Below, piece by piece: positions 1-64,000 of a stretch of DNA of 64,000 nucleotides. Location of the stretch: positions 606 through 64,605 of the forward strand of contig JAUPKX010000007.1 in assembly GCA_030837225.1 (NCBI GenBank), given 5' to 3'. The notes under the pieces are model-generated. The model was given only the letters and a program-made list of their open reading frames with translations. It had not been told where the DNA came from and made no database searches. Numbering within the stretch: position 1 is the first letter of the stretch; every line of letters begins with the position of its first letter. The stretch is from Patescibacteria group bacterium (lineage in GTDB: Bacteria > Patescibacteriota > Minisyncoccia > Phycocordibacterales > Phycocordibacteraceae). A program made the position numbers and the translations under genes.

Positions 1-895
1 TTTGTGTAATCCAGGCACCCTTCTCTTCGTTGTAGCGCTGCCAGCGATGTACTACGGTTGTACCAAAACGAATCGGTGCAAACACGGCCGTGAAGGCACT
101 TAACGATTCTCCAGGGGCAACATGGACGATGCGAGTTCGAAGATCGTACCAAGGGCGCTCTGTCTCTCCCTGAAGCACGTACTGTCCCTCAGTGCGCTCT
201 ACGGAGTGGTATATGCCGCCTTCCTTAAGCGTAAGCGGGATCGGCGGGATGAGTCCTGAAAAGTATGCACTTGAAACAAGTACGGTTATAAGAAGACTTG
301 ATCCAATAATTGGGAGGACGCTCTCTGCAAGCTTCATGCGCCCTGCCTTGTAGAGAAGCGTGAGGAATATGCCGAACGATACGAGCGCTATGGCGGTGCT
401 TCCGAGGAACACGTACGCCCCCAGAGAAAGTACGAAGAGCGGCAAGGCGAATATCGCATACGCATACGTCGTAAAGAACAACAGAACCGCCATGAACGTA
501 ATGCGGTCTTTGTAGCGGCGGAACCATTCGTTGCCGATGAATATCGCAGCGATAAGTATCAAGAACGGCCACGATGCGAGGAGTACTGAACTCTTGGTGT
601 AGAAGATCAGGAATCCGGAGAGCAGGTTTCCGATTAAATACTGCGCAAGAAGCGGAAGGAGCACGATGGCGCTCTTATAGCGGACAGAGGGCTTCTCTGG
701 CGGGCGCGATGATAGGAAGTGCGTAAGAAAGATCGCAAGTGCAGCAAAACCGAGGTATGCAGCAAACAGAATATTAACGAGCGAGATATCAAGAAACACG
801 AACGTAATGATGTCCGTAATAAATCCCCACAGGAACACCAGTGCACCAAGATGGCGCTCGTTGCGCTGAGCCCAGGCAAGAACCTTCTGTATCAT
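1..895 (-). CDS. polytopic membrane protein of unknown function (3' end lies outside window)
   Basis: Open minus-strand frame from ATG (revcomp cat at 893-895) to the window edge; absent from ORF track because no stop is reached; product MIQKVLAWAQRNERHLGALVFLWGF... has many hydrophobic helices followed by a soluble C-terminal part. Confidence 0.5.
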   Translation of the reverse strand, partial: MIQKVLAWAQRNERHLGALVFLWGFITDIITFVFLDISLVNILFAAYLGFAALAIFLTHFLSSRPPEKPSVRYKSAIVLLPLLAQYLIGNLLSGFLIFYTKSSVLLASWPFLILIAAIFIGNEWFRRYKDRITFMAVLLFFTTYAYAIFALPLFVLSLGAYVFLGSTAIALVSFGIFLTLLYKAGRMKLAESVLPIIGSSLLITVLVSSAYFSGLIPPIPLTLKEGGIYHSVERTEGQYVLQGETERPWYDLRTRIVHVAPGESLSAFTAVFAPIRFGTTVVHRWQRYNEEKGAWITQ

Positions 896-921
896 CCCTT
901 AACTATACACGCCCCACATAG

Positions 922-994
922 TGCTTGGGACAGGACTTGAACCTGCAACCCCTTCCGCTTCAAGGAAATGCTCTACCAATTGAGCTACCCAAGC
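922..994 (-). tRNA. tRNA-Phe(GAA)
   Basis: Cloverleaf read by eye: acceptor GCTTGGG/CCCAAGC, D-arm GCTC..GAGC, anticodon stem TTTCC/GGAAG with loop TTGAAGC, T-loop TTCAAGT; no encoded CCA. Confidence 0.85.
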
Positions 995-1014
995 AATATG
1001 AGCACTTTATCATA

Positions 1015-1710
1015 TTAGAACTGAGCTTTCACCCCCTCTATCCAACCCATTAACCGGTGAAATTGTGGCGTGTTACATACTTCAACTTGGAGAGTTCCCC
1101 ACGGCAAACGGTTATATGGTCTTATACCTTTGCTAGCACTACTAACGAGATTCGTTGTTTTACAAAAATTCTCCTTTAACAAACCAGTACTTTTTAACCA
1201 GTATCGCTGAGCTTCTGCCTCATTAATGTGAGGATAGAGACGCATCGACAAACGGATGCTTTCCGCAGGTATATCCATGACTTTCCTTAAAAAGCTTACG
1301 AACAACGTCACCATTTCGGGATCTGAATTAACAAAACTAATTGCATGCCACGTGCGCTCTTTGCCATTACGAAACTTTGCACGTTTATAACCCTCAGCCC
1401 AATATAGTGACGTCCCAATTAACCTCAAGTTCTCTAGAGAAAGCTTTTCAATTTCACGTTTTGCAGTAGTACGAATTAACCGAGAACGTTCTTCTGCTTC
1501 CTTTGTTTGAAGTTTATTTCGTTTAACTAAACCATTAAGCACTCCTTGATGGACTCGACTATTTAAACGAGCCCGGGCTCTATCAGACAGAACTACATCT
1601 TTTAACCAACCTGAGAGTGTTGCTTTAGGTATACCAAGCTCAGAATTAATCTCATTATAGCTCTTCCCTTTTAGGCGCAGTGCAAGAGCTTTTGCTCGTA
1701 AAGGGTTCAT
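1015..1710 (-). CDS. HTH + single-motif LAGLIDADG-type homing endonuclease-like protein
   Basis: N-terminal sigma-r4-like HTH (KALALRLKGKSYNEINSELGIPKATLSGW); motif LIGTSLYWAEGYKRAKF followed by an I-CreI-like core; visibly AT-richer than flanks; stop 20 nt upstream of tRNA-Phe on the same strand. Confidence 0.55.
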   Translation of the reverse strand: MNPLRAKALALRLKGKSYNEINSELGIPKATLSGWLKDVVLSDRARARLNSRVHQGVLNGLVKRNKLQTKEAEERSRLIRTTAKREIEKLSLENLRLIGTSLYWAEGYKRAKFRNGKERTWHAISFVNSDPEMVTLFVSFLRKVMDIPAESIRLSMRLYPHINEAEAQRYWLKSTGLLKENFCKTTNLVSSASKGIRPYNRLPWGTLQVEVCNTPQFHRLMGWIEGVKAQF

Positions 1711-1770
1711 TAATAAATGATAGCCTCATGGGTTCATAAAGGCAACCCGCATATTCACATAACGATATAT

Positions 1771-2085
1771 TCACTCCTGAACCGCCTGATACTGCTCGAT
1801 GAGGCTGTTTATTTGCTCCTCAGACGGGATACCGAAGAACGCTCCCGGATTAGCCTTACCATCTGGAGATTGCCCAGCAAAGGCATCCATAAGAGGTCCC
1901 AGATACGTACTAAGGAAGAAGAGCGGCACACCAAGGAGCACAAGCCAGATCACAATCTTTGCGATGAGGCCGAGAATGGCGTTTCGGCGCATCTCTCGAA
2001 GGAGGCGGTTATTGTCCTTGCCAATAGCAATGTCTTCCTCAAGAAGCTTCTTGAGCTCGCTTGTGTCATCAATCGTTGGTGGCAT
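1771..2085 (-). CDS. small membrane protein, hypothetical
   Basis: 104-aa ORF with one C-terminal TM helix; preferred over overlapping plus-strand ORF 1717..2148, which has no supporting features. Confidence 0.35.
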   Translation of the reverse strand: MPPTIDDTSELKKLLEEDIAIGKDNNRLLREMRRNAILGLIAKIVIWLVLLGVPLFFLSTYLGPLMDAFAGQSPDGKANPGAFFGIPSEEQINSLIEQYQAVQE

Positions 2086-2110
2086 ACGTACCCGAATTAT
2101 ATCATTTGCA

Positions 2111-2182
2111 TGCTCTCGCCAGGAGTCGGACCTGGATTTAAGGTTTAGGAAACCTCCGTTCTATCCATTGAACTACGAGAGC
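2111..2182 (-). tRNA. tRNA-Arg(CCT)
   Basis: Acceptor GCTCTCG/CGAGAGC, D-stem GTTC/GAAC, anticodon stem GAGGT/ACCTT with loop TTCCTAA; no encoded CCA. Confidence 0.8.
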
Positions 2183-2200
2183 GTATCGAGAGAGTAGCAT

Positions 2201-2233
2201 AAAACCCGCACCCATACAGGATGCGGGTTTTAT
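2201..2233 (-). terminator. rho-independent terminator (bidirectional-looking) downstream of glutaredoxin gene
   Basis: aaaa-CCCGCA-cccatacagga-TGCGGG-ttttat. Confidence 0.6.
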
Positions 2234-2243
2234 GCTCTGTTGT

Positions 2244-2504
2244 TTACGCTGCAGAAGCCTCCTCTTCGAGACCAAGGAGTTCGACAAACTTCCGCTTGTC
2301 GAAGCCGACGATCATATCGTCACCGATGAATATTACCGGCACGCCCATCTGGCCACTCTTATCGATCATCTCCTGGCGCTTCTCCATATCGTTCGCCACG
2401 TTATATTCCGTGTACGCAACGTTGTTCTCTTTGAAGAACTCCTTGCTCATCTGGCAGAAGTGGCAAGTAGGGGTGGTGTAAATAGTGACGTTCTTTTGAT
2501 CCAT
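2244..2504 (-). CDS. glutaredoxin-like protein (NrdH/Grx fold)
   Basis: 86 aa with CHFC active-site motif near N-terminus, typical thioredoxin-fold spacing. Confidence 0.75.
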   Translation of the reverse strand: MDQKNVTIYTTPTCHFCQMSKEFFKENNVAYTEYNVANDMEKRQEMIDKSGQMGVPVIFIGDDMIVGFDKRKFVELLGLEEEASAA

Positions 2505-2550
2505 GGTGATTTCTTAGTGTGAGGTCAGTATAGCATTTTCGTATATAAAC

Positions 2551-2592
2551 AAGACAAAAGAAGAAGGCCCACCCCGCATTGCGGAATGGGCC
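2551..2592 (-). terminator. terminator-like hairpin downstream of OMP gene
   Basis: GGCCCA...TGGGCC stem followed on minus strand by T-rich run (revcomp of aagacaaaagaagaa). Confidence 0.45.
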
Positions 2593-2619
2593 CCCTGATA
2601 CTCTGGTGTACTGTCGCGC

Positions 2620-3294
2620 TTAGAAGCGCAAGCGCAGGCTGATCCGAGCCTGATTGAACTCAGCCGAGTCCTCATAGGACTCGTCACCATCAAATTCGAT
2701 GGTGGATTGGACGACGTCGGAACGTGTCCACTCGCCGCCAATCGAAATACGGTCGGTCAGGGCGTATTCGGCGCGCACGCCGAAGTACGGACCAGCAGCG
2801 ATCCACGTCTGGTCGTAGAAGTAGTCTTCCGAGTCGGGATCGTCGCTCTCGACTTCGGTATAGATGCCGCGGTCGCGAACCTCGATGCCGGCCAGGGCCG
2901 ACACGAGCACCGGACCGAATTCGTGGCCGACCGAAACGCCGAAGCGCCCGCTGTACGAGGAGTTCACGGTGTACGTGACCTGCTCGTTGTAGCCGCAGTC
3001 GCGGACCGTACAGGTGACCAGAGTGTCCGAGTCCTTGATGGACCCCATGGTCGCGGAGGCTTCGACACCCACGACCAGGTGGCCCAGCGGGAAGCGATAG
3101 CTGGCGCCCAGACCGTAGACCGAGCCGGTGGGCTCGATGTCGGTGAAGTAACCGTCGTCAGACGAGCTGGCCTCGGTCGAGTTGCCGACGAAAACGTCGG
3201 CGCCCCATCCGGTCCAGCGATCCTGGGCAGCGGCCTGGCCGGCACACAGAAGAGCCACGGCGGCCGAAGTCGCTGCAAGAACCATATTTTGCAT
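2620..3294 (-). CDS. outer-membrane beta-barrel protein (OmpA-like N-terminal-barrel type) with signal peptide
   Basis: Signal peptide MQNMVLAATSAAVALLCAGQAAAQD; alternating amphipathic strands; C-terminal aromatic ...SLRLRF; GC and GC3 clearly higher than neighbours. Confidence 0.6.
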   Translation of the reverse strand: MQNMVLAATSAAVALLCAGQAAAQDRWTGWGADVFVGNSTEASSSDDGYFTDIEPTGSVYGLGASYRFPLGHLVVGVEASATMGSIKDSDTLVTCTVRDCGYNEQVTYTVNSSYSGRFGVSVGHEFGPVLVSALAGIEVRDRGIYTEVESDDPDSEDYFYDQTWIAAGPYFGVRAEYALTDRISIGGEWTRSDVVQSTIEFDGDESYEDSAEFNQARISLRLRF

Positions 3295-3379
3295 GAGTTA
3301 GTCCCTTTCAAAGGCCAAGCGCCTCTGAAAATACAATAGCATATACTTGCTACTCTGTCAATATATATGCACTATACAT

Positions 3380-3748
3380 TTACCAAATCCCAAACCACCC
3401 GAGAAGTCGCTTATACCAGGGCATATACGGATCGAGCTCGTCCTCTTTGGGCGGCACCACGATAATTACCTCCTCTCCAGCACGAGCCACACCATGATTC
3501 TGCCGAAGTGTTGCTTCCTGTCCGCGTTCGGTAGAAAGTTCTGCGAGATTGTCCTCAAATACTGCCTTACGCTCACTCAAAACCGCAAGTTCAGACTTTC
3601 GGTCGTCAACGGCACTCCGGGCGATCTCTTCCTTGCGTGCAATTCCCCACACCGCCCACAAGAGCACGAGAAATAGTACCGAGAGGCCGCTCGCGAGCAA
3701 GTACTCGCCGACACGCTTGGCATGTTGTCTCTTCGAAGTTCGAGGCAT
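3380..3748 (-). CDS. FtsB/DivIC-like septum formation initiator (membrane-anchored coiled coil)
   Basis: N-terminal TM helix then coiled-coil segment; located directly upstream of lepA. Confidence 0.4.
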   Translation of the reverse strand: MPRTSKRQHAKRVGEYLLASGLSVLFLVLLWAVWGIARKEEIARSAVDDRKSELAVLSERKAVFEDNLAELSTERGQEATLRQNHGVARAGEEVIIVVPPKEDELDPYMPWYKRLLGWFGIW

Positions 3749-3771
3749 TAGCCTCTAGTATAGCAATCTCT

Positions 3772-5571
3772 CTAGCGTTCCGAGTCCTGCACCATCTTCA
3801 TAAACACGTCCTGCGGGATGTCCATCTTCGCGTGCTCGCCACGACGCTTCTTTCCCTTCTTTTGCTTCTCGAGAAGTTTCATCTTTCGGGTGATGTCGCC
3901 TCCATAGAGGTATCCCGTAACATCCTTGCGGAGCGCTGAAATAGAACGCGATGCCACGATACGCCCAAGCGCATGCGCCTGAATCTTAAGAACGAACATC
4001 TGGCGCGGCAGAATCTCATGGAGCTTCTCCACCATACGGTCTCCCTCCTCAACAACACGGCGGCGAGACACGACGCGCGCAAATGCCGGCACCGGTTCTT
4101 CCGCAACAAAGATCTCAAGCTTCACAACGTCCGCAGGGCGCTCATCCAAGAACTCGTATGAAAGCGACGCGTACCCTGATGAAGCATTCTTCACCTTGTC
4201 GAAGAACCCGCGCATAAGTTCTCGAAGCGGCATCTCAACCGCAAGCTCAATGCGTCCATCAAGATGCGTCTCGGTCTCGAGCACGTTCCCTTCGTGGTCA
4301 TGGAAGAGCTGGATCATGTTCGAGAGCGAGTCAGGCGGCGTAATAAGCACCACCTTCACCCACGGTTCTTCGATCTTCTCAGTCTCGCCGAACGCTGGGA
4401 ACTTGGACGGCGTGTAGACAGTCTCACGCTTTCCGCGCTTGTCCGTAACAACGTACGCGATGGTGGGAATAGTAACGATAAGCTCGAGATCGAACTCCCG
4501 CTTTAAGCGCTCAATAATAATCTCGAGATGGAGCATGCCGAGGAATCCGCAACGAAACCCGCGCCCGAGCATGCCGGAGGATTCTTCCTCAAAGGTAAGG
4601 GATGAGTCCGAGAGACGAAGACGCTCTAGAGATTGCCGAAGTTCCGTGAGATCGTCCTGGCTCTCCGGATACACCGATGCCCATACAACAGGACGTGGAC
4701 GCTCGAAGCCTTCAAGACCCGTCGTAGATCCTGCGTTCGCTATAACCGTGTCTCCCACATTAACGACACCTGCCTGCTTAACGCCGGTAACCAGGTACCC
4801 AATCTCTCCTGCGGACAAAGACTCAGTCGCAAGCTCATCTGGCATGAAAATACCCGTCTCAAGGGCTGTAAAACGCTCTCCAGCGGCCGCAAACCGAAGT
4901 ACGTCCCCTTTCTTAAATACCCCATCAAACACGCGCATAAAGACCGTAATCCCGCGGTGCGTAGAATAGGAGAAATCGAAGATAAGCGCCCGTGGTCCGC
5001 CCTCGCTCGGTCTCGGGGCCGGAACCTTTGCGATGACTTCTTCAAGGAGAGCCTCGACGCCTTCCCCGGTACGTCCCGAAACCGCGAGCACGCTATCAGG
5101 ATCTACTGAAAGGAGCTCCGCGAGCTCGAGTGACACGTCGTCAGGACGCGCTGCAGGGGAGTCGATCTTAGAAATAACCGGGATAACCACACAGCCCGCC
5201 GCCTTCGCCATCTGAAGCGTGGTTAGGGTCTGCGCTTGAATTCCCTGTGTTGAGTCGACAAGTAAAAGGACTCCTTCGACAGCAGAAAGGGAGCGAGATA
5301 CTTCGTATGCGAAGTCGATATGCCCAGGTGTGTCTATGAGATTTAATACATATTCGGTACCATCCTTTCCACGATATTTCATCTTTGCTGGCTGCATCTT
5401 GATGGTGATGCCGCGCTCACGCTCGAGATCCATTTTGTCGAGAACCTGGTCGCGCATCTTTCGGGCCTCAATGGTGCCAGTTCGCTCCAGCATTCGGTCA
5501 GCAAGCGTAGACTTTCCGTGGTCCACGTGTGCAATGATGCTGAAGTTCCTGATATTACTGAATGGTTCCAT
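3772..5571 (-). CDS. lepA: elongation factor 4 (LepA)
   Basis: 599 aa; G-domain AHVDHGKST, DTPGHIDF; LepA-specific C-terminal domain. Confidence 0.95.
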   Translation of the reverse strand: MEPFSNIRNFSIIAHVDHGKSTLADRMLERTGTIEARKMRDQVLDKMDLERERGITIKMQPAKMKYRGKDGTEYVLNLIDTPGHIDFAYEVSRSLSAVEGVLLLVDSTQGIQAQTLTTLQMAKAAGCVVIPVISKIDSPAARPDDVSLELAELLSVDPDSVLAVSGRTGEGVEALLEEVIAKVPAPRPSEGGPRALIFDFSYSTHRGITVFMRVFDGVFKKGDVLRFAAAGERFTALETGIFMPDELATESLSAGEIGYLVTGVKQAGVVNVGDTVIANAGSTTGLEGFERPRPVVWASVYPESQDDLTELRQSLERLRLSDSSLTFEEESSGMLGRGFRCGFLGMLHLEIIIERLKREFDLELIVTIPTIAYVVTDKRGKRETVYTPSKFPAFGETEKIEEPWVKVVLITPPDSLSNMIQLFHDHEGNVLETETHLDGRIELAVEMPLRELMRGFFDKVKNASSGYASLSYEFLDERPADVVKLEIFVAEEPVPAFARVVSRRRVVEEGDRMVEKLHEILPRQMFVLKIQAHALGRIVASRSISALRKDVTGYLYGGDITRKMKLLEKQKKGKKRRGEHAKMDIPQDVFMKMVQDSER

Positions 5572-6385
5572 GTAGCCTTCGAGTCCTTATGTTTTGTAAT
5601 ACCATATTTGCGTCAGCTCTGCGCTTTTCGTGCTGTAGCCATGGCTCTAAGTAATTAATCAGTTTCTCTAATGAGCCTGCTTCATTTACTGAAATTCGCC
5701 ATAGATCTTCCTTCCATTCCCATCCATAATCGTCTTCTCCTTTTCTAGCGATAATCCGAAACTTGCTATTCAATCCATGCCTTAAGAAAAGAGCGTGTAT
5801 ATCAGAAAGAATTGTGTAATCGTATGCATCGACTTTAAATCTCCCTCTTCCTTGATTTAAGCCAAGCGTTCCTTCGGCATCAATATAACCTGCCGAGAAT
5901 GCCCATTGCAGCATATCGCTTGACGCAAGCCACGTACGTATTTCCGGCGGATACTTCGTAAGTAAAAAAGAAAAGCTTGTATCCAAATAGCACGTCATCT
6001 GAGTACTTCGAGTACCTTCTGAAACTGTTACAGTCCCATATTTTTCAAACAAATTCTTGAAAAGGTTTCCTTGAACAGCATGTGTCGAGTGCGATCGTAC
6101 GACTATGGTTTCCGAAGCTCCTTTAGGCTGGTACACGTTGAGGTCTCCATACCGAAAGCCAAGCATATAGGCCTTCTCTAGATCCGTGCCTGAAAAGTTA
6201 TACTTCTCATAACGCATCTGCGCTGCACTCTTTGTTTTAAGGGGTATCCCAGCTTCTAGAAGACGACTGCGGACTGTAATGGATGTACAACCGTATTCTA
6301 TCGCTATCTTTGCAGGAGACCATTTCTCATTAATATAGAGATGTCGTAGATCCGATTCAGGTATGAGGATTTTTGTCCTTCCCAT
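5555..6385 (-). CDS. HTH + double-motif LAGLIDADG homing endonuclease-like protein
   Basis: Two dodecapeptide motifs (AYMLGFRYGDLNV and AFSAGYIDAEGTLGL); N-terminal HTH; AT-rich relative to flanks; 3' end overlaps lepA start by 17 nt. Confidence 0.7.
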   Translation of the reverse strand: MGRTKILIPESDLRHLYINEKWSPAKIAIEYGCTSITVRSRLLEAGIPLKTKSAAQMRYEKYNFSGTDLEKAYMLGFRYGDLNVYQPKGASETIVVRSHSTHAVQGNLFKNLFEKYGTVTVSEGTRSTQMTCYLDTSFSFLLTKYPPEIRTWLASSDMLQWAFSAGYIDAEGTLGLNQGRGRFKVDAYDYTILSDIHALFLRHGLNSKFRIIARKGEDDYGWEWKEDLWRISVNEAGSLEKLINYLEPWLQHEKRRADANMVLQNIRTRRLHGTIQ

Positions 6386-6432
6386 ACCCTGAATTCTACC
6401 ACACCGTGATCTAGTACAACAATCAATGAAAA

Positions 6433-8115
6433 CTATGCATCCGGACGATCAGAGAGGACGGGTCCGGAAGGCTTGAGCGCGGTCGATGGCTTCATGCGCT
6501 TCAGGGAGTCAACGAGATCCTTGAACTCGCGGTTCGCGAGAAGGGCAAGGACCGCCGCCGCAACCATAAGACCCACCATACCAGCAATGAAGGCCTCGGT
6601 GAAGACAACGAGAAGCGTGGTCGCTGGTGCAAGATTCCCGAGGAACGAAAGCACACCATACGCAGCTGACCCACCAAGGATTGCAGAGGCTGCTCCCTCA
6701 AACATCGGACGGACCAAGGAACGTGCAACACCCGGCGCAACCGCACTGAGCGTAACGAGTGCGAATACGCCCGTTGCTACCGATCCGAGCATGCTGCCAA
6801 GCGCGATGAGAAGGATGGCCGTTCCGGGGACTCCCTCAACACGAAGGAGTGCCTCAACAAAGTACCCAACCGCCGGGAACTGTGCGGACAACATCAGAAG
6901 CCCTACTGCCGAAAGAACGGCCACAACGAGTCCCCCAATCTGAATCAATAATGGGTTCCAGGATTTCTTGGCGGCATAGAACGCGCGGGATGCGAGCAAC
7001 ACAATACCCTGCGCCATAAGACCAATAACAAGGAGCGCGAGTATTGCTGCTGTGAGTCTCGTTGCATCCCAATCAAAGGCACCGGTGCCGAGCACGATAC
7101 GCACAATGTGCGCTCGCAACACGAGAATAAGCACCGAGAGAATCGCAGACCAAAATACAATGTGTCGTGCTGCTGCAGACAACGTCGCCTTGAACGCGTC
7201 GTATCGCTTAGCTTCCATGCTTTCGGCCAAGACCGGGAATGCGGCGGTTGCATAGGACGCGGCAATAAGGGAGAGCGGTACCGCCTGAAGATTCTGTGCC
7301 AGCGAGAACACGGCGATGCTTCCCTCACCCGTTCTTGCTGCAAGGATTGTCAGGATAAGTGCCGTAACCGATCCCATAGCGAGCGCCAGGGAACGTGGGA
7401 CCGAATCGCTCATAACACTCCAAAGCACCTTTGGAGACGGGATAACGAGTCTTGGGAACATCCGTTCCTCAACCAAGACCGGGATATGGATAAGAAGATG
7501 CGCCAAGGCACCCGCCAACACTCCAATACCAATACCAGGAAGGCCATAGAGTGGATACAGGAGCACTGTGCCCGCAATGATGCCGAGGTTGTAGAGCACC
7601 GGCGAAAGCGCAAACAGGAAGAAGCGACGGCGCACCTGCGTCACACTCGTAACAATTCCCGAAAGCCCGAGCAGTATCGGCTGAACAAGAAGGATGCGTG
7701 CGAGTAGCACGAACCCTTCTGCGTTCGGAGAATCAATTGCTGCCGGGAACAACGCAAACAACAACGTCGGCGCGAAGAGCGCGAGCACAAGACACAGCAA
7801 CCCTCCTCCGATAAAGAGGAAGGATGCAGTTTGCGAGATGAGCTCTTGCGATTCTTTTCGTGTTCCTCCCGCTATCCGCGGGATGAGGACGTACGCTGAG
7901 ACTAGGGACGCAACGAGTGCGAACACCAGGTCTGGAACTTTGAATGCTGCGTAGTAGAGATCGAGTACGTCACCCGCCCCGAAGCTGTGGGCGAACAATC
8001 GGTCTCTCAAAAGAGCGAGTGCCTGAGACGCAAGCGTCAGCCCAGCAAGCACGTACGCGGCCTGATGTAGGCCGCGTACGGGTGCTGTAAGCGAGGTGAG
8101 TATCTTTCGTACCAT
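6433..8115 (-). CDS. murJ: lipid II flippase MurJ (MviN family)
   Basis: 560 aa, ~14 TM helices; N-terminal MurJ signature ...DLYYAAFKVPDLVFAL... Confidence 0.8.
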   Translation of the reverse strand: MVRKILTSLTAPVRGLHQAAYVLAGLTLASQALALLRDRLFAHSFGAGDVLDLYYAAFKVPDLVFALVASLVSAYVLIPRIAGGTRKESQELISQTASFLFIGGGLLCLVLALFAPTLLFALFPAAIDSPNAEGFVLLARILLVQPILLGLSGIVTSVTQVRRRFFLFALSPVLYNLGIIAGTVLLYPLYGLPGIGIGVLAGALAHLLIHIPVLVEERMFPRLVIPSPKVLWSVMSDSVPRSLALAMGSVTALILTILAARTGEGSIAVFSLAQNLQAVPLSLIAASYATAAFPVLAESMEAKRYDAFKATLSAAARHIVFWSAILSVLILVLRAHIVRIVLGTGAFDWDATRLTAAILALLVIGLMAQGIVLLASRAFYAAKKSWNPLLIQIGGLVVAVLSAVGLLMLSAQFPAVGYFVEALLRVEGVPGTAILLIALGSMLGSVATGVFALVTLSAVAPGVARSLVRPMFEGAASAILGGSAAYGVLSFLGNLAPATTLLVVFTEAFIAGMVGLMVAAAVLALLANREFKDLVDSLKRMKPSTALKPSGPVLSDRPDA

Positions 8116-8130
8116 GCGCCCTTAGGAGAA

Positions 8131-10548
8131 CTAACGGGCTGGTGCGGTGGTTTCTCCGAGAGCTCCTTGTGGGATACCGAGTGCGCCAAGGCGTGTTGGA
8201 GGGAACGGATTCCTTCCAGCACGAACTGCAGCGAGGTCTGCTGCAACGGCTTCTGCGTTCTCCGGAGAGAGTGTGCCAACCTGCTCAAGCTCACGTGTTG
8301 CATCCTCGAACTGTCCGCTGATTGCGTACATGACACCAAGGAAGAAGCGGGCGTTTGCGTACTGAGGATTGATCTCAACCGAGCGCGCAAGCGCCTGAAT
8401 CGCGCCAGGGTTATTGCCATTCGCTGAGCGGAGGATACCAACCTGGAACAATATAGTTGGGTCATTCGGCGCGAAGTACGCTGCAGCTTCTGCTGCCTCA
8501 AGAGCTTCACGTGCTCTGCCCTGCTGCACTTCAAGCTGGGAGAGAAGGAAGATAGCCTGGGTGTAATCACGCTTCAAGGTGATGGCCTCCATGAGAGCGG
8601 CACTTGCTGCTGCCGGATCCTTGTGTGCGATCTCGAGCTGCGCGATCACATACGGAAGTGCTGGGCTCGTAGGGTTGAGCGCAACGGCCTGCTGGTACGC
8701 GGTCTTCGCATTCTCGTACGCGCCTTCGATGTTGAGCGGTACAACCGTCTGGTACACGTTCCCGAGCATTGCCCAGTTCTGGTAGTTGTTCGGTCCAATC
8801 TGTGTGGCAGCGAGAGCCGCCTCGATAGAGCCCGAGAGTGCTGCCTGGAACTGAGACTGTGCATCTGCCTGTGGAAGTTCCGTGTTCGAAGCAACCTGGT
8901 TCATGCGTGAGATGCCGATACCCGAGATGAGTTGGTACGCCCGGTCGCTCGGCGAGAAGAGGATGGAACGGTTTGCAGCCTCTAGTGCCTTGTCCAGATC
9001 GCCAGACGAAAGCGCGGTTGTTGACTCAGCATACGCGACGCCTCCAAGATAGCGCTCAATAACCACATAGGCGGCAAGGATCGATGCGAGTAGAAGAAGG
9101 GTAAGCGCGAAGACGATAACGAATCCAACCTTCGGACTACGAGCGAAGATAATACCTACCTCGCGAGCATTCGTGCCGTACCGGAGACTCGAGATGAATA
9201 CACCGATCAAGAGGAAACCAGCGAGAAAAACAATCGGACCCGGGACGGTGAAGATAGCGAGCGCGAGCACATAGAGTGCACCCGTGAAGGAAGCGGCCGA
9301 TACGAAGCGCACAAACGGATCCTCTGGCAAACGGAGCAAGAGCGCTCGGATGCCGAAGAAGAGGAAGAGTCCAATAAACGCGACCCATGCGAGCGCACCA
9401 ACGAGACCGGTTGTTACGAACGAGGTCGGGATGCTGCCGATACCAGACACGAAGTCTACGTTCCAGAAGTACGTGTCATTCAAGCTGCGATCACGGAACT
9501 GCACCCACTGCGTACCGAAGGTTCCAGGACCAGAACCAAAGAGCGGTGACGACGCGTAGGTGTGGCTACCGATGTCAAAAGTGGACTGCCACGATGGACG
9601 AACATCAATAACGTCAACACCAAGACCGGTTGCGAGCGCACTGCCGATAGTGCCTCCTCCAATAAGGAAGAAGAGCGCGACTGCGAGCGTTGCAAGCGGT
9701 GCCGCAAGAGAACGAGAAGACTGTGTTGGCTCGTCGGTGTCTTCAGCAAGAAGGAGCGCAACACCATCGAGATCTCCCTGATCACCGGAAGGACGATTAC
9801 GCATAATTGCTTCGATGAAGAGTGCGAGTGCAACGAGCGCTACAAGGGTCCAGATGAGGACTGAGTTCACGAGAGCAAGTAGGAAGAGGGCGACTCCACC
9901 AGCCACAAGCATCATGGTGCGGACCTTTGCAGAGAGCGTGAGGAGACGGAACGCGAGAAGGCCGATCGCGAGACCAAGACCGAGGAACATACCGAGGTCC
10001 ATAAAGGAGCCTACGAGGTTCGTCGTTGGAGCGATGAGTGTGGGTGCGATGCGTGAGGTGATTACAACCAAAACCTGAATTGCTACAACTGCTGCCGATA
10101 CAATAGCGCCCGCAGCAAAGAACATGCGGTAGCTAGGTATACGACGGAAGGCAAGCGCCGTTAGCGTTGCAAACAATGCCAAGAGGACAACGAACCCTGC
10201 GGTATCGGTCTCAATCTCTGTACCGAAGAACGAGGACGTCATGCCTGCACCCGAGAACAGGGACGAAAGTAGGTACGCCGCAGGCACAATCCAGAGAGCA
10301 CCAAGTAATGGGAGTGGTGGAATAATGGCATTCCCGCGGGTTAGACGCGCGAGGATGAACAGGATGAGTGTTGCGAGCACGCCGAGTGCGAGCACCGTAA
10401 CCTTCGTATACAGAAACGGAATAGTAGCGAGCGGGATGAACGCAATAATGGCTGCTGCGAACGTGAGAACAACCGCCCAATTTGCGGCGACATCGAACGA
10501 CAGACGCTTGGTGCGTCCTGACTTAGACCCCGAGTGATTCTCTTGCAT
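8131..10548 (-). CDS. O-antigen ligase/polymerase-like polytopic membrane protein with C-terminal TPR repeats
   Basis: 805 aa; ~12 TM helices with Wzy_C-like periplasmic loop (LFGSGPGTFGTQW); C-terminal third is TPR-like (AYQQAVALNP, ARSVEINPQYANARFFLG). Confidence 0.6.
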   Translation of the reverse strand: MQENHSGSKSGRTKRLSFDVAANWAVVLTFAAAIIAFIPLATIPFLYTKVTVLALGVLATLILFILARLTRGNAIIPPLPLLGALWIVPAAYLLSSLFSGAGMTSSFFGTEIETDTAGFVVLLALFATLTALAFRRIPSYRMFFAAGAIVSAAVVAIQVLVVITSRIAPTLIAPTTNLVGSFMDLGMFLGLGLAIGLLAFRLLTLSAKVRTMMLVAGGVALFLLALVNSVLIWTLVALVALALFIEAIMRNRPSGDQGDLDGVALLLAEDTDEPTQSSRSLAAPLATLAVALFFLIGGGTIGSALATGLGVDVIDVRPSWQSTFDIGSHTYASSPLFGSGPGTFGTQWVQFRDRSLNDTYFWNVDFVSGIGSIPTSFVTTGLVGALAWVAFIGLFLFFGIRALLLRLPEDPFVRFVSAASFTGALYVLALAIFTVPGPIVFLAGFLLIGVFISSLRYGTNAREVGIIFARSPKVGFVIVFALTLLLLASILAAYVVIERYLGGVAYAESTTALSSGDLDKALEAANRSILFSPSDRAYQLISGIGISRMNQVASNTELPQADAQSQFQAALSGSIEAALAATQIGPNNYQNWAMLGNVYQTVVPLNIEGAYENAKTAYQQAVALNPTSPALPYVIAQLEIAHKDPAAASAALMEAITLKRDYTQAIFLLSQLEVQQGRAREALEAAEAAAYFAPNDPTILFQVGILRSANGNNPGAIQALARSVEINPQYANARFFLGVMYAISGQFEDATRELEQVGTLSPENAEAVAADLAAVRAGRNPFPPTRLGALGIPQGALGETTAPAR

Positions 10549-10643
10549 AGGTAAAGATAAAAACGGCCCTTCTAATAGCAGTTAGTATAGCTCGCTCTTA
10601 CTACAATCTTTTTCCTACCCTGTGGACGAGAAAATGCACAGTG

Positions 10644-10671
10644 TTGCGATTCCTTGTGTTCATTGTATGAT
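10644..10671 (+). promoter_or_regulatory. sigma70-like promoter for rnpB
   Basis: TTGCGA -16 nt- TATGAT, 6-7 nt upstream of the P1 helix of RNase P RNA. Confidence 0.45.
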
Positions 10672-10677
10672 ATATGA

Positions 10678-10992
10678 GGACCGGGCCTGACGATCGCTCT
10701 ACCCTTCGGGGCTAGGGAGGAAAGTCCGAACACAGGCTCTCCGGAGCAGCACGGTAGCGGGTAACGCCCGTCCGCAGTGATGCGCGAGGTGCGAACAGAA
10801 ACGCCCAATGTTGAAAGACTAGGGATCCTCTATGAGGATGGGCTGGCAGCAATGCCAGACTGAAACGGCTAAATCCTTACCTCTGTGCAAGGCCGTGCCC
10901 GCGAAAGCGGGAGCGCCGCTCGAGGCGTACGGCAACGTACGTCCCAGATAGATGGTCGTCCATGACAGAATTCGGCTTATGACCCGGTCCAG
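10678..10992 (+). ncRNA. rnpB: RNase P RNA (bacterial type A, compact)
   Basis: P4 consensus AGGGAGGAAAGTCCGAACAC; 3' region ACAGAATTCGGCTTATGACCCGGTCC pairing with 5' GGACCGGG (P1); about 315 nt. Confidence 0.85.
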
Positions 10993-10998
10993 ATACAT

Positions 10999-11033
10999 GA
11001 AAGAACCCGCGTAAGCGGGTTCTTTCATTTCCT
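10999..11033 (+). terminator. rho-independent terminator after rnpB
   Basis: GAAAGAACCCGC-gtaa-GCGGGTTCTTTC then atttcctatt. Confidence 0.6.
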
Positions 11034-11478
11034 ATTCCGGAAGCGGTATTCGCGTACCAACCGTCCAGCCTTGGGCTTTCGCCTCACCTACTCTTGTTTC
11101 AAGGACGAATTTAACGGGGCGTGGCGGGTAGAACGGTGTCGGGTACGTATCAGGCGAGACTCCTTCTTCTATCTCAAGTATGGTTCCGTCGTCTGCGAGC
11201 CATATGATGTCGATTGAAATGAGCATGTCCTTCATCCAGAATCCGTAGCGATCGTGGCGATCGAATATAAAGAGTAGTCCGTTTCCAGGCTTCACTTCTG
11301 TTCGTCCAGAGAGTCCCTGTTCATGCTCTGCCGCGGAATCTGCAACTTCGAACCGAAACGCGCTATACGTAGCAGCTTTCTCCTCAGGGAGAGGAGTTTG
11401 CTTCATATACAGGAAGAGTATGAGACCGAGTATCGCGATTGCAAGGATGCTGGATACGATTGCGGTTTTGATGCTCAT
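11032..11478 (-). CDS. DUF192-family protein (secreted/membrane-anchored)
   Basis: N-terminal TM/signal; DUF192-like motifs GNGLLFIF, FWMKDMLISIDIIW. Confidence 0.6.
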   Translation of the reverse strand: MSIKTAIVSSILAIAILGLILFLYMKQTPLPEEKAATYSAFRFEVADSAAEHEQGLSGRTEVKPGNGLLFIFDRHDRYGFWMKDMLISIDIIWLADDGTILEIEEGVSPDTYPTPFYPPRPVKFVLETRVGEAKAQGWTVGTRIPLPE

Positions 11479-11489
11479 ACTTTTATCTA

Positions 11490-11978
11490 TCAGATTGCTT
11501 CGTACCGTATAACAATGCGCGCAGTATCTTTAAGGACTGTGTTCTCAAACGTATCTACTTCGACACCGTCAACCGTAACGACAATTCGGTGAGTCGCGTC
11601 AGTCCTATAAGATAGAATCTCGTCCTTAGTAAACGGCTTTTCCCATACCGCGAAGAAGTCGGCAAGCGTAAAGTCGCGCTTCTCAGGAGATTCCACGTGT
11701 ATCAGCCCGTCCGGGGTATGGGTATGGAGCACCGTCATACAGGTCTCCCGGACACCGATATTTTCAGGGACCGGGACTGGCTCACCATTCACCACAATCT
11801 CGAGGGTTGAGTGTACATGGAAACCATGTGCCTTCTCTTTATCGCAAGCGAGGGCAACCTCGCGTGTGGTGCGTGTAGTCTCTACGGGTTCTTTTGATTG
11901 CTGCGAGGGGCTCTTGAAAGCGAGCACGAGACCAACACCGAGAACAACAAGGACGAGTGGCAGGAGTATCTTCATCAT
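11490..11978 (-). CDS. secreted hypothetical protein
   Basis: Signal/TM helix MMKILLPLVLVVLGVGLVLA, 162 aa, no recognisable domain. Confidence 0.5.
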   Translation of the reverse strand: MMKILLPLVLVVLGVGLVLAFKSPSQQSKEPVETTRTTREVALACDKEKAHGFHVHSTLEIVVNGEPVPVPENIGVRETCMTVLHTHTPDGLIHVESPEKRDFTLADFFAVWEKPFTKDEILSYRTDATHRIVVTVDGVEVDTFENTVLKDTARIVIRYEAI

Positions 11979-11980
11979 AT

Positions 11981-12367
11981 CTATGGGGTGTTATGCGTTT
12001 CGTCCTCAGGGAGGGCAGGTGTCTTGCCGAACCAGCTCAGCTGCCATTCCTTCATTTGACCAATCTCTGCTTCTTGCGCTGAGATAATAGCCTCAGCCAT
12101 CTGCTTAATTTCTACATGGCCTGCGTTCGTACGTGCAAGCTGCGCCATTTCAACGGCGCCCTCGTGATGAACAATCATCTCCTTAAGGAAGGCCTGGTCG
12201 AAAGCATCACCCTCCTTGCCTTGAAGAGCCTTGCTCATGTCTTCCATTGAGCTTGCCATAGTATGACTCACTGGAGCTGGAGAAGGCTTATCGAAAGCGA
12301 CCACGGCGCCTGCCCCAATGGCAGCACTTACGATTGCGACTAGCACGAGCTTTGTTAATGCAGGCAT
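11981..12367 (-). CDS. DUF305-family protein (secreted)
   Basis: N-terminal TM; DUF305-like ...EMIVHHEGAVEMAQ... motif. Confidence 0.6.
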   Translation of the reverse strand: MPALTKLVLVAIVSAAIGAGAVVAFDKPSPAPVSHTMASSMEDMSKALQGKEGDAFDQAFLKEMIVHHEGAVEMAQLARTNAGHVEIKQMAEAIISAQEAEIGQMKEWQLSWFGKTPALPEDETHNTP

Positions 12368-12573
12368 ATTGCTTCTTTGGTTACGTTTCGACAGTATACC
12401 CTGGCAAAATTGTTCTATCTTTTAGCGGAGTGAGTCGGACTAGAGCCCCAACATACCAAACCCCACAAGCTCCACACACCATTTTATCAAGAAAGAGTAA
12501 AGAGATACAAAACTACAAATTACATTGTGCTTTGCCCACTCATCCTGTCCGCACACAAAGTCACGCCGTTTTG

Positions 12574-12608
12574 AGGAAAAAAAACAATCACCCCGCAGCA
12601 GAGCTGCG
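12574..12608 (-). terminator. terminator downstream of pilin gene
   Basis: CGCAGC-aga-GCTGCG hairpin followed on minus strand by T8 run. Confidence 0.45.
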
Positions 12609-12655
12609 AGGAAATCTCCTTGATTATAAAACGGCGTGGCTTGCTCCCGTATGTA

Positions 12656-13153
12656 TTAGCACTGTGGACCAGGGGCAATCACCGTTCCAAAATCATCCCC
12701 CGAGAAATTTAATGTCGTTCCCAGATCACTTTCATTTGAAAGATTTGGACCAGATGACCAAAGCTTGGTGTGGTAAGTACAAGCCGGCACGCGGTAATTG
12801 TCGTCGTAGCAATAGGCCCTTCCCCAGGGGTCTTGTGCGGGTGGAGCACTCATCGCGCCAGCGCCTTGAAGCGCCGTTACGACTGCATTCCACGAACCCT
12901 GATCGCACGGATTTGAACATGCGCTACAGTTGTCCCCGATAGGAGGATATTCATTGTAGCTGTCAAAGTAAAACTCAAAAGCAACTTGCAAGGAATGTAT
13001 ATCGGCTTTTGCACGCGCTATTTTTGCCTTTTCGCGCGCTCCGTTTAATGATGCAAGCACAATCGAGGAAAGCATGCCGATGATAGCGATAACAACGAGA
13101 AGTTCGATAAGAGTGAACCCTCTGATTGCGTGCGTTTTATTTCGTGAAGACAT
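12656..13153 (-). CDS. type IV pilin (prepilin-type N-terminal cleavage/methylation domain)
   Basis: Start placed at ATG with GGAGGT Shine-Dalgarno 8 nt upstream; leader MSSRNKTHAIRG then FTLIELLVVIAIIGMLSSIVLA; Cys-rich C-terminal domain. ORF-track upstream extension to 13228 considered unlikely. Confidence 0.8.
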   Translation of the reverse strand: MSSRNKTHAIRGFTLIELLVVIAIIGMLSSIVLASLNGAREKAKIARAKADIHSLQVAFEFYFDSYNEYPPIGDNCSACSNPCDQGSWNAVVTALQGAGAMSAPPAQDPWGRAYCYDDNYRVPACTYHTKLWSSGPNLSNESDLGTTLNFSGDDFGTVIAPGPQC

Positions 13154-13173
13154 AGAAATTAACCTCCAGTTTC

Positions 13174-13467
13174 TCATCGGCCGCTGTTCCAGTTTTTTGG
13201 GTATGCTTCTGGCGCCGGCGGTTTCCATGGTAGCGGTTTAGATGCAGACCCGCCTCCAAGCACAAAAGGCGCTGTAATCGCAACGAGAACAGCAATGCCT
13301 ACGGCAATAAGCAAAACGTACTGCGCCTGTTTCTCATCCTTGATATAGCCGCCGGAATATTGCATAACCCACTTCACGATTTTCGGCTTTGGCGTTTGGA
13401 AAGATCGAGGTTGTTGAAACTCCTCGCCTTCAAAGTTTATTCGTGGTGGCTCGTTATTTTGGTCCAC
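13174..13467 (-). CDS. small membrane protein, hypothetical
   Basis: 97 aa, single TM helix, immediately upstream of pilin gene. Confidence 0.35.
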   Translation of the reverse strand: MDQNNEPPRINFEGEEFQQPRSFQTPKPKIVKWVMQYSGGYIKDEKQAQYVLLIAVGIAVLVAITAPFVLGGGSASKPLPWKPPAPEAYPKNWNSGR

Positions 13468-13702
13468 GGTGTATGGAAATCAATTTGGTTCGACTACATT
13501 TCCATTATATATCCTGCCACCCCCCGCAAGGAAAAAGTGGGCTACTTCAGCAACTTATCAGCACTCACGCCAAGAGCTTGTGCCACCTGTGTAGACCGAA
13601 GCGTGGCTTGAGGAAATGCTAGCACACATCAATCCGAGCTTTTTTGCGGCTTGGGAAGCGCCGGGATATGCGCATGCTCCATATCGATAAAATTCCTCCT
13701 CT

Positions 13703-14380
13703 TTAGTCTGTAGCAGACCAAGAGCTGAATATATCTTTTATTACTGCCAAGTCAGCTGCATCAATAGGTTCAAAGGGACCCTTCCCCCTCGACCAGTAGC
13801 CTGGCCCCGAGGCCGTAACCAGACAAGCTTGAGCGACGATTTGTAAGTATCCCTCTTCTTCGGTGGTCAGTACAGAAGGACGCACAATTATAGCGGCCCT
13901 CTCCACATTTTTTTGCAGTTTTGAGTGTTCGTAATCTTGAGTTTCTTTGTAACTTACTTGGTATGACGTCCCTTTCTCGTTCGAAAAAGTACGAGACTGA
14001 GAATCATGCTCAACGATTTCGTATTCTTCGTATCCTATAACTGAAGGACAAGAAACATTAGCGATTTGTATTCCTTGAGCATTACTCAGAGCAATAACGT
14101 TTGATTTACTTATTGCTCCGTCACTTGTCGGTTCGCCAGCCGTTCGAGTTTGTTTTGTTTGCCATGAGGCGGGGATTGAAAACGAGAAACCGTTGCTCGT
14201 TGTTACGGTTTTAAAACTCGAAACGGGAACATTATTTTTTACACCAACATTTTCTTGTTGCACTTCCGCCGTCTCCTCAAGTGAAGTTGCAGCAGGGACA
14301 CTCGGTGTCTGGCTGAAATACCACCATCCTCCTGCAGTCGCCAAAATAGCTACGGTCCCGACAATCAAATATCTATTCAT
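13703..14380 (-). CDS. secreted hypothetical protein
   Basis: N-terminal signal/TM MNRYLIVGTVAILATAGGWWYF; 225 aa Thr/Ser-rich. Confidence 0.5.
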   Translation of the reverse strand: MNRYLIVGTVAILATAGGWWYFSQTPSVPAATSLEETAEVQQENVGVKNNVPVSSFKTVTTSNGFSFSIPASWQTKQTRTAGEPTSDGAISKSNVIALSNAQGIQIANVSCPSVIGYEEYEIVEHDSQSRTFSNEKGTSYQVSYKETQDYEHSKLQKNVERAAIIVRPSVLTTEEEGYLQIVAQACLVTASGPGYWSRGKGPFEPIDAADLAVIKDIFSSWSATD

Positions 14381-14450
14381 GCGTGAATACTACCAGGTTC
14401 TAATCCTCTCGGCTGCCTTTTAATATCCTTATGTTAATCGCTAAAAATAC

Positions 14451-14538
14451 TGGCGGAGGCGGAGGGATTCGAACCCTCGAAACCTTTCGGTTTACGCGCT
14501 TTCCAAGCGCGCTCAATCGACCACTATGAGACGCCTCC
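14451..14538 (-). tRNA. tRNA-Ser(GGA)
   Basis: Acceptor GGAGGCG/CGCCTCC, anticodon stem CGCGC/GCGCG with loop TTGGAAA, long variable arm, T-loop TTCGAAT, genomically encoded CCA. Confidence 0.85.
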
Positions 14539-14566
14539 GTGCGTGGCTTTTATACCACGAAACTCC

Positions 14567-15466
14567 TTACTTCGCCCCAGAACCAAGCAATGCAGCGACT
14601 CTCTCCTCTACCGGCGGATGCGTTGCAAACAATTTGTTCACAAACTTCCCAGCTTCCCCGCCGAACGGATTCCCAATGAAGAGGTGTGCGGTTGCGTGGT
14701 TTGCACGCTGCATCGGGCGCCCGTCCCCTGCAATCTTTCTGAGCGCAGACGCGAGTCCCTCTGGGTAGCGCGTAAGGAGCGCACCGGACGAGTCAGCGAG
14801 GAATTCCCTGCGACGTGAAATCGCGAGCTGAATGAGCTGCGCGGCTATTGGTGCGAGGATTACCGCGACGATAGCGAGCACCGCGAAGATAACACCAGCC
14901 TTGCTATCGTTGTCCCGCGAACCGCCCCCAAACAATGACATCCGGAGAAATATGTCCGCCACAATCGCAACGAACCCTGCGAGCACGACCGCAACCGTCA
15001 TAACGAGCATGTCCTTGTTCTTGATGTGCGAGAGCTCGTGCGCGATAACGCCCTCGAGCTCGGCTCGATCAAGTATTTGGAGAAGTCCGGTGGTTGCCGC
15101 AACAACCGCATGCTTCTCGTCCCTTCCCGTAGCGAACGCGTTCGGGGCCGGGTCTTGAATCACATACAATTTTGGCATCGGAAGCCCTGCCGTAATCGCA
15201 AGATTCTCCGTTACGGTATAGAGGTCAAAGTACTCTTCTCTTGAGGCTGGCTTTGCACCGTTCATAGAGAGCGCAATCTTGTCTGAGAACCAGTAGCTCC
15301 CCACGTTCATAAACAATGCGAAGGCAACGGCGCCGTAGAGGATAGTAGGGGAGCCGTAGTACCAAGACACTGCCCACCCAACCGCCATAACAATCAAGAA
15401 GAACCCGGCCATAAGGGCCCAGGTCTTTACGACGTTATTTGATCGCTGTTGGTATAGGTTCGCCAT
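14567..15466 (-). CDS. htpX: zinc metalloprotease HtpX (M48 family)
   Basis: HELSHIKNKD zinc motif; four TM helices; 299 aa. Confidence 0.85.
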   Translation of the reverse strand: MANLYQQRSNNVVKTWALMAGFFLIVMAVGWAVSWYYGSPTILYGAVAFALFMNVGSYWFSDKIALSMNGAKPASREEYFDLYTVTENLAITAGLPMPKLYVIQDPAPNAFATGRDEKHAVVAATTGLLQILDRAELEGVIAHELSHIKNKDMLVMTVAVVLAGFVAIVADIFLRMSLFGGGSRDNDSKAGVIFAVLAIVAVILAPIAAQLIQLAISRRREFLADSSGALLTRYPEGLASALRKIAGDGRPMQRANHATAHLFIGNPFGGEAGKFVNKLFATHPPVEERVAALLGSGAK

Positions 15467-15500
15467 GTGTAGGGATGCTATCTAGTAAGACGTGCGTTGC

Positions 15501-15812
15501 CTATTTCTTTTCAAAACGGTCTTTGTCTCGGCCGTAGCAAGTATCCATCTTCTTTGCGAACTCCGCATCGAGGTCGACGCCCTGTGCATTCGCCAAGCAC
15601 ATAGCGGAGAATATGACGTCCATAATCTCGCCGCCGAGCTCCTGACGTGACTCCTCCTGTTTCTTCGGCTTACCTCCATAGAGATGGTTCAAAAGCCTCC
15701 CAACTTCACCCACCTCTTCCGCGAGCGCTGCGAACTGGGACAACAGCGGCCAATACGGATCCTTGAACCCCTGTGCCCAATCGTCTATCTGCTTTTGGGC
15801 GTCCTTAAGCAT
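15501..15812 (-). CDS. MazG-like nucleotide pyrophosphohydrolase (small all-alpha NTP-PPase)
   Basis: 103 aa; MazG-family EEVGEV...E..D motif pattern. Confidence 0.7.
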   Translation of the reverse strand: MLKDAQKQIDDWAQGFKDPYWPLLSQFAALAEEVGEVGRLLNHLYGGKPKKQEESRQELGGEIMDVIFSAMCLANAQGVDLDAEFAKKMDTCYGRDKDRFEKK

Positions 15813-15818
15813 GGCTAT

Positions 15819-16379
15819 TTAGAAGGAGACCTTAACCGGTTCCCTTGCCGCAGACTCTGCTTCCGTCAGCTCAAACAAATCCATCTGCTTGAAGCCGAAT
15901 GGTGACGCGATGAGGTTGCCTGGGAACTGCTCCACAGCGGTGTTCAGACTCTGAACCGTTGAGTTGTAGAACCGACGTGATGCCATGATCTTGTTCTCGG
16001 TGTCTGAGAGTTCGCGCTGAAGCTCGAGGAAGTTCGTGTTTGCCTTGAGGTCAGGATAGCTTTCGGAAACCGCGAAGAGAGACTTAAGTGCGCCGGTGAG
16101 CATGTTCTCAGCAGCAGCGTGCTGCTCAACCGTCTGCGCACCCATAGCGGCAGTGCGAGCCTCGGTAACACTCTGAAGTGTCTGGCTCTCATGCGCCGCG
16201 TATCCCTTAACCGTCTCAATGAGGTTCGGGATAAGGTCATAGCGCCTCTTCATCTGCACTTCGATATCGGACCACGCTTCCTTCGCACGATTGCGGAGCG
16301 ACACGAATCCGTTGTAACTGAGCACAACCCAGAGAACAATGAGGGCGAGTACGCCGAGCACGATATAAAGGGTAGTCAT
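15819..16379 (-). CDS. LemA family protein
   Basis: N-terminal TM then LemA domain (RRYDLIPNLIETVKGYAAHE, FYNSTVQSLNTAVEQFPGNL); start moved to internal ATG (MTTLYIV...) because the track's GTG at 16439 has a Shine-Dalgarno sequence with zero spacing. Confidence 0.8.
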   Translation of the reverse strand: MTTLYIVLGVLALIVLWVVLSYNGFVSLRNRAKEAWSDIEVQMKRRYDLIPNLIETVKGYAAHESQTLQSVTEARTAAMGAQTVEQHAAAENMLTGALKSLFAVSESYPDLKANTNFLELQRELSDTENKIMASRRFYNSTVQSLNTAVEQFPGNLIASPFGFKQMDLFELTEAESAAREPVKVSF

Positions 16380-16502
16380 ATACGTATATTGTAGGTTCTC
16401 CACATACAAACGCAAGGAAGCACTTTTCCGGTAATTCACCTCCCTTCATTGCACAGTTCGTATGCCGGGCGTATGGTCAGAAATGGAAAGAGGGAGGAAG
16501 CA

Positions 16503-16748
16503 ATGTTCATGAATGACGAAGGTACCATGGTCGACAGCCTCGGCCAGGCGGCGTTCAGTGCATTTTTCGAACTACTACGAATGGAGCCGCGACAGGTGAT
16601 TCTGATGGGCGTCCTGCTGATCACACTCATTGTGTTTGCTGCTTTCTTCGACAGTTGTTTACGCGTCATGCGAAAGCGCGACCTCGATCGAGATCGCGCT
16701 GAGCGCGAAGTGTTGCTCGACCTCGCCCACCGTGGCGAACCGCTTTGA
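16503..16748 (+). CDS. small membrane protein, hypothetical
   Basis: GGAGG 6 nt upstream of ATG; one TM helix; strong intrinsic terminator directly downstream. Confidence 0.45.
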   Translation: MFMNDEGTMVDSLGQAAFSAFFELLRMEPRQVILMGVLLITLIVFAAFFDSCLRVMRKRDLDRDRAEREVLLDLAHRGEPL

Positions 16749-16759
16749 CGAGCGAACAG

Positions 16760-16796
16760 AAAACGCCGCAGTTCCCTTCGGAACCGCGGCGTTTTT
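16760..16796. terminator. bidirectional rho-independent terminator (shared by plus-strand small ORF and groEL)
   Basis: aaaa-CGCCGC-agttcccttcggaacc-GCGGCG-ttttt. Confidence 0.8.
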
Positions 16797-16812
16797 CATT
16801 TGTCTTTCGTAA

Positions 16813-18459
<1,647 letters not shown>

Positions 18460-18479
18460 TTAAGAAAGGGAAGTAAGCG

Positions 18480-18779
18480 CTATTTGAGTATGGCGAGTAC
18501 GCCTGACTCGGAGAGGATGTAGTAATCATCGCCATCAACTTTCACTTCGTCGAATCCGTACTTGGAGAAGAGTACCTGGTCACCAACCTTAACCGTCATG
18601 GGAATGAGGTCGCCGTCCTCGTAGCGACCGAGGCCGACCGCAACAACGGTTCCCTTGCTCGGTGCTTCTTGTTTCGCCGAGTCCGGAATGATGATACCCA
18701 TTGCGGTCTTTTCCTCCTTTGCGAGCGGCTTCACCACGATGCGGTCGTTTAGGGGCTGAATAGAAAGCTTGGTAGCCAT
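18480..18779 (-). CDS. groS: co-chaperonin GroES
   Basis: 99 aa, canonical GroES sequence; 32 nt upstream of groEL. Confidence 0.95.
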   Translation of the reverse strand: MATKLSIQPLNDRIVVKPLAKEEKTAMGIIIPDSAKQEAPSKGTVVAVGLGRYEDGDLIPMTVKVGDQVLFSKYGFDEVKVDGDDYYILSESGVLAILK

Positions 18780-18858
18780 AGGAAAATAGTTCGCTTAGTG
18801 CGGTTGCTAAAGGTTGCCCGTTTTCTAGACACGAATTCCCTGCCTAGAAGTTATCCAC

Positions 18859-18886
18859 AGTATAGAACGCGAGCTGCAACCGTCAA
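18859..18886 (-). promoter_or_regulatory. sigma70-like promoter of groES-groEL
   Basis: On minus strand TTGACG -16 nt- TATACT about 80 nt upstream of groES ATG; the -35 sits inside perfect palindrome GTCAA-T-TTGAC (18882..18892). Confidence 0.45.
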
Positions 18887-18985
18887 TTTGACAGTCTTTT
18901 GTTTTAAGTTCATAGCAGCACTCTTATCGTTCAGTACGTATCTGGTTGCCCGGACTTCCCCTTTATGCTAGAATCCAGGGCACAG

Positions 18986-19216
18986 ATGGAGACTCTTTCG
19001 GCAGGATTGCCCTACATTCAGATAGCCCTCTCCCTACTCCTCATCGCAGGTATCGTCCTCCAGAACCGAGGCGCATCCTTGGGTGGAGCCTTCGGAGGCG
19101 ACAATTTCGCATCGACCTTCTACAAGCGCCGTGGCGCTGAGAAGTTCCTGTTCAATGCGACTATCGTTATCGCGATCCTCTTCGTGCTTTCGACCGTTGT
19201 CGGGTTCTTCCTCTAA
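18986..19216 (+). CDS. secG: preprotein translocase subunit SecG
   Basis: Two TM helices flanking GASLGGAFGGDNF loop, typical SecG; start placed at METLSAG... Confidence 0.7.
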   Translation: METLSAGLPYIQIALSLLLIAGIVLQNRGASLGGAFGGDNFASTFYKRRGAEKFLFNATIVIAILFVLSTVVGFFL

Positions 19217-19260
19217 GTCTCCGTTTCTGGCCCTCTTGGGTCTCCCCTATTTACGTACGT

Positions 19261-20946
19261 ATGGACAGTCATTACGGCCTACCACTCACCCGCCTACTCC
19301 CCTTCTACACAAAGCTCTCGCCCGGAGATCGCTTCATCGCGACTTTGCTTGGTCTTCTTGTTATAGGAACAAGTCTTGCGGGACTAATTGCGCTCCAGCG
19401 TTCGTTTTTGGTAACGGTACCCGCAAAGGGCGGAAGTCTCACGGAGGGAATCGTGGGGTCTCCGCGATTTGTGAATCCCCTTCTAGCGCTCACCGACGCT
19501 GATCGCGATCTCACGGCACTTACGTATGCGGGCCTTATGGGTACCGATGGTGAAGGCAACCTCGTACCAGTCCTCGCTGAGCGGTACCGGGTCTCTGAGG
19601 ATGGTCAGGAGTATACGTTCTCCCTAAGGGAAGATGCGAAGTTCTCCGACGGTACCCCTGTTACCGCCGAAGATGTCGTATTCACCGTTGAGAAAGCACA
19701 GGATCCAGCACTTCGTTCCCCAGAGCTCGCAAACTGGGCAAATATCCGTGCTGAAGCGCTTGATGCACGTACTGTCGTGTTCACACTCCCAAAGCCCTAC
19801 GCACCATTCCTGGTTGATACGACGCTCGGTATATTGCCTGCAGACAAGTGGCGAAACGTTCCCGTAGACGAGTTTTCGTTCTCTCCCCTCATGACGAATC
19901 CTATAGGTGCTGGACCCTTCAAGGTTGCGCGCGTGTCGCGTGACAAGGATGGAAGCGTAACTGGATACGAGCTACGTGCCTCGGATACTTACGTACTCGG
20001 ACGCCCCTATCTCGACGTTATCTACGTAAAATTCTATGACGACGTAACAAAACTCGCAGATGCATACGAACGCAAAAGCATACAGAGTGCATACGGCATT
20101 CCCGTGAAGGATGCGCTTCGCTCTCCGTACTCGCGCGTGTTTGGCGCATTCTTTAACAGCGACGAGAATCCAGTCTTCGCTCGCCTCGAAGTACGTGAGG
20201 CACTCTCACTCGCGATCGATCGCAACCGAATCGTTACCGAAGTCCTCGGCGGCTACGCCACACCCCTCACAGGTCCTGTGCCACCAGGAAGCGGTGTCGA
20301 GGCATATGAGCTTCCTGAGGGAGATGGTGTCGAACTTGCAATCGAGATTCTAGAAGACGAAGGATGGACCCGGAACGAAGAGACGGGTGGCTGGGAAAAT
20401 GAGGACGAGAGTCTCTCACTTCCGCAAGTAACCCTGAAGACGTCGAACGTGCCGGAACTGAAAGCGATCGCCGCGTCAATCGAGACAGACTGGGAACGTC
20501 TTGGTGTTCCTACGGAAGTAGCGCTCTACGAGCCCGGAGATTTAGCGGCAACCGTGATTCGTCCGCGTGCATACGAAGCACTCCTCTTCGGTATGGTTAT
20601 CGGCCGCGACCGCGACCTCTTCGCCTTCTGGGATTCGGGAGAACGAAGTGATCCAGGACTCAACATTGCCGCATACGCGAACCGCACTGTTGATCTGCTT
20701 CTTGAGCGTATTCGAGAGGAGCAGGACCCCGAAGTTGCACGCAAGGATCTTGCAAAGGTTTCGAAGCTTATAGCGAGCGATTATCCTGCAGCCTTTACGC
20801 ATGCACCTGACTTCCTGTATGCTATCCCTAACAGCGTCCGCGGTGTACGCCTTCCCCAGATAGCATCGCCGTCGGACCGGTTCGCGACAGTAAGTACTTG
20901 GTATCGGAATACGGAAGAGGTCTGGCCTATATTCGCGGGAAAGTGA
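19261..20946 (+). CDS. ABC transporter substrate-binding protein, family 5 (peptide/nickel, OppA/DppA-like), N-terminally membrane-anchored
   Basis: 561 aa; N-terminal TM anchor; SBP_bac_5-like architecture. Confidence 0.8.
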   Translation: MDSHYGLPLTRLLPFYTKLSPGDRFIATLLGLLVIGTSLAGLIALQRSFLVTVPAKGGSLTEGIVGSPRFVNPLLALTDADRDLTALTYAGLMGTDGEGNLVPVLAERYRVSEDGQEYTFSLREDAKFSDGTPVTAEDVVFTVEKAQDPALRSPELANWANIRAEALDARTVVFTLPKPYAPFLVDTTLGILPADKWRNVPVDEFSFSPLMTNPIGAGPFKVARVSRDKDGSVTGYELRASDTYVLGRPYLDVIYVKFYDDVTKLADAYERKSIQSAYGIPVKDALRSPYSRVFGAFFNSDENPVFARLEVREALSLAIDRNRIVTEVLGGYATPLTGPVPPGSGVEAYELPEGDGVELAIEILEDEGWTRNEETGGWENEDESLSLPQVTLKTSNVPELKAIAASIETDWERLGVPTEVALYEPGDLAATVIRPRAYEALLFGMVIGRDRDLFAFWDSGERSDPGLNIAAYANRTVDLLLERIREEQDPEVARKDLAKVSKLIASDYPAAFTHAPDFLYAIPNSVRGVRLPQIASPSDRFATVSTWYRNTEEVWPIFAGK

Positions 20947-21064
20947 TCAGTTGATAGCCTGGAACGTGCTTCCCTCTTGGCTGCCAACTGCGCACTGAAA
21001 CCAATCGTTACAACACGATATCTGGTGTGCACCTACATTATTTTCTAACAAGTAACTAAGTATT

Positions 21065-22999
21065 ATGTCAGCAGCACCCGCGCCAGCTCCGGCGCCAAGC
21101 CCTCGCTCAAATCAAAGCTCAGAGCCTCGCGCTCCGAGAGCTGAAGGAGCAGCCCCTCGCCCTCCTCGTGGAGGACGGGGACGTGGATCTCGTACTCGTA
21201 CCGGTGGACGTCCCGGCTCTGCGAGCGACAACATCCGCCGGTCGCTCGGTCGCCCCGGCGGCCCGTCTCAAGGCAGCGAACGAGCAGAGAAGAAAGCTCC
21301 CGAATACCTCCCCGCAGCACCGAGTAAGGATGTTGTTCGCATCGTTCCTCTTGGAGGCGTTGAGGAAGTCGGACGCAACATGTTCACCGTTGAAACGAAC
21401 GGCGACATCTTTGTCTTCGACGTTGGCTTCCAGTTCGTAACTGAGGATACGCAGCCAGGCGTCGACTATGTCCTTCCAAACACGAAGTACCTTGAAGTTA
21501 ACAAGGACCGTATTCGCGGTATCTTCATTACCCACGGCCACCTCGACCACATCGGCGGTATCCCGTTCCTTATGGAGCGCATGGGAAATCCGACCATCTA
21601 TACGCAGAATCTCTCTGCCGTAATGATCAAGAAGCGTCAGGAAGAATATCCTGACCAGCCAGAACTCAATATTGTTACCGTTGAGCCTGGGAGCACTATG
21701 ACCATTGGCTCGACCAAGGTCCAGTTCTTCCCGGTTACGCACTCGATCCCTGACTCTATGGGTATCGCTGTTGAGACGCCGTACGGAAACGTTATTGCGA
21801 CCGGAGACCTTAAGCTCGACCACGAGAACGGTATCCCAACGCCTGCAGAAGCAAAGAAGTGGGGCGCACTTGGCGCACAGAAGAACCTCTTCTTCATCGC
21901 CGACTCAACCAACGCTGAGCGTGACGGATTCTCAGTGCCTGAGCGTAAGGTGCATGAGACGCTCGAAGAGATCATCAAGACCGTGAAGGGTCGCCTCATC
22001 ATCGGTACGTTCGCCTCACAGTTCGAGCGTATGGTCCGCATTATTGAAATCGCGGAATCACTCGGCAAGAAGGTTGTAACCGAAGGACGCTCAATTAAGA
22101 CCAACCTCGAGATTGCACAGAAGACCGGTCTTCTTAAGGTTAAGAAGGAGACGATCATCACGTCGGCGGAGATTGGTGACTATCCTCCAGACAAGATCGT
22201 TATCCTCTCAACCGGTGCCCAGGGCGAAGAGTTCGCGGCACTTATGCGCATCGCTACCAAGCAGCACAAGTCGATCACCCTTACCTCACGCGACACCGTT
22301 GTCCTCTCGTCCTCGGTTATTCCTGGAAACGAGATCTCCGTGCAACGCTTGAAGGATCACCTCTACCGCAGCGGTGCATCACTCATCCACTACCGATCGA
22401 GCGACGTGCACTCAACCGGACACGGAAACACGGGCGAGCTCATCTGGATCAACAAGCAGATTAACGCCAAGTACTTCATGCCAGCCTACGGGTACTACTC
22501 GATGACGGCTTCGCATGCGAAGGCGGTTGAGCAGGCAGGACGTCCACGCGAGTCTATTATCGTTGCCGACAACGGCACTGTTATTGATATCGAGAACGGC
22601 GGCGAGACCCTGAACGTACACAAGCAGAAGGTTCCCTCCTCCCCACTCGTGGTTGATGGGTTCTCTATCAGCGACCTCCAGGAGGTAGTTATTCGTGATC
22701 GCTTGATGCTCGCGAAGGACGGTATGTTCGTTATCATCGCAACTGTTAACCTGAAGACCGGAAAGCTCCGCAAGTCTCCAGACATCATTTCGCGCGGCTT
22801 CGTGTATCTTCGTGAGAACCAAGACATGCTCAATCAAGCACGTCTTCTCATTAAGAAGACCGTTGAAGATTCTACTGAGGGCATGAACCCGGTTGATCTC
22901 GACTTCGTAAAGAACGCGCTCTCGGACACTATGGCCGGCTACCTGTTCACTCGTACGAACAAGGCACCGATGGTTATTCCGGTGTTGATTGGTGTGTAA
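21065..22999 (+). CDS. rnj: ribonuclease J (metallo-beta-lactamase/beta-CASP) with ~95-aa Pro/Arg/Gly-rich N-terminal extension
   Basis: HGHLDHIGG motif, beta-CASP and C-terminal domains; N-terminal low-complexity APAPAPSPR...RGGRGRGSRTRTGGRPG precedes the conserved VRIVPLGG start of the catalytic core. Confidence 0.9.
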   Translation: MSAAPAPAPAPSPRSNQSSEPRAPRAEGAAPRPPRGGRGRGSRTRTGGRPGSASDNIRRSLGRPGGPSQGSERAEKKAPEYLPAAPSKDVVRIVPLGGVEEVGRNMFTVETNGDIFVFDVGFQFVTEDTQPGVDYVLPNTKYLEVNKDRIRGIFITHGHLDHIGGIPFLMERMGNPTIYTQNLSAVMIKKRQEEYPDQPELNIVTVEPGSTMTIGSTKVQFFPVTHSIPDSMGIAVETPYGNVIATGDLKLDHENGIPTPAEAKKWGALGAQKNLFFIADSTNAERDGFSVPERKVHETLEEIIKTVKGRLIIGTFASQFERMVRIIEIAESLGKKVVTEGRSIKTNLEIAQKTGLLKVKKETIITSAEIGDYPPDKIVILSTGAQGEEFAALMRIATKQHKSITLTSRDTVVLSSSVIPGNEISVQRLKDHLYRSGASLIHYRSSDVHSTGHGNTGELIWINKQINAKYFMPAYGYYSMTASHAKAVEQAGRPRESIIVADNGTVIDIENGGETLNVHKQKVPSSPLVVDGFSISDLQEVVIRDRLMLAKDGMFVIIATVNLKTGKLRKSPDIISRGFVYLRENQDMLNQARLLIKKTVEDSTEGMNPVDLDFVKNALSDTMAGYLFTRTNKAPMVIPVLIGV

Positions 23000-23063
23000 C
23001 GATTCCAATTGTTCGAGAAATGCCGCCTTACTGGGCGGCATTTCTCGTTATCCAAATGCTAGT

Positions 23064-24227
23064 ATGCACTTAATGCACCCGCGTCTTGTTCTTTCTATCG
23101 GAAACTTTTTTAGTGCCGTCTACTTTTCGCTAATACTCTTCATTCTTGCTCCTTATCTCGCTCTCTTTCTACCTGATGCTCACATCGGGCTCGTTGTCTC
23201 TCTTGGTGCATTCATAACACTTGTGACCTTTCCGTTCGTGCCGCATCTCATTCGTAGATTCGGCTCGAAGCGGCTCGCACTCATATTTGCGTTCTTTCAG
23301 GCCGTTATGCTTTCTGTGCTCGCTCTCTCGCCAGCGATGCTGTTTGCTATACTCACCGTTGTCCTTATCTGCGCTGTTGCACCGTTCATCTCGTATCAAT
23401 TGGACCTGCTACTTCAAGCTGCTACAAAGGAGTCAGGATCTACAGGGCAGGTGCGCACACTCTTCCTAACTGCTGCGAGCGTAGCGTATATAGTCACACC
23501 CCTTCTCGTAAGCCTTCTTATCGACGGAACTGAGGCGTACTGGCGCGTATTTCTTGCAGCTGCAGTCTCCCTTACGCCGTTCATTGCGCTTCTCTTGTTC
23601 GAACGACTTCCTGAGGGTGAACCGCCACACATCGCTGCCGTTACTTCAACATGCTTCTGTCTGTGGTCTGATCCTGATCTGCGAGCGGCAGCACTCGGAA
23701 ACGGCGTCTTGCAGTTCTTCTTCCATCTGGTTCCCCTCTACATACCACTGTACCTACATACCGTACTTGGCTTCCCGTGGAGCGATCTAGGTTGGGTATT
23801 TGCCATAATGCTTCTACCTTTCCTGTTTGTTGAGTATCCTGCAGGCTGGATTGCAGACCGATGGTTCGGAGATAAGGAGCTCCTGATCGCTGGATTCATC
23901 ATCATGGGCATTGCGCTTGCGGCCACAGGGTTCATCACTGCTTCTACCCCACTGGTTGTTATCGCTGCAATACTTTTTGTATCTCGTGTAGGTGCCGCCT
24001 TATCTGAAGCTATGGTTGAAAGCCACTTCTTCCGGAGGGTCTCTGAGCGCGACGCGAATACTATCAGTGTGTTTCGTATGATGCGCCCAGATGGAGCGCG
24101 TGTTGCCCCACTCTTTGCGAGCGTACTCCTGATCTCGGGAAACTACGTCGCATTCTTTATGATCTCAGGCGCACTTATCGTTGCGCTCGGTGTACTCGTA
24201 ACAATTCCTCTCAAAGACGTGCGCTAG
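23064..24227 (+). CDS. MFS transporter
   Basis: About 12 TM helices; start uncertain (track ORF begins at 22989; MHLMHPR at 23064 avoids overlap with rnj). Confidence 0.65.
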   Translation: MHLMHPRLVLSIGNFFSAVYFSLILFILAPYLALFLPDAHIGLVVSLGAFITLVTFPFVPHLIRRFGSKRLALIFAFFQAVMLSVLALSPAMLFAILTVVLICAVAPFISYQLDLLLQAATKESGSTGQVRTLFLTAASVAYIVTPLLVSLLIDGTEAYWRVFLAAAVSLTPFIALLLFERLPEGEPPHIAAVTSTCFCLWSDPDLRAAALGNGVLQFFFHLVPLYIPLYLHTVLGFPWSDLGWVFAIMLLPFLFVEYPAGWIADRWFGDKELLIAGFIIMGIALAATGFITASTPLVVIAAILFVSRVGAALSEAMVESHFFRRVSERDANTISVFRMMRPDGARVAPLFASVLLISGNYVAFFMISGALIVALGVLVTIPLKDVR

Positions 24228-25051
24228 GACGCTAACTGGTACTTCGTTCGCTTCTTTTCTATCAAACCTTCCTTGAGGAGTTTTTGAAGTTGTGCCGCTA
24301 CTTGCTCGTAGCGCTCGACTCCGAGCAAAGAAGCAAGGAAGCGCTCGGTCTTTGCTTCCTTTGAGAGTGCTCGCAGTATGACACCCCGCGCTTCCCTACC
24401 AGAACCCGCAAAAGCTGATTGCTTAGTATATGTCTTGCTCTTCGCGTTGATGCGTACTCCTGAGCGTTTAAGGAAGGCACCATAGTCCATGAGCGCCGAA
24501 TACCACTCCCTACTAGTGCCTTTGCGGAACGCCTTCTCAAGTATCAAAAGTATTTCTTTATCACTCACCTTCTCCTCGTCCGGGAAGAAGTGATGCGTAA
24601 CCACGGTACGCAGGTTCGTCTCAATTAAAATGACGTCCTCGTTATAGGCAAACGCCGCTACCGCTCGCGCCGTGTAGTGTCCGATACCCGGAAGTTTCTC
24701 GAGTGCCTCCACGGTATTTGGCATCTTTCCTGCATAGTCCTTCACTACTGTTTTTGCCGCCTCATGCAACATCTTTGCGCGACGGTTATAGCCAAGCCCC
24801 TGCCAGCGTATGAGCACATTCGCGAGTGGCGCACTTGCGAGTACTCTAACATCCGGGAATTCTTTTAGAAATGCCTTATAGAACGGCAGTACCCGCTCCA
24901 CCTGGGTCTGTTGCAGCATTACTTCAGACACCAGAATGCGATATGCATCCTTGGTCTTTCTCCAGGAAAGATCATGTCTTCCGTGTTCTTTGTAGTGTGC
25001 GAGAACGAGATTCCTAAACCGGATCGGAGTCATTGGTCTTCGGTGCAGCAT
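24224..25051 (-). CDS. HhH-GPD DNA glycosylase (MutY/EndoIII-like, no Fe-S cluster motif)
   Basis: YRILVSEVMLQQTQVERV and LPGIGHYTARAV HhH-GPD motifs; no Cys cluster; alternative start at MTPIRF (25033). Confidence 0.7.
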   Translation of the reverse strand: MLHRRPMTPIRFRNLVLAHYKEHGRHDLSWRKTKDAYRILVSEVMLQQTQVERVLPFYKAFLKEFPDVRVLASAPLANVLIRWQGLGYNRRAKMLHEAAKTVVKDYAGKMPNTVEALEKLPGIGHYTARAVAAFAYNEDVILIETNLRTVVTHHFFPDEEKVSDKEILLILEKAFRKGTSREWYSALMDYGAFLKRSGVRINAKSKTYTKQSAFAGSGREARGVILRALSKEAKTERFLASLLGVERYEQVAAQLQKLLKEGLIEKKRTKYQLAS

Positions 25052-25241
25052 GTGGCGCTTCAGGCACTATAACGATAGCGAGCGCGTAGCCGACGATACC
25101 CGGAACAAATCCAGTGAAGACCGTAAGGATGAGGTATCCAAGGCGAAGGAGTACTGGGTCTACGCCGAAGAACTCTCCGAGCCCTCCCATGACTCCGGCG
25201 AGTACGCGGTGTTCCCTACTGCGAGTTAGTTTCTTTTCCAT
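25014..25241 (-). CDS. PspC-domain membrane protein
   Basis: MEKKLTRSREHRVLAGVMGGLGEFFGVDPVLLRLGYLILTV matches PspC domain; start moved to internal ATG at 25241. Confidence 0.65.
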   Translation of the reverse strand: MEKKLTRSREHRVLAGVMGGLGEFFGVDPVLLRLGYLILTVFTGFVPGIVGYALAIVIVPEAPHAAPKTNDSDPV

Positions 25242-25448
25242 ATGCTGAGTATAGCAAAATTGAACTGACGGAGGATAAGCAGAAACCCCTCCCGCGCGTG
25301 AGCGAGGGAGGGGTGGACCAGGTTCCATGGGAACAATAACCGAGAGGTTTGGCAAGGGCGCAGAGCGACTAAAGAGGGTGCATCCTCAATCCGTAGGGTA
25401 CAGCCTGTAAGACCTTCACCACATGGAGCCGATTACGTGCGCAAGTTC

Positions 25449-25470
25449 GGAGTGCGAACACTCCTTTTTC
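25449..25470 (+). terminator. plus-strand intrinsic terminator-like hairpin with no upstream plus-strand CDS
   Basis: GGAGTG-cgaa-CACTCC followed by ttttt. Confidence 0.4.
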
Positions 25471-25552
25471 ACTCCCTTCTCGAGAAACCCGTGCTACGCC
25501 CGCAAGGAACAAGGACCGCTATATACTTTACTCTTTTTTCTGTAATTAGCAA

Positions 25553-26266
25553 CTACTTCGCCTTGGGCCACCTCCCTGCTGCCGGAGGCCAAATCTTCGT
25601 TAACGGATGCTCTTCGCACGGATGCGGAAGCGCCTTGCAGACGTAGCGTCCGTATAGGACGAACCCGTTATTTACATATTTCCAATCTTTCTTCGGTATG
25701 AGTGCTTCGAGATCCTTTGAGATTTTGGTTAGGTCTGTATTCGACGTTAAATCAAAACGAAGTGCGAAACGACGCACGTGGGTATCAGTGGGAATGCCCT
25801 CCCAAATATCATGCAGTTCTCCAAGGACTACATGCGCGGTCTTGTACGCAATTCCTGGAAACCGAACGAGCTCGCTTTCGGTCTTCGGAATCATCCCCTT
25901 GAACTCGTCTCGCAGCACTATGGCTGTTGCCTTAATGTGCCTGGCCTTATTCTTATAGAACGTAATCGAAGAGATCGCTTCAGTTAACGAGGCAAGATCT
26001 GCATTAGCGAAATCGTTTACGGTTTTGTACCGTCTGAAGATATCCTTCGTAACAATATTTACGCGCTTGTCGGTAGACTGCGCAGAGAGCATAACCGCAA
26101 CAACGAGCTGTATAGGCGTCTTAAAGGCGAGCTCGGTTTCAGGGTTGGGGTACGTTTTCTTTACATAGGCGACAATCTTCCGAGCTCGAATCTTACGCTC
26201 TTCAAAGGTAGAAACAGCTTCTACGCTACGCATGGCTACGCAAGTCTTCGAGAACCTGTTCCGCAT
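25553..26266 (-). CDS. nth: endonuclease III-like DNA glycosylase (HhH-GPD superfamily)
   Basis: LVRFPGIAYKTAHVVLGE HhH motif, conserved Asp; C-terminus has only two Cys (reduced Fe-S site). Confidence 0.75.
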   Translation of the reverse strand: MRNRFSKTCVAMRSVEAVSTFEERKIRARKIVAYVKKTYPNPETELAFKTPIQLVVAVMLSAQSTDKRVNIVTKDIFRRYKTVNDFANADLASLTEAISSITFYKNKARHIKATAIVLRDEFKGMIPKTESELVRFPGIAYKTAHVVLGELHDIWEGIPTDTHVRRFALRFDLTSNTDLTKISKDLEALIPKKDWKYVNNGFVLYGRYVCKALPHPCEEHPLTKIWPPAAGRWPKAK

Positions 26267-26693
26267 GGAGCTCAGGCTTCACATTCTCATACACCTTCTC
26301 AATAGTGCCGTCTGGGGCTATGAGGAATGAGGTACGCGAGATACCGTCGTATTCCCTTCCCATCATCTTCTTCTTTCCCCAGACGCCGAAGGCGTTCACG
26401 ACTTTCTTTTTCTCATCCGCAAGCAGCATAAACGGAAGGCCGTACTTATCCGCAAACTTCTTATGGCTCTTTACGGAATCTACTGAAATGCCGTATACAA
26501 CCACATCAAGCGACGCGAAGTCCGGCAATGCATCGCGAAGCATGCAGGCTTGTTTTGTGCATCCGGGCGTATCATCCTTCGGATAAAAATAGAGAAGCAC
26601 ACAGCTTCCTCTGCGCTGCGAGAGCGTGTGCGAAACGCCGTCCTGGTCGAGGAGGGTGAAATCAGGGGCAAGCGTTCCCGGTGAAGGAATCAT
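26226..26693 (-). CDS. bcp: peroxiredoxin (Bcp/PrxQ, AhpC-TSA family)
   Basis: FYPKDDTPGCTKQAC peroxidatic Cys motif. Confidence 0.85.
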   Translation of the reverse strand: MIPSPGTLAPDFTLLDQDGVSHTLSQRRGSCVLLYFYPKDDTPGCTKQACMLRDALPDFASLDVVVYGISVDSVKSHKKFADKYGLPFMLLADEKKKVVNAFGVWGKKKMMGREYDGISRTSFLIAPDGTIEKVYENVKPELHAEQVLEDLRSHA

Positions 26694-26696
26694 GCT

Positions 26697-27893
26697 TTAG
26701 TCAGTGATTGGGTCCTCCTGGATTCTCCCGAATGCGAAGCGGTGTGCGAGCACAACAATCGTTCCAGTGGCCGCAAAGAAAAGGATAAATAGTATGATGC
26801 CGCCCACAACCGGTACGATGCTGGTGAGATACAGAACGAGCATACCGAGGATCGCAAGCTTCCAGGTTACGATCTCACGCTTCAAGAGTCCTCGTCCCAA
26901 AGCAGCGCCCGCAAGCACCCCGGCGTATAGATACCCAAGCATGAGGAGGAACAAGTAGAGCGTGAGAAGCAGGAATCCAACGCCCATACCAACGAATGAC
27001 ACGAGTAGTATGAAAATGAATACCGGGGTCGCAAACACAACCCCAAACCCTAGAAGCACCAGGAGTGCGAATCTTCCTGGCGATCGAGAGAGTGCACGAT
27101 CTGCAACCGCTTGCGCAAATACCGGAAAGAGGCCTGCGAGGAGTGCTGCTGCGATAAGAACTGCGAGAATACGAACGAGTAGGAATACGCTCGCGCCAGC
27201 AATTGCGAATGTTTTTGCCTGCTCTATGGTTGGTAAGTACGAAGATGCGCCGGTATACGTCACGCCATTAAGAATTGCTGCAGATGCCGGAATAGCCACT
27301 TCCTGCGGCGCGTCATAGCGAAGCGAACCGTTAATGACGGTTCCTTCAAGAAGCGTAAGTCGGTCTGACGCGGTGACTTCTACATTTCCTTCGAATGTAC
27401 CGGACAGGTACACCTCAGCACCGTACACAACAACCTTTCCGCCACTTCCGGTCACTCTAACGGCTCCGCCGATAATTCGGGTATCAGTCGCGGTTGAAGA
27501 CGCAGTAACCGTGCCGCCCGCAAGCACAAGGTCACCTGACACCGGAGCGCTCACGATTACTTGTGCACCGGCTGCACGCAGATCTCCTTCTACAGGACGC
27601 GTTACCGAGACCGTACCACCAGCAACCGTCGCGTCACCCACTACCGTTGCGGCGATAGAAATGGTGCCGCCTGCCGCGAGTAGGTCTCCCGGTAGTGGGG
27701 CTGCTACGGTTACGTCAGTACCTGCAAGATACGCGTTATCGAGTGGAGACTCTGATACAACTAGCGTGCGTGCGCTTACGAACGTAGCTGCTGAAAGACT
27801 TGCGGGCAACACTAATGTTGCTAGGAGAATGACCACGAGGATACGAAAGCAGGCCATGATGCCGCCATCATAGCACAACCCCCTCCCCGTCAA
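26697..27893 (-). CDS. bactofilin-like (polymer-forming beta-helix repeat) protein with N-terminal signal and C-terminal TM helices
   Basis: Repeated GDLxAAG / GG.V.V beta-helix turns (PLPGDLLAAGGTISIAATVVGDATVAGGTVSV...) then three or four TM helices. Confidence 0.55.
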   Translation of the reverse strand: MTGRGLCYDGGIMACFRILVVILLATLVLPASLSAATFVSARTLVVSESPLDNAYLAGTDVTVAAPLPGDLLAAGGTISIAATVVGDATVAGGTVSVTRPVEGDLRAAGAQVIVSAPVSGDLVLAGGTVTASSTATDTRIIGGAVRVTGSGGKVVVYGAEVYLSGTFEGNVEVTASDRLTLLEGTVINGSLRYDAPQEVAIPASAAILNGVTYTGASSYLPTIEQAKTFAIAGASVFLLVRILAVLIAAALLAGLFPVFAQAVADRALSRSPGRFALLVLLGFGVVFATPVFIFILLVSFVGMGVGFLLLTLYLFLLMLGYLYAGVLAGAALGRGLLKREIVTWKLAILGMLVLYLTSIVPVVGGIILFILFFAATGTIVVLAHRFAFGRIQEDPITD

Positions 27894-27895
27894 GA

Positions 27896-28348
27896 TTAGA
27901 GAACGGTAGCAAGCTTAATGGGTAGAAAGCACCTCCAAAGGACCCAGCTGAGACCGAATATGAGCATCGTGATGCCCGCTGAAGCAATGCAATAGATACA
28001 GAGAGCCTTGATGAGCGCGAACTGAATGAACACAAAGACCGCTGAGACCGCTACGCCAAACGCCGATACAGCAAAAAGTGCTTGGTAGAGCCTGCGGGAG
28101 GATACGATACTAAGCGATGCAACGAGAACGAACGTGAGCGCAAAGAATCCAACACCATAAAGCCCGAGCGGGACACCAAAGAGGTGCGAGTACGCACTCT
28201 GCGCAACAATATTGCAACCATCAAGTCCGCTTCCGAGATCGCATGAAAGTGCCGTGTCAGTAATAGCGCTTTGGTAGAGATACCAAGAGTCCGCAATACC
28301 GAGAAACGAAAGAATGAGTACGAGCACTATAAGGAGGCTGCGGTTCAT
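27896..28348 (-). CDS. vitamin K epoxide reductase (VKOR) family protein
   Basis: Four or five TM helices, loop Cys pair and CIYC active-site motif. Confidence 0.75.
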   Translation of the reverse strand: MNRSLLIVLVLILSFLGIADSWYLYQSAITDTALSCDLGSGLDGCNIVAQSAYSHLFGVPLGLYGVGFFALTFVLVASLSIVSSRRLYQALFAVSAFGVAVSAVFVFIQFALIKALCIYCIASAGITMLIFGLSWVLWRCFLPIKLATVL

Positions 28349-28413
28349 GACCCAATCCTACCCTGCCCCCCATACACCAGCAACCTTCATGTTTCTGGTA
28401 GTACAATTACCCC

Positions 28414-28818
28414 ATGGAACAACGCACTGAGGAAGAGTGGAAGGAGATGCTCAATCCTGAGGAATACCATGTGTTGCGTGAGGGCGGAACCGAGGCCCCA
28501 TTCAAAGGCAAGTATGTTGAGAATCATACAGACGGTACGTATCGGTGCCGGGCGTGCCACGCGATCCTTTTTAATTCCGACACCAAGTTCGATTCCGATA
28601 GCGGGTGGCCTTCATTCACGGACCCTGCTGTTGCGGAGAATGTAGGGACCCGAACGGATGAAAGTCTTGGTATTGAGCGTACGGAAGCATTCTGCAAAAG
28701 CTGTGGCAGCCATCTTGGCCACATGTTTGACGACGGCCCGGTTGACACTGGTGGGAAGCGGTACTGCATCAACTCCATCGCGCTCAATTTCGAGAAACGG
28801 GACAAGAATCCTTCATAA
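28414..28818 (+). CDS. msrB: peptide-methionine (R)-S-oxide reductase MsrB
   Basis: SelR domain with two CxxC zinc motifs and catalytic Cys (CKSCGSHLGHMF). Confidence 0.9.
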   Translation: MEQRTEEEWKEMLNPEEYHVLREGGTEAPFKGKYVENHTDGTYRCRACHAILFNSDTKFDSDSGWPSFTDPAVAENVGTRTDESLGIERTEAFCKSCGSHLGHMFDDGPVDTGGKRYCINSIALNFEKRDKNPS

Positions 28819-28873
28819 AGTCTCCAGGTTCCTTCCGTCATAGTGTAGGAGTTACCGTAAATAACTCGTACCT

Positions 28874-29017
28874 ATGATTGAACCAGATGAGCTCGAGAAT
28901 CAGGCAGACCAGGAGCATGATCGTGCGGACACGCACGCAGAATCTGAAGAGATGCTGCGGCGTCAAGCTGACGAACAACGGGAAGCACAGGCGCGCGAAG
29001 AAGAGACACACGACTAG
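28874..29017 (+). CDS. 47-aa acidic small protein (candidate; below ORF-track cutoff)
   Basis: ATG..TAG frame MIEPDELENQADQEHDRADTHAESEEMLRRQADEQREAQAREEETHD, followed 16 nt later by a clean intrinsic terminator. Confidence 0.25.
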   Translation: MIEPDELENQADQEHDRADTHAESEEMLRRQADEQREAQAREEETHD

Positions 29018-29032
29018 TCAGTAGAGATGCAT

Positions 29033-29062
29033 AAAAGGACCTGCTGTGGGCGGGTCCTTTTA
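29033..29062 (+). terminator. rho-independent terminator (msrB transcript)
   Basis: aaaa-GGACC-tgctgtgggcg-GGTCC-ttttat. Confidence 0.6.
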
Positions 29063-29187
29063 TATTATGAAACCTTTTATATGCTCAAGGGGTTCTAGGG
29101 GGTAGAGGGAACCAGAACTTTGAAAGACGACAGTATGAGACGCTCCAGAGCGCCTCTACCTTCCCTTTATCCATTTACGTCTATCGT

Positions 29188-29415
29188 ATGGCATTCACCA
29201 AAGCCATTGGACTCGGGATAGCTATTGTCGTCCTCAAACTACTGCTTCCCGGTGTCCTTGCCGAGATAGAACATACCGCCATCGCGTTCCTTCATGGTGC
29301 GCAAGTCTCCGCAAGTGTCGCAACCGACCTTGCCGCGAGTGCCGGGCATGTACGATTCAACAATGAACCGTTTGCCCTCCCTCGTGTCCCTGAGACACGC
29401 CCAGAAGCACGCTAG
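29188..29415 (+). CDS. small membrane protein, hypothetical
   Basis: 75 aa with N-terminal TM; plus-strand terminator 11 nt downstream supports plus-strand transcription. Confidence 0.3.
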   Translation: MAFTKAIGLGIAIVVLKLLLPGVLAEIEHTAIAFLHGAQVSASVATDLAASAGHVRFNNEPFALPRVPETRPEAR

Positions 29416-29425
29416 CCGTATGCAC

Positions 29426-29459
29426 GAACCGAACTCCCTGGGGTTCGGTTTTGTATTTT
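29426..29459 (+). terminator. rho-independent terminator
   Basis: GAACCGAAC-tccctggg-GTTCGGTT-ttgtatttta. Confidence 0.6.
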
Positions 29460-29461
29460 AT

Positions 29462-29488
29462 GCTGGCTGTCTGGGACGATATTCGAAC
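29462..29488 (+). repeat. 27-nt repeat copy A (gctggctgtctgggacgatattcgaac)
   Basis: Near-identical to 48392..48418 and 49063..49089 (24-26/27 matches); lies between terminator and the ATG at 29515. Confidence 0.7.
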
Positions 29489-29514
29489 GAATCTAACTCA
29501 GGTAGACTAAGGTT

Positions 29515-30159
29515 ATGGATTTCAATGGAAGAGCAGTGCGAATAGTTGCTGGTCAGCACGGCAACGAGAAGGGTCCAGTCAGGGCGCTTATCTCTCGAGG
29601 ATGCGACTTTATTCTAGGTAACCCAGAAGCCGGAGAACGGAACGTCCGGTACATAGATCAGGACCTAAACGCTTCCTACGGCGTAGACACCGGCACCTTT
29701 GAGTCAAAGCGTTCTCAGAAGATACTCGATCTTATTTCACCTGAAGACGTTGTTATAGATTTTCATACAACTTCCGCTAAGGGACCACCTTTTGCAATCC
29801 TTACGGATAAAGTGATGCTTCCTCTAGCTGAACGAACTGGGCTGGCCCATGCTGTCTTAATGACGCACAACATAAAGAAAGGTCACGCACTTATAAACGT
29901 ACGCGATGGTATCGCCGTTGAGATTTCTGGGTATGACACGCAGGAAAGTTTTGATACTTCCCTTTCAGTACTTGATGCTCTCGCATCAAGGAGATCATCT
30001 CCTCTTACGCTATACGAAGTGTATGGCCTTATAACTGAACCTGGAGTGTATGAGAACTTTGTAGAATGCGAAGACGGCTTCTATCCTGTTCTAGTAGGAG
30101 AAGAGTCGTATGACTTCATCGGACTAAAAGCACGCAGGATTGATTGGCTAACAGACTAA
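29515..30159 (+). CDS. succinylglutamate desuccinylase/aspartoacylase (AstE/AspA, M14-like) family protein, minimal 214-aa form
   Basis: VAGQHGNE zinc-ligand motif near N-terminus; second His region IDFHTT. Confidence 0.7.
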   Translation: MDFNGRAVRIVAGQHGNEKGPVRALISRGCDFILGNPEAGERNVRYIDQDLNASYGVDTGTFESKRSQKILDLISPEDVVIDFHTTSAKGPPFAILTDKVMLPLAERTGLAHAVLMTHNIKKGHALINVRDGIAVEISGYDTQESFDTSLSVLDALASRRSSPLTLYEVYGLITEPGVYENFVECEDGFYPVLVGEESYDFIGLKARRIDWLTD

Positions 30160-30572
30160 ATATCGAACCTATTCGTCCCCTCCTCTTCCCGATCATTCAC
30201 TCCATGCTCCGGCAACCCGAAGTAGTGCCCTACCTCATGCCATAGCGTTTCTCGCACCACAATACGTACCGCATCGCGGAATGCACGATCCATCTCGGTC
30301 GCCTCTTCCAATATTGGAAGTCGATAGAGAGTTATTGTGTCTGGCATGGTTATACCAACACCATACTCGCTCCCGCGCTCCGTAAGAGGAATACCATGAT
30401 AGAGACCGAGCAAGGACTCTCCTTCCTCAAGCCCTTCCTCTTCGCGAACCAAGTCACTCACATCGTCTTCAATGAGGAGCGCGAGGTTGGTTATCTTTTG
30501 TTTGAACTTGCCGGGAACGCGTTCCCACTCCGCATTAGCTATTTGCTCGAATTCCTGTTCACTCATATCCAT
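30156..30572 (-). CDS. zincin-like metallopeptidase (DUF1025-type, HExxH)
   Basis: HEVGHYFG motif near C-terminus, acidic N-terminal half; 138 aa. Confidence 0.6.
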   Translation of the reverse strand: MDMSEQEFEQIANAEWERVPGKFKQKITNLALLIEDDVSDLVREEEGLEEGESLLGLYHGIPLTERGSEYGVGITMPDTITLYRLPILEEATEMDRAFRDAVRIVVRETLWHEVGHYFGLPEHGVNDREEEGTNRFDI

Positions 30573-30575
30573 ACT

Positions 30576-31178
30576 CTAGCCGCGCTTGAACGAGAACGCG
30601 AGCGCCACCCAGAAAAGACCGAGTAGCCAGCCCCCAATGACATCCGAGAAGAAGTGCGCCCCGAGCGCAAGTCGACTCAACCCCACGAGAAGAATAATGA
30701 GGATACATAGGGCAACAGAGATGAAATGTCTCCTTCCTTGTTGCAGACGGGCACTTGCAACGGCAAGAAAACCGAAGAGCGCCATACTTGCAGTAGCGTG
30801 CCCGCTCGGAAACGAGAACGAAAGGAACGGATTAAGCCAAAGAAGCGTCTCTGGGCGCGTGCGCGAGACGAGCACCTTTACGACGTTCGTCGTTATAGTA
30901 CTGCCAACAAGCGCGATGATGAGCCGCTGTACGAGGCTCGGATGATGCCGCAACAATACGGCTGCACCAAGCGCAATAGCAACAATACCAACCACATCTC
31001 CGAACGTTGTTACCACGAGGAATCCCTGTACATAGGAAAAAGTTTGGAGCGGCGAAAGCAGAGTCGCAACCGGAATGTCGACAGCGCGCACGAGGCCTGG
31101 TGCGTAGTGTTGTGCGAGCGCGAGCGCGAGAAACGCTGCTCCAGATGCGAACGCGAGAGAGATCCATGTCTTATTCAT
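30576..31178 (-). CDS. PAP2-family membrane phosphatase
   Basis: KVLVSRTRP, PSGH and SRLALGAHFFSD motifs (PAP2 motifs 1-3) across six TM helices. Confidence 0.8.
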   Translation of the reverse strand: MNKTWISLAFASGAAFLALALAQHYAPGLVRAVDIPVATLLSPLQTFSYVQGFLVVTTFGDVVGIVAIALGAAVLLRHHPSLVQRLIIALVGSTITTNVVKVLVSRTRPETLLWLNPFLSFSFPSGHATASMALFGFLAVASARLQQGRRHFISVALCILIILLVGLSRLALGAHFFSDVIGGWLLGLFWVALAFSFKRG

Positions 31179-31684
31179 AGCGTCCTACTATCATAGGCCC
31201 AGTGCAGCACTGCTTGTCGCTGCTTCGTATGGCAGGTCGCGTCTCCTTTCCGACACGCATACTTTATCTGTGCCACATGCCGTACCATCTGCCTCCATCG
31301 CTTGATTTGTCTCTGGTCCTCTTCCGGTAGTCTGCGTCCTGAATAGTACCGGCAGTACCACTGGAACCATCCGCGCGGATCCTCATGGTAGATCCATCCC
31401 TTCGCGCGCCAGACAGAGAGAGGTTGAGACGCATTTACGCCGAAATAGTTGAGGGTTGGATCGTGTCGCTCATGACAAAGTTGCACGCCCTGGTACCAGC
31501 TCTTTGGGAATTCTTCTTTGCAGTCAGTCATGTACTTTCCGCCAAATGATCCGAGCGCGAGCATTTCTTTTGGAGTAAGTTCCGGGGTGAATGCAGGATC
31601 AAAGTTTTTGCCCATCGGCTGTGTGCGCAGATACTTATAATTCTTCTGCATGAGATCGTTCACCACGACTTCTTTGGGCGTCAT
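31175..31684 (-). CDS. hypothetical protein, Cys/Trp-rich
   Basis: 169 aa, 7 Cys and 8 Trp, no recognisable domain. Confidence 0.5.
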   Translation of the reverse strand: MTPKEVVVNDLMQKNYKYLRTQPMGKNFDPAFTPELTPKEMLALGSFGGKYMTDCKEEFPKSWYQGVQLCHERHDPTLNYFGVNASQPLSVWRAKGWIYHEDPRGWFQWYCRYYSGRRLPEEDQRQIKRWRQMVRHVAQIKYACRKGDATCHTKQRQAVLHWAYDSRTL

Positions 31685-31742
31685 GTGTGTATCATAGCAA
31701 AAGCCGCCCCGAGGAGCGGCCTTGCTATTTCCCTTTCGAACG

Positions 31743-32429
31743 CTATTTTGCGAGTTCGGCGTCGATAAGCGCCTTCACATTCTCGAACGGCTGCGCACCC
31801 GAAACGAGCGTAGTGCCGATAACAGTGCCTGGCGTTCCGTTGATTCCGAACGTTTGACCTTCCTCGCGATCTGCGTCGACCGCAGCCTGATAGTCAGTAC
31901 GGTTGTCAGCAATGAGCTTGTTGATGCGCACGATATCAAGACCGAGACGCGTTGAGAGCGCATCCATTGCAGCCTGATTCAAGGTACTTTCCTCTCCACC
32001 CTCGAACATGCCACTGAACCAGTCGTGCCAGCGATCAGGATAGGCTTCCCATACAGCACGAGAGTAGATGGCGGCATCGTTGGATGCTGGACCAAGGAAC
32101 TGGAAGTCCTTGTAGACGACCCGGACCTTGTCGCCATAGCTGCTCATAACTTCCTTCATGGTCGTGGTCTCAAACTGCTTGCAGAAGCCGCACTGGTAAT
32201 CGAACCAAACCGCAACCGCGACCGGTGCATTCTTTGGTCCTACAAACGGACTGGTATCAAGCTTCACGTCCTTGATATCAACCGCGACAGGCTCTGGAGT
32301 CTTCTCTGCACGATCTCCTCCCTGGCCGAACGCGAATGCGCCGCCGATAATAAGCGCGCCCACGAGGACCGCAAGTGCGGTACCGTATTTCTCGAAGAAG
32401 CTACCTGCTTCCTGTGCTTTGGTATCCAT
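31743..32429 (-). CDS. DsbA-like thiol:disulfide oxidoreductase, membrane-anchored
   Basis: N-terminal TM then thioredoxin fold with CGFC active site. Confidence 0.8.
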   Translation of the reverse strand: MDTKAQEAGSFFEKYGTALAVLVGALIIGGAFAFGQGGDRAEKTPEPVAVDIKDVKLDTSPFVGPKNAPVAVAVWFDYQCGFCKQFETTTMKEVMSSYGDKVRVVYKDFQFLGPASNDAAIYSRAVWEAYPDRWHDWFSGMFEGGEESTLNQAAMDALSTRLGLDIVRINKLIADNRTDYQAAVDADREEGQTFGINGTPGTVIGTTLVSGAQPFENVKALIDAELAK

Positions 32430-32518
32430 ACGAATATATATGCCCTTAAATGCTATACCCCCAGTATAGCAAATCCCCCAGGACCCGAAGATCCTAGGGG
32501 ATTTGCCTTGTGTTTTCC

Positions 32519-33958
32519 TTACGGAATGAAGGTGAGGGCCATGCCCGCCTTCCCTGCGCGACCGGTACGGCCGATACGGTGGGTGTAATCCTCGTAGGTA
32601 GACGGAAGGTCGTAGTTGATCACGTGCGAGACGCCCGAGATATCAAGACCACGTGCAGCAACGTCAGTTGCCGTAAGTACACGCGCATCGCCACGCTTGA
32701 AGGCTATGAGAGCCTTCTGGCGCGCCGAGTGCGTCTTGTTTCCGTGGATGGAATCAGCTTTGACACCCGTTGAACGAAGATCTTTCGCAAGACGCTCAAC
32801 ACCGTGCTTGGTACGTCCGAAAACGAGCACTTTGTCGAAGCTCTCCTCCTTGAGGAGCTCAACAAGCTTGTCGAACTTCTGGCTGTGATGGACGCGGACA
32901 ACGTCCTGATCAATCGTGTGTGAAGTCTCGCGCGTCTTAACTGACACATGCACAGGGTCGTTCAAGAACGCACCGATGAGTGCCTGAATATCGCGCGACA
33001 TCGTAGCCGAGAAGAAGAGTGTGTGACGTTCAGAACGCATCTTCGACATGATGAAACGCATGTCGTCGATGAATCCCATGTCGAGCATACGATCTGCCTC
33101 GTCGAGTACAACCGTGCTGAACTTCGACAAGTCGAGCTCACGGCGCTCCATAAGGTCCTTCAAGCGTCCTGGCGTACCAATAACAAATGCCGGGTTGCGC
33201 TTAAGGACGCGAATCTGCGGAACGATGTTCGCGCCGCCCACGCAGGTTACAGAATTAACGCCGAGTCCCTTCGAGAAGCCGAAGAACTCGTCTTCAATCT
33301 GGATAGCGAGCTCGCGGGTAGGCACCATAACAAGCACGCGCTCGTCTACGCCAAGAGCACGGAACTTTAGTACCTTGTCGATGAGTGGAATAAGGAACGC
33401 AGCAGTCTTGCCGGTTCCGGTGTTCGCGATACCAACGACGTCCTTTCCAGCGAGCATCGGAAGGATGGACTGGTCCTGGATAGGCGTTGGGGTGATGTAG
33501 CCCTTGTTCGCGATGTTTGTCTTCAAGCGTTCGTCAACCGCGAAGTCTGCGAACGTGTGTGTTGGTACGTATACCTCAACCTCTGCTGGAGCTGTTGCCT
33601 TGTTAACGAGCTTTGAGAGATCGACGTTCATCTCCTGGAAGTTGCGTCCACCGGAGCGTGCGCCACCACCACTACGAGATCCGCCCTGAGTTGGGCGTGA
33701 GAAACCACCACGGGAGCCGGAGCCACCGCGTGAAGATCCTGCATCGCGACGTGGGCCACGAGAAGATGATCCGCTGGAACGGGAACGCTTAAATTCTGCA
33801 GCTGCTGTTGCAGGACGCTTGAAGCCGTTATCAAGTGCGAACTTCATGCCTGCTTCGTATGCAGAGCTCATTGCTGGTGCGCGACCGCCGGAGCGTCCGC
33901 GAGGAGCGTTCGAGGAGCGGCGAGGCCCGCTTGAACGCGTGTCATTCTTTGAATTCAT
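32519..33958 (-). CDS. DEAD-box ATP-dependent RNA helicase with ~110-aa Arg/Gly/Ser-rich N-terminal tail
   Basis: Q-motif, GTGKT, DEAD (VLDEADRM), SAT, HRIGRTGRAG; N-terminal RGG/RS repeats (SGGRAPA...SRGGSGSRGGFSRPTQGGSRSGGGARSGGR). Confidence 0.9.
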   Translation of the reverse strand: MNSKNDTRSSGPRRSSNAPRGRSGGRAPAMSSAYEAGMKFALDNGFKRPATAAAEFKRSRSSGSSSRGPRRDAGSSRGGSGSRGGFSRPTQGGSRSGGGARSGGRNFQEMNVDLSKLVNKATAPAEVEVYVPTHTFADFAVDERLKTNIANKGYITPTPIQDQSILPMLAGKDVVGIANTGTGKTAAFLIPLIDKVLKFRALGVDERVLVMVPTRELAIQIEDEFFGFSKGLGVNSVTCVGGANIVPQIRVLKRNPAFVIGTPGRLKDLMERRELDLSKFSTVVLDEADRMLDMGFIDDMRFIMSKMRSERHTLFFSATMSRDIQALIGAFLNDPVHVSVKTRETSHTIDQDVVRVHHSQKFDKLVELLKEESFDKVLVFGRTKHGVERLAKDLRSTGVKADSIHGNKTHSARQKALIAFKRGDARVLTATDVAARGLDISGVSHVINYDLPSTYEDYTHRIGRTGRAGKAGMALTFIP

Positions 33959-34212
33959 ATGAGTGAAATACTAGTGCACGGGTGAGCGTGCGGTTTGTGT
34001 AAGTAGTCAGGATTCTGACTCAACCGTTCTCGAGAGTTTCAAGCCGTGCGCTTTCGCGCGGTGCCTGGTCTTGAATGACTCTTCAAGACGCCAAACCGTG
34101 GAGTAACCGTTGTGGGGCTAGTATAGCAGAAGTGTGATTTTTGGCAAGTGCTTCAACGATGGGTATACCAAAAAACCCTGCAAATACAGTATGTTTTGTC
34201 TAGAGTGGCTAC

Positions 34213-34365
34213 CTAGGCAATGGGCTTATTGCCCTGAATAAGCCTAACGAGCACCACAATTATGGCAATAACGAGGAGCAGGTGTACGAATCCGCCGAGC
34301 GTGTACGACGTCACGAGACCTACCAGCCAAACAACAAGAAGGATTGCAGCGATGGTGTACAGCAT
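34213..34365 (-). CDS. Lmo0937-family tiny membrane protein (50 aa; below ORF-track cutoff)
   Basis: MLYTIAAILLVVWLVGLVTSYTLGGFVHLLLVIAIIVVLVRLIQGNKPIA: two TM helices with GG hinge, the recognisable lmo0937-family pattern. Confidence 0.45.
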   Translation of the reverse strand: MLYTIAAILLVVWLVGLVTSYTLGGFVHLLLVIAIIVVLVRLIQGNKPIA

Positions 34366-34430
34366 GAGTATGATTTGAATCAGGTAAGCCTATAGCGTAC
34401 ATAACCACACCTAGAGGATGTATGAAGAAA

Positions 34431-34459
34431 GGCCGTGCCAGCAATTGCTGAACACGGCC
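34431..34459 (-). terminator. terminator hairpin downstream of 34472..34822
   Basis: GGCCGTG-ccagcaattgctgaa-CACGGCC flanked by T-rich runs on both strands. Confidence 0.5.
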
Positions 34460-34471
34460 CTTTCTCTAACT

Positions 34472-34822
34472 CTATGACTTCCAGACAATAGTAACGAAGT
34501 TGGACACAGCGACAGCATCGATGAGCGGTCGTTTTCCCTTTCCCACGTCCTTCGAAAGTTCGCCGAAGTATTCCATCGCGTTCTTGATGAAACACGAGTT
34601 ATAGCCGATTCGATGGGCTCGAAACGTTGGGAACGTACACGCACTCTCGAAGAACAGTCGACCTGCGCGATTGAAGTCCGTTGCCATGATGTGCGTCTCG
34701 TGTCCATCCAAAGTCTTGAACACGAGTGCCGCAATCAGGAGGTCTTCCTCGCGCAGCGGATTCACTATTCCGCATGCGTCAGCAAGACGTTGCACGTTTG
34801 CCGTGTATCTATCGAAGGCCAT
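34472..34822 (-). CDS. hypothetical protein
   Basis: 116 aa, no recognisable motif; terminator downstream. Confidence 0.45.
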   Translation of the reverse strand: MAFDRYTANVQRLADACGIVNPLREEDLLIAALVFKTLDGHETHIMATDFNRAGRLFFESACTFPTFRAHRIGYNSCFIKNAMEYFGELSKDVGKGKRPLIDAVAVSNFVTIVWKS

Positions 34823-34905
34823 TTTCTCTCCCCTATAGTTTGGTTATTGAAACAACAAGTCGCTCGGATAGTAGAACTATCCGAGCGACTTGTCAAAACA
34901 CTAAA

Positions 34906-36699
34906 CTAGGACCGCTTGCTCCTTGCGCGATCAGACTCCGTGAGTCCCTGCTTGCGCAGACGCACCGAGAGCGGTGTGATCTCGAGATACTCGTCGTCCG
35001 ACATAACTTCAAGACCACGCTCAATAGTAAGAGTGAACGCTGGCACGAGGTTGATTGCTTCATCCATACCCGAGGAACGAACGTTGGACTGATTCTTTCC
35101 CTTCGTTGGATTAACCACCATCTCCTCGCCTTTCGAGGTGTTGCCCACAACCATGCCCTCATACACTTCCGTAGCCGGAATGATGTAGAGAACACCACGC
35201 TCCTGCATACTCCAGAGTGCGTAGCCGAGTGCCTTACCAGACGCCATAGAGATCATGGAGCCAACCTGGCGCTTCTTGATCTCGCCTGCGTACGGCTTGA
35301 AGCCAATAACGCGTGTTGAGAGAATTCCTTCGCCCTTCGTATCAACCACGAACTGGTTGCGGTACCCGAGGAGTCCGCGCGTAGGACCTTCGAGCGTAAG
35401 GCGCACTGTATCGCCATGCTGAATCAAGTTCTGGAGTACGAACGCGCGCATACCAAGACGCTCAATAATGGAGCCCTGGAACTCAGTTGGAGTGTCGATA
35501 GTAACCTCCTCGTATGGCTCGAGCTTCTGGCCCTCCTCCTCTCGGATAATTACCTGCGGCTGGCTGACCTGCATCTCGTATCCTGCACGACGCATGTTCT
35601 CAAGGAGAATCGCGATGTGGAGCTCGCCACGACCGGAAACCTTGAAGGCGTCAGGAGAAACAAAGTCCACCTTAAGGCCCACGTTCACCTCAAGCTCGCG
35701 CTCGAGATACTCGCGGAGCTGGCGACTCGTTACGTACTTTCCTTCGCGTCCGGCGAACGGCGAGTTGTTAACGAGGAAGTTAACGGTGATGGTAGGCTCG
35801 TCGATTGCGATTGCGGGCATCGCGTCGATTGATGCATCGGTCGTTATGGTCTCGCCAATGTAGGCATCATCAATTCCCGCAACAATAACGATGTCGCCCG
35901 CTACTGCCTCAGGGACGTCCACGCGCTCAAGACCCTTGAAGGTGAAGAGTTTTGTGATCTTCGCGTTACGAGCAGTACCGTCTGGCTTCTTTACGATAAC
36001 AGCCTGTCCTGCCTTAGCGACTCCTTCGTAGACGCGCGCAATAGCGAGTCGTCCGAGGAAGTTGTCGTAGGCGAGATTGAAGGTCTGGAGCTTGAGAGGC
36101 TTTGCAGACTCAACATCGCTTGAGGTTGGCTCTACATGCTCGAGAATAACATCAAGAAGCGGTGTCAGGTCCACACGAGGATCATCGAGCTTCTTCATAG
36201 CGACACCCTCGCGGCCAATCGCGTAGACGGTTGTGAAGTCAGACTGCTCGTCGGACGCTCCAAGCTCAAGGAAAAGCTCAAGTACCTGATCCTCTGCACG
36301 TGCAGCATCTGCTGCCGGCTTGTCGATCTTGTTAAGTACAACAATTGGCTTTAGACCAAGCTCAAGAGACTTCTTGAGTACGAAACGGGTCTGTGGCATC
36401 GGACCTTCCTGCGCATCAACAATAAGGAGCACGGAGTCGATAGAGCGAAGTACGCGCTCAACTTCTGAACCGAAGTCGGAGTGGCCTGGGGTGTCCACGA
36501 TGTTGATCTTGGTTCCCTTATACTCGATAGAGGTGTTCTTCGAGTAAATGGTGATACCACGCTCGTGCTCGAGCGCGTTTGAGTCCATAGAGACGCCTTC
36601 AGCGGCGGCTCCAGTCTGCTTCATGATGGCGTCGGTCAGCGTGGTCTTGCCGTGGTCCACGTGCGCGATAATAGCGATATTCCTGATTTCCATAGTCAA
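34906..36699 (-). CDS. typA: translational GTPase TypA/BipA
   Basis: 597 aa; IRNIAIIAHVDHGKTTL, DTPGHSDF; TypA C-terminal domain; TTG start per track. Confidence 0.95.
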   Translation of the reverse strand: MTMEIRNIAIIAHVDHGKTTLTDAIMKQTGAAAEGVSMDSNALEHERGITIYSKNTSIEYKGTKINIVDTPGHSDFGSEVERVLRSIDSVLLIVDAQEGPMPQTRFVLKKSLELGLKPIVVLNKIDKPAADAARAEDQVLELFLELGASDEQSDFTTVYAIGREGVAMKKLDDPRVDLTPLLDVILEHVEPTSSDVESAKPLKLQTFNLAYDNFLGRLAIARVYEGVAKAGQAVIVKKPDGTARNAKITKLFTFKGLERVDVPEAVAGDIVIVAGIDDAYIGETITTDASIDAMPAIAIDEPTITVNFLVNNSPFAGREGKYVTSRQLREYLERELEVNVGLKVDFVSPDAFKVSGRGELHIAILLENMRRAGYEMQVSQPQVIIREEEGQKLEPYEEVTIDTPTEFQGSIIERLGMRAFVLQNLIQHGDTVRLTLEGPTRGLLGYRNQFVVDTKGEGILSTRVIGFKPYAGEIKKRQVGSMISMASGKALGYALWSMQERGVLYIIPATEVYEGMVVGNTSKGEEMVVNPTKGKNQSNVRSSGMDEAINLVPAFTLTIERGLEVMSDDEYLEITPLSVRLRKQGLTESDRARSKRS

Positions 36700-36769
36700 T
36701 AAAAATAAAAATGCCCCCAGGGCTTAGATAGTCTTAAAGTACCTTTATATAGGCGTTGCGTCAATGCGG

Positions 36770-36810
36770 ACAAAGAAAAATCGCCCGCAGCATGCAGCCG
36801 CGGGCGATTT
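36770..36810 (-). terminator. rho-independent terminator downstream of 36835..37305
   Basis: ATCGCCCGC-agcatgcagcc-GCGGGCGAT followed on minus strand by tttttctttg. Confidence 0.55.
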
Positions 36811-36834
36811 GGAAGGTTGACTATAAGATAGATT

Positions 36835-37305
36835 TTAAGCGGCCTTGCTTTCCGCAAGACGTTTCCGAACGCTCAGATATTCGGAGGCGCCAAGTTTGGC
36901 GCAGAGACAGTCCAGACCACGACCCGCACCGGCCACGCCGACGGAAGCGGTGATTTCGAATTTGGTGTCGATCACAGGCACACCTCCGGCATGGAGCTTG
37001 TGGCTTGCATCGTCACTCCGAAGTTCCTGTTCACTCGGAAGCAGCAACGATGGATGGTTTCGAAGAACATCGTTGACCGACCTGCCAGTTCGAAGGGAAA
37101 TCTCAGCTTTCAACTGAGAATACTTCCTGACCAGACCCGAATCGTTGTAAACAGGTCCAAGCCAGAAGTCCCAGTAGCCGTCACCATCCATTATGACCAT
37201 ATGGATAGTGGTCGGATTGGTTGGGTCCATTTGATCGGCTTCCCGGATAAGGTCACTGACCCTTCGGAAGGCTGACGCTGCCGCAATCTCCCTTGGATCT
37301 TCCAT
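36835..37305 (-). CDS. GlcG/HbpS-like protein (DUF336), tentative
   Basis: C-terminal HAGGVPVIDTKFEITASVGVAGAGRGLDCLCAKLG resembles DUF336 core (GG.P....G.iGaiGvSG...D..CA). Confidence 0.4.
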   Translation of the reverse strand: MEDPREIAAASAFRRVSDLIREADQMDPTNPTTIHMVIMDGDGYWDFWLGPVYNDSGLVRKYSQLKAEISLRTGRSVNDVLRNHPSLLLPSEQELRSDDASHKLHAGGVPVIDTKFEITASVGVAGAGRGLDCLCAKLGASEYLSVRKRLAESKAA

Positions 37306-37392
37306 ATCTTGTTCCTATTCTTCCTTTGTACACAAACCGCCGACCGGTTCGTTAGGAGAAACCTACTCCTCAGCTATTGAAAAGTAAAGAGC

Positions 37393-38409
37393 CTATCGCA
37401 GATATCGATCAACATTCGCCCTATGTCCTGCATAGCTTGCCGAGCAGTGTATCTGCCCATTCCCGTCATGCAGATAGTACAGACAGTTGGTATCTGCTGG
37501 ATTGAGAGCTGCCTCAATCGAATCTAGGGACGGGTTCGCGATTGGGTGCGGTGGGAGGCCGCTGTACTTATAGGTATTGAAAGGCGATTCAAGATCCTTG
37601 TCCTCTGAACGTGGTTGCGGCCACCAGTTCCCTTCTTCTCCGCGTATATACTGCAGCGACGCATCTACCTGAAGACGCATACCGTCGTTAATGCGGTTCC
37701 AAAGAATGCCTGCAACGAGATGCTTGTCGTTCTTCGCCGCTTCGCGCTCAATAAGAGATGCCATGATCAAGGTCTCTGTCCACGTCACGTTCTTTTCTAC
37801 CGTCTGTGCTGCATACGGTGCGAACGCTTCTTCAAAGCGGTCGCGCAACCGTGCTGCAACTTGTGCAGGCGCCTGATCCGAAGGAATAAGGTAGGTATCG
37901 CCGAAGTACACGCCTTCAATCTGCTCGAAGGTCGGTGCAGTATCAACGGTTATGAACTGCATCTTCTGTTCATTAGTCCAGTTCAGCTTCTTTGCGAGAT
38001 GCTCGGCTATTTGCTCTTTGCGCCATCCCGGAGGAAATGTAATCCATGCAAGATACGGCGGCCTGCTCAAGAGCTCTCCTATGGTCCACGCATCCATGGA
38101 AGGAGAAATCATGTATCCTCCTTCCTTGATGTCGCTCATACCGCCACGCGTACCATACGCAATACGAAAGGCGGTCATACTTTTTATATAGCCGCCAGCT
38201 TTGAGTTCCTGAGCGATCGTCTCGAACTCGCTATCAGGCGCAACGATGAATTCAGTTGCAGGGATGGTTGCGGGAGTTACGGGCCCGAAGTAACGAGCGT
38301 ATAAAAGTACAAAACTAAATAGGAGAACCAGTCCAGTGATACCGAGTGCGATGAGGAGACGCCTTGAGGGACGGCGTGCGCGTATGGTCTCAAGGAACGA
38401 TGACTGCAT
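37393..38409 (-). CDS. mltG: endolytic murein transglycosylase MltG (YceG family)
   Basis: N-terminal TM, YceG-like domain, C-terminal ...YYLHDGNGQIHCSASYAGHRANV. Confidence 0.8.
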   Translation of the reverse strand: MQSSFLETIRARRPSRRLLIALGITGLVLLFSFVLLYARYFGPVTPATIPATEFIVAPDSEFETIAQELKAGGYIKSMTAFRIAYGTRGGMSDIKEGGYMISPSMDAWTIGELLSRPPYLAWITFPPGWRKEQIAEHLAKKLNWTNEQKMQFITVDTAPTFEQIEGVYFGDTYLIPSDQAPAQVAARLRDRFEEAFAPYAAQTVEKNVTWTETLIMASLIEREAAKNDKHLVAGILWNRINDGMRLQVDASLQYIRGEEGNWWPQPRSEDKDLESPFNTYKYSGLPPHPIANPSLDSIEAALNPADTNCLYYLHDGNGQIHCSASYAGHRANVDRYLR

Positions 38410-38433
38410 GGAAGACTATTGTACCTTACCGTT

Positions 38434-40101
38434 CTACGCGTCGTCTGTGTACAGAATGCGGGCGAGCTTCAGCTCGTCAAAGGAGTACCGCGCCTTAAGG
38501 AATGCGTGGACAGGTGTAAGCTTCTCCGTACCGTTGGCGTCAAACGCCTTATAGATTGACGGGAGCGCTCCCTGCAAGCGTCTCGGTATACGTGCCTCAA
38601 CGAGCTCACGGGTAACACGTCCTCCCGCCACCAGCTTCGTTACATGGTCTGCGATGGTGCCGAGTGTGAGCTTTCGAGCCTTCGCTATATCCGCGAATGA
38701 TTTCCCTTCCTCAAGAAGAATGAATGTTTCATCAAAGGTAGTGCGCTTCTCCGGACGCTCGCCCGGTGCTGCCGCTTCTAAGGCACCGCCGCACGCCTTT
38801 ATGAAATTCTGCTCAAGGACCTCGCGTTCGTTCGTAAGGTCGAGTGCTTCGAACGTGCGTGCGGCAGCCTCAGAGGACGCGCGGAGTTCTTTATCGAGTG
38901 CCGCTACCTGTGGGTGCACCATAAGCGCGTTCTCGCTCCATCCTAAAAGATGGACGCCCGCGAGCGAGCGGACGCGCGAGAGCGCAACGTACCCTTGTCC
39001 GTATTCAAACGAGCGAGAGAGATCCATGGCAGCCGCATCAAGGCTCTGCCCCTGACTTTTATGAATGGTGGTAGCCCAGGCGAGCTTGAGCGGTATCTGC
39101 GTAAGCTTCGCTTTAACTTTGCCACCTTCTTCAACCGCCCACTCCGCAGGTCCAATCGTTAGTTCCCTGCCGTCGCGCGTCTCAACGATAGGATTGTTCG
39201 TGCCACGCTCAAAGCCAATCACAATGCCAAGCGTACCGTTCGCGTATCCTGCGACAGGATTATTCTTCGTTGCCATAACAACTGCTCCTTCTTTAAGTAC
39301 GAGCGTTTCAGGCGAAAGGCATCCGCGCTTTAGTGCCTCGGCAAGTGCTGCTGATCCAGACGCTGACATAGCGAAGGTCTTCGAACTTCCTGGAAGTTTT
39401 CCAAGTTGCTCGCTGTTTATGCGGTCAACGTCTGCGTTATGCGTAAACAGCTGTGGCACGCCTTCCTCGATACTGTCGTACTCTGCCTCTCGTGCGGTTA
39501 TCAGCGAGACGTGCGTGTGGTCCCAGTCTCCTGCACGTATAGCACCGAGGACTGAAAGAAATTGGCCGTCGTCCTGACGATGCTGCTCAGTTAAGTAGCA
39601 CACGAGAGGATTTAATTTTCCCCAAACCGGAGACTCGAATGCGAACTCTACTTTTGCACGCGATACGGGAGGAAGCTGGAAGAAGTCGCCAACGAGAACC
39701 ACCTGAAGACCGCCGAACGCGAGGTCTGGCTCGTATCGCACTTCCCGCACAACTTCGTCAACCATAGAAAGCACATTCGCTGAGAGCATCGATACCTCGT
39801 CGATGATGAGTACTTTTGCTTTTTGCAGACGCTTCGCGACGTGCTCCTTGTTTGCGATTGTGTCGAGGAGTTCCGGTGTCATGCGGTCTGCAATGCCGAT
39901 ACCGCTCCACGCATGCAGTGTCATACCGCCGACATGCGTCGCAGCGATACCAGTTGATGCAGTTATGGACGGCTCGATGCCGTGTGAGCGTAGCCATGCT
40001 ATATACGCATTAACCGTATGCGTCTTCCCGCTTCCTGGTTCTCCCGTAAGGAAGACGTTTGCGCCTGTACGTAATATTGAAAGAGCCTCGGATTGTGTCA
40101 T
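38434..40101 (-). CDS. PIF1/RecD-family ATP-dependent DNA helicase with C-terminal HTH-like domain
   Basis: Walker A LTGEPGSGKTH, Walker B LIIDEVSM, motif VLVGDFFQLPPV, SH3-like insert, C-terminal HTH (KSFADIAKARKLTLGTIADHVTKL). Confidence 0.8.
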   Translation of the reverse strand: MTQSEALSILRTGANVFLTGEPGSGKTHTVNAYIAWLRSHGIEPSITASTGIAATHVGGMTLHAWSGIGIADRMTPELLDTIANKEHVAKRLQKAKVLIIDEVSMLSANVLSMVDEVVREVRYEPDLAFGGLQVVLVGDFFQLPPVSRAKVEFAFESPVWGKLNPLVCYLTEQHRQDDGQFLSVLGAIRAGDWDHTHVSLITAREAEYDSIEEGVPQLFTHNADVDRINSEQLGKLPGSSKTFAMSASGSAALAEALKRGCLSPETLVLKEGAVVMATKNNPVAGYANGTLGIVIGFERGTNNPIVETRDGRELTIGPAEWAVEEGGKVKAKLTQIPLKLAWATTIHKSQGQSLDAAAMDLSRSFEYGQGYVALSRVRSLAGVHLLGWSENALMVHPQVAALDKELRASSEAAARTFEALDLTNEREVLEQNFIKACGGALEAAAPGERPEKRTTFDETFILLEEGKSFADIAKARKLTLGTIADHVTKLVAGGRVTRELVEARIPRRLQGALPSIYKAFDANGTEKLTPVHAFLKARYSFDELKLARILYTDDA

Positions 40102-40859
40102 GAAATATCGAATTCGAGATAGAGCGCGGCATGATCCGAGACTTCGTCTGGTAGTACTTTGAAATCCTTCACGACTATACCTTCGCTAACGAACGCATAA
40201 TCAGCATGGGGCTCCTCAGACAGCGAATCATACAGACTAGTTCGTGTTGATGCGATGCCGTATTCAGTAATCAGGTTTCGCATACCTGCAGATTCGAGCT
40301 TACGTACACTTTCAGTCTCAGGGCGGAGGTTGAAATCTCCGAGCAGCACATAGGGCTGCGTGAGTGTACGCGTATACGCGAGTATGTTATCTGACTGTGT
40401 CAGTCGATGACCGGAATCTCGCTTTCCCTGACCATTCCAAAGACCGTGCACATTCATGACAGTACACGCTGGATCTGTAAGTGAAACATGCTGCATGATT
40501 CTATGCTGATCACCGATGTTCTCAGCAGAATAGTAACCTTTGTGTCCATAGATACTCACCTCTCCTTCTTCTACTATGGCAAGATCTTCCCGAACGAAAA
40601 GAGCGAGCCCGAACACCTCTTCGAAATGAGGCCTAAAATGACTGACATGGCTGGGAAGTGTCTCAGCGATGCGCTCGAGTAGTCGGGGGTCGAATGTATC
40701 AAGCGCGAATCGCGCGGCCGGCATACCACGGAATTCTTCTCCTCCATTAAAGACCTCTTGAAAACAGAAGAAATCTACGTCTTCATACTTCTTGAGGAAC
40801 GTGAGGATACCTTCTGTACCTGCCTTCCCTCCCCACGTATTGAGTGAGATTGTCTTCAT
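40098..40859 (-). CDS. endonuclease/exonuclease/phosphatase (EEP) family protein
   Basis: N-terminal ...LNTWGG...CFQEV and C-terminal GDFN...SDHAALY EEP catalytic motifs; start overlaps helicase stop by 4 nt. Confidence 0.75.
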   Translation of the reverse strand: MKTISLNTWGGKAGTEGILTFLKKYEDVDFFCFQEVFNGGEEFRGMPAARFALDTFDPRLLERIAETLPSHVSHFRPHFEEVFGLALFVREDLAIVEEGEVSIYGHKGYYSAENIGDQHRIMQHVSLTDPACTVMNVHGLWNGQGKRDSGHRLTQSDNILAYTRTLTQPYVLLGDFNLRPETESVRKLESAGMRNLITEYGIASTRTSLYDSLSEEPHADYAFVSEGIVVKDFKVLPDEVSDHAALYLEFDIS

Positions 40860-40861
40860 CG

Positions 40862-41686
40862 CTAGCGCCTGTCGATTCGGAACGTGAACCGGTATTCGGT
40901 GTCTTCTGTCGAATTCGTCGACACCTTTATAGGAAGAACGTCCATAAGCCAGAGAGATACCGTTTCCGTCGTGATCGGTTCAGTCGCACCAAGCGTAATT
41001 GTCATGGTACTGGTACCCATACCGTCGATCGTCATAACTTTAAGGCGCACCTGTCCAGCCTGAATACACTGCACATCCATTGGACAGCGACTGTCCTCTT
41101 CCACTGAAAGCGGGGTTATGGAGACACCGAGCGCTGATACGGATTCATTGAGTGCTGTCGTAACCGTCACTGACGTTGCAACTTCCTCTTCCGCACGCGG
41201 ATTCTCTTCGTAGCGAGTGATGAGAAAACTTCCATTCACATTGGCAACCGTAAGCGACACCGGGACAATCCCTGCATCCTCGGTACTGGTCTTTAGAATG
41301 ATACGACCCATAACGTCATAGGAACCCGCCTCATTCTTCAGCACGGTATCTACTTCTATGTGGTCAGGCCAAGGACTTGAGGTTCTACGGCCCGGTGCGG
41401 TTGAAGGATCCTGCATCCAGAGCGAGAGAAGCTCCGGAGAAACGTACGGGCCGTAGGAACTCCTGATCTCTTCTGCAGCGGCTGGAGAAAGGGGCGATAC
41501 AGAATTTAGCTGGTTTCCAAACTGAGCGACCGTCGTACGCACATCTCCCTCATGCGAACCGTCTATGATGCCGGTCGGGTGTGAACCTATATAGGAATAG
41601 ACAAGGCCGCCAAGGACGAGGACTGCACCCACTATCCAGAGATACATGAATGAGTGATGCGACGGAACATGGTCGTGAATCTTCAT
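40862..41686 (-). CDS. membrane-anchored hypothetical protein
   Basis: 274 aa; N-terminal TM then Ser/Thr-rich extracytoplasmic region; stop 3 nt before EEP start. Confidence 0.5.
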   Translation of the reverse strand: MKIHDHVPSHHSFMYLWIVGAVLVLGGLVYSYIGSHPTGIIDGSHEGDVRTTVAQFGNQLNSVSPLSPAAAEEIRSSYGPYVSPELLSLWMQDPSTAPGRRTSSPWPDHIEVDTVLKNEAGSYDVMGRIILKTSTEDAGIVPVSLTVANVNGSFLITRYEENPRAEEEVATSVTVTTALNESVSALGVSITPLSVEEDSRCPMDVQCIQAGQVRLKVMTIDGMGTSTMTITLGATEPITTETVSLWLMDVLPIKVSTNSTEDTEYRFTFRIDRR

Positions 41687-41794
41687 GCTTCAAGGATACC
41701 ATTTTCCTATACGCACTCCTGAGTGATGCCTTGACTCATAAAGTACGCCACAATTTTAATTGACAGAGCCTTAAGTATGTTATAATATAAACTC

Positions 41795-43348
41795 ATGTCT
41801 TTCACTACGGTAGTCTCTCGTGTGCGCCTTTTTATATATAGTCTCCCAAAACACAGTCGTGCAGTCTGGAGGCGCTTTCGTGTCCTTCCCCGCTGGCAGC
41901 AGATTGTTGGCATACTAGTGCTTCTTTCACTCCTTATAGGAGGTATTGTGCTCGCTAACAGCGACAAGAGTGAGGAGGAAACGACAAAAGGTCGCGTCGT
42001 TACACTCACATCAGTTGGTGAGCTCTCCGGAACCGGAGGCAGCGTTGACCTCATTGGTACTGTTCGCTCTGTTACGGAAGCAAACATTCTCGTCCAGAAC
42101 GGCGGGACCGTACGCAGTGTACGCACCCGTCTTGGTGCAAAGGTACCGGCAGGATTCATAATCGCCGAACTCGAGAATGCTGCGGAACGCGCTGTGGTAC
42201 TTCAGGCCGAAGGCGCCTATGACGCCACGATAGCGGCACGAAGCGCGCAGTCTCTTCCTGATACCCAAACATCTGCACGCGATGCGTACCGCAATGCCTT
42301 CACGACACTCGACACCACACTCGAGAATGACGTGGATGCATTCTTTGGCGGCCCAACACCAACCGGTCCTGATCTTCTTATCTATGTAGACCGAGAGGAG
42401 GCAGACCGCCTTGCCCGCGAGAGAGCACGTATCAACACTCTCGTGACAGGTTTTGAAGCGAATCTCGCAACAGCAAACACGCGCGCACCCCAGGCACTTC
42501 TCGACGAAGCAGAGTCAGTGACGCGCCAGGTGCAAACGTTCGTGAATCAGCTTGCGAATGCGGCGAACAGGCGGGATTCACGAGTAACGGTGGCCCAGAT
42601 TGCGGCACTTGCCTCAGCTCGTACAGACGTAAACAGTATCCTCACTTCTATCGCCGGGGCACGCACGACACTCCGCACGAGCACAGTATCCGTAACCGCA
42701 GGCGCCGATGCCTCAATCAAACAGGCACTTGGCAGCCTTCGTGGGGCACAGGCAGCACTTGAGAAGACATTCGTTCGCGCACCCATCGGGGGACAGGTTA
42801 ACTTCCTCCCAATTCGCATTGGCGATTATGTTACCAACCTCCAGCATGTAGCAACCGTGGCACAGAACGGTGCACTTGAAATTGTTGCGTATGTCTCTGA
42901 AGATAACCGCGACCTATTAGTCGCTGGCGGCCACGTTATCGTCGATACTAAGCACGAAGGAATCATCACCTCTGTTGCACCTGCGCTCGACCCAATGACA
43001 AAGCAGATTGAGGTGCGTGTTGCTGTTACTGGCGCGAGCGAACTCGTGAACGGACAGTCCGTGCACATTGCACTTCCAGACCTCGCACCTCGTGAGGAGG
43101 CGGTTATCGTTGAGGGCCCGGTCCTTCTTCCCCTTGCAAGCGTAAAGCTCCGCGCTGGAGACCGTATTGTCTTCTCCGTTGGCGAGGGCAGTCGTCTCAT
43201 TGCGAACGCAGTTGAAGTGGGCGAGGTCCGGGGCGATCGCATAGAGATTAAGACCGCTCTACCCAAGGAACTACGCATTGTTGCAGACGCGCGCGGACTC
43301 TCTGAAGGCGAACAAGTACAGGTAGCATCGGCTGCGGACACTCGCTAA
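41795..43348 (+). CDS. efflux transporter periplasmic adaptor (HlyD/membrane fusion protein family)
   Basis: N-terminal TM, long coiled-coil, beta-barrel/lipoyl-like segments; 6 nt upstream of RND pump gene. Confidence 0.7.
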   Translation: MSFTTVVSRVRLFIYSLPKHSRAVWRRFRVLPRWQQIVGILVLLSLLIGGIVLANSDKSEEETTKGRVVTLTSVGELSGTGGSVDLIGTVRSVTEANILVQNGGTVRSVRTRLGAKVPAGFIIAELENAAERAVVLQAEGAYDATIAARSAQSLPDTQTSARDAYRNAFTTLDTTLENDVDAFFGGPTPTGPDLLIYVDREEADRLARERARINTLVTGFEANLATANTRAPQALLDEAESVTRQVQTFVNQLANAANRRDSRVTVAQIAALASARTDVNSILTSIAGARTTLRTSTVSVTAGADASIKQALGSLRGAQAALEKTFVRAPIGGQVNFLPIRIGDYVTNLQHVATVAQNGALEIVAYVSEDNRDLLVAGGHVIVDTKHEGIITSVAPALDPMTKQIEVRVAVTGASELVNGQSVHIALPDLAPREEAVIVEGPVLLPLASVKLRAGDRIVFSVGEGSRLIANAVEVGEVRGDRIEIKTALPKELRIVADARGLSEGEQVQVASAADTR

Positions 43349-43354
43349 TATCCC

Positions 43355-46300
43355 ATGGCAAAGTTCTGGACCTTTTTCATAGACAAGCACCATTTCACAA
43401 TCCTCCTCTCGATTGTGCTGATTCTTGGCGGCATTTATGCTGTTATGATTATTCCAAAGGAATCGTCACCGGAAATACAAATCCCTGTAGGGGTTGTAAC
43501 CACCATTCTTCCGGGTGCGTCCGCTGAAGACGTCGAGTCTCTTATAACCAACAAGATAGAAGACAGAGTTCTTGGTATTGAGAACGTCTCTAAGGTTACA
43601 TCTAGCTCTGGAGACGGCGTGTCGTCCGTAACTGTTGAGTTCGCAGCGAACGCTGACCTCGACAAGTCGATACAGCTACTTAAAGACGAGGTTGACACCG
43701 TTCGTCCTGAACTTCCTGAGGAAGCAAACGATCCACTCGTGAGCGATATCAACTTCGCTGATCAGCCAATCCTTATTCTCTCTATCGCCGGCGAGCTCGC
43801 TCCCGCAGAACTTACCGCACTTGGCGAAGAAGTGAAGGACGAGCTCGAGCGCATCCGTGGCATATCATCCGTTTCCCTTTCAGGTGTCCGCGAGCGACAG
43901 GTGCAGGTGATCGTTGAGCAAGCGAAGTTGAGGCAATACGGACTGTCCATGAGTGACGTGACAAATGCCCTTCGCGCTTCGGGTGTCGCAGCTCCTGCGG
44001 GGAACATCACCGTTGACGGCATTCGATATGCCGTTCGCCTTGAGGCAGGGCTCACTGAAACCGATCAGGTGCGTGCTATCGCCCTTGCTGGTCCCGGCGG
44101 AAGCTCCATCCGTATAGGGGATGTCGCGGACGTTGTAGACGGCCTTGCCGACGCGTCGACGTTCTCCCGTGTTTCTGTTGAGAGCGAGCCATCAAGACCA
44201 GCGCTCACTCTTTCTATATTTAAAAGTCGCGGTGGCAACATTCTCGAGACCGGGAGCGACGTAAAAGAAACACTCAAGGAGCTTGAGGCAGGATCGCTTT
44301 CAGGCACGAAGACCGTAATTACGTACGACGCTGCTGAAGATATCAAGCATGACCTCGTTGAACTTTCGCGTGTCGGCCTTGAAACGATTGTGCTCGTTAT
44401 GATCCTTCTCCTTCTCACGCTTGGGTGGCGTGAATCGCTTGTCGCAGCTGCATCGATTCCTCTCTCGTTCCTGATTGCCTTCATTGGTCTCGCCGCGTCC
44501 GGAAACACCATCAATTTCATATCGCTCTTCTCCCTTATCCTTGCAATTGGTATTCTCGTGGACTCAGGGATTGTGGTGGTTGAGGCTATCCATACCCGTC
44601 TCGTAAAAACATCAGGCAAGCGCGCAGCCGCCATCCTCGCAATCAAGGAGTATGCGTGGCCACTCACTGCAGGAACTCTTACCACCGTAGCCGTGTTCGT
44701 TCCTCTCTTCTTCCTCTCCGGTATTGTCGGCAAGTTTATTGCGTCGATTCCCTTTACGGTTATCTTCGTACTCCTCGCGTCAATCTTTGTTGCACTCGGT
44801 CTCGTTCCTCTACTTGCAATGTTCCTCATCCGTAAAGAACCGACCCGTATCGAAAAGATTCAGGAACAATACAACGAGAGGGCGAAGGCATGGTACGAGC
44901 GCTACCTTCGTGGAATCCTAGGCAATCGCAAGAAAGAGAATCGTTTTTTGTGGACCATGATTGGCCTCTTTGTTATTTCTCTCCTTCTCCCCATCACCGG
45001 GCTCGTGAAGGTGGTGTTCTTCCCGGCTGAGGATATGGACTTCATTTACATTGAGATCGAGAAGCCACTTGGCTCCGCACTCACCGACACCGATCTCGCG
45101 GTACGCGAAGTTGAGGAGATGCTCTATGGCGACGACCGCATTGAGTCGTTCGTGTCTGACGTTGGTGTCGGAAGCGCATTCAGCGGCACCGGAGCCTCCG
45201 GAAGCAACATCGGCAACATAACCGTGAATCTCGCGGAAGACCGTAAGGAATCAAGTGCTGAGATTGTTGCAAGTCTCCGCAAGGAACTTGAGGGTGTCGC
45301 GTCTGCGCGCATTACCGTTTCTGAACCAGCAGGAGGCCCGCCAACGGGTAGCGCAATCTCTGCAACCTTCGCAGGCGACGATCTCGCTGATCTGGGTACT
45401 GCGGTAGATCAGGGCGCACGCGTGCTTTCAGAGGTCTCAGGAACTACAAACATTGAAACCTCAATGAAGGACGACGGTGCTGAGTTCGTCGTTCGGCTCG
45501 ACTCTGCGCGTGCAGCAGAGCTCGGTGTGTCGCCGCTCGCGGTTGCCGATACACTTCGCAGTGCACTCTTCGGCGTTAAGGCGACGGATATTCGCGAAGG
45601 CGCTACGGATATCGAGGTACGTACCAAGCTCGACCTGAATCCGAATTACCGCGATCCGTCTGAAACCGCGAATGCGACCATCGACGCAGTTCGAGGTCTC
45701 TCGGTGCAGGGCAGGAACGGTCCTGTGCCTCTCTCTACTATTGCGACTATTACCTATGAGCCGGCGAACGCCTCTATTCGTCATGAAGATGGAACGCGTA
45801 TCGCAACCCTTACTGCAGACGCAACCAAAGACGGAAACCCGGTCCAAATTGCGTCTGACTTCGAGAAGCGTATGGAGGCCCTAACACTTCCACCCGGCGT
45901 AACCCTGAAGATTGGGGGCGAGAGCGAAGACGTGAACAAATCGTTCGCTGAGATGGGAATCGCACTTCTTGCTGGTGCAGCTCTTATGCTCGCAATTCTG
46001 GTACTAGAGTTCAACTCGTTCCGACACTCTCTGTATTTACTTTCTATTATTCCGCTTTCCTTAGTAGGCGTGTTCTTTGGACTTATGCTCACGGGTTCCC
46101 CACTATCCTTCCCGTCGATGCTGGGCGTTATTGCACTTGCGGGTGTGATTATAAATCATGCGATTATCCTTATGGATTCCATCGCTCGAATCGGCACGGA
46201 GCATGGTGACAAGGATCTCACCGACGTAGTAGTCGAAGCAGCATCCTCCCGTTTCCGTCCAATCGTTCTAACCACAATTGTCACTGTTATCGGCATGGTG

Positions 46301-46450
46301 CCGCTGTCCTTAGCAGCAGGAATATGGGGTCCGCTCGCATTCTCCATTATGTTTGGTCTTGCGTGGTCCATGATCCTGACACTGGTACTCGTGCCGGTTC
46401 TCTACCATCGCTGGCCCGGCAAGGAAGTAAAGGCACGCTACGAGTCTTAA
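43355..46450 (+). CDS. RND efflux transporter (AcrB/HAE family)
   Basis: 1031 aa, 12 TM with two large periplasmic loops. Confidence 0.9.
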   Translation: MAKFWTFFIDKHHFTILLSIVLILGGIYAVMIIPKESSPEIQIPVGVVTTILPGASAEDVESLITNKIEDRVLGIENVSKVTSSSGDGVSSVTVEFAANADLDKSIQLLKDEVDTVRPELPEEANDPLVSDINFADQPILILSIAGELAPAELTALGEEVKDELERIRGISSVSLSGVRERQVQVIVEQAKLRQYGLSMSDVTNALRASGVAAPAGNITVDGIRYAVRLEAGLTETDQVRAIALAGPGGSSIRIGDVADVVDGLADASTFSRVSVESEPSRPALTLSIFKSRGGNILETGSDVKETLKELEAGSLSGTKTVITYDAAEDIKHDLVELSRVGLETIVLVMILLLLTLGWRESLVAAASIPLSFLIAFIGLAASGNTINFISLFSLILAIGILVDSGIVVVEAIHTRLVKTSGKRAAAILAIKEYAWPLTAGTLTTVAVFVPLFFLSGIVGKFIASIPFTVIFVLLASIFVALGLVPLLAMFLIRKEPTRIEKIQEQYNERAKAWYERYLRGILGNRKKENRFLWTMIGLFVISLLLPITGLVKVVFFPAEDMDFIYIEIEKPLGSALTDTDLAVREVEEMLYGDDRIESFVSDVGVGSAFSGTGASGSNIGNITVNLAEDRKESSAEIVASLRKELEGVASARITVSEPAGGPPTGSAISATFAGDDLADLGTAVDQGARVLSEVSGTTNIETSMKDDGAEFVVRLDSARAAELGVSPLAVADTLRSALFGVKATDIREGATDIEVRTKLDLNPNYRDPSETANATIDAVRGLSVQGRNGPVPLSTIATITYEPANASIRHEDGTRIATLTADATKDGNPVQIASDFEKRMEALTLPPGVTLKIGGESEDVNKSFAEMGIALLAGAALMLAILVLEFNSFRHSLYLLSIIPLSLVGVFFGLMLTGSPLSFPSMLGVIALAGVIINHAIILMDSIARIGTEHGDKDLTDVVVEAASSRFRPIVLTTIVTVIGMVPLSLAAGIWGPLAFSIMFGLAWSMILTLVLVPVLYHRWPGKEVKARYES

Positions 46451-46495
46451 GAGAATGATTACGTGGCGAGAAATATTTGATTTCCTCCACCCTTA

Positions 46496-46936
46496 CTACC
46501 GATATCCGCGGAAATGAAAGTCAATGAATCCCCACAGTGCCATCCCTAAAGTTACGAACAGAAGGACTGAGAATGCACTAGCATTGTATGGCTCTTCAAG
46601 AACATAGTGCCAGTATGCGCCGACACCAAAGCCTAGTATCCCAATACCTACATCTACAGCAACGTTGACGGACGACTCAATAATACGCACCGCCCACTCG
46701 AATACCTCCCAAACAATGAGGAGTATCATTGATATGCCCGCAGCGAGCACAAAATTAAATCCAAGCCCATAGAAGCCGAGTGCAAGTAGCGCTCCTGAGA
46801 GCAAGTGAACGAATGACCACAAATCGATATGGGTGCCGTGTTTCCAAATATCCATAACAAAAGTGTACCAGGGTCTGGATATGCTATACCTTAGACATGT
46901 TTCAGTATCTTGAGGAATTGCTTCTTTCGCTTGCAA
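46496..46936 (-). CDS. membrane protein, hypothetical
   Basis: 146 aa, four TM helices. Confidence 0.45.
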   Translation of the reverse strand: MQAKEAIPQDTETCLRYSISRPWYTFVMDIWKHGTHIDLWSFVHLLSGALLALGFYGLGFNFVLAAGISMILLIVWEVFEWAVRIIESSVNVAVDVGIGILGFGVGAYWHYVLEEPYNASAFSVLLFVTLGMALWGFIDFHFRGYR

Positions 46937-47538
46937 CCGTTATACCGCTTCCCGTATTCGCTGCGGTATCTTCCGCTGTCGAGGAAGTTATCGCTCCCAT
47001 TCCCTCAGGCCCCGTTATGCTCGTTATGGGGTCTCTGGCGCAGATACAAGGATATTCCTTATGGATGCTGTTTGGTCTCTCAATTGCAGCAACCATCGGA
47101 AAGCTCGTTGGTGCGCTTGTGGTTTATATAATCGCAGACAAGACGGAGGACTTGCTTTCAGGAAGATTCGCCAAGTTCTTCGGCGTAACCCATGCGCAGA
47201 TAGAATCGTTTGGTGCACGACTTGGGAACGGCTGGAGGGATTACGTACTCCTTACTCTCCTAAGGACACTCCCCTTTGTTCCGAGTGTCGTCGTGTCGTT
47301 TGGTGCAGGTGCGCTTAAGATTCCACTTCGGCTGTTTATTATCACAACCATTGTTGGTTCGATCTTGCGGGACATGTTCTTCCTGTACCTTGGGTATGCC
47401 GGCATTGGTGCCGCTGACGAGATTCTTGCCTACTTCTCTACCGTTGAGTCCTTCCTTCAAGGAGCGATAGTTCTTAGCGTTGTTGGTGCACTGGGATTCC
47501 TTTTCTACACACAGTACAAGAAGACGCATACGAAATAA
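46897..47538 (+). CDS. DedA/VTT-domain membrane protein
   Basis: 213 aa; DedA-like G..R.IPF..SFGAG region. Confidence 0.7.
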   Translation: MFQYLEELLLSLATVIPLPVFAAVSSAVEEVIAPIPSGPVMLVMGSLAQIQGYSLWMLFGLSIAATIGKLVGALVVYIIADKTEDLLSGRFAKFFGVTHAQIESFGARLGNGWRDYVLLTLLRTLPFVPSVVVSFGAGALKIPLRLFIITTIVGSILRDMFFLYLGYAGIGAADEILAYFSTVESFLQGAIVLSVVGALGFLFYTQYKKTHTK

Positions 47539-47539
47539 G

Positions 47540-47573
47540 AAAAGCCAGGCTTCGTTTGAAGCCTGGCTTTTCT
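47540..47573. terminator. bidirectional rho-independent terminator
   Basis: aaaa-GCCAGGCTTC-gtttg-AAGCCTGGC-tttt. Confidence 0.8.
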
Positions 47574-47585
47574 GCGTACTGTTTC

Positions 47586-47837
47586 CTAGCCTCTGCGAAC
47601 CATCTTCACGATAGCGAGCAGCACGACTGCGCCAATAAGCGCCACGATGAAGCTGTAGAGGTTGAATCCTTCTACCCCTCCCTGGCCGAGCATGGTCATG
47701 ATCCAGCCACCGAGTACCGCTCCGACAATACCCACGACGATGTCGAGAAGCAGGTTCTGCTGACCATTGGTCTTCATGATAAGAGACGCGAGCCAGCCGA
47801 CAATAGCACCGAACACGATCCATAGAATAATACCCAT
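47586..47837 (-). CDS. GlsB/YeaQ/YmgE-family (transglycosylase-associated) stress membrane protein
   Basis: 83 aa; MGIILWIVFGAIVGWLASLIM...GIVGAVLGGW. Confidence 0.75.
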   Translation of the reverse strand: MGIILWIVFGAIVGWLASLIMKTNGQQNLLLDIVVGIVGAVLGGWIMTMLGQGGVEGFNLYSFIVALIGAVVLLAIVKMVRRG

Positions 47838-47878
47838 AGTGTAGTTAGTTAGATGCCCGTAATACCTTGAATCTTCGA

Positions 47879-48154
47879 TTACCGCGTCGTTGTCGTCGCA
47901 CGCGTATCGTCATCCGTTGTGACGGTGGTCGTACTGTTGGTAACCGTCGTGTTGAATACAGGTGACTCGTCTCCTGAACGGTCCGTGCCGCGATCAATCG
48001 TCTCTGTCTCGGCGGTGTTTCCCTCTGAGTTCATGAGACCTGGGAACACGAAGAGTCCAAACAGCACCGCAAGGATCAGAACAACGACGGCCACGATCCA
48101 TCCTGCCGAGCTGTCACGCGCTCCACCTGGATCATTGTTAAGGATTGTTGCCAT
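47879..48154 (-). CDS. small membrane protein, hypothetical
   Basis: 91 aa, one TM, Thr-rich tail. Confidence 0.35.
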   Translation of the reverse strand: MATILNNDPGGARDSSAGWIVAVVVLILAVLFGLFVFPGLMNSEGNTAETETIDRGTDRSGDESPVFNTTVTNSTTTVTTDDDTRATTTTR

Positions 48155-48230
48155 AAAGGGTTATACCAAGAAAGAATTATTAGGCTTGTATGACCGCTAT
48201 ATTAGGAAATCGTGTGTGACGTTTTCATGA

Positions 48231-48374
48231 ACCCCTACAAGGTTGTTTCCGTTACAGGCTTATACGGTTTCTAGCTCATTCACTAGGAGAGAGGGGGAGA
48301 ATTTTGTTGAATACAAAGATGGCTTCTTTCCGATACTGGTCGGAGAAAAATTGTATGACTTCGTCGGACTATAG
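48231..48374 (+). pseudogene. decayed 3' fragment of an AstE/AspA-family paralog (homologous to C-terminus of 29515..30159)
   Basis: Translation PYKVVSVTGLYGF*LIH*ERGENFVEYKDGFFPILVGEKLYDFVGL* aligns with ...PLTLYEVYGLITEPGVYENFVECEDGFYPVLVGEESYDFIGLK of the intact gene; two in-frame stops. Confidence 0.55.
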
Positions 48375-48391
48375 GCGCGCGAAATTGATTA

Positions 48392-48418
48392 GCTGACCGT
48401 CTGGGACGATATCCGAAC
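48392..48418 (+). repeat. 27-nt repeat copy B (gctgaccgtctgggacgatatccgaac)
   Basis: Directly follows pseudogene fragment; direct repeat of copy C 671 bp away. Confidence 0.7.
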
Positions 48419-48439
48419 TGCCTGATACAGGTACATGCT

Positions 48440-49021
48440 CTAGATACTCTTCTTTCTTCTACCGAAAGAGGCGAGCGTGGCGATGGACCCGCTCTCGAAG
48501 AGGTAATAAATCGGGAAGACTAGATTGGCGAAATTCCAGACTGTTGTGGAGAAAAGACTCATCAAACTTGCGATGAAAGTCAGATACCAACCCAGGGCAT
48601 TCTCCGAACGTGGCACACGATAGGTCTTGAGAATAGTCGGGACCGCAGCCATCATATTTGCCACAACAGCTAAGAGCAGTGCTACGTTCGGATCACCCGT
48701 GAAATACCAGCCGCACATGGCAATGATTGCCAGACTGAGACAGAGGTATTCGCTTATTCCGTGTTTCCTATACCCATATCCAAACAGACAGAACACTACA
48801 ATCAGGAAAGTATTTGTCGTAGTCGCGATAAGGAGCAGCACAGACCAAGAAGCGCCCACTGAAAGCTGAGCAGCGATGGCGATGCACTGCAGTACAGTCC
48901 ACAGCGCGAAAGAAATGACATTCGGGCGCGTCGTGCCACGCACCATGCTATGTAGATACGGCACGACCGAAAGCACCTGCAGGATTCCTGCAGCGATTCC
49001 TAGCATCAGGTGCCATTCCAT
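48440..49021 (-). CDS. polytopic membrane protein, hypothetical (6-7 TM)
   Basis: 193 aa; bracketed by repeat copies B and C. Confidence 0.5.
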   Translation of the reverse strand: MEWHLMLGIAAGILQVLSVVPYLHSMVRGTTRPNVISFALWTVLQCIAIAAQLSVGASWSVLLLIATTTNTFLIVVFCLFGYGYRKHGISEYLCLSLAIIAMCGWYFTGDPNVALLLAVVANMMAAVPTILKTYRVPRSENALGWYLTFIASLMSLFSTTVWNFANLVFPIYYLFESGSIATLASFGRRKKSI

Positions 49022-49062
49022 GCATTTACTATAGCAATACAGCTACAATAGTTCCTAAAAGT

Positions 49063-49089
49063 GCTGACCGTCTGGGACGATATTCGAAC
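49063..49089 (+). repeat. 27-nt repeat copy C (gctgaccgtctgggacgatattcgaac)
   Basis: 26/27 identical to copy B; 24/27 to copy A. Confidence 0.7.
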
Positions 49090-49185
49090 AACTTTGTTTA
49101 CTTAGGCCATTTCTTGACCCAATCGAGAGTCTCATTGAAAAGCTGCTCTTCAGTTCCCTTTCTATAACTGATCATCCAAACGAGC

Positions 49186-49254
49186 TGCGGGACTAGGACT
49201 CGAACCTAGATAGCATTCTCCAGAGGAATGTGTCCTACCTTTAGACGATCCCGC
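49186..49254 (-). tRNA. tRNA-Gln(CTG)
   Basis: Acceptor GCGGGAT/(G)TCCCGC, anticodon stem CATTC/GAATG with loop CTCTGGA, T-loop TTCGAGT; compact (69 nt), no encoded CCA. Confidence 0.65.
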
Positions 49255-49258
49255 AATA

Positions 49259-49927
49259 CTACGAAGCGTAGTGTCGGAATTCTAGCAAATCAGCTAGATT
49301 TTGCACCTCTTCCTTCCTCGAGACCTGGATATCATATCGTGAGCGGTGCGGATGGAAACCGAGGCCTTGCACCAGGTTAAAGACGATTTCTAGCAGGACA
49401 GGATTCCGATTGGTGAAGAAGAGTTTATGTGTGTAGGTGGCCTCATGATGAGCCACGCATCCTTCTGCCTCGTACAGGCCCCGCAGGAAGCGGATTCGAT
49501 ATCGCTTGCTTTTCTCAATCCAAGCAGGCAGTACGTAGTTTAGATGGGCGCGTGACCCGCAAGGGATACCGAGTCTAGAGCTTATGTTTTTCTCATAGAT
49601 CGTTATGGTCACGGCATTCGTAGCTTTCACTTTCGTAACAAACGGCTCCTTACTAAAGACCCGCTCAACCATTGCAGTGTAGCGCTCGGTAAATCCTACA
49701 CTCGAAAAGTTACCCGTAATACGCAGGGATTCGCACCGAGGATGCTTCCCGATATGTCCGTCTCCGAGAATAACGCCAATAAGTTCAGCGAAGTCTCCGT
49801 TTTTCTCTATAGATTTATACTCACTCTTAATATACCCAAGCCGCTTCTGTTCATCTCTCCATGCTTTAAAATTGTCGAGCTTCTTGGCTCGCATCGTTTC
49901 GGAAATTTTCTTTGCACGCACATCCAT
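49259..49927 (-). CDS. double-motif LAGLIDADG homing endonuclease-like protein
   Basis: Motifs FAELIGVILGDGHIG and IRFLRGLYEAEGCV; AT-richer than flanks; stop codon 4 nt from 5' end of tRNA-Gln on same strand. Confidence 0.75.
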   Translation of the reverse strand: MDVRAKKISETMRAKKLDNFKAWRDEQKRLGYIKSEYKSIEKNGDFAELIGVILGDGHIGKHPRCESLRITGNFSSVGFTERYTAMVERVFSKEPFVTKVKATNAVTITIYEKNISSRLGIPCGSRAHLNYVLPAWIEKSKRYRIRFLRGLYEAEGCVAHHEATYTHKLFFTNRNPVLLEIVFNLVQGLGFHPHRSRYDIQVSRKEEVQNLADLLEFRHYAS

Positions 49928-49992
49928 CTAGAAAGTATAGCGTTCAGGGACAAAACGTCTGAGCGTTTTGCACAAAAACTACACAACTTATC

Positions 49993-50466
49993 CTACCGCC
50001 AAACTGCAAGTATTGCGGCCGTAACAACAAGGGCAACGAGCCAGAAGCCGGCTGTTATGAACCAGTACTTCCAGGGCTTGTCCTCCCAGAGCACAGAGCC
50101 GAGCGTGGCCGGCACTACGAACCCGAGCCAGCACCAGAGCGCGGTTGTGATGGCGGTATCAACGCCAAACACGTCCGTAAACTCGGTAATGTAGAACAGA
50201 ATGTGCGCGAGTACCGCTGCCATAACAAAACTCGTAAGCGCAACAAGTGCGTACGAGCGCACCATGCTTCTCTTCATTGCCTTGGTTATCTCTCCGGGCA
50301 TCTGGATGCCCGCAAGGCGCATCCACTGCTTGCCGAAGAAAGGACCGAACCAGAGGAATCCCAAAATAACCGACGCGAGCGTCGAGAGGAGCACCGCTAG
50401 ATAATTGATCTCTACTTCCATGATTCTAGGTATATAACGGGTATGTCCTAAGTATATCCCCCACAC
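49993..50466 (-). CDS. membrane protein, hypothetical
   Basis: 157 aa, four TM helices. Confidence 0.5.
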   Translation of the reverse strand: MWGIYLGHTRYIPRIMEVEINYLAVLLSTLASVILGFLWFGPFFGKQWMRLAGIQMPGEITKAMKRSMVRSYALVALTSFVMAAVLAHILFYITEFTDVFGVDTAITTALWCWLGFVVPATLGSVLWEDKPWKYWFITAGFWLVALVVTAAILAVWR

Positions 50467-50504
50467 AACCCCGTGCTATCCTAAGCAAGTACAACCGAAT
50501 ACGC

Positions 50505-50642
50505 AGTATCAAGAGCGCGGAGAGGCACCTGGACCTATGACCCGCCAGCAACCATCCCTAACAGGAAACGGTGCTCCCAGACCCGTAAGGGGACGATGCC
50601 GGATACGATCCATCTCCCTTTTTGGGAGATGCTTTCGTTTCG
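50505..50642 (+). promoter_or_regulatory. SAM-I (S-box) riboswitch with terminator expression platform, upstream of metK
   Basis: P1 AGTATC...GATAC; conserved core TCAAGAGCGCGGAGAGGCACCTGGACCTATGACCCGCCAGCAACC...GGTGCTCC; then CATCTCCC-ttttt-GGGAGATG + T-run. Confidence 0.75.
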
Positions 50643-50668
50643 TACGGCTAACCAATAACTCTTTGTAC

Positions 50669-51724
50669 ATGCTGCATCTTCTTTCCCATTACACGACCGA
50701 GAGCGTAACCGCAGGACACCCGGACAAGGTATGCGATCAAATCTCTGACGCCATACTCGATGTCTGTCTCACGGAAGACCCGAATTCACGGGTTGCGGTT
50801 GAAACCTTTGGCAGCCACGGCACGCTTATGATTGGCGGCGAGGTTACTACAAAAGCGAATATCAATTACGAGACAATCGCCCGCAAAGTATACGCAGACA
50901 TCGGCTATACCGAACCGCTCGAGGTGTTCGAGCGCGTCGTTACGCAATCAGGAGATATCGCTATGGGCGTTGATACTGGTGGCGCAGGCGACCAAGGCAT
51001 CATGTACGGCTACGCAACTGATGAGACCGAAGAATACCTCCCTAAGGGTGTGGTACTCGCGCATGCACTCGCCCGAAAACTCGAGCTACTTAGGCGTGAC
51101 GGCACACTCCCCTATCTGCGTCCGGACGGAAAGACCCAAGTAACCCTCAAGAACGGAAACGTACTAACCGCACTAACCTCAACACAGCATGCAGAAGAAG
51201 CGGATCTTGAAACCATTCGTCTCGACCTAACGGAACACCTCTTCCTGCCAGTGCTTGGAAACCTAGACGGTATTGATCTTCTAGTTAATCCAACGGGGCG
51301 CTTCGTACAGGGCGGCTTCGAGGCTGATGCAGGACTGACTGGTCGCAAGATCATGGTTGATACCTATGGCGGTCTCATGCCGCACGGTGGTGGTGCATTC
51401 TCCGGCAAGGACGCAACGAAGGTAGATCGTTCTGCTGCGTATATGTGTCGCTTTGTTGCAAAGAATCTTGTCGCGAACGGACACGCAAAGAAAGCCCTTG
51501 TGTCAGTCGCGTATGCTATTGGACGCGTAGAACCAGTAATGGTTGAGGCATTCAGCGAGGACGGGAAGGATCTTTCCGAGTTGGTAGCTAAGAACTTTGA
51601 TTTCCGTCCCCTCGCTATTCGCGAGCGTCTCGGCCTAACACGTCCCATCTTCCAGGAAACCGCAGCCTATGGACACTTCGGTGTAGCAGGACGATCTTGG
51701 GAAGAGATCGTTAGTCTTTACTAA
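50669..51724 (+). CDS. metK: S-adenosylmethionine synthetase
   Basis: ESVTAGHPDKVCDQISDA, GAGDQG, DTYGG motifs; start moved to internal ATG (MLHLL) because the track's upstream extension overlaps the riboswitch. Confidence 0.9.
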   Translation: MLHLLSHYTTESVTAGHPDKVCDQISDAILDVCLTEDPNSRVAVETFGSHGTLMIGGEVTTKANINYETIARKVYADIGYTEPLEVFERVVTQSGDIAMGVDTGGAGDQGIMYGYATDETEEYLPKGVVLAHALARKLELLRRDGTLPYLRPDGKTQVTLKNGNVLTALTSTQHAEEADLETIRLDLTEHLFLPVLGNLDGIDLLVNPTGRFVQGGFEADAGLTGRKIMVDTYGGLMPHGGGAFSGKDATKVDRSAAYMCRFVAKNLVANGHAKKALVSVAYAIGRVEPVMVEAFSEDGKDLSELVAKNFDFRPLAIRERLGLTRPIFQETAAYGHFGVAGRSWEEIVSLY

Positions 51725-51782
51725 AGAGACATGATGAAAGGGCCGGCGATTGCTCGCCGGCCCTTTTCTTTACCTAGTCAGA

Positions 51783-52160
51783 TTAAGCAGCGTCGCCCTC
51801 AGCATGAAGCGACTTCGCCAGGTCAAGGAGACGCCGTCGAGGGCGCTCGCCAAGCTGGTAATAGGCCTGGACCAGGTCGAGGGTTTCCCTACGGGAAAAT
51901 ATCTCACCGCCCTTGGTCGCATCATCCTTCCGTTCAATGGCCTCCTCGAGACCATCGTAGAAGTAGGTGACCGACACCTCAAGCGCCTTGGCTAGTTGCC
52001 ACAGTCGCGCAGCCGAAATGCGGTTCGAACCACACTCGTATTTCTGAATCTGCTGAAAGCGAATCCCTACTTTGACAGCAAGGTTTTCCTGTGTGAGGCA
52101 CATAAGCCTACGCCTAATGCGCAGACGCCTGCCGAGATGGAGGTCGATATCTGTCGGCAT
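51783..52160 (-). CDS. XRE-family HTH transcriptional regulator
   Basis: HTH_XRE: LRIRRRLMCLTQENLAVKVGIRFQQIQKYECGSNRISAARLWQLAKAL; start at MPTDIDLH. Confidence 0.65.
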   Translation of the reverse strand: MPTDIDLHLGRRLRIRRRLMCLTQENLAVKVGIRFQQIQKYECGSNRISAARLWQLAKALEVSVTYFYDGLEEAIERKDDATKGGEIFSRRETLDLVQAYYQLGERPRRRLLDLAKSLHAEGDAA

Positions 52161-52242
52161 GGATAGCCCCTTTTCCGTTGCAAGAACCGTGCAGGATTGC
52201 ACGTCTATACATATTATAACACTATCTTCCTTAAATTCAAAT

Positions 52243-53892
52243 TTAGCGCGTTTCGCTCTGTATACTCGCGGCCTTAAGGAATGCAGTGAAGAGCGGGTGT
52301 GGGGAAAGTGGACGTGCTTTCAGTTCTGGATGCGCCTGAGTACCTAGAAAGAAAGGATGGCTTTTCTTTGGGAGCTCCGCGACCTCCATAAGTACGCCGT
52401 CTGGAGACTTCCCCGAGAACACGAGGCCAGCCTCTTCGATCCTCTCGACATACGCAGGATTAATCTCATACCGGTGCCGATGTCTCTCTTCTACCTTCTC
52501 AGTGCCATAAGCCTCGCGTGCAATAGTTCCCTCCTTGAGGATCTCCTCATAGGTACCGAGCCGCATCGTGCCCCCATACTTCCCTGCAGCAATAAGTGCT
52601 TTCTGCTCAAGCATGACGTCAACAACGAGGTGCTCTGCCTTTGGATCGATCTCTGCGGTGTGTGCGCCAGTGAGTCCAAGAACATTGCGCGCAAACTCAA
52701 CAACCATAAGCTGCATGCCGTAGCACAGACCGAAGTACGGAATCTTATTCACACGTGCGAATCTGATTGCCTCGATCTTTCCTTCGATGCCTGTCTGGCC
52801 AAAACCGCCAGGAACAAGGATTCCGTCATACTTCGCGAGAACACTCGTATCGCCCCCGTTTTCAAAATTCTTAGCATTCAACCACTCAATCTCTGCCTTT
52901 ACACCAACTTCAGCTGCAGAGAACTTCAGTGCCTCAATAACGGAGAGGTATGCATCAGAGAGCACAAAGTCACCAGTATCAAAATACTTCCCTACGATGC
53001 CAATTTTTACGGTCTTCGTTGCATTCTTGATGCGACTTACAAAGCCTTCCCATTCAGAGAGATCTCCAGAGGTATCCTTCGGAAGTTTTAATGCATCGAG
53101 AAGCGCATCGCTAATAGAATCTTTCTCAAGATTAAGTGGCACATCATAGATACTCTCCACGTCAGGTGCCGAGATAATTCGATCTGGACGAACGTTGCAA
53201 GAGATAGCAAGTTTCTCTTTACGCTTCTCGTCCATACTTTGCTGAGAACGAGCGATGATGAAATCAGCTTGAACACCATAGGAGGAAAGTTCGCGAACCG
53301 CGTGCTGAGTCGGTCTGGTCTTCATCTCGCCTAAAGTGCCGGGGACCGGCAAATAAGAAACCATAACGAAGATCACATCGTCCGGATGCTTTATCTTCAT
53401 GACGCGCGCAGCATCAATAAAGAGTGCATTCTGGAAATCGCCAATGGTGCCACCAATCTCGATGACGGAAATCTTGCTGCCGTTATGTGCTGCAGCGGCC
53501 TCAATGCGCCCCAGGATTTCGTCCCGAACGTGTGGCACTGCCTCTACACATTTCCCTCCGTACTCAAGCGCACGTTCTCGGTTAATAACCGACTGGTACA
53601 CCATGCCGCTTGTCATGTAGTCTTCGGGTCCAAGATCGCGGTTAAGGAACCGCTCGTAGTTGCCCATATCTTGGTCGGTCTCGAGGCCCGAGTTTAAAAC
53701 AAACACTTCCCCATGCTCAGTCGGGTTCATAGTACCCGCGTCAACATTCAAATATGGATCAACCTTTACGAGATTAACGCGGTACCCACGTTGCTGCAGA
53801 ATAAGACCCATCGAAGATGAGGCAATGCCCTTCCCGACGCCCGACATTACCCCGCCGAGGACGAATATGTATTTGTGTCCGTCGAGTGCCAT
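52243..53892 (-). CDS. pyrG: CTP synthase
   Basis: N-terminal KYIFVLGGVMSGVGKG; glutamine amidotransferase domain with GLCYGMQ; start at MALDGHKY. Confidence 0.95.
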   Translation of the reverse strand: MALDGHKYIFVLGGVMSGVGKGIASSSMGLILQQRGYRVNLVKVDPYLNVDAGTMNPTEHGEVFVLNSGLETDQDMGNYERFLNRDLGPEDYMTSGMVYQSVINRERALEYGGKCVEAVPHVRDEILGRIEAAAAHNGSKISVIEIGGTIGDFQNALFIDAARVMKIKHPDDVIFVMVSYLPVPGTLGEMKTRPTQHAVRELSSYGVQADFIIARSQQSMDEKRKEKLAISCNVRPDRIISAPDVESIYDVPLNLEKDSISDALLDALKLPKDTSGDLSEWEGFVSRIKNATKTVKIGIVGKYFDTGDFVLSDAYLSVIEALKFSAAEVGVKAEIEWLNAKNFENGGDTSVLAKYDGILVPGGFGQTGIEGKIEAIRFARVNKIPYFGLCYGMQLMVVEFARNVLGLTGAHTAEIDPKAEHLVVDVMLEQKALIAAGKYGGTMRLGTYEEILKEGTIAREAYGTEKVEERHRHRYEINPAYVERIEEAGLVFSGKSPDGVLMEVAELPKKSHPFFLGTQAHPELKARPLSPHPLFTAFLKAASIQSETR

Positions 53893-53897
53893 ACGCC

Positions 53898-54821
53898 CTA
53901 GACCCTGAGATAGCGACGTACTGCTAACCACGACGCGAGCGCACCAACGAGAATACCGGTTCCAGCTAAGATGCCAAATATCATGGCGAAGTTAGCAAGG
54001 TAGTACGAGAAAAGATTGAAACCGCCAAGCCACGCCTCAAGCGCATTCCCTGCATACCAAGTAGCAGGATAGAAAAGTATGAGCGCAATAATAGCGGCGA
54101 CTAGTCCAGAAAGAACACCAGCAACGATGAATGGACCACGAATATACGCGTTATTCGCACCAACGAGGCGCATAACGGCAATCTCATCACGTGCGGTATA
54201 GATTGCGAGACGCACGGTTGCTAGTGCGATAATGGTCGACGCAACCGCAAACAAGATAACAATCGCGAGTCCCGCTTTCTCCGTCGCATTAATGGCCGAC
54301 GTCAGCCGATCAATAACTGCCTTGTTCTGGAAATAGTTGATGCTGTCGATAATTGGACCGCCCTCTGGAGAGATGCTTGGGTCGTCTGAAAGGAACTCAA
54401 CAATACCAGCGTACTGAGACGGGTCCTTGGCCTTTATAGAAAGAGCGGCTCCGAGCGGGTTGTTCCCAAGCTCGTCGAGTGCCTGAAGCGTAAGCTGGTC
54501 ATTCTCATATCGAGTACGGAACTCTTCTAAGCGCTCCTCGCGAGAGGTGTACGAGACACTCGATACCTCTGGAAGCGTCTCGAGACGATCCTGGATGGCG
54601 ATAATGTCGCGCTCATCAGCATCGGTAACGAAGTAGACATTCACATCCACTTTGTCCTGGAGCGACGCGAGTGTGTTCGTAAGAATCGCGGAGAGGAATA
54701 TGAGTGATCCGACGATTATGAGTGTAACCGTCATGATAAGAACCGTTGCAAACGAGACCGCACCGCTACGGACGAAGTTCTTCGCTCCTCCCGTAATGAC
54801 TCGTTTGGTCGTGGTCCACAT
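53898..54821 (-). CDS. ftsX: cell division permease FtsX
   Basis: 307 aa, FtsX topology (TM, large periplasmic loop, three C-terminal TM); downstream of ftsE. Confidence 0.85.
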   Translation of the reverse strand: MWTTTKRVITGGAKNFVRSGAVSFATVLIMTVTLIIVGSLIFLSAILTNTLASLQDKVDVNVYFVTDADERDIIAIQDRLETLPEVSSVSYTSREERLEEFRTRYENDQLTLQALDELGNNPLGAALSIKAKDPSQYAGIVEFLSDDPSISPEGGPIIDSINYFQNKAVIDRLTSAINATEKAGLAIVILFAVASTIIALATVRLAIYTARDEIAVMRLVGANNAYIRGPFIVAGVLSGLVAAIIALILFYPATWYAGNALEAWLGGFNLFSYYLANFAMIFGILAGTGILVGALASWLAVRRYLRV

Positions 54822-54835
54822 AAATAAAAAATTGA

Positions 54836-55516
54836 TTAGAGAATGTACTGCCCCTGCATGTCGTCCCGAATAACCCGTCCGCGATCCATGGTGATAACGC
54901 GGCGACTCATCGCGTCAACCACACCCTTGTTATGCGTCGTAATGAGCACGGTGGTTCCGAGCTCGTTAATCTTCTTCAGGATATCCATGATCTCGTAGGT
55001 ATTCACGGGATCGAGGTTTCCGGTTGGCTCGTCCGCAACAATAACGTCCGGCTGATTGATGATGGCACGGCCAATCGCTACACGCTGCTGTTCGCCACCA
55101 GAAAGCTGGCTTGGGAAGTGGTGTGCCTTGCCACCAAGGTCAACGAGGTCAAGGATATGCGGCACATCGAGCTCAATCTCGTCCTGTGCGCGTCCCGCCG
55201 CCTCCATAGCAAACGCAATGTTTTCATATGCGGTCTTGTTTGGTATCAAACGGAAGTCCTGGAATACCATGCCGATCTTGCGACGGTAGTGATGGAGCTG
55301 ACTCTTCGGTAGCGCGTGCACGTCGGTAGACTCAAAAAAGACCGTTCCTTCAGTAGGACGGTCTTCTACAAGCAGCATCTTTAAAAGCGTGGTCTTGCCG
55401 GCACCCGAGTGCCCAACAATGGAGACGAACTCTTTCGGCGCGATAGCGATAGTCACATCTTCGAGACCGGGAGTACCGTCGCGATGGATTTTCGATACCT
55501 TGTCGAAATAGATCAT
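54836..55516 (-). CDS. ftsE: cell division ATP-binding protein FtsE
   Basis: Walker A GHSGAGKTT, signature LSGGEQQR, Walker B VIVADEPTGNLD; start at MIYFDKV. Confidence 0.9.
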   Translation of the reverse strand: MIYFDKVSKIHRDGTPGLEDVTIAIAPKEFVSIVGHSGAGKTTLLKMLLVEDRPTEGTVFFESTDVHALPKSQLHHYRRKIGMVFQDFRLIPNKTAYENIAFAMEAAGRAQDEIELDVPHILDLVDLGGKAHHFPSQLSGGEQQRVAIGRAIINQPDVIVADEPTGNLDPVNTYEIMDILKKINELGTTVLITTHNKGVVDAMSRRVITMDRGRVIRDDMQGQYIL

Positions 55517-55529
55517 ATAACGAAGGCCA

Positions 55530-56396
55530 TTATACCTCAGGCGGAGCGGTAGCGTCCATGAAGCTATCCAGGTCTCCTTCAAGCACACCGTCTGGATCAT
55601 GGGATTCGTTCCCTGTTACGTGATCTTTCACTAGCTTATACGGATGAAGAACGTAGGAGCGCATCTGGCTCCCCCATTCGTTGGCCGTTGTAGTCGCAAT
55701 AGAGCGGCCCTTTGCCTCTGCGAGACGCTTATCCTCCTCTATACGGAAAAGCTTCGCCTTAACGAGCTCCATGGCTTTCTCGCGGTTCGCGAGCTGACTC
55801 CGTTCGCTTGAGATATGTGCGGAAACACCAGACGGCGTGTGCACAATGCGCACCGCGGTCTCTCGCTTATTCACGTTCTGTCCGCCAGCACCACCTGCAC
55901 GCGCAAACTGAATATCAAGATCGTCCGGTTTCAATTCAATCTCCTCGTTCCCCGCGAGCTTCGGAAGTACTTCAACGAGCGCAAATGAAGTCTGGCGCTT
56001 TGCATTTGAATTGAACGGCGAAATGCGCACTAAGCGATGCACCCCAGCTTCGTTCTTAAGACGTCCGTATGCACCCTTCCCTTGAATATCGAGCAATACG
56101 TTTCGGTACCCTCCCTGGGTGTTCTCATTCGCATGAAGCTCCCATACATTCCATCCCTTGTTCCCTGCATACCCTTCGTACATACGTCGGAGCATACGCA
56201 CAAAATCTTCAGCATCGTCCCCACCGGCTCCTGCAAGGATAGCGAGAGTTGCCGGACCTGTATCATGCCCGTCACCAGTGCCTCCGTCTTTGAGGCTCTG
56301 ATACTCCGCAATCCTTCTTTGGGCTTCTACAGGATCCTTCCAAAACTCAGGAGAGGCCATGAGAGTCTCGAGTTCCTGTATGCGCTCTTCGTTCAT
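55530..56396 (-). CDS. prfB: peptide chain release factor 2 (SPF/GGQ), compact 288-aa form
   Basis: Codon-recognition motif RISPFNS (SPF), GGQ motif [11 protein letters not shown]; N-terminal domain 1 largely missing; no CTT-TGA-C frameshift site and no upstream out-of-frame leader. Confidence 0.8.
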
Positions 56397-56494
56397 AGGA
56401 AGAGTGTAAACGATGCAGCAATATTTGCTATCTAATGCTTTTGTTGTAGAGTGTGAAGGAACTAGTTCCTCTAGACCTAATAAGGAGTACGACC

Positions 56495-57091
56495 GTGGAC
56501 GAAGCTACGAGGAAACGGCTCGCAGGACGCCTTATGGCCCTACGAGCGAATCCAGTCTTGAAAAAGGCTGAGCCTGCGCACAAGCGTCCGGAAAAGAAGT
56601 CCGGACCCTCGCTGAAAAGAGAACGCAAGCGCACAGAACGCACACCACACCAAAAAGCAGCAGGACTGGAATGTATACATTCCCGGACTGATCTGCGCAT
56701 GGTGCACGACGCCGCAACGTCTGCGGGCCATACCGTAGAACCGGTCATGGACAGCAAGCGTAAATTCGCGAAGTCCCGCCTTCTCATCGACGGCGAACTG
56801 TGTGAAGTGCATTACGTTACTAAGGCGACTGTGCGGAGCACCACCTTCGGACGCTCGTCTTATAGCCGTGGAAGCGTGATCGGCACTATGCCACACATAG
56901 TCCTCATGGACATCGCGGACCATGACGTGCTCAAGATCTATAAGTTCCCCTCTGAGTACCTCAAGCGCCGACTGTTCGGTGAGAAGGGCCGAGAGAAGGC
57001 CGACCTGAATATCCCGCTCGACAACGATGGCTTCTTCGGAGACTATCGTCTCGCATGGACCCTCGAACGAGCCCCGCCCCCAGAAGCATGA
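56495..57091 (+). CDS. hypothetical protein with basic N-terminal tail
   Basis: GTG start 8 nt after AAGGAG; Lys/Arg-rich segment [27 protein letters not shown] then ~120-aa globular region; terminator overlaps its stop. Confidence 0.5.
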
Positions 57092-57110
57092 CTTCTGGGG
57101 GCGTTGTCTT
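57077..57110 (+). terminator. terminator-like hairpin spanning stop codon of 56495..57091
   Basis: CCCCCAGAAG-catga-CTTCTGGGGG followed by cgttgtcttt. Confidence 0.45.
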
Positions 57111-57186
57111 TGGAGCCGAAGGCCGGATTCGAACCGGCGACATTTCGCTTACGATGCGAACGCTCTACCAACTGAGCTACTTCGGC
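57111..57186 (-). tRNA. tRNA-Thr(CGT)
   Basis: Acceptor GCCGAAG/CTTCGGC, D-arm GCTC-AGTTGGTA-GAGC, anticodon stem TTCGC/GCGAA with loop ATCGTAA, T-loop TTCGAAT, encoded CCA. Confidence 0.85.
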
Positions 57187-57225
57187 AGTCCCGCTACAAT
57201 AACGGGAAAACGCCTCCCTATCAAG

Positions 57226-57858
57226 CTACACCCGCTTCCAGAACATGAATCCGGCGAGTGTCCCGAGGATCGCTCCGAATAGGTTCACACACAGATCAAC
57301 TGCGGTGTTGTAGTACCCGCCTACGTCAGTGTTCGGTACCGTCATCTTAGCGACGAACTCGATTATCTCATTCAAGGCTCCGATACCTGACGCTCCCAGA
57401 ATCGAGAACACAGCGATACCGAGCCAATGAAACGAGGTATCACGTCGGAGAAAGTAATACATCAAAAGTGCAGATACCAGCGTGCCGTACGTATGCACGA
57501 TCTGATCAAACTTTATAAACGTGAGGCCGCTCGGATTCTCTATGGGAAACGGTACATAGTTGTAGAGGATATCTCCATTAACAGGCACTGCGGCACCGAA
57601 GAGATGGAAGAGACCCACGAGCGAAAGCATCATAAGCAACCAGCTCGGTACACACTGATGCGTCAGTACACAGCCCCCAAGTACGAGGAGAAAGATAATA
57701 ACGGCTATGTAGCCAAGGAACTCTGTATTCCCTATCGAGGCAAAGTAGAATCCTGCAGCAAGCGTATACAGGACTGTGAAGCTGAGTATAAGAAGACGCG
57801 AGTGGTTTAGATTCTCGCGAATGGTCCCAACTATAGAATTGATCATTGCCCGTACCAT
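57226..57858 (-). CDS. polytopic membrane protein, hypothetical
   Basis: 210 aa, ~6 TM. Confidence 0.5.
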   Translation of the reverse strand: MVRAMINSIVGTIRENLNHSRLLILSFTVLYTLAAGFYFASIGNTEFLGYIAVIIFLLVLGGCVLTHQCVPSWLLMMLSLVGLFHLFGAAVPVNGDILYNYVPFPIENPSGLTFIKFDQIVHTYGTLVSALLMYYFLRRDTSFHWLGIAVFSILGASGIGALNEIIEFVAKMTVPNTDVGGYYNTAVDLCVNLFGAILGTLAGFMFWKRV

Positions 57859-57928
57859 AGCAGAAACCCCTATGAAGAATTCATAAAGAGAAAGACGCGG
57901 CGTGTACCGTGTCTTTCTCTTATCTTTG

Positions 57929-58180
57929 AGCCGATGGGCAGAATTGAACTGCCGACCTACTCCTTCGCTTACACCTTCTCTCCAGAGCCACGCGGAGAAG
58001 GGCTAGACTGTATCTTTATCTCAGAGAGATACCCTTGTCAGTCGTTCGGGCGCCTGAGCGCCACGGTCTTGGCTTGTGGAGCTATTAACCGTTATTCGGG
58101 ATTCACCTATTCCTCGCGGAACAGGTGGGCAGGGCTTTGCGGCCCACCATGGAGTTGCTCTACCCCTGAGCTACATCGGC
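57929..58180 (-). tRNA. tRNA (probably Thr, anticodon GGT) interrupted by ~180-nt group-I-like intron in anticodon loop
   Basis: 5' exon 58146..58180 GCCGATG-TA-GCTC-AGGGGTA-GAGC-A-ACTCC-ATGGT; 3' exon 57929..57965 AA-GGAGT-AGGTC-GGCAG-TTCAATT-CTGCC-CATCGGC-T; exons give a perfect cloverleaf; no encoded CCA. Confidence 0.6.
57966..58145 (-). other. intervening sequence (candidate self-splicing group I-type intron, 180 nt)
   Basis: Inserted after anticodon position 36 (exon ends in U, intron ends in G before AA); GC-rich nested helices (GGGC-cgcaaa-GCCC; CACCTG..CAGGTG; GGCGCTCAGGCGCC); loose resemblance to minimal tRNA group I introns. Confidence 0.45.
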
Positions 58181-58288
58181 AAATCCGCACAAGGCGGACT
58201 GTTGCAGAGTACGGCATTTCTCTAAGGTTTTCAATCCCAACCCTCTTCATCATCTATTCCTCTGTTTGCCTGTAGGATAGCTCTACCT

Positions 58289-59035
58289 ATGCGCATCCGT
58301 ATTGTTGTGGCGAATATCCAGTCTGGGATTGGCGTAACCAAGGGATACCGTCAGTACGTAACGAGTGGTTGGCGCTATCTGTTCCCTCACAACAGCAAAG
58401 GCGCTATGGACGCAGGTACTTTTCTCAAAGCCGAAGACACGGATATCGCACTCTTAACGGAAGTAGACGCAGGGTCCCGGAGATCAAAAAACACATCACA
58501 GATCGATGCCATGGCTACTGGATCTGGTCTACCTCACTCCCGCTTCTTCCCCACGCTCGTTATGGGTACAGCAATACACGAAGGGAATGCTGTCCTCTCG
58601 CGCTTTCCTATTAGTGCCCACCGCTCGTATCCACTCTTAAGCCACATGAGTCCAAGAACACTCGGAGAGACAACGCTCATACTCCCTGACGGAACCTCTA
58701 TGACGGCACTCGTGGCACATCTCGCACTCAGTTCGAAACCCCGCGAGGTTCAACTAGCAGAGATTGCAGAGCATATAAAAAGTATTGAAGGTCCTCTCGT
58801 ACTTGGCGGAGACTTTAATGAACGAGACCATCGATCATTCGAACTTTTGAAAAGAGCAGGACTTACGTCTGTGTCCGTCGCTGGCTATCCTTCTTGGAGG
58901 CCGCAACATGCGCTCCAGGTACTATTTCTTTCCCATCATTTCTCACTCATACAAGCATCAGTTCCAGACGGCGCCCGGTTCTCGGACCATCTACCTCTAA
59001 TCGTAGAAGTTACGTACGGCGAGAGCGAACTCTAG
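58289..59035 (+). CDS. endonuclease/exonuclease/phosphatase (EEP) family protein
   Basis: LLTEVD, GGDFNE, SDHLPL catalytic motifs; second EEP paralog in window. Confidence 0.75.
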   Translation: MRIRIVVANIQSGIGVTKGYRQYVTSGWRYLFPHNSKGAMDAGTFLKAEDTDIALLTEVDAGSRRSKNTSQIDAMATGSGLPHSRFFPTLVMGTAIHEGNAVLSRFPISAHRSYPLLSHMSPRTLGETTLILPDGTSMTALVAHLALSSKPREVQLAEIAEHIKSIEGPLVLGGDFNERDHRSFELLKRAGLTSVSVAGYPSWRPQHALQVLFLSHHFSLIQASVPDGARFSDHLPLIVEVTYGESEL

Positions 59036-59796
59036 GCGAGTGCTGCACCATAGAGTGCGCTCTCGTCTCCAAGCGTCGCCCGCACCAAAGGGATGGCTTG
59101 CTCTCCCAGAGCTTCCTGCACCTCCTCAAGCCTGAATGCGGTCTCTTCGTTCATGAGTGCACCATTGAGTACCACCACATTAGGAGACCAGAGCTTTATA
59201 ATATGCCGTATACCGAGACCGAGCATGTGGGTACGCTCCGTGAACACAGAACGTGCAAGGCACTGAGGCTCTATACCAAACTCCTTTTCAAGCGCCGCAC
59301 CTCCTACAAAGTCTTCGAGTGTTCTCTGTGTCCCAGGAACAATCTCTCTTCCTGGTTCAAACTCTTGGCTCTCATGCTGCAGCGTTGCCTGCTCGATGAG
59401 CGCTCCCCCAACACCCGTACCAATAGTCAGATACGCCACTCGTTCGAACCCGTGCGCCGCGCCGTTCTTCGCTTCGCCATAGGCAGCGATTTCCGCGTCA
59501 TTATAGATTCGAGTCGTAAGGTCGATCTCCCTTGCTAGCTCTTCAGCGAACGGAAACCCGTTCCAGCTTGGAAGATTCGGAGAATCGACAACCGTTCCGT
59601 TACGGATGATCCCAGCGATACCGCCGACACAATCAACAGGTCGCACGGTCGACTCCGCTACAAATTCAACGAGCGTAGCAACCGCTTCCTTTGGGTCCTT
59701 GGGTGTCGGTATCTTCTCTATTGCCCTTAGGGAGCTACCTTCGGCAATTGCCATGCGCATGTTCGTTCCCCCAATATCAAACACCAGTCGACTCAT
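59032..59796 (-). CDS. ROK-family sugar kinase (glucokinase-like)
   Basis: N-terminal FDIGGTNMRMAIA ATP-binding motif; YLTIGTGVGGALI. Confidence 0.75.
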   Translation of the reverse strand: MSRLVFDIGGTNMRMAIAEGSSLRAIEKIPTPKDPKEAVATLVEFVAESTVRPVDCVGGIAGIIRNGTVVDSPNLPSWNGFPFAEELAREIDLTTRIYNDAEIAAYGEAKNGAAHGFERVAYLTIGTGVGGALIEQATLQHESQEFEPGREIVPGTQRTLEDFVGGAALEKEFGIEPQCLARSVFTERTHMLGLGIRHIIKLWSPNVVVLNGALMNEETAFRLEEVQEALGEQAIPLVRATLGDESALYGAALA

Positions 59797-60716
59797 AGCA
59801 TCTCCTTGAACGAGTCGATGAGTGGTGTACTGTCGGGATCCATGCCGTAGCGAGAAGCGAGACTAAAGCACAGTGTGTGCGCAGTCCACCATGTATAGAG
59901 AACTGCTTCAGTTCGTAGACTCGGAATCGTAACGGATACGGTGCGTACTCCCTGCATCCCAAGAAGCTGTTTCGTTAGGCGCATGCGGCGCTGCACGCGT
60001 TCGTCATCAGTAGCGTCTTCTAGAAAAACTGCAACCATTGGACGCGCGAGATCTTTAACGCTCTCTCCCGAACCATATCCCTGCATCTCGTTATGATTCA
60101 TCTCCGGAACAACATTAGAGAACGCCGGAACCTTTGCTGTTTCGTTCGAAAAGATCTTCATAAGTTCCCCTAGCACCTTGTTGCGATCAGACGCGTAGAA
60201 CACAGGAATCGAGTCTGCCAAGAGTTCGCCCATCTCTTTTCCTTTCTTTTCAGCGGCAGCGGTGTCAAAGGTGAACTCGTTTGTAACTAGTAGCTCTTCT
60301 TGGCCAATTAACGCGAGGAGTGCCTTGGTCATACCAACAATTGTTTCGCGCGGCACCGTCCCTTTAGGAACTTCTACGTACGAAAGCCCGTGCTCTTTCG
60401 CGAGCGCAAGGAGTGCACCTCCTCCCGTAACAACAGAAAGCGGCAATCCATTCTTTATTGCTTCCTGTGCAAACGAGAGCGTTTCTTCAGTCTCACCTGA
60501 ATACGAAAGCGCGACATAGTGCGCTCCTTCAGGAACCCGCTCAGGCAATCCATAATCTTGATGCGTAATAAGGTACGGCGTCGCGTTTAGGAATCGAGCG
60601 ATCCGTACCGGGAAAGACGAGCCACCCATGCCGCCACATACAATAATAGGAGCCGTGACCTGCTTCCCTTCTACGCGAGGCTGGTACGCGGACTGTGCAG
60701 CGAGTAGTTCGTTCAT
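59793..60716 (-). CDS. bifunctional phosphoglucose/phosphomannose isomerase (SIS domain, archaeal-type PGI/PMI)
   Basis: 307 aa; two SIS-like halves (IIVCGGMGGS...; SYSGETEET). Confidence 0.7.
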   Translation of the reverse strand: MNELLAAQSAYQPRVEGKQVTAPIIVCGGMGGSSFPVRIARFLNATPYLITHQDYGLPERVPEGAHYVALSYSGETEETLSFAQEAIKNGLPLSVVTGGGALLALAKEHGLSYVEVPKGTVPRETIVGMTKALLALIGQEELLVTNEFTFDTAAAEKKGKEMGELLADSIPVFYASDRNKVLGELMKIFSNETAKVPAFSNVVPEMNHNEMQGYGSGESVKDLARPMVAVFLEDATDDERVQRRMRLTKQLLGMQGVRTVSVTIPSLRTEAVLYTWWTAHTLCFSLASRYGMDPDSTPLIDSFKEML

Positions 60717-61903
60717 GACTCAAGCATATCAAGTACTAGGGTCCCCCAGGTGAAGTTATGCGCCCCATAGGGCTTTCCGGTCTCTGGATCGAAATACTCC
60801 CTAAACCCGTGCGCTTCGACGAGCGCTACGCTCGTGTCCCTGAGCCACATGGCTTCTTCGTCGAACCCGTAGTCCTTGAGACCCTTATATATAAACCAGT
60901 GTGGGGCGAACCAGATAGGGCCGCGCCAAAAACCGTTTGAGCGATACGATGTTTCCTTTTTCGAGACGGTACGAATACCGAACTCTGAGCGGAAGGTCTC
61001 TGGATTATTGAAATGATTCTTGATGAGATCTTTCGCCTCCTCTGGGGTATAGATTCCTGCGAACAAGGGTGCGAAGTGCGCCCAAGTAGCAACCTTCAGG
61101 TGCCCGTGTTCAAGACCAATTGCAGACCAGAACACGCCCTCGGCCATGAGGTACTCGCGCATCGTGAACTTAATGAGGTCGCGATGGAGCGTGGCGAATT
61201 TCTTTGCCTCCACCTCACCTAAGACATCCGCGATCTGTGCGAGTCGTTCTAGGTTCTTCACAAGAATGCTATTGAACGGCACATCCTTGACCCAGAACCG
61301 CTCGTGCATACAGGTAAGCGGATCGAACCCGCAGGTACGGTTCATCGTTACGAGTAGATGACGCTTATACATATGCCCAAAGAACGAGATATTTGACTTC
61401 ACACGCATCGCAAGATCAAAACGCGGAGAGTTATCCTCTCCAGACTCGTCCGGATTGATGATGCTTATGAGGTGATGATCGTGCGGATCGCGCTCTTGAA
61501 TGAGATACGTGTAGAACGCGAGTATCTTGGGGAACATTTCCTTCAGGAAATCAGTCCTGCCTGTCTGCTCGTATATTTCCCACGCAGCGTATGCAACCAT
61601 AGGCGGCTGCGTAATGGAGCTCACACCCTTCTCCCACCACACATGATACGGACGTGTGAGCTTCGGACGCCAGAAGATCATATGCGGGATCATGCCGTCC
61701 TTATCCTGACGCAGCAGGAGTGACCTGAGTTCGGCAATCGCAGCATCTGGCTCGAGCTTCGCCAACACGATGCTATGGAAACAAGAATCCCAGAGCCACT
61801 GATACGGATACGTAGTAGGGCTCGGGACCGTGTACTGGTGTCCGTCCCTGGTTACGCGACGATTCGCTTTGAGAAGCGTGTGGGCAGCTTCTTTGAGATT
61901 CAT
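60713..61903 (-). CDS. six-hairpin glycoside hydrolase (GH63/glycogen-debranching-like)
   Basis: 396 aa; (alpha/alpha)6-barrel-type motifs YPYQWLWDSCF, ...GFWRGPIWFAPHWF... Confidence 0.55.
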   Translation of the reverse strand: MNLKEAAHTLLKANRRVTRDGHQYTVPSPTTYPYQWLWDSCFHSIVLAKLEPDAAIAELRSLLLRQDKDGMIPHMIFWRPKLTRPYHVWWEKGVSSITQPPMVAYAAWEIYEQTGRTDFLKEMFPKILAFYTYLIQERDPHDHHLISIINPDESGEDNSPRFDLAMRVKSNISFFGHMYKRHLLVTMNRTCGFDPLTCMHERFWVKDVPFNSILVKNLERLAQIADVLGEVEAKKFATLHRDLIKFTMREYLMAEGVFWSAIGLEHGHLKVATWAHFAPLFAGIYTPEEAKDLIKNHFNNPETFRSEFGIRTVSKKETSYRSNGFWRGPIWFAPHWFIYKGLKDYGFDEEAMWLRDTSVALVEAHGFREYFDPETGKPYGAHNFTWGTLVLDMLES

Positions 61904-61928
61904 GCGTCAATAATAGCAAATGCTTTTC

Positions 61929-62264
61929 TTAGTCTTTGCGAGTAAGAATCTGCACGATGTGCTTCATAGACACAAACCCGTAGCCCCATAGGAACGGAAG
62001 CCAGAGCGGCATTAAGCCAAAGAGCGAGTTCCTAAGGAAGATCTCCACGCCTGTACTTATGAATAGGTACTCTGCGAGCGTCATGAGGAAGAACCCAACA
62101 GCAAACGCGAGGCGATCGTACTTCCGAGGATGTATCAGGAACGCAAGAATAATGATAACGACAAAGAGACTCGTGAGGATATAGTCATTCTTCACGAGTG
62201 GAATAAGCCCGATCATGGCGAGTACCGGGATCGAGTCAAGGAATATCCTCTTTAGTTTTCGCAT
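61929..62264 (-). CDS. small membrane protein, hypothetical
   Basis: 111 aa, three TM. Confidence 0.4.
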   Translation of the reverse strand: MRKLKRIFLDSIPVLAMIGLIPLVKNDYILTSLFVVIIILAFLIHPRKYDRLAFAVGFFLMTLAEYLFISTGVEIFLRNSLFGLMPLWLPFLWGYGFVSMKHIVQILTRKD

Positions 62265-62332
62265 ACAACAACTATACCAACCATTGCAAGCAGATTAGAA
62301 ACCTAGTGCACAGAGGACGTGTTGTAGAGAGT

Positions 62333-64000
62333 ATGTGTGGCATCGTCGGATACATAGGCTCTAGAGACGCGACACCGTTTCTACTTGAGGGTCTACGCGC
62401 GCTTGAGTACCGCGGCTATGATTCTGCAGGCCTCTTTGTGTCGGGAAGCGGTGCACAAAAGCGTGCAGGAAAGGTCTCTGTGCTTGAGGAGAGTATCCCC
62501 GAAGGGTTTCAAGGGAACGCCGGGATTGCCCATACCCGCTGGGCGACCCATGGCGCACCGACCGAGAATAATGCGCATCCGCACACCGACGACACTGAAA
62601 CTGTCTGGCTCGTGCATAACGGCATTATCGAAAACTACCGGGAGATCCGGGAGATGTTCGAGACTGAAGGTATTGTCTTCAGATCAGAGACTGATACCGA
62701 GACCCTCGCCCAGCTTATAGGGAGAAAATATCGTGACACTCCAATCCTTGAACAGGCGGTGGCTGATGCACTCAAAGAAGTGCGTGGTGCATACGGCATC
62801 GCAGTTATGGCAATCAACGAGCCCGAGAAGATTGTCGTAGCCAGGCATGGCAGTCCCCTTCTTATCGGCATTGGGGACGACGGATATTACGTCGCGTCAG
62901 ACGCAACGCCACTTCTTACACACACGCGAAACGTTATCTACCTTGATGATGGAGAACTCGCTGTCCTTACCACTGACTCCTACAAAGTAACGTCGCTGAC
63001 TCACGCACTCCTTAATAAGGAGGTGCAGAACATTGACTGGGACGTTGAGTCAGTACAGAAGAAAGGATACGAGCATTTCATGCTGAAAGAGATTATGGAG
63101 GTACCAGAAGTTATCGAGAACTCCTTGCGTGGCCGTATCGATTTAGAGGCTATGAGCATCCATCTTGGCGGACTGAGGGACGTCGAGGAACGACTGAAGA
63201 ACATTGAGAGAATCATCATCACCGGCTGCGGCAGTGCGTATTACGCAGGCCTTACCGGCGAGCTCCTTATAGAAGAGTTGGTAGGTATTCCTGTAGAGAC
63301 AGAGATCGCGTCAGAACTCCGGTATCGTCGCTTTACGGCGGACCCTGAGAAGACGATACTTGTCGCGGTATCCCAATCCGGCGAGACGGCAGACACCCTT
63401 GAAGCCGTCCGAGAAGCAAGGAAGCACGGCATGCTCGCGCTCGGTATTGTGAACGCCGTTGGTTCATCTATCGCGCGCGAGACTGATGCGGGCGTCTACA
63501 ATCACGCAGGTCCTGAAATCGGCGTCGCTTCTACAAAAGCTTTTGTCTCCCAGCTCACGGTGTTCGTATTGCTTGCTATCTACCTAAAACAACTCAGGGA
63601 CGGTACTGGAACACACAACGAGGTGATACGGGAGCTAACCCGTTTGCCAGACTATGCGAGACGCATACTGAGCGCGAGCGAGAATATCTCTGAAATCGCG
63701 GCTGCTCATGCGGGCATGCGTGATGCACTCTTCGTGGGAAGGAAGTTTCAGTACCCAATAGCCTACGAAGGAGCCTTAAAACTAAAGGAAGTTTCGTACG
63801 TTCATGCCGAAGCGTATGGTGCAGGGGAAATGAAGCACGGTCCTCTCGCACTTATCGATAGCGAGTTCCCTACCATTGCACTGATGCCGCTTGATTCGGT
63901 GTATGAGAAAACTCTTTCGAACGTTGAGGAGATTAGGGCGCGTTCAGGGAAGGTTATCGTTATCACTACAGAAGGGTCAGAACCTGCATGGACTACAGAA
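62333..64000 (+). CDS. glmS: glutamine--fructose-6-phosphate aminotransferase (partial, continues beyond window)
   Basis: MCGIVGYIGSRD... N-terminal nucleophile Cys2; GATase-2 then SIS domains; absent from ORF track because no stop in window. Confidence 0.9.
   Translation, partial: MCGIVGYIGSRDATPFLLEGLRALEYRGYDSAGLFVSGSGAQKRAGKVSVLEESIPEGFQGNAGIAHTRWATHGAPTENNAHPHTDDTETVWLVHNGIIENYREIREMFETEGIVFRSETDTETLAQLIGRKYRDTPILEQAVADALKEVRGAYGIAVMAINEPEKIVVARHGSPLLIGIGDDGYYVASDATPLLTHTRNVIYLDDGELAVLTTDSYKVTSLTHALLNKEVQNIDWDVESVQKKGYEHFMLKEIMEVPEVIENSLRGRIDLEAMSIHLGGLRDVEERLKNIERIIITGCGSAYYAGLTGELLIEELVGIPVETEIASELRYRRFTADPEKTILVAVSQSGETADTLEAVREARKHGMLALGIVNAVGSSIARETDAGVYNHAGPEIGVASTKAFVSQLTVFVLLAIYLKQLRDGTGTHNEVIRELTRLPDYARRILSASENISEIAAAHAGMRDALFVGRKFQYPIAYEGALKLKEVSYVHAEAYGAGEMKHGPLALIDSEFPTIALMPLDSVYEKTLSNVEEIRARSGKVIVITTEGSEPAWTTE

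What the first reader, a model, noticed from the sequence alone, without database searches (positions are those of the whole stretch)
5555..6385. Free-standing double-motif LAGLIDADG endonuclease gene wedged between murJ and lepA, overlapping the lepA start
- The AT-rich ORF carries two clear dodecapeptide motifs (LGFRYGDL and AGYIDAEGT) plus an N-terminal HTH.
- Its last 17 nt overlap the lepA start codon.
- This is not an intein or intron ORF: lepA is intact and continuous.
- It is therefore an inserted selfish gene translationally coupled to a highly conserved gene, a placement that makes deletion costly.
Basis: partly seen in the sequence, partly recalled or inferred. Interest (0 to 1): 0.6.

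Follow-up and report, generated by a model that had tools for sequence, protein, structure and literature searches.

The report
lepA-targeting free-standing LAGLIDADG homing endonuclease
The ORF is a real, probably active, selfish LAGLIDADG endonuclease gene that has inserted into the start of the conserved translation-factor gene lepA and brought a replacement gene start with it, so it can occupy a protein-coding gene without an intron or intein.

Summary
The ORF (5555-6385, minus strand, 276 aa) and its 17-nt overlap with lepA are real. It is an N-terminal HTH plus a two-domain LAGLIDADG nuclease. Pfam LAGLIDADG_3 scores above its cut-off, the AlphaFold model has pLDDT 93, and the best fold matches are I-DmoI, PI-PfuI and I-AniI. 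Both catalytic acids (D81, E171) are invariant in 42 homologues down to 38% identity.

All 93 homologue loci with enough downstream DNA have lepA directly after the gene, whatever lies upstream. Yet only 2 of 80 related species carry it, and relatives with 98%-identical LepA have a clean empty site.

It is not simply intergenic. In many relatives a remnant of the old lepA start (M..IRNFxIIAH) survives upstream of the gene and always ends at GCACA, inside the P-loop codons. The element carries a new ATG and about 14 replacement codons for lepA.

The roughly 55 nt of lepA after the insertion point match other carriers, not the closest relatives (co-conversion). No carrier allele keeps the canonical IIAHID sequence, which 68 of 77 empty alleles have.

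Longer relatives sit the same way at metG, and next to other genes.

Verdict: a homing endonuclease gene with a 5'-end-replacement design, apparently undescribed. Cleavage and target site are inferred.

The parts
5555..6385 (-). X: free-standing HTH + double-LAGLIDADG endonuclease gene (276 aa). Predicted catalytic residues D81 and E171.
   Evidence: ORF. Pfam LAGLIDADG_3 above its cut-off. Invariant D81 and E171 in 42 homologues. AF2 pLDDT 93.2. Foldseek matches to I-DmoI, PI-PfuI, I-AniI and E-DreI.
5528..5571 (-). Replacement lepA 5' end carried by the element: new ATG plus codons 1-15 (MEPFSNIRNFSIIAH) up to GCACA. The first 17 nt overlap the end of X.
   Evidence: Junction comparison with the empty alleles L015 and L016. 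In relatives the old 5' end survives upstream of X and ends at the same GCACA.
5472..5527 (-). Co-converted lepA tract just 3' of the insertion point, including GTG (Val16) in place of the ATH (Ile) found in empty alleles.
   Evidence: In the first 85 nt, 13 of 14 informative sites group the window with the carrier L018. In the rest of the gene 83 group with L018 and 168 with L015 (by hand count, about 12 of the 13 lie 3' of the insertion point). The tract's best matches are L056, L018, L048 and L037, not L015 or L016.
5516..5538 (-). Inferred position of the homing site, here in its presumably resistant, substituted form: the lepA P-loop codons I-I-A-H|V-D-H-G centred on the insertion point.
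   Evidence: Inference from the fixed insertion point and from canonical II[AS]HID being present in 0 of 61 carrier alleles against 68 of 77 empty alleles. No cleavage data.
6393..6401 (-). Extended -10-like box TGGTAGAAT, 7 nt upstream of the X start codon. Possible promoter carried by the element.
   Evidence: TGnTAnnnT lies 13-25 nt before the X start in 41 of 65 loci. The strict two-hexamer promoter scan found nothing. Function not shown.
6414..6432 (-). Probable decayed remnant of the displaced original lepA 5' end (TTTTCATTGATTGTTGTAC), directly after the murJ stop codon.
   Evidence: Placed by homology of position with clear remnants in relatives (L035/L004 ATGACCGCACGGATCCGTAATTTTAGT..ATTATAGCTCCAC; L110, L128, L116 and others). 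In the window alone it is not significant (p 0.6).
3772..5571 (-). lepA (EF4), intact, 599 aa. The host and target gene.
   Evidence: Pfam GTP_EFTU, EFG_III, EFG_C and LepA_C.
6433..8115 (-). murJ, an incidental upstream neighbour. In empty relatives it abuts or overlaps lepA.
   Evidence: Pfam MurJ. Empty junctions.

Best explanation
X is the gene of a site-specific LAGLIDADG homing endonuclease. It belongs to a compact element of about 890 bp (window about 5528-6413) that is specific for lepA.

Inferred mechanism:
1. The enzyme recognises the highly conserved DNA that encodes the LepA P-loop (..ATH ATH GCN CA|Y ATH GAY CAY GG..) in an allele without the element, and cuts it.
2. The break is repaired from an allele that has the element. 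This copies in a short leader with a -10-like box, the endonuclease ORF, and a replacement lepA start. The replacement start consists of a purine-rich Shine-Dalgarno-like stretch and a new ATG embedded in the last codons of X, plus about 14 lepA codons. About 55 nt of downstream lepA are co-converted.
3. lepA stays intact and is expressed behind X. No intron or intein is needed.
4. The displaced original 5' end remains upstream as a short pseudo-start, usually closed at once by a stop codon. It can serve as the left homology arm and then decays.
5. Because the duplicated 5' end rebuilds the target sequence, carrier alleles carry substitutions at the site (Ile to Val after His, or changes in the two preceding codons). 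These presumably make them uncuttable.
6. The two lepA 5' copies are direct repeats, so recombination between them can remove X cleanly. That would produce the observed cycle of gain and loss.

Shown here: the fold and conserved catalytic residues, the fixed insertion point, the duplication, the patchy distribution with clean empty sites, the mosaic lepA 5' region, and the carrier-specific substitutions.

Inferred only: cleavage, the exact site, immunity, promoter use, and how DNA moves between cells.
For: Identity as a nuclease:
- Pfam LAGLIDADG_3 is above its cut-off.
- AF2 gives pLDDT 93.2 and pTM 0.83.
- The top PDB fold matches are all LAGLIDADG homing endonucleases, E 2e-8 to 1e-6.
- D81, E171, K184 and 28 other residues are invariant in 42 homologues at 38-75% identity.
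- dN is 0.22-0.41 while dS is saturated.

Site specificity:
- 93 of 93 homologue loci with at least 120 nt downstream have the lepA P-loop region directly after X. The X stop lies -26 to +8 nt from the projected lepA codon 1. Upstream neighbours differ.
- 21 of 68 upstream regions encode [IVLT]RNF remnants (reverse-strand control 0; shuffles mean 0.6). 42 of 68 carry T[TC]GCACA ending 18-34 nt before X (controls 0 and 0.4).
- The L035 remnant aligns base for base with the native lepA start of the empty L019 allele.

Mobility:
- Only 2 of 80 related species carry X. L015 and L016 (LepA 98%) are empty, with murJ 8 nt from lepA. No degenerate copies were found.
- GC of X is below that of lepA in 46 of 46 loci, mean -0.12.
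- There is a mosaic breakpoint about 100 nt into lepA (Fisher 1e-5).
- The tract after the insertion point is closest to L018 (carrier) and to L056 and L037, not to L015 or L016.
- The ratio of X divergence to LepA divergence varies about five-fold between pairs (X 72%/LepA 92% against X 76%/LepA 64%).

Site substitution:
- Canonical II[AS]HID occurs in 0 of 61 carrier alleles and 68 of 77 empty alleles.

Generality:
- A 3-HTH relative overlaps the metG start and has the remnant MKNKNNFYITTPIYY| upstream, with a diverged functional copy downstream.
- A 2-HTH relative is again at lepA.
Against: - No biochemical data: cleavage, target and immunity are all inferred.
- No pair of near-identical X genes in divergent hosts was found. 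X and LepA identities correlate moderately (rho 0.44). Much of the history could therefore be vertical descent with losses, or transfer only between close relatives.
- The empty-allele set comes from one clade while the carrier set spans many, so the 0/61 against 68/77 contrast is confounded by phylogeny.
- The breakpoint was chosen after looking at the data.
- The window's own upstream remnant is too decayed to be significant. This particular copy may no longer be able to home across lineages.
- No homologue occurs on viral contigs, and no vehicle for cell-to-cell transfer is evident.
- The strict promoter scan found nothing.
Confidence: 0.75

Rival explanations
1. Relic element. X entered lepA long ago by homing but is now a stranded, vertically inherited passenger in this lineage. 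It is kept because it supplies lepA's start codon, ribosome-binding region and perhaps promoter, and it no longer spreads.
For: - The window's left remnant is decayed and lacks a start codon.
- X and LepA divergence correlate (rho 0.44) and no recent transfer was caught.
- X GC tracks host GC across loci (0.26-0.49), which suggests long residence.
- No terminator or promoter was predicted between murJ and X, so X may simply be read through from murJ.
Against: - Both catalytic acids and 29 other residues are invariant, and dN is far below the saturated dS. A passenger needed only for its last 30 nt should have decayed.
- The lepA tract after the insertion point is carrier-type rather than like the 98%-identical relatives. 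This points to a relatively recent recombination event in this lineage.
- Among 78 empty related species there are no degenerate copies.
Confidence: 0.13
2. Domesticated LAGLIDADG-derived DNA-binding protein, comparable to WhiA, which acts as a regulator or functional partner of LepA and is co-transcribed with it.
For: - Linkage to lepA is strict, with overlapping reading frames.
- An HTH is fused to a LAGLIDADG scaffold, as in WhiA, and WhiA appears among the fold matches (8dy9, rank 47).
Against: - X is present in only 2 of 80 related species, so it is dispensable and patchy.
- The catalytic Asp and Glu are retained in all 42 homologues, whereas domesticated LAGLIDADG proteins typically lose them (background knowledge).
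- The duplicated lepA 5' end, upstream remnants and mosaic lepA are signatures of insertion, not of an operon partner.
- Relatives sit at metG and other genes.
Confidence: 0.06
3. Remnant of an intein or of a group I intron ORF that became separated from lepA.
For: - LAGLIDADG enzymes in bacteria are mostly intein- or intron-borne, and CPR rRNA genes carry intron-encoded LAGLIDADG genes (PMC11270868).
- PI-PfuI and PI-SceI are among the fold matches.
Against: - LepA is a continuous 599-aa ORF with all domains.
- X is in a different frame, with its own start and stop.
- There are no Hint or splicing blocks in the 276 aa: Pfam finds only LAGLIDADG_3 and an HTH.
- Rfam finds no ribozyme in 5200-6800.
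- The insertion is flanked by a duplicated gene start rather than by splice junctions.
Confidence: 0.02

Closest known systems
Monomeric double-motif LAGLIDADG homing endonucleases (I-DmoI, I-AniI, I-SceI type; endonuclease domain of PI-PfuI)
   Same: Two alpha-beta-beta-alpha-beta-beta-alpha domains, one acidic residue at the end of each LAGLIDADG helix, and about 200 aa of core. TM-scores normalised to I-DmoI are 0.6-0.7.
   Different: - Those enzymes are encoded in introns or inteins. X is free-standing in a bacterial chromosome.
- X has an extra N-terminal HTH module, which is tandemly repeated 2-5 times in relatives.
- Sequence identity to any solved structure is 7-18%, and a sequence-only search of the PDB finds nothing.
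LAGLIDADG endonucleases in rRNA-gene insertions of CPR/Patescibacteria (Tsurumaki et al. 2024, PMC11270868)
   Same: Same phylum, same nuclease family, conserved target sites and patchy distribution attributed to homing.
   Different: Those sit in 16S/23S rRNA genes, often within group I introns that are removed from the transcript. X sits in a protein-coding gene, with no intron, and preserves the gene by duplicating its 5' end. That paper does not mention free-standing or lepA-linked genes.
Free-standing homing endonuclease genes of phages (T4 seg and mob genes, F-CphI; 'intronless homing')
   Same: The endonuclease gene lies between or next to conserved genes, cuts the allele that lacks it, and spreads together with co-converted flanking markers. 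Carriers are protected by sequence differences at the site. (Background knowledge; F-CphI in PMC6083498.)
   Different: Those are GIY-YIG, HNH or Endo VII-type enzymes in phage genomes and spread during co-infection. X is a LAGLIDADG enzyme in a cellular chromosome. It is inserted inside the target ORF and carries a replacement gene start.
Partial gene replacement with terminal duplication caused by mobile introns or HEGs in fungal mitochondria (for example Tremella fuciformis, cited in the review PMC8393795)
   Same: Invasion comes with a duplicated N-terminal segment of the host gene and a laterally exchanged gene fragment, which gives a chimeric host gene.
   Different: That case is in organelles and is driven by introns. 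Here it is a bacterial chromosome, no intron is involved, and the duplication appears to be the regular design of a whole protein family (lepA and metG).
WhiA (LAGLIDADG-derived transcription factor with an HTH)
   Same: A LAGLIDADG scaffold fused to an HTH. It appears among the fold matches (8dy9).
   Different: WhiA has a C-terminal HTH, lacks the catalytic acids and is vertically conserved (background knowledge). X has an N-terminal HTH, keeps both acids and is patchy.

Membership tests
LAGLIDADG endonuclease superfamily | Sequence profile match above the curated threshold | tested here: met
   PF14528 LAGLIDADG_3, residues 162-233, 25.0 bits against a cut-off of 22.5, E 2.2e-5. Only the second domain is detected by Pfam.
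LAGLIDADG endonuclease superfamily | Two LAGLIDADG helices, each ending in a conserved acidic residue (the metal ligands) | tested here: met
   Motif 1 is ..GFRxGD81L and motif 2 is ..AGYIDAE171G. G80, D81, D169, A170 and E171 are invariant in 42 sequences.
LAGLIDADG endonuclease superfamily | Pseudo-dimeric alpha-beta-beta-alpha-beta-beta-alpha fold | tested here: met
   AF2 pLDDT 93.2, with the matching order of secondary-structure elements. In Foldseek, 123 PDB matches have E <= 1e-3, and the top ones are all LAGLIDADG enzymes.
LAGLIDADG endonuclease superfamily | Mg2+-dependent site-specific double-strand cleavage leaving 4-nt 3' overhangs | not testable with these tools
   Requires purified protein and lepA substrates.
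Homing endonuclease gene (mobile by homing) | Patchy presence with intact empty sites in close relatives | tested here: met
   2 of 80 related species carry it. L015 and L016 (LepA 98%) are empty, and no remnants were found.
Homing endonuclease gene (mobile by homing) | The same insertion point in a conserved target across hosts | tested here: met
   93 of 93 loci are at the lepA 5' end. Remnants end at GCACA in 42 of 68 loci.
Homing endonuclease gene (mobile by homing) | Co-conversion of flanking host sequence | tested here: met
   Mosaic lepA 5' region: 13 of 14 informative sites are carrier-like in the first 85 nt, against 83 of 251 in the rest of the gene. Tract ranking. The breakpoint was chosen after looking at the data.
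Homing endonuclease gene (mobile by homing) | Phylogeny of the element incongruent with the host (horizontal transfer) | tested here: inconclusive
   rho is 0.44. Relative rates vary about five-fold between pairs, but no near-identical X was found in divergent hosts. No formal tree reconciliation was done.
Homing endonuclease gene (mobile by homing) | The enzyme cuts the empty allele and not the occupied one | not testable with these tools
   Indirect evidence only: canonical II[AS]HID occurs in 0 of 61 carrier alleles and 68 of 77 empty alleles.
Intein | In-frame insertion in the host protein, with Hint splicing blocks | tested here: not met
   X is a separate ORF in another frame. LepA is continuous. 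Pfam reports no Hint domain.
Group I/II intron-encoded ORF | A surrounding self-splicing ribozyme | tested here: not met
   In an Rfam E-value-mode scan of 5200-6800, the only match is a chance MS2 hairpin at E 0.65. The whole-window scan finds RNase P RNA and tRNAs only.
WhiA-like domesticated LAGLIDADG regulators | Loss of the catalytic acids and uniform vertical conservation | tested here: not met
   The acids are invariant and the distribution is patchy.

The most novel reading that the evidence does not exclude
X represents a large, undescribed family of free-standing LAGLIDADG homing endonucleases with modular arrays of 1-5 HTH units. A profile search finds 395 50%-identity clusters at E <= 1e-30 and about 2,100 at E <= 1e-10. 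Members invade the 5' ends of conserved bacterial genes, just upstream of nucleotide-binding motifs (the lepA P-loop and the metG HIGH region; possibly ileS and a P-loop kinase). They do so by carrying a replacement gene start. This would be a third way, besides introns and inteins, for a homing element to live inside an important protein-coding gene without destroying it. It would also create chimeric housekeeping genes in Patescibacteria.
Probability: 0.5. Interest if true: 0.8.

Novelty: new variant of a known kind. Interest (0 to 1): 0.68.

Why it matters
- Homing endonuclease genes are thought to survive inside essential genes only by hiding in self-splicing introns or inteins. Free-standing ones are known mainly between genes of phages and organelles.
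- Here a chromosomal bacterial element appears to solve the problem differently. It duplicates and replaces the first 14 or so codons of its target, so the host gene stays whole.
- If confirmed, this explains a recurrent 'hypothetical protein' upstream of lepA in many Patescibacteria genomes.
- It also shows that even the P-loop codons of a universal translation factor undergo lateral exchange, which is a caveat for using lepA as a phylogenetic marker.
- It gives a natural record of invasion, immunity and loss: remnants, substituted sites and excision footprints.
- It offers a new set of compact meganucleases with add-on HTH modules, whose natural targets can be read directly from the genomes.

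Tried and rejected
- The first MAFFT alignment of filled against empty junctions placed the insertion in the murJ-lepA spacer. This was misleading. The upstream remnants found later put it inside lepA.
- Degenerate X copies were sought in the 78 empty loci with 42 queries. The only weak hits lie inside murJ and are chance.
- A viral-contig scan with the family alignment found no homologue.
- PDB and NCBIfam sequence searches found nothing useful. PHROG hits labelled 'HNH endonuclease' cover mainly the HTH region and are weak.
- The strict sigma-70 and terminator scan of 5300-6700 found nothing. Only an extended -10-like box is noted.
- Pairwise alignment of each upstream region with the same locus's functional lepA start is mostly not significant on its own, including for the window. 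The evidence for remnants rests on the peptide and TTGCACA motif counts with controls and on the L035/L019 alignment.
- dN/dS could not be estimated because synonymous sites are saturated. One pair gave 0.08.
- No paralogue of X occurs elsewhere in the window.
- Literature searches for LAGLIDADG with lepA or Patescibacteria found no description of this gene.
- The second low-GC ORF (1015-1710) could not be classified. hhalign against the X family is not significant, the single-sequence AF2 model is poor, and Foldseek is inconclusive.
Full report
**1.
- The window has a 276-aa ORF at 5555..6385 on the minus strand. It lies between murJ (6433..8115) and lepA (3772..5571), all on the same strand.
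- LepA and MurJ have complete Pfam domain sets.
- The last 17 nt of the ORF (called X here) overlap the lepA start. X ends CAT GGA ACC ATT CAG TAA, and the lepA ATG is embedded in CAT GG.
- X has GC 0.42-0.44 against about 0.55 around it. It is one of the two lowest-GC islands in the 64 kb.

**2. X is a LAGLIDADG protein that looks catalytically competent.**
- Pfam LAGLIDADG_3 matches residues 162-233 above its curated cut-off.
- A search of 5.8 billion proteins found 127 homologues, nearly all 270-280 aa. Every source name given is Patescibacteria: Kaiser-, Yanofsky-, Taylor-, Falkow- and Moranbacteria.
- In an alignment of 42 homologues (38-75% identity), 31 columns are invariant. They include G80-D81 at the end of the first LAGLIDADG helix, D169-A170-E171 at the end of the second, and K184.
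- An AlphaFold model built on that alignment is confident (pLDDT 93.2, pTM 0.83). It shows a three-helix N-terminal bundle followed by two alpha-beta-beta-alpha-beta-beta-alpha domains.
- Its best PDB matches are monomeric LAGLIDADG homing endonucleases: I-DmoI, E-DreI, I-AniI, the I-OnuI family and the PI-PfuI endonuclease domain. WhiA ranks far lower.
- Non-synonymous divergence among relatives is 0.22-0.41 while synonymous sites are saturated. This fits purifying selection.

**3. The partner is lepA, not murJ.**
- Homologues at 74% and 65% identity sit in the same murJ-X-lepA arrangement.
- Homologues at 38-47% identity have MgtE, CorA or a small ORF upstream and still overlap the lepA start.
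- Across the loci fetched by exact-protein look-up, the genome scan and a metagenome scan with the family alignment, 93 of 93 loci with at least 120 nt downstream have the lepA P-loop region directly after X. The X stop lies between -26 and +8 nt of the projected first lepA codon.
- No homologue was found on viral contigs.

**4. The gene is patchy.**
- A scan of one genome per species with the window's LepA returned 80 related species (LepA 58-98% identical).
- tblastn finds X in only two of them, L018 and L035.
- The closest relatives, L015 and L016 (LepA 98%), have murJ followed 8 nt later by lepA.
- A search with 42 family members found no degenerate copies in the empty loci. The few weak hits lie inside murJ.
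- X is lower in GC than the adjacent lepA in 46 of 46 distinct loci, by 0.12 on average.

**5. The element lies inside the ancestral lepA and carries a replacement gene start.**
- The 70 nt upstream of X in many loci contain a short copy of the lepA start. Examples:
  - L110: ATGAATCAATCACATATTCGGAATTTTTGTATTATTGCACAA (MNQSHIRNFCIIA.)
  - L128: MNPENIRNFVIIAH
  - L116: MSHIRNFCIIAH
  - L166: MSNLSKIRNFVIIAH
- These copies are usually followed at once by a stop codon.
- 21 of 68 distinct upstream regions encode [IVLT]RNF in a forward frame (reverse-strand control 0; shuffles mean 0.6, maximum 3).
- 42 of 68 carry T[TC]GCACA ending 18-34 nt before the X start (controls 0 and 0.4).
- The remnant always stops at GCACA, in the Ala-His codons of the P-loop motif IIAH|IDHGKS.
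- In L035, a 74% relative of the window's X, the remnant aligns base for base with the native lepA start of the empty L019 allele.
- The element therefore consists of a short leader, X, and a new ATG plus about 14 lepA codons, inserted after codon 15 or so of lepA. TGnTAnnnT lies 13-25 nt before the start codon in 41 of 65 loci.
- In the window the element spans roughly 5528-6413.
- The window's own upstream remnant (6414-6432) is decayed and not significant by itself. I place it by position only.

**6. Recombination signatures.**
- Over most of lepA the window is closest to L015 and L016.
- In the first 85 nt analysed, however, 13 of 14 informative sites group it with the carrier L018. In the rest of the gene the counts are 83 with L018 and 168 with L015 (Fisher 1e-5; the breakpoint was chosen after looking at the data).
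- By my own reading of those sequences, about twelve of the thirteen sites lie 3' of the insertion point. They are therefore in lepA proper, which fits a co-conversion tract of about 55 nt.
- When all alleles are ranked by identity to that 60-nt tract, L056, L018, L048 and L037 come first. L015 and L016 are not in the top 22.
- L037 and L056 lack X. They nevertheless combine a native-type start with a carrier-type tract, and L056 has a 9-nt IRN-IRN duplication.
- This is what recombination between the two direct lepA 5' repeats would leave after removing X. I offer it as the likely route of clean loss (inference).

**7. A candidate immunity mechanism.**
- The duplicated 5' end rebuilds the sequence around the insertion point, so a carrier allele should be cut unless the site is changed.
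- None of 61 distinct carrier alleles has the canonical II[AS]HID. They have HVD, or Leu/Val/Met/Cys-Gly in the two preceding codons.
- 68 of 77 empty alleles have IIAHID, and the upstream remnants are also of the IIAH/IISH type.
- The contrast is confounded by phylogeny, because the empty set comes from one clade. I treat it as a strong lead, not proof.

**8. Vertical or horizontal?**
- Pairwise identities of X and LepA correlate only moderately (rho 0.44).
- The ratio of the two divergences varies about five-fold. Window against L018 gives X 72%/LepA 92%, while L165 against L171 gives X 76%/LepA 64%.
- No near-identical X in distant hosts was found.
- The data fit repeated homing among related lineages plus loss. 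They do not exclude long vertical stretches.

**9. The wider family.**
- A profile search of 1.84 billion cluster representatives found 395 proteins at E <= 1e-30 and 2,095 at E <= 1e-10. Many are 320-560 aa with two to five tandem copies of the N-terminal HTH module. One protein combines 14 such modules with an HNH domain.
- Contexts found:

| Relative | HTH modules | Context |
|---|---|---|
| P0156 | 2 | Overlaps lepA, whose start reads ..IRNFTLLSHID |
| P0135 | 3 | Overlaps the metG start. Upstream remnant MKNKNNFYITTPIYY|, stopping just before the HIGH region. Functional copy downstream is diverged: FYVTTAIDYVNAEAHIGH |
| P0123 | 4 | 22 nt upstream of a class I aminoacyl-tRNA synthetase gene |
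| P0149 | 2 | Precedes a P-loop BY-kinase-like gene; no remnant seen |

- The 5'-end-replacement design is thus seen at two different genes. The other two contexts are only suggestive.

**10. Comparison with what is known.**
- Membership in the LAGLIDADG superfamily is met on profile, motifs and fold. Activity is untested.
- The comparative criteria for a homing endonuclease gene are met: patchiness, a fixed site and co-conversion. Tree incongruence is inconclusive.
- It is not an intein: X is a separate frame and there is no Hint domain.
- It is not intron-borne: no ribozyme was found.
- It is not WhiA-like: the catalytic residues are kept and the distribution is patchy.
- The nearest precedents are:
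  - phage free-standing endonuclease genes and their intronless homing;
  - the CPR rRNA-intron LAGLIDADG enzymes (PMC11270868);
  - mitochondrial cases where intron mobility produced N-terminal duplications and partial foreign gene replacement (review PMC8393795).
- Literature searches found no report of a lepA-linked LAGLIDADG gene or of this design in bacteria. The searched library is not complete.

**11. Verdict.**
- The anatomy is more interesting than proposed. The target is lepA itself, the element sits inside the old coding sequence, and it brings a new gene start.
- I rate it a new variant of a known kind, interest 0.68, with confidence 0.75 in the homing model.

Noticed in passing
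window 1015-1710 (-), next to tRNA-Phe at 921-994 (-): This is a second low-GC island (GC about 0.41) holding a 231-aa ORF. It has a weak N-terminal HTH (Pfam HTH_23, E 0.002, below the cut-off) and a 'LYWAEGYK' motif that resembles a LAGLIDADG helix. Its stop is 20 nt upstream of tRNA-Phe.

It looks like an insertion of about 730 nt. tRNA-Arg and tRNA-Phe are about 390 nt apart in L015 and L018 but 1117 nt apart here. Homologues occur in only a few loci: L065 at 60% identity, also just upstream of tRNA-Phe, and L052 and L057 at 27-28%, just upstream of tRNA-Arg.

It could not be classified: hhalign against the X family is not significant, the AF2 single-sequence model has pLDDT 60.6, and Foldseek is inconclusive. 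It may be a second site-specific selfish gene.
   Followed up: partly
L180 (metG), L175 (class I aaRS), L178/L179 (P-loop kinase-like), L181 (lepA): Longer relatives of X, with 2-4 tandem HTH modules, sit at the 5' ends of other conserved genes. The metG case has an upstream remnant of the MetRS start (MKNKNNFYITTPIYY) and a diverged functional copy, which is the same design as at lepA.
   Followed up: partly
P0249 (821 aa, from the representative search): This protein has about 14 tandem copies of the same HTH module followed by an HNH nuclease domain. The DNA-binding module is therefore shared between different nuclease families.
   Followed up: no
L056 about 3960-4060; L037 about 3970-4060: Both are empty lepA alleles that carry the carrier-type tract after the insertion point (HVD..ATGCTCGAG..). 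L056 also has a 9-nt IRN-IRN duplication at the start of lepA. This may be a footprint of excision of X by recombination between the flanking repeats.
   Followed up: partly
L115, L117, L137, L123, L106 (70 nt upstream of X): Two lepA-start-like fragments seem to lie in tandem upstream of X..attagaaacttctgcattattgct.. followed by ..tttgtattatttcccat.. (FCIISH). This could record successive invasions. It was not analysed further.
   Followed up: no
L019/L021 about 3985-4010: In some empty relatives the murJ stop codon lies inside the first codons of lepA, so the two genes overlap by about 20 nt in different frames. In L015 and L016 they are 8 nt apart. The native lepA start is therefore itself variable in this clade.
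   Followed up: no
window 10678-10994 (+): Bacterial RNase P RNA class A: 125 bits, matched over 317 nt against a 367-position model. Five tRNA genes are also present in the window.
   Followed up: no

Follow-up and report, generated by a model that had tools for sequence, protein, structure and literature searches.

The window analysed here is a 64,000-nt stretch of a Patescibacteria group bacterium (contig JAUPKX010000007.1 of assembly GCA_030837225.1). Around 48-50 kb it contains a tRNA-Gln gene, an adjoining LAGLIDADG gene, two copies of a 27-nt repeat bracketing a membrane-protein gene, and two gene remnants, and related features are found at a second site near 30 kb. The features are as follows.

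29461..29488, minus strand: element copy A, ending 26 nt before the ATG of the intact AstE-like gene.
29515..30159, plus strand: intact AstE/AspA-like cassette gene (214 aa) at a second site, among core genes.
30141..30168 (approximate), minus strand: degenerate element copy D, across the stop codon of the AstE-like gene.
48243..48400, plus strand: 3' remnant of an AstE/AspA-like cassette gene with two in-frame stops; clear homology covers 48297-48397.
48391..48418, minus strand: element copy B, overlapping the last codons of the AstE-like pseudogene.
48440..49021, minus strand: membrane-protein cassette gene (193 aa) of no known family, with a TATAGT box 6 nt before its ATG.
49062..49089, minus strand: element copy C (GTTCGAATATCGTCCCAGACGGTCAGC on the minus strand).
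49063..49183, minus strand: 121-nt unit (hydrolase remnant plus element C) that is present or absent between natural alleles.
49090..49183, minus strand: 93-nt spacer holding the 3' remnant of an alpha/beta-hydrolase gene (about 49101-49154) as a 25-codon leftover ORF.
49184..49255, minus strand: tRNA-Gln(CUG), whose 3' end, ...GTCCCGCAGC, is the proximal border of the cassette array.
49259..49927, minus strand: free-standing LAGLIDADG endonuclease-like gene (222 aa), whose stop codon lies 3 nt before tRNA-Gln.

The initial annotation had listed a decayed paralog fragment of the 29515 gene, the two repeats, the membrane-protein gene, tRNA-Gln and an AT-rich LAGLIDADG gene, and every one of these items was found where it had been placed. 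The repeats, B at 48392-48418 and C at 49063-49089, are direct, 26/27 identical and 671 nt apart, and no match is expected in 100 shuffles. One correction is that the LAGLIDADG gene is only mildly AT-rich, with 47.8% GC against a window mean of 52.2% (8th percentile). Furthermore, there is a third full copy, A, just upstream of the 29515 gene, and the degenerate copy D at the position homologous to B. A profile built only from other genomes found A, B and C (nhmmer E values of 2.4e-12, 1.6e-10 and 9.6e-12, respectively) and nothing else in the 64 kb. Copy D is not significant by profile and rests on positional homology with B and with the element in locus L054.

The pseudogene fragment at 48297-48397 matches 30052-30152 at 77% identity over 101 nt and is 24/34 identical at the protein level (E 1e-15), and only the C-terminal 34-50 codons are kept. 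A comparison of the two regions had been proposed in advance, and between 29.0-30.6 kb and 47.9-49.3 kb only the AstE 3' end and the elements match. The intact 29515 gene was assigned to the AstE/AspA (succinylglutamate desuccinylase/aspartoacylase) family via PF24827 (AstE_AspA_cat; 39.1 bits against a cut-off of 25, residues 5-89) and has QHGNE, in agreement with the zinc-binding H-x-x-E motif, although it is shorter than typical members. Its neighbours are core genes. The AstE-like gene carries elements at the same two positions in other genomes and in other contexts, as L055 and L051 have an element at the position of A and an AstE homolog in L054 has one at the position of B. An empty site for the AstE cassette was sought among near-identical strains, but the arrangement is fixed in all strain-level contigs that extend past the Zincin gene.

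The membrane protein is hydrophobic (GRAVY 0.87, at least 5 hydrophobic spans). It gave no Pfam or NCBIfam hit, and a 24%-identical homolog sits in locus L030. The tRNA-Gln gene was called by ARAGORN and matches the Rfam tRNA model at 55.5 bits, and the synteny MetK-DUF1761-tRNA-Gln-array is seen in relatives. In the spacer, 18 aa are 83% identical to the C-terminus of ORF 1266-2012 of the relative L034, where it is the second gene after tRNA-Gln.

The LAGLIDADG gene matches Pfam LAGLIDADG_3 at 1.6e-6 and has two motifs, AELIGVILGDGHI with D56 and FLRGLYEAEG with E155, so that GDG and AEG are both kept. A weak alignment to I-DmoI (E 0.03) covers both motifs. More than 465 homologs were found at 53-70% identity, and tRNA-Gln(CUG) follows within 1-15 nt in 7 of 7 contexts. 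The gene is absent from L034, in which DUF1761 is 92% identical. A fixed position and presence or absence between relatives are only indirect evidence for homing; cleavage of a gene-less allele was not assayed. The gene does not track the element: nine element-bearing tRNA-Gln loci lack it, and three loci with the gene and tRNA-Gln (L045/L046, L047 and L162) show no element in the downstream flank available, whereas L048/L049 and L044 have both features.

The repeat is a 27-nt element, GTTCGAATATCGTCCCAGACGGCCAGC on the tRNA strand, with a conserved A six bases before it. The exact 20-mer occurs in 29 stretches, all from Patescibacteria MAGs (Patescibacteria/Paceibacterota), in which the 27 nt are nearly invariant while the flanks are unrelated. 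tRNA-Gln lies upstream on the same strand in nine of those loci (L016, L022, L025, L027, L034, L035, L041, L042 and L043) as well as in the window and L048, thus fulfilling the expectation of insertion at a tRNA 3' end, although several element loci show no tRNA-Gln within 3-7 kb. All 16 arrays with two or more copies are uniformly oriented, spacing is mostly 0.4-1.3 kb, and 20 of 31 intervals hold a single ORF; 42 ORFs are co-oriented and 10 are not. Of 50 elements, 42 follow a co-oriented ORF within 400 nt, mostly ending 0-85 nt upstream, and only 28 precede a co-oriented ORF. The elements sit mostly just after the 3' ends of 1-3-gene units, and where the flank is visible the array lies downstream of tRNA-Gln.

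One cassette is found in three MAGs, with homology that begins exactly at the upstream element and fades before or at the next one, and with different neighbours. Other cassettes are shared between array positions, and one is duplicated within a single array. The cargo is accessory and includes NUDIX, GNAT, DUF2200, MutH-like, RibD_C and membrane proteins.

Indels between relatives had been named beforehand as a condition for the initial interpretation, and they do occur at the locus. Exactly 121 nt are missing in L001, in L005/L009 and in L006/L010, which come from three samples, but are present in the window and in six SRR240111xx runs. The joints fall in the CAGC shared by the tRNA 3' end and the element, although the deletion could be a microhomology event. 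In L042 the tRNA CAGC is followed by AATTGACTTT, the start typical of a cassette after an element. The other condition set beforehand, that the repeat should not be ubiquitous in the genome, also holds, as there are three significant copies in 64 kb and in contigs of 0.5-0.7 Mb the exact 20-mer falls in a single 8-kb block, unlike REP or other dispersed intergenic repeats.

No recombinase was found in cis. Pfam summaries of 257 ORFs list none among the 25 top families shown per summary, and 36 ORFs examined individually, the window genes and a crude motif scan were also negative. The genes flanking tRNA-Gln are DUF1761/MetK or LAGLIDADG. Searched against Rfam, the element gave no match at E up to 10, and single-stranded DNA folds were not significant (z-scores from -1.4 to +0.2). 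No overall dyad symmetry is evident by inspection, which was not scored; only CGTC/GACG pair, around 3 nt. The likeness of the element to the tRNA-Gln 3' end is not significant beyond the T-loop-like GTTCGA, as only this and the final CAGC are clearly shared, 889 of 5000 shuffles score as well, and the element profile does not pick up the tRNA end. A phage attP was sought in IMG/VR, where the exact 20-mer is absent and the 104 hits to a shorter 17-mer pattern are chance matches lacking the rest of the element. Literature searches by sequence, and on integrons, islands and LAGLIDADG in CPR bacteria, found nothing describing this arrangement.

The initial annotation explained the repeats as target-site duplications or recombination scars, as a deletion that removed most of the paralog, or as endonuclease-stimulated gene conversion, and this is only partly supported. 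The repeats do bracket an inserted gene, and the paralog fragment is what a deletion left behind, but the repeats are not target-site duplications or one-off scars and belong to an element conserved in dozens of other genomes, the endonuclease link has no support, and B is simply the element that normally abuts the 3' end of AstE-like cassettes. We favour, with a probability of about 0.6, the explanation that in a clade of Patescibacteria (Paceibacterota/Parcubacteria) the element marks the distal border of small self-contained gene cassettes, typically with their own promoter, 1-3 ORFs and often a terminator, stacked in one orientation downstream of tRNA-Gln. In this view, the window holds a short, eroded array consisting of tRNA-Gln, the hydrolase remnant, element C, the membrane-protein cassette, element B and the 3' remnant of an inverted AstE-like cassette whose distal part was deleted, while the intact AstE-like gene, flanked by A and D, is the same cassette type at a secondary site. 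Cassettes would be inserted and excised by site-specific recombination, with strand exchange at or next to the terminal CAGC and the tRNA-Gln 3' end (...GCAGC) as primary entry site, by an unidentified enzyme encoded elsewhere in the genome. The analysis demonstrates the element family, the array architecture, the cassette shuffling, the exact indel, both gene remnants and the LAGLIDADG-tRNA linkage, whereas recombination as the mechanism, the crossover point and action in trans are inferred; no circular or excised intermediates were observed. The LAGLIDADG gene is regarded as an independent feature, a conserved, polymorphic partner of tRNA-Gln(CUG).

A bolder and doubtful extension is that these bacteria have an undescribed integron-like system, in which each promoter-bearing cassette carries an unstructured 27-bp double-stranded site, the tRNA-Gln 3' end is the primary insertion site, and the trans-acting enzyme is not an IntI-type integrase. 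It could conceivably be the LAGLIDADG nuclease conserved immediately upstream of tRNA-Gln.

Among the alternatives, the least unlikely is that each repeat is an att scar left by successive integrations of larger integrase-bearing islands at tRNA-Gln, which later decayed to single genes. The direct orientation next to the tRNA 3' end, the T-loop-like start GTTCGAAT and the CAGC end shared with the tRNA are in line with this, the gene remnants show that decay does occur, and tandem accretion with partial-tRNA repeats is known for tycheposons. However, the repeat is not a copy of the tRNA 3' end, none of the 16 arrays shows an integrase or integrase fragment among the families listed or by motif scan, the 27-mer is better conserved than anything around it across divergent genomes, and the units are regular, complete promoter-ORF-terminator modules whose homology begins at the elements.

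It is also unlikely that the element is merely a regulatory or structural signal, such as an operator or UP-like site for the promoter that often follows or a 3'-end signal for the preceding gene. The very high conservation, a -35-like box (TTGACT or TCGACA) that often starts 1-3 nt after the element, and the position of copy A support this idea. Against it, 22 of 50 copies have no co-oriented gene downstream and 13 face a gene on the other strand, orientation is uniform whatever the gene strand, the exact 20-mer falls in one block of the large contigs, Rfam and folding were negative, and the element coincides with homology breaks and an indel border.

Equally unlikely is shuffling by general homologous recombination after DNA uptake, with the 27-mers and the tRNA gene as short homology anchors and no dedicated enzyme. 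Saccharibacteria, within Patescibacteria, are naturally competent (10.1101/2023.05.02.539146), and no recombinase was found. A length of 27 bp is near the minimum for RecA-dependent exchange, which was not tested here. Yet the indel joint uses only 4 shared bases, neutral anchors would not stay invariant across species, and the uniform asymmetric orientation and position right at gene 3' ends suggest a recognised site. Finally, target-site duplication, or conversion tracts made by the neighbouring LAGLIDADG endonuclease cutting the repeat, is very improbable even though that gene adjoins the tRNA heading the array, keeps its catalytic residues and co-occurs with the element at a few loci, since the 27-mer recurs in 29 foreign stretches with unrelated flanks, nine element loci lack the gene, and three loci with the gene show no element in the flank available.

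Patescibacteria have tiny genomes, no classical mobile elements or recombinases turned up in the loci examined here, and how the group acquires accessory genes appears to be poorly understood. A clade-wide array of swappable cassettes, anchored at tRNA-Gln and punctuated by one invariant 27-bp site, would be a concrete and testable route for gene flux in this group. It may also point to a recombination enzyme of a new type, and as the site is short, asymmetric and double-stranded, it could be useful as a tool. Separately, the fixed LAGLIDADG-tRNA-Gln(CUG) pair is a clean case for studying either homing next to a tRNA gene or domestication of a homing endonuclease.

The LAGLIDADG gene resembles free-standing homing endonuclease genes beside conserved genes, such as the seg genes in the phage T4 tRNA region, in its fixed spot next to a conserved tRNA gene, its presence or absence between relatives and its intact catalytic residues. 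It differs in being chromosomal in bacteria, at 53-70% identity over hundreds of genomes, with unknown target and activity, and it may be domesticated.

The pdif modules of Acinetobacter plasmids and other Xer-dependent (IMEX) elements are likewise short modules of 1-3 genes, bounded by sites of about 28 bp and moved by a recombinase encoded elsewhere. However, dif-like sites have two 11-bp arms in dyad symmetry around a 6-bp centre and flank modules in alternating orientation, neither of which is seen for the 27-mer. They are located at the terminus, and there is no GC-skew switch at 48-49 kb.

The tRNA-seeded genomic islands and tycheposons of Prochlorococcus (bioRxiv 10.1101/2020.12.28.424599) are also variable islands next to a tRNA, with successive insertions that push older ones outward and repeated att motifs and degenerate remnants scattered in the island, in a streamlined genome with few classical mobile elements. 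Tycheposons carry integrases and replication modules and their repeats are partial tRNAs of about 40 nt, whereas here the units are 0.4-3 kb and cargo only, no integrase is found, and the repeat is not a tRNA copy.

Chromosomal integrons (IntI, attI and attC cassette arrays) share the one-way array of small, mostly single-gene accessory cassettes, the conserved site at the 3' end of each cassette, a distinct primary site at the head of the array, cassettes that recur in different positions and genomes, and similar kinds of cargo (GNAT, NUDIX, unknowns), such that the tRNA-Gln 3' end would play the role that attI plays against attC. They differ in that no IntI or any tyrosine recombinase was found next to the array and in that attC is an imperfect palindrome of 57-141 bp with R''/R' core sites that folds as single-stranded DNA and is conserved in structure, while the element, at 27-33 nt, is conserved in sequence and has no hairpin. 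In addition, the cassettes described here carry their own promoters, and the head of the array is a tRNA gene.

The sequence bears out what the initial annotation described at this locus, namely a paralog fragment, two direct repeats around a membrane-protein gene, a tRNA-Gln gene and a LAGLIDADG gene, and the features relevant here are as follows.
29462-29488: repeat copy A, a third copy
29515-30159: intact AstE/AspA-like gene
about 30141-30168: decayed fourth repeat copy D, across the stop codon of that gene
48392-48418: repeat copy B, the 27-mer GCTGACCGTCTGGGACGATATCCGAAC
48440-49021, minus strand: ORF encoding a very hydrophobic 193-aa protein with no family match
49063-49089: repeat copy C, 26/27 identical to B, direct and 671 nt away
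49184-49255, minus strand: tRNA-Gln(CTG)
49259-49927, minus strand: 222-aa ORF matching Pfam LAGLIDADG_3

No such repeat copy is expected by chance. The LAGLIDADG ORF aligns weakly with I-DmoI over both motifs and keeps GDG and AEG, but the gene, listed as AT-rich in the initial annotation, is only mildly so (47.8% GC against 52.2%). The fragment before B is a real relic of a paralog of the 29515 gene, being 77% identical over 101 nt, or in 24/34 residues (E 1e-15), with two in-frame stops. Near the locus, a strong bidirectional terminator with a 16-bp stem (47538-47573) lies between the VTT/DedA-like gene and the transglycosylase-associated gene. -10-like hexamers (TAGACT, TATAGT and TATACT, within 29501-29514, 49022-49036 and 49928-49942) lie exactly 6 nt before the ATG of the AstE-like, membrane and LAGLIDADG genes, respectively, and a similar box precedes the first gene after tRNA-Gln in L034, the locus from the closest other species (L numbers denote the loci compared); these may be leaderless transcripts. 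Cumulative GC skew over the window (1-64000) falls steadily to about 61 kb and then turns up, with no switch at the tRNA-Gln locus.

The 3' end of the intact AstE/AspA-like gene aligns with the pseudogene right into repeat B, and B is therefore the normal 3' neighbor of that gene type. With D across its stop codon, the 29515 gene is thus bracketed by A and D, just as the membrane gene is by C and B. The exact core GTCTGGGACGATATYCGAAC occurs in 29 stretches of the species-representative genome set, all of them Patescibacteria, Paceibacterota, Parcubacteria or Adlerbacteria MAGs, and several copies often lie within a few kb. Across 52 distinct copies, the 27 nt GTTCGAATATCGTCCCAGACGGCCAGC (tRNA strand) are nearly invariant and an A six bases upstream is also conserved, while the flanks are unrelated. 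Ubiquity of the repeat in the genome had been set out in advance as evidence against the original reading, but in contigs of 0.5-0.7 Mb the exact core falls in a single 8-kb block, and a profile built without the window recovers A, B and C (E 2e-12 to 2e-10) and nothing else in 64 kb. The element has no Rfam match and no significant fold, no copy was found in viral contigs, and literature searches by sequence gave no trace of it.

In 9 of the loci retrieved by the core pattern, plus the window and L048, a tRNA-Gln gene lies upstream on the same strand, often within the synteny MetK-DUF1761-tRNA-Gln. All 16 arrays with two or more copies are uniformly oriented, with intervals mostly of 0.4-1.3 kb, and 20 of 31 intervals hold one ORF. 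In 42 of 50 copies, the element follows a co-oriented ORF within 400 nt, mostly at 0-85 nt and often after a terminator hairpin, whereas only 28 of 50 have a co-oriented gene downstream and 13 face a gene on the other strand. Many cassettes begin 1-3 nt after the element with a -35-like box (AATTGACTTTT...), and in L042 the same start follows the CAGC of the tRNA directly. A motif of unknown function, TTGAGATAGGTTCGGACTCC, recurs just upstream of the first gene after tRNA-Gln in two distant genomes (L044 5829-5848 and L045 5921-5940), and a similar sequence follows an element in L032 (about 6808-6828). In L044, from a more distant lineage, a shorter variant of the element (TTATCCGAATCCGAGACGGCCAGC, 6437-6463) follows the first gene downstream of tRNA-Gln, with the 3' half AGACGGCCAGC being the best-kept part.

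Genes carried between the elements are accessory and include NUDIX, GNAT, DUF2200, PhnB-like, MutH-like, RibD_C, nucleoside deoxyribosyltransferase-like and membrane proteins.

Comparison of loci provides evidence that the units move. One cassette is present in three MAGs (L015, L034/L038 and L042), where homology starts exactly at the upstream element and fades before or at the next one, and the neighbors are unrelated. Other cassettes are shared between different array positions, such as the first gene after tRNA-Gln in L027, which lies before an element in L040. The L024 array (reverse strand) contains the same cassette twice, at 41-435 and 1695-2089, carrying a 121-aa nucleoside 2-deoxyribosyltransferase-like ORF followed 2 nt later by the element. 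One element in L015 (4828-4880) is split by a 22-nt insert flanked by a duplicated AGACGG, which may be a hybrid left by a deletion between two neighboring elements. Close relatives of the AstE-like gene carry an element 25-26 nt before the ATG (L055 and L051), and L054 carries one at the stop codon, followed by a further element. These lie in other genomic contexts, with L055 downstream of tRNA-Asn.

In the window, the 93 nt between tRNA-Gln and C contain a 25-codon leftover, the last 18 residues of which are 83% identical to the C-terminus of an alpha/beta-hydrolase gene that is the second gene after tRNA-Gln in L034. The locus therefore reads tRNA-Gln, hydrolase remnant, C, membrane cassette, B, and inverted AstE-like remnant. 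An identical organization without indels in relatives was the other outcome that had been named as contradicting the original reading; instead, near-identical strains come in two forms. The window and six SRR240111xx assemblies have the long form, while contigs from JGI 3300043411, GCA_020049755.1 and SRR35185575 lack exactly 121 nt (49063-49183). In the short form, the sequence reads tRNA...GTCCCGCAGC|ACTTTTAGG, such that the membrane cassette abuts the tRNA and the joint falls within the CAGC shared by the tRNA end and element C. This is the pattern expected if the unit of content plus distal element is excised between two recombination sites, although a 4-nt microhomology deletion cannot be excluded.

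The AstE cassette at 29.4-30.2 kb lies among core genes (BipA, YceG, a DEAD-box helicase, DsbA and PAP2) and is present in every strain-level contig that extends past the Zincin gene. In the JGI 3300043411 strain (L165 3658-3885, equivalent to window 29188-29415), the 75-aa ORF upstream of element A is not called and a 36-aa ORF on the other strand is called instead; the small gene may be disrupted there.

The LAGLIDADG family has more than 465 members at 53-70% identity, all of about 211-250 aa. In all seven independent contexts examined across divergent Patescibacteria (window 49256-49927 and loci L044, L045/L046, L047, L048/L049, L162 and L163), the gene ends 1-15 nt before a tRNA-Gln(CUG) gene while the upstream neighbors differ, which suggests co-transcription with the tRNA and a target within or next to the tRNA gene. 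The gene is absent from nine element-bearing tRNA-Gln loci, one of which is L034, where DUF1761 is 92% identical and is followed by a promoter, a leader hairpin and the tRNA. Conversely, L045/L046, L047 and L162 have the gene but no element in the 2.4-4.9 kb available, whereas L048/L049 and L044 (the shorter variant site) have both. The two features therefore share the tRNA-Gln locus but do not depend on each other in any visible way. The gene looks like a free-standing homing or domesticated endonuclease with a fixed position, the target of which was not tested here.

The best supported explanation, to which we assign a probability of roughly 0.6, is site-specific cassette recombination at the 27-mer by an enzyme encoded elsewhere, with exchange near its CAGC end and the tRNA-Gln 3' end as the primary site. 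The main weaknesses of this inference are that no recombinase was found among the ORFs searched, that the site shows no overall dyad symmetry by inspection, and that its resemblance to the tRNA end is not significant. Decayed classical tRNA-targeting islands are an unlikely alternative, and a purely regulatory element or exchange by general recombination on short anchors are each somewhat less likely still. The interpretation in the initial annotation, as far as it invoked the endonuclease or a target-site duplication, is very improbable.

Literature searches found no description of such a system. Site-bounded cassette arrays as such are known, and we consider the present arrays to differ from those described, with a real chance that they represent a new system with a new enzyme. 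The layout works like an integron, with a primary site followed by a one-way array of cassettes, each ending in a conserved site, but it fails both defining tests for integrons, as no IntI was found among the ORFs searched and there is no folded attC. Although it also lacks the partial-tRNA repeats of tRNA-seeded islands and tycheposons, and their integrase was not found among the ORFs searched, it resembles these in location and accretion.

Follow-up and report, generated by a model that had tools for sequence, protein, structure and literature searches.

The window, by which the whole analysed stretch of 64 kb (64,000 nt) is meant, carries on its minus strand a split tRNA-Thr(GGU) gene with exons at 58180..58146 and 57965..57929 and an insert at 58145..57966. 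The 5' exon (58180..58146, minus strand, 35 nt) provides the 5' strand of the acceptor stem (GCCGAUG), then UA, the D arm (GCUC AGGGGUA GAGC), a single A, the 5' strand of the anticodon stem (ACUCC) and loop nucleotides 32-36 (AUGGU). The 3' exon (57965..57929, minus strand, 37 nt) opens with A37 and A38 and continues through the 3' strand of the anticodon stem (GGAGU), the variable loop (AGGUC), the T arm (GGCAG UUCAAUU CUGCC) and the 3' strand of the acceptor stem (CAUCGGC) to a discriminator U; it has no encoded CCA. The 5' exon is identical or near-identical to those of three other loci (L019, L038 and L061).

When the exons are joined, minimum free energy folding returns a perfect cloverleaf (-29.7 kcal/mol, z = -3.4) in which every stem quoted in the original prediction is present without mismatch, and ARAGORN reports a tRNA-Thr(ggt) of 73 nt, in agreement with the GGU anticodon that had been proposed. 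The insertion point falls exactly between nucleotides 36 and 37, as had been claimed and as is also found in 67 other genomes. U36 precedes it and a G (G180) ends the insert, which bears out the earlier reading of both splice sites. The predicted spliced junction joins CCAUGGU to AAGGAG, that is, ...ACUCCAUGGU to AAGGAGUAGG.... The insert itself is 180 nt long and begins with GGGCC. Its description as GC-rich holds in a mild sense only, with a G+C content of 56.7% against ~52% for the window.

In the window the split gene is called neither by default ARAGORN nor by the Rfam tRNA model at its gathering score. With introns allowed, ARAGORN miscalls the interval 58180-57929 (minus strand) as a tRNA-Ala(ggc) with a 158-nt intron, a boundary error of the type reported for Patescibacteria tRNA introns by Nakagawa et al. 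(2026, mSystems, PMC13011429). The split gene is the sole tRNA-Thr(GGU) candidate within the 64-kb window. A tRNA-Thr(CGU) gene at 57111-57186 lies 743 bp away, close to the 750 bp originally given. Just 3' of the tRNA, reading of the minus strand reveals a 10-bp hairpin (AGAGAAAGAC...GUCUUUCUCU) followed by UUAU at 57887..57920, a possible terminator at low confidence, of which a terminator scan flagged the inner stem only, on the plus strand. A permissive Rfam scan gave spurious matches to mir-71, at this hairpin, and to SNORD38.

Five of the proteins encoded in the window have identical counterparts at NCBI in the series MDQ12995xx, from a metagenome-assembled genome (MAG) labelled 'Patescibacteria group bacterium', and the same locus with the same 180-nt insert occurs on contigs of several Logan assemblies. 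The neighbours of the split gene encode a DUF2238 membrane protein, an Exo_endo_phos hydrolase, a ROK kinase, PGI and release factor 2 (RF2), none of which is intron-related, and inspection of these genes gave no candidate maturase inside or adjoining the intron.

A family of inserts in tRNA-Thr(GGU) genes

Homologues were sought in one genome per GTDB species as a tRNA-Thr(GGU) 5' half followed by anything but A37, which gave at least 120 loci, and a script then completed the cloverleaf downstream of each 5' half. At least 67 further tRNA-Thr(GGU) genes were found with an insert of 176-230 nt exactly at 36/37, so that with the window at least 68 species are represented. Among the matches listed, the carriers are nearly all Patescibacteria MAGs, and their groups include the Kaiser-, Wolfe-, Jorgensen-, Moran-, Uhr-, Magasanik-, Azam-, Nomura-, Vogel-, Peregrini- and Saccharibacteria. 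Chance can be set aside as the source of the split gene, since the gene recurs with the same insert position in 67 further species-level genomes and covariation links the two strands of the anticodon stem on either side of the insert.

An alignment of 68 sequences made with MAFFT (A1) contains the near-invariant core blocks GAAUCCCGAAUAACGGUUAA, AAGACCGUGGCG, CGCCCGAACGACUGACAAGGG, AAGAUACAGUCUAGCC and GGUGUAAGCG. The intervening hairpins show free variation, and the joining regions hardly vary. RNAalifold alone recovers the anticodon stem across the insert together with P1, P2, P4, P5, P6, P7, P8 and P9. P3 was then added to this structure by hand as a pseudoknot before pairs were counted. 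Of 3,587 cells, 95.5% pair, against 35-46% when the partners are slid by 1-3 columns, and compensatory changes on both sides occur in 37 of the 53 pairs, values which none of 500 shuffles reaches. All five anticodon-stem pairs covary. With the P3 pseudoknot and P9.0, the structure prediction from P1 to P9 that had been suggested with the original prediction is complete.

A covariance model, R1, was built from an alignment (A3) of 50 family members with the window left out. The window intron matches R1 over its full length at 190.1 bits (E=1e-71), and an R1 scan of the 64 kb found no second copy. The sequence of the window intron is 87% identical to that of L061. Together, the covariation across 68 sequences, this R1 score and the finding of all group I helices substantiate the original claim of a group I-type intron of ~180 nt.

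The intron (57966..58145, minus strand) is numbered here so that position i corresponds to window position 58146 - i. P1 (58128..58148, minus strand) brings together exon nucleotides G34 G35 U36 and intron G1-G3 with intron C13-C18. The internal guide sequence G16 C17 C18 is read against the anticodon itself, with a U36-G16 wobble at the 5' splice site. This U-G pair is found in 68 of 68 sequences, as is each of the two flanking G-C pairs (G34 and G35 with C18 and C17), and these three base pairs are the whole exon part of P1. The P1 extension covaries in the 68-sequence alignment (GU:50 UA:9 GC:8 and GC:46 AU:16), and other family members often have an unpaired pyrimidine between the extension and the guide G. 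P2 (positions 20-28/33-41; 58105..58126, minus strand) is a hairpin with compensatory changes in 8 of 8 pairs, capped by the GNRA tetraloop GCGA (58114-58117); the loop is GNRA in 66 of 68 sequences. An alternative P1 register with a U36-A20 pair (GGUGGGC/GCCCACC) was rejected, as positions 21-22 vary freely and belong to P2 whilst the U36-G16 register never varies and has a covarying extension.

The 5' strand of P3, C46-C48 (58098..58100, minus strand), pairs as a pseudoknot with 58032-58034. The helix is only 3 bp long and occurs in the combinations CCC/GGG, CUC/GAG and CCU/AGG (CG:63 UA:4 UG:1 and CG:61 UA:3 UG:2 for two of its pairs). P4 (54-59/78-83) encloses P5 (64-66/72-74) at 58063..58092 on the minus strand, with A-rich J4/5 and J5/4. 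P4 is invariant across the 68 sequences except for a U/C at one position, and all four aligned P5 pairs covary. The P6 hairpin (84-89/92-97; 58049..58062, minus strand) has compensatory changes in five of six pairs. It is followed on the minus strand at 58039..58048 by J6/7, which reads CGAAC in 65 of 68 sequences, and by the 5' strand of P7, G103-G107, which pairs with C136-C140. P7 is the same in 68 of 68 sequences, and G103-C140 is presumably the guanosine-binding pair, as in the P7 of Tetrahymena. The invariance of P4 and P7 is as expected for a catalytic core. Both P1 and P7, which the original prediction could not draw convincingly, are thus found, the former with the U36-G16 pair and the latter as G103-G107/C136-C140.

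In the alignment, J7/3 (ACAA) and the 3' strand of P3, G112-G114, occupy 58032..58038 (minus strand), directly followed by the P8 hairpin (115-120/124-129; 58017..58031, minus strand), in which all four aligned pairs show compensatory change. J8/7 (AAGAUA; 60 of 68 sequences) and the 3' strand of P7, C136-C140, at 58006..58016 on the minus strand, match the Rfam group I consensus AAGAUAUAGUC. At the 3' end, on the minus strand at 57967..58003, the P9.0 pairs G143-C179 (GC:45 AU:20) and C144-G178 (CG:43 UA:20), supported by covariation, enclose the P9 hairpin (145-172), whose six pairs all covary. The last nucleotide, omega-G or G180 (57966..57966, minus strand), is a G in 68 of 69 family genes when the search did not demand it. 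A P10 helix between the 3' exon and the guide region was considered and discarded; it would have at most one A-U pair, which is lost in members with C there. The 180-nt intron contains no open reading frame (ORF) or endonuclease gene.

Several loci stand apart from the typical carriers. In L015 two tRNA-Thr(GGU) 5' halves lie 259 bp apart (5195-5222 and 5454-5481, plus strand), the first with a 181-nt family intron and the second running off the contig end, which suggests that the interrupted gene was duplicated in tandem. L072, on a 300-kb contig of the Bacteroidota isolate assembly Niastella populi CCTCC AB 208238 (NZ_LWBP01000002.1, 5226-5424, minus strand), has a 181-nt family member in a CPR-like tRNA-Thr(GGU) gene with a local G+C of 40%, which might reflect contamination, a horizontal transfer or true presence of the family beyond Patescibacteria. 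Three carriers (L092, L113 and L118) are labelled as Gammaproteobacteria or Bdellovibrionales MAGs, labels that may be wrong. In a Solirubrobacteraceae MAG of the Actinomycetota (L012, CAVWJK010000003.1) the tRNA-Thr(GGU) exons are 2,505 nt apart at the same 36/37 site, the insert being perhaps a large intron with an endonuclease gene, or else an insertion of another type. The same scan brought up a further set of interrupted tRNA genes (L008, L018, L021, L022, L041, L044, L046, L051, L082, L085 and L099), with discriminator A, a GUGUC variable loop and inserts of 219-250 nt, which resemble tRNA-Phe(GAA) genes in which an intron follows U33.

Class assignment and published relatives

The group I features are present as a full set in the window intron, namely the U-G wobble in P1, omega-G, a P3-P8 core with a P3/P7 pseudoknot, P4-P6, P9.0 and the conserved J8/7-P7. 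With its place at 36/37 of a tRNA-Thr(GGU) gene, its final G, its Patescibacteria host and its homology to the family (190.1 bits), the insert is very probably a genuine compact group I intron by architecture and a member of the 'divergent group I' family of CPR tRNA-Thr(GGU) genes.

The search with the Rfam model RF00028 that had been proposed as a check gave a score of 11.7 bits (E=2.4). This lies below the gathering score of 50, and Rfam at gathering score finds no intron in the window, but the alignment is full length and places GAUAAAGAUACAGUCUAG on the J8/7-P7 consensus aUgAAGAUAUAGUCua. This low score, with the failure of default ARAGORN to call the gene, made the intron look unclassifiable. 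Five other members of the Thr family gave no match to RF00028 at E<=1, whereas the tRNA-Phe-type intron L018 is scored by it at 86 bits, which marks it as canonical group I and sets it apart from the Thr family. Conversely, R1 gives no match to L018 at E<=0.01, and 18.5 bits with L021. As the two models barely see each other's members, the Thr intron family is well separated from the canonical model.

Amongst better-studied introns, the td intron of T4 is one point of reference. R1 aligns its P1, P2 (with a GNRA loop), P3, J3/4, P4 and P5 at 25.5 bits, which fits the IA placement made in the literature, and the strings at J6/7-P7 (AACGACU) and J8/7-P7' (GAUAUAGUCUGCUC) are alike. A further likeness to IA2 phage introns is that phage structural genes harbour relatives of the window intron. 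The differences are that the window intron has no P7.1/P7.2 and no ORF, and has ~180 nt against the 1016 nt of td. There is indeed no room for P7.1/P7.2, since only ACAA (4 nt) separates P7 from P3' and P8 follows directly after P3'. On these sequence comparisons the window intron is related to IA2 (the T4 td type) but is not a canonical member.

The small, endonuclease-free IC3 introns of Azoarcus tRNA-Ile(CAU) and Agrobacterium tRNA-Arg(CCU) also occupy position 36/37 of a bacterial tRNA, and the Azoarcus intron presumably shares with the window intron the 3-bp exon-guide pairing, a GNRA-capped P2 and the lack of P5abc. They belong to another sequence family with different core sequences. 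Nakagawa et al. (PMC13011429) group the Thr introns, on a long branch, with the phylum's IA introns and class no Patescibacteria tRNA intron as IC. The tRNA-Asn/Asp 35/36 introns of Patescibacteria resemble the window intron in phylum, anticodon-loop site and IA affinity, and by eye the motifs GGUGAAU and AGCCAAG are common to both. They differ in being at 35/36 of another tRNA, longer and detectable by RF00028, and some of them have HNH endonuclease genes.

Introns of this kind have a published record. Castelle et al. (2018, Nat Rev Microbiol 16:629), as summarised in the preprint of Nakagawa et al., describe 'divergent group I' introns that occur only in tRNA-Thr(GGU), end in G and are invisible to Rfam. 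Williams (2020, bioRxiv 10.1101/2020.01.27.920355), whose tool is tFind, raised the number of bacterial tRNA intron types from 4 to 21 and lists 36/37 as the site of the Azoarcus Ile2 (Ile2.5Ug) and Agrobacterium Arg (Arg.5Ug) introns. Table 1 of Nakagawa et al. (PMC13011429) has tRNA-Thr(GGU) introns at 36/37 in three complete Patescibacteria genomes, which were 'not detected' by RF00028, were found by tFind and were termed 'divergent group I introns'. The complete Wolfebacteria genome that carries L069 (CP011209.1) is probably one of these three. The window intron agrees with the published introns in phylum, tRNA, anticodon, site, final G, invisibility to RF00028 and absence of an endonuclease gene, and differs in nothing of substance, being merely 4 nt shorter than the survey minimum of 184 nt. 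It is one more copy of the published family, and its kind has been known since 2018. The earlier suggestion of a novel minimal intron class does not stand, given the full group I architecture and the publication of the family in 2018, 2020 and 2026.

The intron had also been described as at or below the smallest known size. At 180 nt it does fall under the published range for bacterial tRNA introns of 184-894 nt (PMC13011429), but the Thr family reaches 176 nt, with other members of 176-178 nt, and so the window copy is not special in size.

Predicted splicing and its alternatives

In the architecture of the tRNA precursor shown by these comparisons, the anticodon G34 G35 U36 pairs with the guide G16 C17 C18 to form P1, placing the U36-G16 wobble at the 5' splice site, P3 and P7 make the core pseudoknot, flanked by P4-P6 and P8, and the two-base-pair P9.0 lies beside the terminal G180. 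By analogy with other group I introns, a splicing route can be proposed for this precursor. A free guanosine bound in P7, probably at G103-C140, would attack after U36. G180, held by P9.0, would then replace the guanosine, and the freed 3' OH of U36 would attack after G180, joining U36 to A37 and releasing the intron. Docking of the P2 GNRA loop, and of the P9 loop in some members, on helix receptors probably steadies the small core. The product would be a normal 72-nt tRNA-Thr(GGU), followed by 5' processing by RNase P, trimming of the 3' end and CCA addition. It might be speculated that the re-forming anticodon stem helps to align the exons.

The split gene is probably the only tRNA-Thr(GGU) gene of the cell. 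Nakagawa et al. (PMC13011429) note that an intron-bearing tRNA gene is usually the sole one for its anticodon, and in the available portion of their tRNAscan counts the three intron genomes have 2 Thr genes against 3 in most others, which suggests that splicing is probably essential. In the absence of an endonuclease gene, the intron is most likely inherited vertically, and it is probably hard to lose, as imprecise loss would destroy an essential anticodon loop.

Three other explanations may be set against a compact group I intron. The failure of default ARAGORN and of the Rfam tRNA model to call the gene might suggest a pseudogene with a decayed, non-functional insert. Such a reading has next to no probability, as purifying selection on exons and intron is obvious across 68 species, the five anticodon-stem pairs covary, compensatory changes preserve the pairing of the intron helices and the core does not vary. 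Moreover, complete genomes with the intron have one Thr gene fewer than most others, as far as the available tRNAscan counts go. It is just as improbable, to the point of being negligible, that the insert represents a new minimal class, self-splicing or protein-spliced, unrelated to group I. The sub-threshold RF00028 score and a family size of 176-180 nt, below the ~205 nt of the Azoarcus intron, could be read in that way. However, each hallmark of group I was looked for and found, from the P1 wobble pair and the final omega-G to P4-P6, P9.0, the J8/7 consensus and the pseudoknot of P3 and P7. At the level of the covariance model the family resembles the T4 td intron, and the literature already places it under group I.

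Less readily dismissed, if still improbable, is a group I fold that works inefficiently alone, its small core (a 3-bp P3 and a 3-bp exon-guide pairing) needing the help of a protein, either cofactor or chaperone. Dependence on proteins in vivo is common among group I introns, and the helices here are very short. The published demonstration of self-splicing in vitro concerns the Asn and Asp 35/36 introns, the only ones assayed (PMC13011429). Against this, there is no maturase candidate in or adjoining the intron, which has the DUF2238 membrane protein and the Exo_endo_phos hydrolase genes as neighbours, and the GNRA loop L2 and invariant junctions suggest a self-sufficient tertiary fold. The Azoarcus intron, with ~205 nt, self-splices well. 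Even with a protein partner the chemistry would remain that of group I.

Should the members of 176-180 nt prove to be self-splicing, they would rank as the smallest group I ribozymes in nature, below the Azoarcus intron (~205 nt), which is to our knowledge the smallest natural group I intron on record, and they would make an attractive minimal system for work on structure and folding. The finding changes nothing known about intron biology, and its residual value is modest, lying in the annotation and Rfam blind spot, the predicted self-splicing at 176-180 nt and the phage relatives. As the gene is missed or miscalled by ARAGORN and the Rfam tRNA model, estimates of CPR genome completeness from tRNAs and conclusions on codon usage are affected, a consequence for annotation already pointed out by Nakagawa et al. 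(PMC13011429). The blind spot of RF00028 extends to a whole widespread group I lineage, in at least 68 species and in phage contigs, and a model to close it could be started from the alignments A1 and A3 and from R1.

Phage relatives and other genes of the window

The core 16-mer GAACGACUGACAAGGG occurs in 36 IMG/VR contigs (L127-L162), of which ~25 have a full intron homologue scoring 74-140 bits against R1. These homologues lie in protein-coding DNA of uncultivated phage contigs, with the same GCC guide and an upstream exon that ends in GGU. Examples lie at L134:3663-3865 (plus strand), L153:1866-2070 (minus strand) and L144:6270-6473, 6743-6943 and 7559-7756 (plus strand); L144 and L160 each have three copies within 1.5 kb. 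Removal of the L134 intron at the analogous U/G boundaries restores a major head protein to full length (phrog_9953, profile positions 8-327 of 329), which provides an independent check of the splice rule. Head-protein matches are also found in L143 and L159. The phage 3' splice sites were picked by ORF continuity, which is unreliable at several loci (L143 and L144 are cut short), and exact phage boundaries are taken from L134 only.

RF00028 gave no match in any of six phage contigs, and blastn of the window intron and one phage relative against 50,697 deposited phage genomes returned no match. A literature search for introns of this type in phage capsid genes found nothing specific. It is a tentative suggestion, with the balance somewhat against it, that the CPR tRNA-Thr introns and the phage head-gene introns form one compact group I sub-lineage of ~176-230 nt, IA-related and without P7.1/P7.2, with a shared GGU/GCC P1, invisible to RF00028 and absent from deposited phage genomes. 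If they were one lineage, the phage copies would point to phages as the route of the intron into the CPR tRNA gene.

Of the three LAGLIDADG genes originally counted in the window, two are borne out by matches to Pfam LAGLIDADG_3, the free-standing ORFs at 49259-49927 (minus strand, E = 1.6e-6) and 5555-6385 (minus strand, E = 2.2e-5). A strict motif regex gave no match in the window, and a loose motif scan found the same two ORFs and no third. The best guess for the third, the ORF at 1015-1710, has a weak HTH match only. The ORF at 49259-49927 ends 3 nt before a tRNA-Gln(CUG) gene (49184-49255) and that at 1015-1710 ends 20 nt before a tRNA-Phe gene (921-994), and endonuclease-like genes that abut tRNA genes in this way may mark former or current mobile insertions. 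The proposal of an uncoupled intron/endonuclease system loses its force, as free-standing LAGLIDADG genes and endonuclease-free tRNA introns have already been reported as usual in the phylum.

Two further genes of the window deserve mention. A bacterial class A RNase P RNA at 10678-10994 (plus strand; 125 bits) has 317 nt against a model of 367 positions, a reduction in line with the general decrease in RNA size reported for CPR. The RF2 ORF at 55530-56396 (minus strand) encodes 288 aa only, with a PCRF match starting from profile position 95 of 194, and its N-terminal part is probably encoded in another frame upstream, through the usual programmed +1 frameshift of prfB.
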